A stretch of DNA of 36,354 nt. Source: Proteromonas lacertae. Lineage: Eukaryota. Both the position numbers and the translations under genes were made by a program. Under the pieces are notes generated by a model. It saw only the letters and a list, made by a program, of their open reading frames with translations. It did no database searches and was not told the origin of the DNA. This document shows positions 1-36,354 of this stretch, in pieces (the stretch's first letter is position 1; every line of letters starts with the position of its first letter). The DNA lies in contig NGBS01000643.1 of assembly GCA_002245135.1 (NCBI GenBank), positions 1 to 36,354 of the forward strand, read 5' to 3'.

Positions 1-12357: not shown

Positions 12358-14301
12358 TTAATTCTTATTATTTTCTGTAATGATCTTTTTTAAACTATTA
12401 TCATATATAAAATTGTAAAGTAAAATATTATATTCTTTATTATAGTTTTTAACTTCTTCAACATTTTTGACACTCACTGTTTTAACATTCTTTCTCTCTA
12501 ATTCATCATTAATATGAAATTTGAATACCTTCTTTATTAGTTCATATTTAGACTTGGATAATCTATATAAAAGTGTCAATTTGTTAATATAATATTCATT
12601 TTCTAGTGACTCTCCATCTTCGATGTATCCAATTTCTTGACACTTTATTGATATATAATATTTCATTAATTGATGTTTCTTAGTATATAAAAATATTTGG
12701 TAATATATATTTTCTTAAACATATTAACTTCTAAACCGATATAATTTTGAAACTTTAATTTTGTTGATATTTTGTTTTAAATCATCTTCAATATCCATCA
12801 CGTCTTTAACACGCTCATATAAGGCATACTGTTTGTAAAATTTTCCTAAATATTTTAAGTTTACATCTGGATCGTATTTGATTGGGTGATCTTGTATTTT
12901 GATATTGGGATTTTTGTAAAATATGTTTCTTTTACTTCTATATCTAGAATATATTATTGTCTTATCTACATTTATATTTAATCCCATATTATTTAATTCC
13001 TCTGTTAAAATATGTGCCTGTTTCTTTAGATCCATATCACTTTCAGACATTAAGATTATATCATCAGCGTACGCTAATACTTTTACTCTTTCTCCATTTA
13101 AGTTCACTCCATAACTTTCTTTATCAATTCTATCTATTAAATCATTGACACATAAATCAAATATAATTGGCTATAATGGATCACCTTGTCTAACACCACG
13201 ATTTTTATTAATGTATTTGAAATATTCGTTTTTACATTTTATTTTCATTTTTAGGTTTCTAAATATCTTCATTATTACTTCATTATCTTTAATATTCAAC
13301 TTTTTTAATACATGTCCAATATAGTCAACGGGTATGTGATCAAATGCACCTTGAATATCTACAAATAACACATTAAGTTGCTTTAATTCAGTATCATCTT
13401 TATAATTTTGAATGATATTATTCAAGATGAAAATATTCTCTTCACATCCACTTTTTCCATTAATAAATCCGCGTTGACTTTTATTAAGCTTAATTTTATC
13501 ATTCTTTATTAACAATTGCAGATTGTCATTGATATACTTTGTATACATTTTGGATATAATATTTTGGAGTTGAATAGGTCTATAATTATTGATATCATCT
13601 TTTTTCTTATTCTTGTTAATCAATATAATTTTTGAAAGACTCCATTGATATGGGAGTTCTTTAATATATAGAAATCCATTGATCAACTCCACCATTAAAC
13701 TTCGAAGCAAGGAATTTTGTTTATACACTTTTAAAGGTATTCCATCTGGACCATAAGCTCCCTTAATATTCATTATGTTAATTATCCTCTTGAAGTCTCT
13801 TTCTGTAATATTCAAATCCAAATCAATTTCCTCATTCAACTTCAACTCTTCATCAACTTCTTTTATATTAATTTTCTTATCCATGTATAATTCTGATAAC
13901 TCTCTTTCAAAGTAATCAATTGATAGGGTTATGTCATTACTTGTATCATTTAGAATATTTTCCACTGTCGTTTTTTCGTTATATTTGAATTTAATATTAT
14001 CAGGAATTTCTATTACTCCATTCAGTTGAAGCTTATATTTATTCTTCTTAGTAATACTATCTGATAATATTATTTGAATTTTATCTGGATTTTCCTTAAT
14101 TTGATCTTTAATATAGTTTGGTAATTTATTATATTCTTTTGCTTCTATATTATTGATAACTTCTTCAAGATGATTGATTTCATCTGTAATATGCTTTTTA
14201 TAACCATTTGGTAGTTTAGGAATTCTATTCTTATTCTTATTGTTATTGTTATTATAAATTGTATTTAGGAATCTATGTATAATTGGTTTTATATTTTCCA
14301 T
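12358..14301 (-). CDS. Retrotransposon reverse transcriptase domain (one in-frame stop and frameshifts)
   Basis: GPDGI, NYRPIQL, QRGF, DIQGAFDHI, GVRQGDPL*P (TAG at 13171-13173), LAYADD, GLNINVDKT, KYLG. Confidence 0.95.
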
Positions 14302-14516
14302 TTGATTTTCACTGATTATAGTTGATCTATTTGGTATATATTGAACTAAATAAACATATCTATTTAATGTTTTTGTTAAACGATCATTTAATCTACAGTA
14401 TGTTGACTTTGATAAATTATCCTAGTTAATTTTATCGTACCAACAATTTGTTACACTGTGATTATTAATGTAGTATAAATGTAGATCAATGTTTGTTAAT
14501 CTTGGTACATCAGCAA

Positions 14517-15388
14517 TCATATCCTTATATTTTCTATATTGAAATTTTCATTCTCATTAAAATTTGTAAAATCTTGGTTAAAAGCTTGAGTATTTTCACT
14601 TTTTGATAAATCAACATTATCACCATTATTAATATCATTATTAACTTCATCAAGCTTGTAGTACTGTTTTGAATGCATCTGTGACTGATGCCTTGATAAA
14701 CTTATCTTTGAAGGAAATTTTCTGAAACATCCATCAAATTTACAAACATATTTATAATTTCCACTATGATTCTTGAGTTGATGTTTTGATATTGTATTTT
14801 TTGTAAAGTATTTATCGCAATATAAACATTGAACTATTTCAGAGTTAATTGATTTTTTCATTGTTTTTGGTATTTCATAACTGCTAGTATCTATATTTAC
14901 ATCTTCAAATTCTTTCAATATTTCATCTACATCTTTCATATCAACTTTATAATAATCATTTCTACTATTCATTACATTATTAACTAGTTCATCAGCTTCA
15001 TTCATTACTATATTATTATGTTTCATTAATTTCTCTTCTTTAACACTGAACTTACCATTTATTTGATTCACTAAGAGCTGACTATCCAAGAATATTATCA
15101 CATTTTTAAATCCCATTTTAATACATTCTCTTACTCCAAGTATTATTCCTACATATTCTGCTATATTATTGGTAGCGCATTCAATATATTTTTGAAATTT
15201 GTATATATTGTCTCCATTAAATATTACAGCACCACTTCCTGCTATTCTTAATATTATTGGCTCTTCAGATTCATCTAATGATGAGGATATATATATAACT
15301 ATTTCTTCTTCTTCATTCACTTTTACTATTTCATTTTCATATTCTATTTTTGTTGCGACTTCATTTACTGTATTATCAGAGATTGTAT
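14517..15388 (-). CDS. Retrotransposon RNase H-like domain plus two C2H2 zinc fingers
   Basis: AGSGAVI, TNNIAEY, FLDSQLLVNQING, NEADELVN resemble archaeal/plant-type RNase HI. The first catalytic Asp is not evident and part of the domain looks deleted. Fingers are CLYC..HQLKNH and CKFDGC..HQSQMH. The ORF-track N-terminus comes from element B. Confidence 0.8.
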
Positions 15389-15405
15389 TATATATATATA
15401 GTATA

Positions 15406-15604
15406 TAAATGGGACCCTGGGACATTGTCACAGAGTTCTAACGAGTGTTCTAGGGGTCCGTCCCTTTCTAGATTCAGAGTTGACTTTTACGGGAGCTTCA
15501 TCGATTGCATCGATGAAGCTCCCGTAAAGGTCAACTCTGAATCTAGAAGGGGACTCCTAGAACACTCGTTAGAACTCTGTGACAATGTCCCAGGGTCCCA
15601 TTTA
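15406..15604. repeat. Left terminal palindrome of element B
   Basis: Arms 15406-15505 and 15509-15604 are near-perfect reverse complements (one 4-nt gap, a few mismatches) around a TGC loop. Confidence 0.95.
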
Positions 15605-16050
15605 CGTAAGGTTCCTACGGGATTCCTCCCAACAGGGTCTACTTCTCAACAGGGTCTACTTCTATACGGGGACTCCTCTAAGCTATTTCCATACTTATCT
15701 ATGAGACGATCTCCTACGGGGACTCCTGGAAGCTATCTAGAAGTGTTGGTTACCTCGAGGTGATGAATCTAATCACGCTCTTGACTCTCCTTGCTACGCT
15801 GGTGACCTTGTAAGGGCTTTTAATTGAACCGTGGAAACCAATCGTGGAACCGGGAGTTTACAATTGGTAACAAGTTAACAATTGTAAACAAGTTACCAAA
15901 TGATAACTACGGGAGGTTCTAGCTAGTTATAGATTTCTCAAGGGCCCTTGAAGATAATGATTAGCAATCTCGGAAGGCTTCTGAAGGTATGCTTTTCTTA
16001 CTATATCTAGGAACAACCCGACAACTACAAGAGACTAACAAGACTGAGAA

Positions 16051-17154
16051 TTACTTAGTCGATGATAAATTAACTAGTGCGTCTAGAGCATCTTCCATTA
16101 CCTGGTGATTGCTTAGCTCAGAGAATCGTCTATCGATGTATTGCTTTAGCTGAGTGATGTTGAATTGCAAGGAGTAGGAGAATTGAAGGAGGTCCAATTC
16201 ATGAAGTAGATAATTACGAAGGCTAGCTGCTAGCTCAATTCCCTTGTAATATTGCGGGTCCTTGAGGATAGGTATATCAAAGATAGCACTTACTGATTGT
16301 TTCACTTGATCGTAGAAGCTACCAGTCACTGTTGATGGGAACTGAGTCTTGACTTCTCCGGTGCTTACATCTAAGCTACTTTCAAAGGCCTTACAATAGC
16401 TTTCTAACTCAAGGTGGATCTTATCGAATTGACTTACTACTTGAAGAACATTGTCCTGGACGATCATCCGATGAATATGAAGATTATCAATATCCTTGAA
16501 CCTGAAGTAGTTGATAAGCACTTGCCCGTAGTTGATAAGTAAACCATCCTTTACAGCTCTCAGTATCGATACTAAGTCCAAATTCTTACTTACCAGGTGC
16601 CTGTACCTTTTAATAGCAATATATGACTCCTTGCTCTTACATCGGAGATTCATCTTCATTGTTATCAATGCCTTATCATGATAGCAGTCCAAGGAAGTCC
16701 TCAGTAGTAGTAACTTGTAATGGGCTATGATCAATGGTAGGTATAAAGGATCGGTAATCTTGAAGCTCTTAAGTACTCCATCGTAAAGCTTAGAGATCTC
16801 AGTAAGTTGCGGACTTACCTTGTTGAAGACTTTAAGATAATCCTGAACGTTAATGGGAGTGTCTTCTACGTCCTTACCATGAATGATAGCAGAGTCCAGA
16901 GTTACCTTGCTATGGATTATCGGGCTGATGTACTTATCAATGGCTTCCTTGTTCCGATATGGTTTACCATCGATGCGTAGTTTAAGTAAAGTCATGGTGA
17001 TCTCTTCAATGGACTTACGATAGTTGGTAACTCTCTCTGTTAAGGTACGACGATAAATTCCAGGCATGACTTTCATTCTCGGCAAGTGGCTCTCAACTCT
17101 CGGAGTCTTTGAAGGTGCAATGGGAACGTAGCTATGTTTTCTCTTGACGGACAT
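16051..17154 (-). CDS. Element B orphan helical protein, family 1 (paralogue of 19289..20377)
   Basis: Intact 367-aa ORF with an N-terminal KRK. ILKDPQYY..LRNYLL matches ILNDPEYY..LRDYLL in the paralogue. Confidence 0.8.
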   Translation of the reverse strand: MSVKRKHSYVPIAPSKTPRVESHLPRMKVMPGIYRRTLTERVTNYRKSIEEITMTLLKLRIDGKPYRNKEAIDKYISPIIHSKVTLDSAIIHGKDVEDTPINVQDYLKVFNKVSPQLTEISKLYDGVLKSFKITDPLYLPLIIAHYKLLLLRTSLDCYHDKALITMKMNLRCKSKESYIAIKRYRHLVSKNLDLVSILRAVKDGLLINYGQVLINYFRFKDIDNLHIHRMIVQDNVLQVVSQFDKIHLELESYCKAFESSLDVSTGEVKTQFPSTVTGSFYDQVKQSVSAIFDIPILKDPQYYKGIELAASLRNYLLHELDLLQFSYSLQFNITQLKQYIDRRFSELSNHQVMEDALDALVNLSSTK

Positions 17155-17370
17155 TTGCGATGATGATTTTAAAGGAAAAGTACAACTACAGATTTCTGTC
17201 GATTCAAAGGACTGAGTTTACAATTACGACTTACCGATGTTAGTTGAATTAGTTTAAGGTATTATCAAGGACTAGGATAAGTTAATGAACAGGTAAGGCA
17301 AGACATCTACGATAAGGTAAAGTCATCGGGCAATCGATAGTAAGCAATTTTCTAGAGCTTCAAAGGAATC

Positions 17371-17946
17371 ATGTTCACTTGTAGTAAATGCCATCGGAAG
17401 CTACCTCAAGAACAGAAGAAGGATGGGAAGGGCTTCTACAAGAGATGCTATAGCTGCCGTGAGCGTGATGAGATTAATAGAAGACGATATCGACTTAAAT
17501 GTTTAGCACGAAGACAAGGCATAGAGTCAGGTAGAATTTCATCGGATGGAACACTACCTTGTTGTCTTTGCTATCATAACATACCGGTGAATTCATTCCT
17601 GAAGAAGACTGGAGGTTACTATAAGTGCTGCGATCAATGTAGGAGTATCAGCAAACAGTATCATAAGAGAATGAAGGAATTCAATCGCCAGCTCAACATC
17701 ATCGACAACTCCAATATTAAAGATGTTCAATCAACTAATCAAGGTAAAGTCATCTCCTCCGAGGAAGGTGCTTCTGATAAAGTTATACTCAAGGACTATC
17801 CCATACAGGTGAACTTATCGGTGTTAGCAAAGCCAGACAATGCCGAGGTAATCAACTCCGAGGAAGCGCATAAGGAGACGTTCATCGATCAAGTAAAGCG
17901 TGGATTCCAAGAGCTACTTAAGATGTTCGGACTCAACAAGAACTAG
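17371..17946 (+). CDS. Element B protein with two tandem CxxC...CxxCR zinc-binding repeats
   Basis: CSKC..GFYKRCYSCR and CCLC..GYYKCCDQCR, each followed by a basic helix. Confidence 0.75.
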   Translation: MFTCSKCHRKLPQEQKKDGKGFYKRCYSCRERDEINRRRYRLKCLARRQGIESGRISSDGTLPCCLCYHNIPVNSFLKKTGGYYKCCDQCRSISKQYHKRMKEFNRQLNIIDNSNIKDVQSTNQGKVISSEEGASDKVILKDYPIQVNLSVLAKPDNAEVINSEEAHKETFIDQVKRGFQELLKMFGLNKN

Positions 17947-18109
17947 GAACTGGGATCATGATCAAGACAATGATGAGTAAGTCAATGGAGGCCACTACAA
18001 TTAACTCAAGGAAGGTAAAGACCCGATAAGGAATAGACAAGGTACTGAAGGATAGGTGATCATCAGCTAGTTAGCAAATTCTCTTTACCTAGCAATTCAA
18101 GTCCCCAAC

Positions 18110-18397
18110 ATGAATATCATCCTCCGAGTAATTATAGTCTCCTTACAAGATGCCCTCAATTACTTATACGAGAACGATCTGCTAATGTTTATGCTCCTGA
18201 CTAACGTGATGGCAATTGGAATTATCGGTACCTTCCTTCTTTGTTTCAACTTTGCTAAGTGGTGTTGGACTTGTAGTAAGTGTTGTTGTAGATGGTGCTG
18301 CTTCCTCGGGAGTATTGTAGTTACCTTCATCGGCCTCTTCATAATAGTCACGATCATTACCTTGGTAAGCAATGGAACGCCCGTAGTTGTTAGTTAA
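18110..18397 (+). CDS. Element B small two-TM protein with Cys-rich loop
   Basis: Two hydrophobic segments separated by KWCWTCSKCCCRWCC. Confidence 0.6.
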   Translation: MNIILRVIIVSLQDALNYLYENDLLMFMLLTNVMAIGIIGTFLLCFNFAKWCWTCSKCCCRWCCFLGSIVVTFIGLFIIVTIITLVSNGTPVVVS

Positions 18398-18610
18398 GCC
18401 TTACAGCTTCGGTCTTTACAATGATGTGGTATGGGGATGATCATTAACAATAAACCAAGGAGTTCAAAGGCCTTTAAGTTAAAGATCTGAAGAAGATGGA
18501 AGCTCCCTAGAAGTCAACTCCGAGAAGACAGCTTCAAGAAGACAGCTTCAAGAACGTGACCATGAAGTTGTAACCCAACACAAGGCAAAGTAACTATGCT
18601 TATGATATTA

Positions 18611-19153
18611 TCAATAATAATAATTAGTCAAGGAGTTGATTAGGGATTCAGTATCGTCCAGGGACCTCTGGAGGCCATCAGCATCATCAATGATCATCTC
18701 CAGGTAGTTGAAGGATTCAGAAGGTGGAATGGCTAAATCATTATCATGAAGCTGTAGGAGTCGGTACTCACGGAGTGTAGAGAGCTTAGTACGGATGATT
18801 GAGTAGATCCCATAAATGTCAACGATGTCAGCTTCATGTAAACAACCATTGGGACTTCTATCTTGAGCAGCTAGCAAGTCATCACGATCTTTCATGATAA
18901 GGTAAGTCAAGGACCATAGTTCATCCCTAAGTTCTCCATGCCTGAGGTAATTCTCGAGATCATTATCTGAGTCGTAAAAGTTTAGCTGAGGGTGCTCCCT
19001 GATTAAGCTTCCCATCATTCTATTGTAGTGGTTGTAAAGAGTAGTGGATTTAAGAAGACATCTCCTGGTAAGCTTCACACACCTGTCTACAACCTGCTTA
19101 TCGATGACTCCATTAGCATTGATATTGAAATGGACTGGCGATCTCTTAGTCAT
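18611..19153 (-). CDS. Element B hypothetical protein (180 aa)
   Basis: Intact ORF. Its upstream context resembles that of the gene starting at 20377. Weak LIREHPQL similarity to family 2. Confidence 0.7.
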   Translation of the reverse strand: MTKRSPVHFNINANGVIDKQVVDRCVKLTRRCLLKSTTLYNHYNRMMGSLIREHPQLNFYDSDNDLENYLRHGELRDELWSLTYLIMKDRDDLLAAQDRSPNGCLHEADIVDIYGIYSIIRTKLSTLREYRLLQLHDNDLAIPPSESFNYLEMIIDDADGLQRSLDDTESLINSLTNYYY

Positions 19154-19288
19154 GATAAGTGCGTATGCAACTAAAGCAAGAGATTTTTTTCAAAGGTAAG
19201 GAAATTAATCAATACAGGAGATATTCAAGGAGATGATCAACCCAACACAAGACAAGAAGCAAAGGTAAGGACTAGATTATAACTTATG

Positions 19289-20377
19289 CTAGTTACTGAG
19301 AGTCTGGATTGCTATCGATGATATGGACAAGGATGATAGAATCTCTTGATCCTTGTGAGTTCTACGATCAACGATCTCCTTACCGAGTAGGTAATACTTA
19401 TTGATAAACTCCTTAAGGGACTTCGTAGCATTAGCCAGGCGATTGATCATAGGTAAGATGTTGAAGCAGTTAAGCAAGTAGTCTCGGAGTACACTTACTG
19501 AAGGAGATGCATTGTAGTACTCAGGATCGTTAAGGATGTCAAGACCATAAACACGATGGAAGGTAGCTTCTCCTAGCTCACGTAGATCAGTCCTTGGATC
19601 ACAAGTCCCTAGTAGTAATAGTTTTCTAGGATCAATGTTACGCCTTACGATATCCAGGTTATTATCAACTATCGCTAGCAACCCATTCAACTCATTGACG
19701 ATAACTGAGAACTGATCGTAGATCGCTTGATGGTACTTCTCGGACTTTGCTGGATCGTGATATTCAAGTGTAGTGAAGAGTAACCTACAATACCCAGTGA
19801 TGATCGTGGGGATTAAGCACTCTAGCTGTAAATGAACATCATAGGAAGCATCCTCCATCTCCTTCCAGGCATCCACAAGGAACTTCTCTTGGAGGTTGTG
19901 GACAATGACAGCTCCATGGAAATGTTGATGATAAGACTGCCCGTAGTACTTTATCTGGTTATTCAGAGAGTAAAGGTAATGCATGGAGGTGATCAAGTGA
20001 AAGGTCAAGGGATTGTGAGCTCCCCATCCAGCCTTGGTAGATTCGTAAAGTATCTCTAGTTCAACAAGGTCTTCTCGGAACTTGGCAAGGAGAAGACTAT
20101 AGCCTGGGTAAGATGGAGTTGTTCTGAAGAGCTTAAGTATCGGATCATTTTTCAATTGCTTATGGAGGATCTGAGTGATTGGGTTCAACAACTGAGGGAA
20201 ATGGAAGATGAAGGTCTTGTTAAGTAAGAGGTGGAAGATGATCGTGCATATCGGCTGAAGGCTCCTTAAATATCTACTGTGATGGAAGGATACTTGGAAG
20301 ATGCAATCATCTGGTAAGGCAAAGGCTCTTCGGAATGGATAGACAGGAGATGATACAATGGCTAAGTCAAAGTTCAT
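19289..20377 (-). CDS. Element B orphan helical protein, family 1
   Basis: Long intact ORF; first ATG is at 20377. Shares motifs with 16051..17154. Confidence 0.8.
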   Translation of the reverse strand: MNFDLAIVSSPVYPFRRAFALPDDCIFQVSFHHSRYLRSLQPICTIIFHLLLNKTFIFHFPQLLNPITQILHKQLKNDPILKLFRTTPSYPGYSLLLAKFREDLVELEILYESTKAGWGAHNPLTFHLITSMHYLYSLNNQIKYYGQSYHQHFHGAVIVHNLQEKFLVDAWKEMEDASYDVHLQLECLIPTIITGYCRLLFTTLEYHDPAKSEKYHQAIYDQFSVIVNELNGLLAIVDNNLDIVRRNIDPRKLLLLGTCDPRTDLRELGEATFHRVYGLDILNDPEYYNASPSVSVLRDYLLNCFNILPMINRLANATKSLKEFINKYYLLGKEIVDRRTHKDQEILSSLSISSIAIQTLSN

Positions 20378-20705
20378 GATAAGCAAAAGTAAAGATGAGA
20401 TTTTCAAAGGACCTAGAAATTTGCGAATGCCTGGAACGTCGATTCACAAGCTCCTGAGAATTGATTATCTGTAAAATGCAATTCAAGGTTATCCAAAAGT
20501 TTTATACCCCTAACTAACACCGTACACCAACTAACACCGTACCCCATACAGATTAGAGCTGGTAATTATGACCATGATAATGTCAATGAGGTAATTGTTA
20601 CAAGTACACATTACGGATGTTCATAGTTTTAATTCAAATTAGTTATGAAAACTAGTCGTTAGCAGTCCAACAACAAACAAGGTACTTAGAAAGAATAAGG
20701 TAAAG

Positions 20706-21786
20706 TTAATTATTATGCTCAAGGACAAGGGTAGTCTGGATCTTGTTTAAGGTATCGCTCAAGACTATCCAGCTCTTACGAAGATCTCTTAGAGAGTCAA
20801 CAACCAGCTTTAGCTTCTCTTCAGCTTTACTTCCCTCGTATACAAACTTATTCTTTGGTAGGAGTACTTCACACGTCTCAAAGAATTCCAGATCTTCATT
20901 GTCAGCCATAGGAAGGATATCTTCAAGGGCACTGATAATCCTTAGTAGACCAGCACCATTCATCAGATGGACTGTTGCATCAATGGGTTTAAACTCTTCC
21001 TTTAGATCCTCAAGGGACTCCTCCACATCCTCGTAATGCAACTGCTCAGGGTCGTTCTCAGCTAGGTATGGATGAGTAGCAATAAGCTCATTCTTATAGT
21101 CCTGGAATCGACTGGAGAAGTTATTCAGATGGTTACTTATATTCCTGGAAGTATCATTAGCTGTACCAAGCAATCCAAGGAAGGAACCAAAGTCAATGAA
21201 GTCAGGGTCTGGATGAACAGCTTCCTTGAAGTAGTTCATTAGCTTCTCGGCAGTGTCATAAGCCTTATCCACATAGCTACGCATATCCCGGATAACTCTG
21301 AAGGGATACTCACTGGTATCGTAGAGATCAGTAAGATGGTCCTGGACGCTTTCAATTGAATAATAGATGGAGCTTTGGATATTGAACCATGTATACTCAC
21401 CGTGCTTACCATTGAACTTTACTGGTAGCTTTTCAACTTATCGATATCCCCTTTAGCATCAATCAACTCATCGCAAGCAAGCACGAGCTTATCAAAGGCA
21501 GCATTGGGAAAGACGATCTTACCACGGGTCTCATTGAAGCAATTATCGAAGATACCTACCAAGGATTCATAAAGGGAACTGACACCAGCAACATACTTCT
21601 TGAGGAGTAAGGAACTATCAGTAGTTGTAAAAGCTTCAACATTATCAGGCTCATGTAGACTCGGAAGGATCTTTACCTAGTAGATGATAGTAAGGATTGG
21701 TATACTCTCTTGACCACTGGAGGAGATAGCTCATCCTCGGAGGAGTCAGAAATAACTGAAGTACACATACAAGATCGTTTTGACAT
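20706..21786 (-). CDS. Element B orphan protein, family 2 (frameshifted)
   Basis: Starts MSKR at 21786. FNETRGKIVFPN..FD, YTWF, DFIDFG, HPYLAENDPE match the neighbouring gene. Confidence 0.7.
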
Positions 21787-22048
21787 GGTAAATTACGTAA
21801 TTGACAAAGTATTAGAAGCGCAAGAAATTTGAAACTAGATGAAGTGTCGATTCATAAGCATTAATTGTAAAATGCCAAGATGCAATACATAGTACCAATG
21901 TACTAGGTATTGATAGTAAGTACACAGTACTATTGTATTTAGTTATTGTCAGAATAGATTTGAAAAGTAGTCGTTATCAACCCCAGAACAACAACAACAA
22001 GGTACTTAAGAAAGGTACTTAACATGGTACTTAACAAGAAGCTTAAGT

Positions 22049-23007
22049 TTATTCATCATCCTTATACTCACCACTAACCACTCTAGAGAGCTTAGTAAAG
22101 GCATCAACAGCGATAGACCAGTTCTTCTTGATACCCACAATGGATTCAATTACTTGCTTCAACAGTTCCTCAGCCATGTCTCCTTCGGGAATCAACATAT
22201 TATGCAGTTGTAGTATTTCTTCTTTCTCAAGGAACTCAAAGATGTCCTTGTAGTCATCTATAGGATCTAGCTTCTCCAAGGTATCCTCGATATTTTGGAG
22301 AAGACATGTTAGAAATGAACTAGTACCATGGCATATATTACTATCTGCATCCTTCAATTCCTTAAAGCACTTTTCTACCATCCTACAGCCTAACAACTCA
22401 GGGTTATGTTCAGCTAAGTATGGATGATGCTTGTAAAGCTCCTTCTTATACTCCGGGAATTTCTTCTCTCTCAAATCCTCCAGGGAGCGTTCAAATTCAT
22501 GTTGAGAGTGAAGGAATATATCTTCCACTCTTCGGTAAGTACCGAAGTCAACAAATCCATCCTCATCCTTTGGAGTGTCCAATAAACAATTCAAGACCCT
22601 TTCAATAACTTCAGCAGCTTCATTGATGTACTCAGTAAATGGTGCAGTAACAGACTGAGGGCGTGTCTGAAGCTCAGTTAAATTAATTTCCCTTCCTTTG
22701 ATAGACAAGTATATGGAGGCTTGTTTACGGAACCAATGATATCTAGCATCCTGCATTCGTACTTTGAAGGTATCAATTCAATCTCATGGAGTTCATACAG
22801 AACATCCTCCCAGCCACGGTATATTTCGAATAGTCTATCGAAGACGTAATTTGGAAAGAAGAACTTACCGCTGGTCTCTCGGAAGGCTTTATCCATACAA
22901 TCAGCCCAGGACTGATGAGCAGCTAGGAGATCAGCAAGGTACTTTTTATGCTGAGGAGATAGCTTAAAGGATCCAGAAGTCTTCATGTCAGTATCTCTTT
23001 TTGACAT
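22049..23007 (-). CDS. Element B orphan protein, family 2 (one frameshift near 22760)
   Basis: ORFs 22678..23007 and 22049..22756. MSKR, FRETSGKFFFPN..FD, YHWF, GFVDFG, HPYLAEHNPE. Confidence 0.75.
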
Positions 23008-23358
23008 GGTAAATTAGGTAATTGACAAAGTTTAAAAAAGTGTAAGAAATTTGAAACTAGAAGAAGTGTCGATTCATAACCATTAATTGTAAAATGGAAT
23101 TAGTACCAGTGTATTGGGTATTAGTCAAAATAGAATTGAATTTAGTAGTTACAAGATAGTCATAATAGAATTGCAAACTAGTCGTTTCAATATATGAAGG
23201 TATATATACATGATTGAAGGTTCATTTCCTTGGGGGGCGTAGCCCGAATGGTCAGAGGAATGCCCTAGGAAGTACTAGCCCAGCCGGGTAGCCCAGCAGG
23301 GTTCAAATCTTGCAAAGGAAATAAAAGTTAAATAGGCGCAGCGCAGCGAGCATGAGAA

Positions 23359-23457
23359 AGATCCCCGTAGGGAAATAGACCCCGTAGGAAGTATACGCCG
23401 TAGGGAAGAAGACCCCGTTGAGAAGTAGACCCTGTTGGGAGGAATCCCGTAGGAACC
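23359..23457. repeat. Degenerate 17-18-bp subterminal tandem repeats of element B
   Basis: About six units like GACCCCGTAGGGAAGTA. Inverted counterparts at about 15612-15725, and related units in element A (about 3640-3665 and 5385-5418). Confidence 0.75.
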
Positions 23458-23462
23458 TTACG

Positions 23463-23633
23463 TAAATGGGACCCTGGAACATTGTCACAGAGTTCGAAGG
23501 AGTGTTCTAGGAGTCCGTCCCTTTCTAGATGCAATCGATGAAGCTCCCGTAAAGGTCAACTCTGAATCTAGAAGGGGACGGACTCCTAGAACACTCCTTC
23601 GAACTCTGTGACAATGTCCCAGGGTCCCATTTA
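23463..23633. repeat. Right terminal palindrome of element B (inner arm lacks about 30 nt next to the loop)
   Basis: TAAATGGGACCCTGG...CCAGGGTCCCATTTA with self-complementary arms. Confidence 0.9.
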
Positions 23634-23654
23634 TATACTATATATATATATATA

Positions 23655-23892
23655 CCCAAATGATCATCATTTTCTTCAATACTTGGAATGGTTAGTTTAT
23701 AATTATCACTAAAGGATGTATTTTCATTATTATTGTTGTTATTATTATTATTATTTTCATTATCACAGTTTTCTTTGATGATTTCATTATTGTTTTCATT
23801 TTTACTGTTTTTAAATATAATGTTCAGATCTTCCAATATATATTCCATGTTATTATGGTTCTTTCTGGCGTGTGGCTTTATAGCATTATATG
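23655..23892 (-). CDS. Retrotransposon ORF segment between elements C and B (second half of a C2H2 finger and Asn-rich linker)
   Basis: YNAIKPHARKNHNNMEYILEDL...EENDDHLG completes the CSGC finger begun in 27139..28653. Confidence 0.85.
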
Positions 23893-24174
23893 ATAATAAT
23901 ATATATTAAGGGCTACAGACCCAAAATGGCTTGACGCTAGACCACGAGGCTTGACGCTGGACCCGAGGCTAAAATAAAAATAGCCGTTTCATTTTTTGAA
24001 TTTTTAAAAATTGGAATTTTTGTATTTTTAAACTGGCGGTTTGTGAATCAAGCTTTTTTGAAATTTGAAGTATGGCGAGTACGGGCCTGTGCTTATGCAC
24101 AGTTTTTTTTATGTTTTTTTTTTTTTTAAGTATCAAAAAAAGCATTTAGAGTCATAATTCAATCATAAAAACAA

Positions 24175-24459
24175 TTAATGAGTTGAATTAATTAATCTAC
24201 TGACGGGTCCTTCTTCTTCAGGTAAATCTTGCTCATCAATTGTTCGCATTTTTGTAACCGTTCTTGTTTTGTAACGTTTTGTGCGACCGTTGGTTGTCAT
24301 GACAGCGTAACTGCGCTTCTTTGGCACTTCATCATCGTCATTGGTTAAATCGATGATGAAATGCGCTATTGAAAAATAAATTGAATGTGTATTTATACAA
24401 GGTTCATTGTTTTCAGTTGTTAATTCAACTGCTTCTTTAGGATTAATGGGTGAAGACAT
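24175..24459 (-). CDS. Element C small protein with SIM-like IIDLT-acidic motif and basic patch; probable 33-nt intron 24366-24398
   Basis: MSSPINPKEA...FIIDLTNDDDEVPKKR. An in-frame GTATAAAT...CAATAG segment resembles host introns. Confidence 0.55.
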   Translation of the reverse strand: MSSPINPKEAVELTTENNEPCINTHSIYFSIAHFIIDLTNDDDEVPKKRSYAVMTTNGRTKRYKTRTVTKMRTIDEQDLPEEEGPVSRLINSTH

Positions 24460-25199
24460 TTTTTCAATAATTTTAAGATTAATTGTAATTTTCAAAATAG
24501 ATTTGAATGAATAGTATAGAATTCCTATATAAAATTTAAATTCTATTTTGAACTAATCATTATAACTAAAAAATAGTTTTTGGCGCGAAAACCAATTAAG
24601 CTAGCTCGCGCTAAATTATTAAAACTCGCTAGTTTTTTTAAATAATTCAAATTTTAGACAGAGAGCGCGCGAAATTTAAAAATTCAAAAATTCAAATTTT
24701 TAAATTTGCCTAAAATGCCGTTTCATCATTTTCAAAAATGACGAAACACAATAATTCTGAAACGGTTCTTCAATTTCATTTCGGACAAGCCAAATAATTA
24801 TTTTCAAAATGAATTTGCAAGCCAATTTCTTATTTTTCAAATTAAATTAAAATTTGATGCACAAACCAACCGTTCAAGTCAAACCTCGTCAAAATAGATT
24901 TGAATTTTCTAAGAAATTTCTTCATATTCTATTTTTGACACAACGTTTGAGAATTATTCTTCAATCGACATTGTACAAAATGAATCGTCACTTATACTTT
25001 ATTTTAGGCAATTATTTAGTCTAGCGGTTTAACCGTTGCTATTCAAATGATGAAAAAGCGTTCGAATCTCAATAGCAAGTTTCTTTTTTTTAAAAAAGTA
25101 AAATAGTCGTTTTACTTTCCCTAAATGATGAGTCGTTTCACTTTCCCTAAAAAAATAGCCGTTTATTATATAATAAAAAATTAATTCGTTACAAATTAT

Positions 25200-25436
25200 T
25201 TAAACTGTGTGCTTTCTTTTATTCACAATGTCTATATATGCCTTTATATCTTCTAATGTCTTGTCATGCTGCAAGCCTTTCTCCATCATATCAGTCATAT
25301 TTGAACGAATGTCTGCGATATCTACCTCATTTGGAATACAATTGTGTGCTTTGAAGTATTTGTACAGTGCCAGAGCGAGCATATAGAGTATAAATACTAA
25401 TACAGAGAGTAAAATTGTCATTATATCGTTCCCCAT
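25200..25436 (-). CDS. Element C small membrane-anchored coiled-coil protein
   Basis: N-terminal TM followed by an amphipathic helix; 78 aa. Confidence 0.55.
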   Translation of the reverse strand: MGNDIMTILLSVLVFILYMLALALYKYFKAHNCIPNEVDIADIRSNMTDMMEKGLQHDKTLEDIKAYIDIVNKRKHTV

Positions 25437-25468
25437 AAGAAAAATTTTAAATCAATTAACAATAAAAA

Positions 25469-26092
25469 TTAAAAAATAATACAATTAGGTCTTATAATGC
25501 TTTTATCTGTTATTGATTTTGGACTTAAACTAGGAACTGAATTAACAGGAGACAAGTCTTCTAAACCACTTAAACTGTTTACATTCGATTTTGTGACCGG
25601 TTTTACGTAATTTACCTCTTCTTTTACCTTAATTTCGTCATCTTTTATATCAATTATCTCTTGTGGAGGTAAAAAATCCTCTTCTTCCTTCTTATGTAAT
25701 GCTAAAATCTGTTCTAACATCATTCTTGTCTTCTTTTGACCTGCAATTCTGTGTTCTTTGTGTTTACTTAAGGCTTGAGCGAAGCTTGAAGCAGTTAGTT
25801 TTGGCGCGTTAAGAGGTACTTTTACTTGTTCAATGATTGGTCCATTAAAACAACCTGTCTTAAACTTTGATTCTATGTAATATTTGTACTCATCTTCGAT
25901 GTATTTCAATATATATCTTATCTCTGAGTATGTAAGTCTTGATTTTGATCCTGAAATTAAATGATATAATTTCGATTTTGTGGGAGCTCTGATTTTACCG
26001 TCTTTTCTGAAGCTTCTGATGATTACTTGTTTGTCTAATTCTGTTAATTTGAATGGAACTGTTCTATGTTTAGGTTTTTTATTATCTTCCAT
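25469..26092 (-). CDS. Element C hypothetical basic protein (207 aa)
   Basis: Intact ATG-initiated ORF with a possible helical DNA-binding N-terminus. No catalytic motif recognised. Confidence 0.65.
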   Translation of the reverse strand: MEDNKKPKHRTVPFKLTELDKQVIIRSFRKDGKIRAPTKSKLYHLISGSKSRLTYSEIRYILKYIEDEYKYYIESKFKTGCFNGPIIEQVKVPLNAPKLTASSFAQALSKHKEHRIAGQKKTRMMLEQILALHKKEEEDFLPPQEIIDIKDDEIKVKEEVNYVKPVTKSNVNSLSGLEDLSPVNSVPSLSPKSITDKSIIRPNCIIF

Positions 26093-26169
26093 AAAATAAA
26101 AATAGTGTCAATATTACTAATATTACCAATATTGACATTATTATTTTTTTGGATTAGAGAGATATAACA

Positions 26170-26547
26170 ATGGTTCAAGAAGAAATACCATTTTGGATCA
26201 AAGTTTTTAATAGCATTAGAGAATTAGCATTAAATGGATATACAGAAATTCATTTCTTATATTATTTAGAAGAGAGCATAGCTAATCTAGCAAAGTTAAA
26301 AGCTATACTAGACAAAGTTAAGCATTATTATACTAATCAGTATGCAACGAAAAAAAGATTGGAAATTATCACATATTTAGATAATATTAGAAAAGATGGT
26401 AATAGATTTAAGAAAGAATTAATTGAGAATAATCAATTATTTATTGATAACAAATTAGATTACGCAGTTAATGGATTACTATCTTTATTATGTGATGCTT
26501 TAGCAGCTAGAGTGAAAATGGATGCAGATATCAAAAAAAAGAAGTAA
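26170..26547 (+). CDS. Element C hypothetical helical protein (125 aa)
   Basis: Intact ORF, divergent from 25469..26092 across 77 bp, ending KKKK. Confidence 0.6.
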   Translation: MVQEEIPFWIKVFNSIRELALNGYTEIHFLYYLEESIANLAKLKAILDKVKHYYTNQYATKKRLEIITYLDNIRKDGNRFKKELIENNQLFIDNKLDYAVNGLLSLLCDALAARVKMDADIKKKK

Positions 26548-27155
26548 GTAAATATGAATTTATCTAATTATGATTAAATAATTATATATTTTAAATACTA
26601 ATACAGAGATTAATTAAAATAAAAAGAAGACTGTGTGTTTTTAAGGGTTTATTTAAAATAACATAAAAAATCCATAACCGATTCTTCTTACCCTTTCTTT
26701 TTTTCACTTCCTTACTTAGGGAAAGTGAAGTCGATCACTTTTCTCTAGGTAAATAAGTGAAAAAAAGAAAGGGAAAGGAAAATCGATTATGAAATCCGCA
26801 TTTCAAAAACTAAATGAGTAAAAGAAAAGGGAAAGTGAAAACAAGGGAAAGTGAAAACGAGTCTTAGGTGGTGTATATGGCCTTCCTAAGGTTTATATCA
26901 GTCTCTATAACATAATTGAACAAATGTTTACAACGGACGGCAGTTACACCGTCAGTTACACGTCAGTTATGTAACTGACATGTAACGGATTCATAACGAC
27001 CGTTAAAACCGTTGTACAAATGAACGGTTATTGAATAAAATGAAAAATTCAAAAAATGAAACGGCTATTTTTATTTTAGCCTCGGGTCCAGCGTCAAGCC
27101 TCGTGGTCTAGCGTCAAGCCATTTTGGGTCTGTAGCCCTTAATATATATTATTAT

Positions 27156-28653
27156 TATATGCTACTTCTTTGCCACATCCAGAACACATATATTTGATGA
27201 ATTTACCATTAATCTTATTCTTTGTAGCTTTTGTGATAGTGACTTGAGAAAAGTTTGACTGAATATTAATATTTTCATTATTATTGTTATTATCGTTATT
27301 AATGTTAATGTTATTATCTTCTTTGAATGTTGTTATTTCGTCTTTAGATGCATCAGATTTATTATTAGTATTGTCATTTCTTACTCTTTTCTTGTATGCT
27401 AATAATGTCACTCCTTTCTGAAATTTTGTGGCATCTTCAACTTCTGTGATGACTAATCCATTTATTTTGTAATATTTTCCATCATTTTCATTTTTAACTA
27501 TTATGAAATAATGACCAGACATACCATTACCATCGTATACAATTAATATTTGTAAGAAGTATTCTCTATTATTATAGCTAATTGGATACGTTACAGCACT
27601 GTTCGTAGATGTTCTATTTATTTCTACAACAAAACTGTCACCACATTTATATAAAGAATTTGTTTTCTTTTTGATCCAATAGTTACATCCATTACAATAA
27701 TTTAATTCGTCTAATTCTGTATTGTAAAATTTAAGATCAACTGCTTTACCTGTATTGATGGTGTTATGGATGAATAACATTTTCTTGTGGTAAACACTTT
27801 TAATTCGACATTCATTACATTCCTCATGGTATTCTAAATTTACTTTACATCTTAATTCATTTTCTTCATCCATATCATACAATAGAGTGTTGAAGACATC
27901 TAATGCATCTCCTTCATTGTTGTGACATATTTTTAAATAATCTTTGATTATTTGGATGTTGTTTTCTTCTACCGCCTTTTTGATCATCTGCATGATCTTT
28001 CCATTATTAAGATTCATATAATACAAAGTTTGAGTAGCTGCAGTAATATAACAGCTATTGTTGGGATAATTCATTCCTTTAAAATATACCTTATTTACTC
28101 CACCCAACAATTTAATTATTCTTATATCATCTTTCAACTCACTATGATAGTTATTCACATTTTCTGTTTCTTTGGCTTCTAAATAATTAATTTCTTTGTC
28201 TACAGTGTATATACCATATTCTGAGGGTTTTAATATATTTTTTGAATCTAATTTCAGACATTTAAATATTAAATCGTCTTCTTGGTTTTCGCCATATATA
28301 CTAATCTTGTAGATATTACTAGTATTATTCATATATATTATAAATTTTCTATTATATAAGATATTTGAAATTAGGTTTTGAAATTTGGAATGTTCTATCT
28401 TCCTCTTAGCATTTGTATCTTCATTTTGGCCTATAGAATCACGTTCTGGTATCGGCAAATCTTTTAAGAAAAATTGACTAAATTCTGTAGGATAATCTGT
28501 ATTATGTGTAATAATTTCGGTGTAAGAATTACTTTTATATTTTGTACTATTGATTTGTAGTATTATATCTAGATAACTTGGTTTGTTTTTTGAATATTTG
28601 CCTGATTGACTTTTAGATTTTAATTTTGAGCTGTGGAATGTGTTACCCAGCAT
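27156..28653 (-). CDS. Retrotransposon ORF N-terminus with USP/peptidase C19-like domain
   Basis: Cys box GMNYPNNSCYITAATQTL, EGDALDVF..LL, CNEC/CNGC, His box IVYDGNGMSGHYFIIVK..YYKING. Ends at YMCSGCGKEVAY where element C interrupts it. Confidence 0.85.
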
Positions 28654-28719
28654 AAGACAATTAAAATCTTATATAAAACAAAGCAAAAAAGTCAAAAATA
28701 AATGACTCTAAAAAAATTC

Positions 28720-28791
28720 AGGCCCTGCCGAGATTTGAACTCGGATTATTGGATTCAAAGTCCAATGTGCTAACCATTACACCACAGAGCC
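28720..28791 (-). tRNA. tRNA-Gln (anticodon TTG)
   Basis: GGCTCTG/CAGGGCC acceptor stem, TGGTGTAATGG A-box, TTGGA-CTTTGAA-TCCAA anticodon arm, GTTCAAATC T-loop, T7 terminator downstream. Confidence 0.97.
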
Positions 28792-28840
28792 AACTGATAT
28801 TTTTAGAATAATTGATCATATAAAGAATCTAAATCTTTAA

Positions 28841-31057
28841 ATGAAGATTTTTAACTCTGTTATAGGTGAAATTGGGGTATTTAATAGTTTTATATAAATT
28901 AATTATAGATTGGGAAGGAAATGGGCAAATAATAGATATGGTGATATGAAAGTAAAAGTAGAAGGTAAAGAAATAACCTGTGTTAAGGCAGTTTTAGCAG
29001 ACGAAAATCAAGTATTCAAAAAATTAATCGAAGATGAGCAATTTGCTGGAACTTTGGAATTATGTGAAGGAACTACATTAGAGGTATTTTTCGAATTAAA
29101 AAAGTATTACAGTGGAGGTTGTATGGATATAAATAATTCTAATGTATGTAAAATACTCTCAATGTGTTTATGTTACAATGAAAAGAGGATTGTAACAATT
29201 TGTGAAGAGTATATAAAGAAGCATTTGAATAAGAAAGTTATTATTGAATTATGTGACATTTTACATTTACTAAAAACAAAAGAATTAAGTGATTTAAGCA
29301 TATTGTGTGACTATTATTTAATAGAGAATGGTTATAACCTATTAAATGAAGGTATAAAAATCTATTATTATAATATAGATCAATCGTTGGTGAAATTGAA
29401 GATAGAAGGTTTAGATTTCATATTATTAAGTCCTAAATTGGTTATTGAAAATGAAACTTGGTTATTCAAACGATTATTGAAATGGTATGAGAATCAAATG
29501 AAAAATATTAAGGAAGACAGTATATATATATAATTATTTTGTATAGATAATAAAGAAGAACTAAAAACAGAATTCTTAAAGTTAGTTTCAAAGTTTATTC
29601 ATTTTGATTCTGTTGATTGGAATAAAATTGAAAATAAATCAATTAAAGAAATTGAAAATATTAATTTTGAAATGACAATTAAAGAAATTAAAGAGAAGAG
29701 AAACTATTATTATATTAATCTTTATAAAATGGATGAAAAGATAAAAGAAATAATTATGAAGTATTTTATAGAGGAAGAGATATTAAATATTGAAGAAAGT
29801 GATATTGAAATAATGAAAGAGAATAATATATATGAAATTATTGATATGTTGTTAGAAAATGATGATATAAAGATAAATATGATTGGATTATTGATTATAC
29901 TTGATTCTAAAGTTGCTTATGAATGTATATAATTAATTATTATTATGGTTTAATGTAGTATCTAATGAAAAGAAATCATCATTATTGTTAAATTTGCTTT
30001 GTGAATATAAAAAACATGAAGATGAAAAAATCATTAAGTGTTTAGTGTTGTTTATTGATTGTGAAGACGATATAAAACTAATAAAGGGTTTGATGAATGA
30101 TAAAATTCTTTTTAAAGTATTGAATTATAATTATTGCTTGTCAAAAGAAAATAAACAGATGATAATTGATTATGTAAATGAATTAGAGTATAATGATGAT
30201 GAATTAGAAAATATGATATACATAGTTTATGATGAGCGATTAAAAGAAGAATTAAAATGTATTTTTTAATTTTTATATAATAGACAAGAAAATCACAAAA
30301 TTTGAATATCCACAATCTGAGTATGAAGTAGTAATAGATGATAATTTTTCTATTAAGCCAAAATTTGCTAGTAGTAAATGTAGATTCTCAATTAATCCTA
30401 TATTACCAAGTGGATTATCGCTAAATGAAGAAACAGGTGAAATATCTGGAAAAATAGAAAATGAGATGGAAAAAAAAAGAATATAAAGTAGAATGTAAGA
30501 ATAAAAAAAGTAAAATGGAAATTAAATTAACGCTGGAATGTATTGTAAAGTTTACAGAAATAAATAAATATGGAAGTTGTGAAATATCTCAAAATGGAAA
30601 ATTAGTTAAAAATACAAGTGATAGTTTTGAACATTGTTATTTGAATTTGAAAATGACAAATGGAGTATATAGAGTAAAATACAAAATTATACGAAATAAT
30701 TGCAGATGTGATGGTAGTATGTATATAGGATTATCAACAACAAACACTTATTCAGGAAATGCATTCTTTAATCAATCAAATACATGTAATATAGGTATTT
30801 ATAGAAATGAAGCTTGTGATTGTTCTTCTTACTGTCATATTGGAAATGTTGCTACAGCAAATCCTGGATTTAAGAACAATGATAACTGTGTTTATGAAAT
30901 AACGGTAGATATGAACAAAAGAGAATTTTGGGTTAGTAAAGATAATTCATCTGCAGTTTTAATTGTGAAGAATCTTCCATCTCCTTTATATTCATATATA
31001 ACAACATGTTGTAAAAGTAATACATATGAAATACTTTCAGCTTCTCATACAGAATAA
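28841..31057 (+). CDS. Multi-exon BTB/POZ-domain protein with an Ig-like (He_PIG-type) segment and a C-terminal SPRY/B30.2-like domain
   Basis: YGDMKVKV..ITCVKAVLA..NQVFKKLI (BTB), LPSGLSLNEETGEISG, ITVDMNKREFWV. Introns at about 29352-29378, 29520-29546, 29925-29958 and 30259-30283. The start is uncertain and there is a frameshift at the A-run near 30470. Confidence 0.7.
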
Positions 31058-31111
31058 CCAAGATAAAATACATCAAAAAAAATAAATATATTTATTATTA
31101 TTATTACTAAA

Positions 31112-34075
31112 TTATATTTCAATTTCTGTTGCTTTGGGTTTTCTAATATGACGCATTGTACTTCCAGGAATCGTTGGTTTAAATGGAGCATGTGATCCAT
31201 AAGGTTTAGGTAATGGAACATCAGTTGGTAAATAAGCATTAGGTCTAGGTTCTGCTGTTGTTTTAACAGTTGGACTACCAAATTGATTAGCCAATGTACT
31301 AGCTATTTGATTACGTTGTTTCTCTTGTTTTCTTTCTATTGCTAATAAACGATCTCTTTCTAATCTGTACCAATCATGAACTGCTTCTTCAGTTGGAGCT
31401 TCTCCATGTTCTAATTTATAAGTTGCATCTTCTAACAATTTCTCTCTTTCAGCTTTCTCTTGTTCTAACTTCAAGGCTGTTGCTTGATACATTGATAATT
31501 CAGAGACTGTAGCCATCATGGATCTTGTTAAATCCTTTAATTTTGATTGTAATTCATTCACTTGTTTTGCTATTGATAAAGTTCCATCTCTACCTTCTTT
31601 AGCTTGTTGTCTTAATTTCTCACTTAATACAGTCACTTCTTCTAACACTAATTCTTTCTCCAATAATTGTTCTTTCTTCTTCTCAAATCGATCTTGAATT
31701 ACTTCTAATTTGGCAGTCATTTGTTCCATATCTAAATCATCACCTGGTAATGGATTCCATCTTTGTAAATTCTCAGGAGTTTCTAAATCTTTACACAATT
31801 TCTCAGTCATTTCTCTTTCCTGTTGTAATTCTAATCTTAATTGATTTACTTCTTCTAATAACACAGGTACTTTTGGTATTTGTTTTCTTACTACATCAAT
31901 TTGTCTATCAACTTCATTTATTGTTACTTCCAACATTCTTACTTCTTCTTCTCTTTCTTTTAAACTAATTTCACCCTTTTTCAGAGTTTCTTCTTGTATA
32001 TTACTCTTTTCATATAAAATACATAATTCATCATTTCTATCGATTAATTGAACACCCATGAAATTTCTAGCCTCAACTGCTCTTTCATATTCTCTCTTTA
32101 ATTTCAACATTTCTCTTTCTATTGTATTGATTACAGAATTTAATTTATCTATTCTCATAATCTGTTGTTCTATTTCTTCTTGTTTTTCACGATATAAAGC
32201 TTGATTCTTGTTTGATTCAGATCTTAAAGCATCTCTTTCATATTTTGCTTTCTCATGATCTAATCTTTCATTTGTAAGTGCTCTATCTTTAGCCAAACTC
32301 TCTCCTTTCAATATTTCCACCTCATTTGTCAATATTCTTATCTTTTCATTCATTTCAGCTAATTGTTGATTACTACCTTGAATTAAGTTAACATATTTAT
32401 TTCTTTCATTTTTAACAACATCATATAATGCAGAAAATTCTTTTAATTTTACATTCATATCATTTGCTCTTTTAGTTAAATCCATTATAGTCAATTGCTT
32501 CATTTGTAAATCATTCTGAGCATTCTTTTCATTCTGTAAAGCTTGAGAAGAAGCTCGAGCTTGTAATTCTCTTTGTGTATTTAAAATAGCAATCATTTTA
32601 TTCATTTTCCTAACTTCTTCACTCCATTGATCTAACTGTAATTCCTGTTCATCCTTTTGCTTTCTCAATATATTCAAAGCAACTTTCTGCTTCTCTTCTA
32701 ATTTCTCTTGACCTAAGAATTGTGCTATTAATATTTCAGTTTCAACTTCAACATTTTCTAATGAATGTTTGGCTCTTTCAACTTCACTTTGATTGTATGA
32801 TAATTGGTGTTTAGCATCAATTACTTGTCCATCCATTATTGGATATTGTGCTTTAATTCCATCGCCTATTTCTATTTCTCTTTTTAAATCTCTTTTTAAT
32901 TGCTTATATTGTTTATTTTCATAATTTATTGCTTCTGTTAATTGTCTACCTTCACTCTTTAAGTTTTGCGCTGTCATATCTAATTCTACTCTCTTTTCTC
33001 GATGATTTTGATCTTGTATCTCCTGCTCTTGTATACTTTTCTGTAATAAATTAATTTCTGCATCTTTTCTAGCGATTTCTGCTCTAATTGCATCATTCTT
33101 TTTACATGCTTCTTCATATTGAGATTTTAATAATGTTTTCACTTTATCTTGTTTCTTTAATTGTGTATTTACTTCACTTACTTGTGTATTAAAGGCTTGT
33201 AAATCTTTAGACATTGAATTTACTGCATTTTTAACTATATCTCCTTGTTTTCTTAATCGAGATGGCTCGCCTTTCAATTTTTCTAAATTTTGCCTTTCTT
33301 CATCTAATGTTTTGGTTAAATTTTGTTTATCTTTTGTTAATTGTTCTACTTTTTTAATATAATCATCTCTCTTTTTATTCTCTCCTTCTATTAATGCATT
33401 TAACTTCTTTTCTTCGTCAATTAAAGAATGAATTTCATCTCTAGTTCGTTGAAGTGCTGGTAATACAATTGCTTCATTTTCCTTTTGTACTTGTTCTAAT
33501 TTTGATTTTTCTTCATTTTCTGTTTCTCTATAGATATAATAATAATTGAAAATGTATATATTTATCTATACTCTCATTTCTGCCAGTTTATATTGCAATA
33601 TATCATTAGCTTCTTCACATTCATTTAATTCTTTTTGAGCTTTTTCTTTCTCTTTATCCATATTTTGACACATTTGACTATTTTCTACATTTCTTATTGA
33701 CATTTTTTCTAATTTTATTTTTTCTGATAGAAAATCTTGATTTAACTCTTTGGCTTTCTTTAGTAGCAATTTTTCTCTTTCGTATGTTTCTAATACATAA
33801 CTATGTAGTGTAGCATATTCTTTTTTATATAAATCAGCACTAGTAATATTAAAATACAACCATATACGTTGAATCACTAATAATGCCATCTTCTGCTAGT
33901 TTAGTTAAAAATGTATATGCTGGACTATTTGATATATCTTTAACATCTCCAATTATTCCTGCTGCAGTTTCCATTTCTTCTATATAAAAGATTAACACAT
34001 TAATTCAAAATAAAAAGTTAAAACAAGTTATATGTATATACCTGCATCTTTCTCATCTTCATTTTGATCAGACAT
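31112..34075 (-). CDS. CCDC146: Coiled-coil axonemal protein CCDC146/MBO2 homologue (three short 5' introns)
   Basis: LYDVVKNERNKYV, GVQLIDRNDELCILYEK, MMATVSELSMYQ, TTAEPRPNAYLP..LPKPYG..APFKP..PGSTMRHIRKP. Probable start is MSDQNEDEKD at 34075. Confidence 0.88.
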
Positions 34076-34279
34076 TTTATATGATATTTAAATAACTCTA
34101 TAAAAACAAAAAACGGTAGAAAACAAGCTTCATTCAAACTTTTTGAATGAACAAACATGTTTGAATTAAATAAAGCTAAGAACGAAAAGAAATATAATCT
34201 AAATAATAATATTTTATATAATGATGAATGAATATAAATGGCACTGATCAATCTAAATAAAAAATAAGAAAAATTTCTT

Positions 34280-36140
34280 AATTATTATGTTTCTTCAGGA
34301 TGTTGTTGTTGCTTTTTGTTAGTAATCCACACATCTTCATCACTGATATATTTCATTTCCTTTTCCAACAACCATCTTTTCAAACCATTCTTATCAGTCT
34401 GCATTATGTTATACAGTAAAGTATATTCCTTATTCACACCTTTCCAATTATTATTATATTTCTTCCATATCTTTCAACATAATCATTTCTATTAGCTTTG
34501 CTTAATAATCTCATAGATAATACAACCAGACTAACATCTCTGTATTTTTCTATTTCACAATATCGAGATGCTAAATTCATCAGACTAGTAATATCATCTA
34601 TTTTATATAAAAATTCTAATCCTTCTTTACATATTCATTTGATATTGGATATAATTCACTGTATTTAGCAATTGCTCTTTTCCATTCTAAATGACTTCTT
34701 TCTTTGTTTATATCACTATAAACATAACCAAATGCAGCTGATATATTTGGAATATAATACTTATATTTATCATATATCTCATCTATTTCTTTTATTCTGT
34801 TAAGTTGCTTATAAATTGGTAATATTTTACTTAACAATTGAAAATACAAATACTTCCATTTCTCTTTATTTTTTTCACTTAATAATATTTGATGTAATTG
34901 AATAGCTAAACTATATCTTTTAGATTTGATTAATTCATCTATTCCATTATGAAATGTAGATCCATGATATTTTATATCACTTTCTAATAACTTATTATAC
35001 ACTTTAATTAATTCTTCATCTGTTTTATTATTATTACAAAAATAACAAAAAATAACTTCCACTCCAATATCTCCGATTTCATTTAAATATTTATTCAAAC
35101 CATTTTCTATTAATTCATTTATTTCTTTTATTTTGTTTAATTTTATACATAACTTTAATGATGTTGAAAAAGGACGAGGAAAATATAATTCTTTATTATT
35201 ACTGTTGTTGCTAATTTGATAATTTTTCAAATATTTCATTTACATATTCAAAATCATTTATCTTTTCACATGCGATATATAATGGATGTAATAACACCGG
35301 TTGTATTATTTGAGGTTGATATTTATTTAATGATTTCACAGTCTCTATTATTTATCATATTCTCCAATTTGATATAAACATAATAATGTAATTGATATAT
35401 TTCACTTGATAATAGTATTCCATGCTGTAAATGATATTTTATCACTTCTTCAGAGAGATTTCCTTTATAAAAGTATAGTAAAGTTCTTAAATAACGATTA
35501 AGGGTAATATTATCCAAAGTTAAATTTTGTTTTACTATTAAATTATAGTATTTTTGAATTTCTGAAAAATTGTTTTGTTTTTCATATAAATTTGTTATTT
35601 CTTTGAAGTAAGGAGTCCAATTGGTTGTTACATCTTTCAAAGAGTTAATTATAGTTTCACAATTCACTATATTTTTCACATCTTGACAGTGTAGACAACA
35701 ATAAATTGATAATTTGAGTTTTGTTAAGTTGCGGATATAAATTCATTAAAATATTAAATGTGGAAATAAGTGATTGCGATTGTTTGTGATTGATAATATT
35801 ATAAAACATAGCATTAAGTATTTTTACTTCAGAATCATCATACGATGAATGTGTACTTATATATTGGACTAAACAGTTTTCAATATCCAGATCACTATTA
35901 TTCTCAAGAAGAGTATTAACTGTGGAGCATAAATTCTTTAAAGTATTAATTTTGACATTATTTGATGATGTGAGTATTTTCTTGATGTAATAACAATCTT
36001 TCGTAAATTACTGATGTTTCTAATTGGTATTAATCGAGAAAAAAAGAAATTCATTAATCTCAAAATAATATTCGTTTCATTAATTCTATTTTGAAAAAAC
36101 AATAAATCACATGATAAAATTCAAATATTCAGTATATAAT
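34280..36140 (-). CDS. Alpha-helical repeat (possibly PPR-like) protein, fragmented; limits uncertain
   Basis: ORFs 34616..35239 and 35323..35679 show helical-repeat-like patterns (LDNITLNRYLRTL, STFHNGIDELIKSKRYSLAIQL). Confidence 0.4.
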
Positions 36141-36354
36141 GTTAATTTAATTAGTATAATCTATTTTTACTTTACTTCCAGAATTTTCAACAGATGAAGA
36201 TGGTAATTGAGGTATATTTTTCATCTACGTTTGAATTATTAGCTGATGAGTATATAACAGGAGGACTTAATGGAATATGTGATATATTACTACTTTCATG
36301 AACTACATGTTCTTCATTATTCTCATTCTGCTGAACAGGCGAATTAACAGGAGG

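Follow-up and report, generated by a model that had tools for sequence, protein, structure and literature searches.

The question raised by this locus is what kind of element occupies the middle of a 36,354-nt stretch of DNA from the flagellated protist Proteromonas lacertae (the whole stretch is called the window here) and how it came to move. A first-pass annotation had described a hairpin-ended, gene-rich insertion with AG…CT ends. The element is a real piece of mobile DNA. It spans 8,250 bp and sits in a LINE, and its GC content is indeed above that of the host, at about 40% versus 20 to 26% in the flanks, or nearly twice the host value. We read it, with a probability of roughly 0.55, as a non-autonomous, cargo-only dependent of a Polinton/PLV/virophage-type family that has palindromic terminal inverted repeats (TIRs) and was integrated in trans, the family link being drawn solely from the anatomy of the ends. 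Boundaries and target site duplications (TSDs) of this focal element, and of a sister element that the first-pass annotation did not mention, are as follows.

15395 to 23644, focal element, 8,250 bp, boundary taken from the sister element
15389 to 15394, left TSD, TATATA, boundary taken from the sister; uninformative alone, inside a TA run
23645 to 23650, right TSD, TATATA
15395 to 15405, plus strand, left tip, 11 nt outside the palindrome, starting TATATAG and identical in the sister
3566 to 5510, sister element, 1,945 bp, same tips, different ORFs
3560 to 3565 and 5511 to 5516, sister TSD, CATGGA

The first 20 nt are common to the two elements, and in the sister the tips form a perfect 20-nt inverted repeat. 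This repeat runs 5 nt farther than AG/CT and has CATGGA on both sides (any pair of 6-mers in this DNA would match by chance about once in 1,000), so that the proposed AG…CT ends are probably wrong. Because the sister has the same tips with the unique CATGGA duplication outside them, the tips of the element are probably TATATAG…CTATATA, and part of the (TA)n run therefore belongs to the element; insertion into (TA)n is thus true only in part. TATATA is present at all four tips as a tip tandem repeat. The focal copy by itself cannot decide between AG…CT and the longer tips. One point against our reading lies in the interrupted host ORF at the focal site. It comes back in frame if the ends are AG…CT and 0 or 6 nt are taken out, whereas under the revised ends 16 nt are lost and the ORF stays out of frame unless a single TA unit has slipped.

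Polinton termini read 5'-AG…CT-3', and here AG/CT lie 5 nt inside the sister tips. A 6-bp TSD is also not unique to rve integrases, as it occurs in hAT6 transposons. We nevertheless favor an rve-type family because of the 6-bp CATGGA duplication together with the perfect 20-nt sister tips. Two further TIR elements in the window, with 6- and 5-bp TSDs and short tandem tips, point the same way, as does the trinucleotide signature common to the focal and sister elements (see below). The suggested mobilization in trans and Polinton-like link thus survive by way of the 6-bp TSD and the tip tandem repeat, not by way of AG…CT. Integrases of the rve type typically produce 6-bp TSDs (PMC12220804); in the available text of the sources, Mavericks/Polintons are marked by 6-bp TSDs and TIRs of hundreds of bases (PMC8969392), and Polintons have 1- to 3-bp terminal tandem repeats (PMC4196379). 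The focal element resembles them in having TIRs of hundreds of bases, a 6-bp TSD (in the sister), a tip tandem repeat, and several mostly intronless ORFs in both orientations, but it is 8.25 kb rather than 15 to 40 kb long (PMC8969392, PMC4196379, PMC6431247). It differs further in having no pPolB, packaging ATPase, or capsid gene, no detected integrase or protease, and tips of TATATAG instead of AG.

The ends comprise the following features.

15395 to 15669, plus strand, left TIR
23398 to 23644, minus strand, right TIR
15406 to 15604, left palindrome, arms of 100 and 96 nt, 3-nt loop
23463 to 23633, right palindrome, outer arm 100 nt, inner arm 71 nt
15630 to 15663, 17-bp tandem repeat, 2 copies
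23363 to 23440, 17-bp tandem repeat, 4.6 copies

The TIRs are about 270 bp long (84% with gaps, 15400 to 15669 versus 23398 to 23639). That each contains a long palindrome followed by tandem repeats is confirmed: the left and right palindromes fold with z scores of −27 and −18 (0 of 200 shuffles as stable in either case), and the 17-bp repeats lie on the inner side of both. Both palindromes begin 11 nt inward of the tip and share the same fold axis and inner boundary, with 29 nt missing beside the axis in the right inner arm. It is highly improbable that sequencing or assembly created the palindromes as fold-back artefacts on an otherwise ordinary TIR element. The frame changes in genes F and G (see below) fall in short homopolymer runs and suggest residual consensus errors in this assembly; however, the shared axis and boundary, and the substitutions and deletions by which the arms differ, argue against an artefact. 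So does the independently inserted sister, which retains a diverged inner-arm remnant with the same boundary and with three family-specific changes in common with its outer arm. Its palindromes are reduced to a 9-bp stem on the left and the outer arm on the right, its end folding scores (z = −1.6 and −0.9) show no intact palindromes, and its arms are about 80% identical to those of the focal element.

Substitutions at arm positions 34 and 37 match between the two arms of an end but not between the ends. The arms of each hairpin have therefore likely been copied from, or corrected against, each other, although the pattern comprises two sites in one assembly and read mis-mapping during polishing could produce it. 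Positions 60 and 80 are arranged crosswise between the ends, and the loop is not flipped, having the same orientation at both. The hairpin intermediate that had been proposed gains some support from this arm-to-arm homogenization, but the 11-nt tip outside each palindrome makes a pure hairpin-ended replicon a poorer fit. Termini of parvoviruses and AAV are long terminal palindromes, complete in duplex form, whose arms are kept alike by copying. The focal ends are similar in having long palindromes that are full in duplex and have similar arms, whereas they differ in that the palindrome stops short of the tip, a 6-bp TSD is present, and neither a HUH Rep (with SF3 helicase) nor a capsid is encoded.

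These ends also bear on a less probable explanation, in which both elements belong, as segments or satellites, to a multipartite linear DNA replicon not yet described, with its replication and integration genes on another segment. The two elements have the same ends, left subterminal region, and composition (trinucleotide signatures correlate at r = 0.94, versus 0.45 to 0.60 with host genes and the retroelement), and no gene is common to their interiors (tblastn, none at E ≤ 0.1); arm homogenization and the crosswise sites 60 and 80 resemble hairpin transfer. Against this, the 11-nt tip outside the palindrome is unlike the sequence inside and would be expected to be overwritten by simple rolling-hairpin replication, loop orientation is the same at both ends, the sister is without intact palindromes, 80% arm identity is low for co-replicating segments, and the 6-bp TSD indicates an integrase of known kind. 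The broader form of this idea, a so far undescribed multipartite or satellite system in protists with many integrated molecules that have common palindromic ends, different long-conserved orphan gene sets with their own promoters, replication through terminal hairpins, and one helper that integrates and perhaps packages them, is likewise doubtful.

The interior contains the following features.

15719 to 15981, plus strand, noncoding subterminal region, common with the sister, 79 to 97% in two blocks
16051 to 17154, minus strand, ORF A, 367 aa, orphan, predicted all-helical, distant paralog of E (17% identity)
17198 to 17205, minus strand, GAATCGAC motif, 43 nt upstream of ORF A
17371 to 17946, plus strand, ORF B, 191 aa, orphan, four CxxC pairs, product likely zinc-binding
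18110 to 18397, plus strand, ORF C, 95 aa, hydrophobic, cysteine-rich, product likely a membrane protein
18611 to 19153, minus strand, ORF D, 180 aa, orphan
19289 to 20377, minus strand, ORF E, 362 aa, orphan, paralog of A
20438 to 20445, minus strand, GAATCGAC motif, 60 nt upstream of ORF E
20706 to 21786, minus strand, gene F, interrupted twice, paralog of G
21846 to 21853, minus strand, GAATCGAC motif, 59 nt upstream of gene F
22049 to 23007, minus strand, gene G, one frame change near 22770, C-terminal part predicted all-helical
23068 to 23075, minus strand, GAATCGAC motif, 60 nt upstream of gene G

Seven ORFs cover 5,641 of the 8,250 nt (68%), and the longest stop-free stretches run to 388 and 384 codons, where 200 simulated sequences with matched dinucleotide composition gave 176 at most. 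The first-pass count of about seven intronless orphan genes stands as to number, with five ORFs intronless; F and G are interrupted, and F is broken by a frame change near 21430 and by a candidate 29-nt intron or indel at 21677 to 21705, a segment that fits a host-type intron. The frame changes of F and G are likelier to be independent indels or consensus errors because they lie a few codons apart in short A runs; a conserved intron behind both was considered and dropped, as no GT-AG solution was found by eye in F. A/E and F/G are two old paralog pairs (G and F are 29% identical over 245 aa), with no detectable relationship between the pairs. Identity of F and G by codon position (0.48, 0.62, and 0.44) is consistent with apparent purifying selection. 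Four of the five exact GAATCGAC matches in the window sit 43 to 60 nt before A, E, F, and G (0.47 matches expected; 0 of 100 shuffles reach 5). A TTGTxGGGTT-like string after five stops is weak, its seven matches at one mismatch lying within chance (10 of 100 shuffles).

Another unlikely alternative is a non-autonomous cut-and-paste DNA transposon that carries genes and has foldback-type ends, with an ordinary DDE transposase moving it and local inverted duplication producing its palindromes. The TSDs of MULE, P/Galileo, and most hAT elements are 8 to 11 bp long, and the sister TSD is 6 bp; the cargo is without host-like relatives and has nearly twice the host GC, and the element-specific upstream motifs are unlike captured host fragments. 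TIRs with internal tandem repeats, the lack of any viral gene, and the possible host-type intron in F would nonetheless suit such a transposon, as would the precedent of insect transposon families with protein-coding cargo only (10.1101/2025.02.07.637071). The old paralog pairs under apparent purifying selection, in turn, fit the standing gene set of a multipartite replicon better than decaying leftovers.

As first reported, there is no visible transposase or replicase: no mobility enzyme was detected with Pfam, PHROGs, NCBIfam, or motif scans, and none of these collections gave a credible match for any element ORF. For pPolB, there was no Pfam match and no polB motif in stop-free stretches above 60 aa; in the same stretches, no Walker A motif of a packaging ATPase and no HUH or Walker A motif of a Rep were seen, again with no Pfam match for ATPase, capsid, or Rep, and the long ORFs are predicted to be helical, not beta. 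Pfam, PHROGs, and NCBIfam gave no match to an rve integrase. In G, an HxxR string resembling tyrosine recombinases was rejected, being missing from paralog F. The ORFs showed no resemblance to the known Polinton, PLV, and virophage genes against which they were tested, PDB sequences gave no match below E = 0.04, and a tRNA was the only Rfam match.

Large protein sets were queried with A, A/E, and F/G only. ORF A had no match at E ≤ 0.01 among 2,077 candidates from 5.8 billion proteins (lengths 201 to 643 only), an A/E profile had none at E ≤ 0.001 in 1.84 billion representatives, and the F/G alignment had none among 3,907 candidates (lengths 133 to 426 only). Exact look-up found 0 of 10 proteins, a blank that says little since the host CCDC146 ORF was equally missing. 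In viral contigs, no pattern match was confirmed (A, 13; F/G, 227; B, 12; E, 11), and none of 31 loci with the 16-nt tip pattern had further similarity; two end patterns had no match in metagenome contigs. Structure models of A and G are all-helical with low confidence (pLDDT 45 and 51) and match generic helix bundles only (best Z = 12.9, rmsd 3.2, 160 aligned, a designed protein; another at Z = 9.2, rmsd 3.6, 154 aligned), with no viral structure at E ≤ 0.001. In the ESM Atlas, G scored at best 0.79, and E scored 0.93 to dynein heavy-chain tail clusters, which is a lead only, as recognition was low and Pfam shows no such domain. The cargo may be accessory proteins for host or virus interaction (helical bundles, a zinc-binding protein, a small membrane protein) instead of enzymes, but this is a guess.

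The closest parallel for the ends comes from another stramenopile, Halocafeteria seosinensis, in which virophage subtypes 1, 2, 5, and 6 and PLV subtype 4 have palindromes in TIRs beside TSDs, a hairpin-priming model has been proposed, and the genome also holds fragments with TIRs and TSDs but without most core genes (10.64898/2026.07.28.741278). The end design is therefore not new, the enzyme-free form with swapped cargo being a variant, and the claim that no named class has this combination is weakened. As far as the available text of that report describes them, those elements are similar in stramenopile host, palindrome position beside the TSD, GC contrast with the host, LINE insertion, and core-gene-poor forms; unlike the focal element, the palindromic ones have a length of about 24 kb and genes for capsids, ATPase, rve integrase, and a replicase, and subtype 5 palindromes measure 52 nt versus about 200 nt here (10.64898/2026.07.28.741278). 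The focal element is GC-richer than its host, and no core gene of that type (capsid, ATPase, non-pPolB replicase) was found in its ORFs. In the literature outside subscription journals, no paper devoted to a cargo-only palindrome-ended family was found.

EMALE virophages of Cafeteria burkhardae are likewise integrated TIR elements of a stramenopile, with type-specific motifs upstream of ORFs (PMC8547959), to which the GAATCGAC motif before A, E, F, and G is a parallel. Against a virophage link, EMALEs have 17 to 21 genes with morphogenesis and replication modules, TSDs mostly of 3 to 5 bp, and no introns, whereas F may hold one; the word palindrome is absent from the main text (PMC8547959). 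Transpovirons, which descended from PLVs, are comparable as capsid-less, helper-dependent linear DNA, but according to the available text all encode a pPolB-helicase (pPolB-S1H) replication protein, which the focal element does not (PMC11161782).

For a dependent of the Polinton/PLV/virophage type, a larger relative elsewhere in the genome would supply a retroviral-type integrase, which would bind the conserved tip and insert linear DNA with a 6-nt stagger. Each end would be single-stranded at some stage and fold back, its arms being copied or corrected against each other, and the hairpin could be either a replication primer or a by-product. The interior would then be a replaceable payload of promoter-plus-gene cassettes, which tandem duplication may have enlarged and whose proteins selection may have maintained.

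Capsid genes are the main starting point of surveys for integrated DNA viruses in protists (PMC10120064, available text), and enzyme-free, gene-rich passengers would therefore be missed. The end-specific arm changes bear on whether virophage and PLV palindromes are working hairpins or accidents (10.64898/2026.07.28.741278), and many copies in one genome would make this a countable test. Two unrelated payloads in one end type would point to a way for orphan gene families to get into protist genomes and spread there.

The 8.25-kb focal element, a mobile DNA with a palindrome near the tip of each TIR, is real: sequence re-analysis recovered the inverted ends, both palindromes, GC step, dense ORFs and tandem repeats described in the first-pass annotation, the repeat unit being 17 bp. 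It lies in eukaryotic, AT-rich DNA (20 to 26% GC around the element) and splits a retroelement ORF. All results refer to one window of one assembly.

Features of the window
3566-5510, sister element, a 1945-bp block with the same tips as the focal element
4854-5129, minus strand, ORF of the sister element
7949-8002, stray end of another copy with TGTTGT tips, directly upstream of the next element
8109-11281, third TIR family, TGTTGT tips, 5-bp TSD ACACT
11329-28791, minus strand, decayed non-LTR retrotransposon enclosing the focal element
11329-11364, exact copy of the 3' half (35 nt) of the tRNA at 28720-28791
15395-23644, focal element
23893-27155, second TIR element, unrelated to the focal one, 3263 bp, 113-nt perfect TIR, tips ATAATAAT, 6-bp TSD TATATG
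26673-26791, internal hairpin of the second TIR element, 52-bp arms
28720-28791, whole tRNA-Gln gene
31112-34075, minus strand, host CCDC146/MBO2 flagellar gene

The sister element is a second GC-rich block sharing tips, arm (79 to 84%) and ~220 nt of left subterminal sequence with the focal element. The AG…CT termini proposed initially very probably do not hold, since the sister's perfect 20-nt inverted repeat extends 5 nt past AG/CT to a CATGGA copy on each side (random 6-mer pairs in window DNA match by chance ~1 time in 1000). The family tip is therefore very probably TATATAG… with a 6-bp target duplication, which on sequence grounds would place the focal copy at 15395-23644 between TATATA copies. 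Contrary to these ends, the reading frame of the split retroelement ORF is restored if the element ends in AG…CT and 0 or 6 nt are taken out, whereas the revised ends take out 16 nt. The conflict is reconciled by one slipped TA unit (15-nt run) or by earlier decay of an already fragmented retroelement.

In the left palindrome the arms measure 100 and 96 nt, and the inner arm of the right palindrome has lost 29 nt. When the four arms were compared, positions 34 and 37 separated the two ends, with one state in both left arms and another in both right arms, a pattern that would need either two mutations plus copying within the hairpin or four matched mutations. Positions 60 and 80 showed a crosswise pattern resembling hairpin transfer, but the loop was unflipped. 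Three changes relative to the focal arms are common to the sister's left inner remnant and its right outer arm, and the palindromic design is thus older than the split between the two families. This age counts against an artefact, which we regard as highly improbable. The arm and palindrome evidence comes from the sequence of a single assembly. The sister's ends fold no better than shuffled sequences, so intact palindromes may have been either unnecessary for its insertion or lost later. The 11-nt tip of the focal element sits outside the palindrome, where rolling-hairpin replication alone would be expected to overwrite it.

Seven ORFs (A to G) occupy 68% of the focal element and include two paralog pairs, A/E (17% identity, z = 10.5, 0/200 shuffles) and F/G (29% identity, z = 39.5), with codon position 2 the most conserved. 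The motif GAATCGAC lies 43 to 60 nt upstream of A, E, F, and G (four of its five matches in the window), and F and G have 215 nt in common around their starts at 75% identity; the interior thus appears to have expanded by duplication of promoter-plus-gene cassettes. The genes had been called apparently intronless, which is questionable for F: both F and G change frame within a short A run, and a second break in F is compatible with either an indel or an intron of host type, 29 nt long. No relatives of the A/E and F/G pairs were found in large protein sets. Predicted structures of A and G were all-helical at low confidence, with generic structural matches only.

The earlier statement that no transposase or replicase is visible agrees with the absence of HUH, Walker A, and polB motifs from the focal element and of relatives of any of its ORFs in family libraries. 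Because the ends make 6-bp duplications without an enzyme inside, a helper is implied, which favors the earlier suggestion of mobilization in trans, although its AG…CT basis is contradicted by the sister's ends. Polintons are marked by TIRs of hundreds of bases and 6-bp TSDs (PMC8969392) and have terminal tandem repeats of 1 to 3 bp (PMC4196379), and 6-bp TSDs are typical of rve integrases (PMC12220804). Under the reading we prefer (probability roughly 55%), a larger element of Polinton, PLV or virophage type would supply the integrase, the ends would at some stage be single-stranded and folded back, and the interior would be a payload open to exchange. A cargo-carrying cut-and-paste transposon seems unlikely. 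The sister and focal interiors have no gene in common and their trinucleotide signatures are alike (r = 0.94); that such elements form a multipartite system, as segments of one replicon, seems equally unlikely.

The end design is already known, and the nearest known case is Halocafeteria seosinensis (10.64898/2026.07.28.741278). In that 2026 study, four subtypes of virophage and one of PLV carry palindromes inside their TIRs, beside the TSDs, with a preference for subtypes without pPolB; hairpin priming is proposed there without a test; fragments lacking most core genes sometimes retain TIRs and TSDs; and PLVs in Proteromonas are mentioned. EMALEs, like the focal element, have their own type-specific motifs upstream, but their TSDs are mostly 3 to 5 bp rather than 6 bp (PMC8547959). 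Transpovirons all keep a replicase (PMC11161782), whereas none was detected in the focal element. Further comparison literature was drawn on (PMC6431247, PMC12129017, PMC10120064, 10.1101/2025.02.07.637071, 10.64898/2026.10.13.758929, and 10.1101/2022.07.12.499685). Since tests on polymerase, ATPase, capsid, and size were all negative, the focal element belongs to no autonomous family; it behaves like a dependent of Polinton/PLV/virophage-type viruses. In the searched literature we found no description of a form that carries only cargo and whose orphan genes are old paralogs, of two unrelated payloads within one kind of end, or of sequence evidence for copying within each hairpin.

The sister's ORF at 4854-5129 looks rich in predicted strands on visual inspection. 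It has a weak Pfam match to an OB-fold family (Rpb8, E 0.039) and is a possible candidate single-strand binding protein. The second TIR element, inserted in the same retroelement ~250 bp from the focal one, has four orphan ORFs and a distinct composition. TAGTCGTT occurs three times in the focal element, in the spacers that precede E, F, and G (20653, 21968, and 23179), and once more in this 3.3-kb neighbor (25104), giving four matches versus 0.55 expected. The interior of the third TIR element is decayed, with a weak Ulp1 protease match (E 0.02).

The non-LTR retrotransposon, bracketed by the tRNA-Gln gene and the copied tRNA 3' half, appears to target tRNA-Gln. Its ORF pieces run in the order USP-like cysteine protease (Pfam UCH, E 3.5e-4), C2H2 finger, RNase H (RVT_3), two C2H2 fingers, reverse transcriptase, and restriction-like endonuclease (identified by eye). 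The combination of a USP-like protease with RNase H upstream of the reverse transcriptase is possibly unusual. The best named matches of the CCDC146/MBO2 gene are oomycetes and other stramenopiles (~50% identity), and a record P0001 matches it at 98.5%. These matches make the host a flagellated stramenopile, conceivably of a gut-dwelling, opalinate-like lineage. The gene's apparent short introns, as read from the alignment, are 28 to 62 nt and start with GTATA; the three (62, 28, and 44 nt) all fall in the 5' part, and the long last exon has increased GC.
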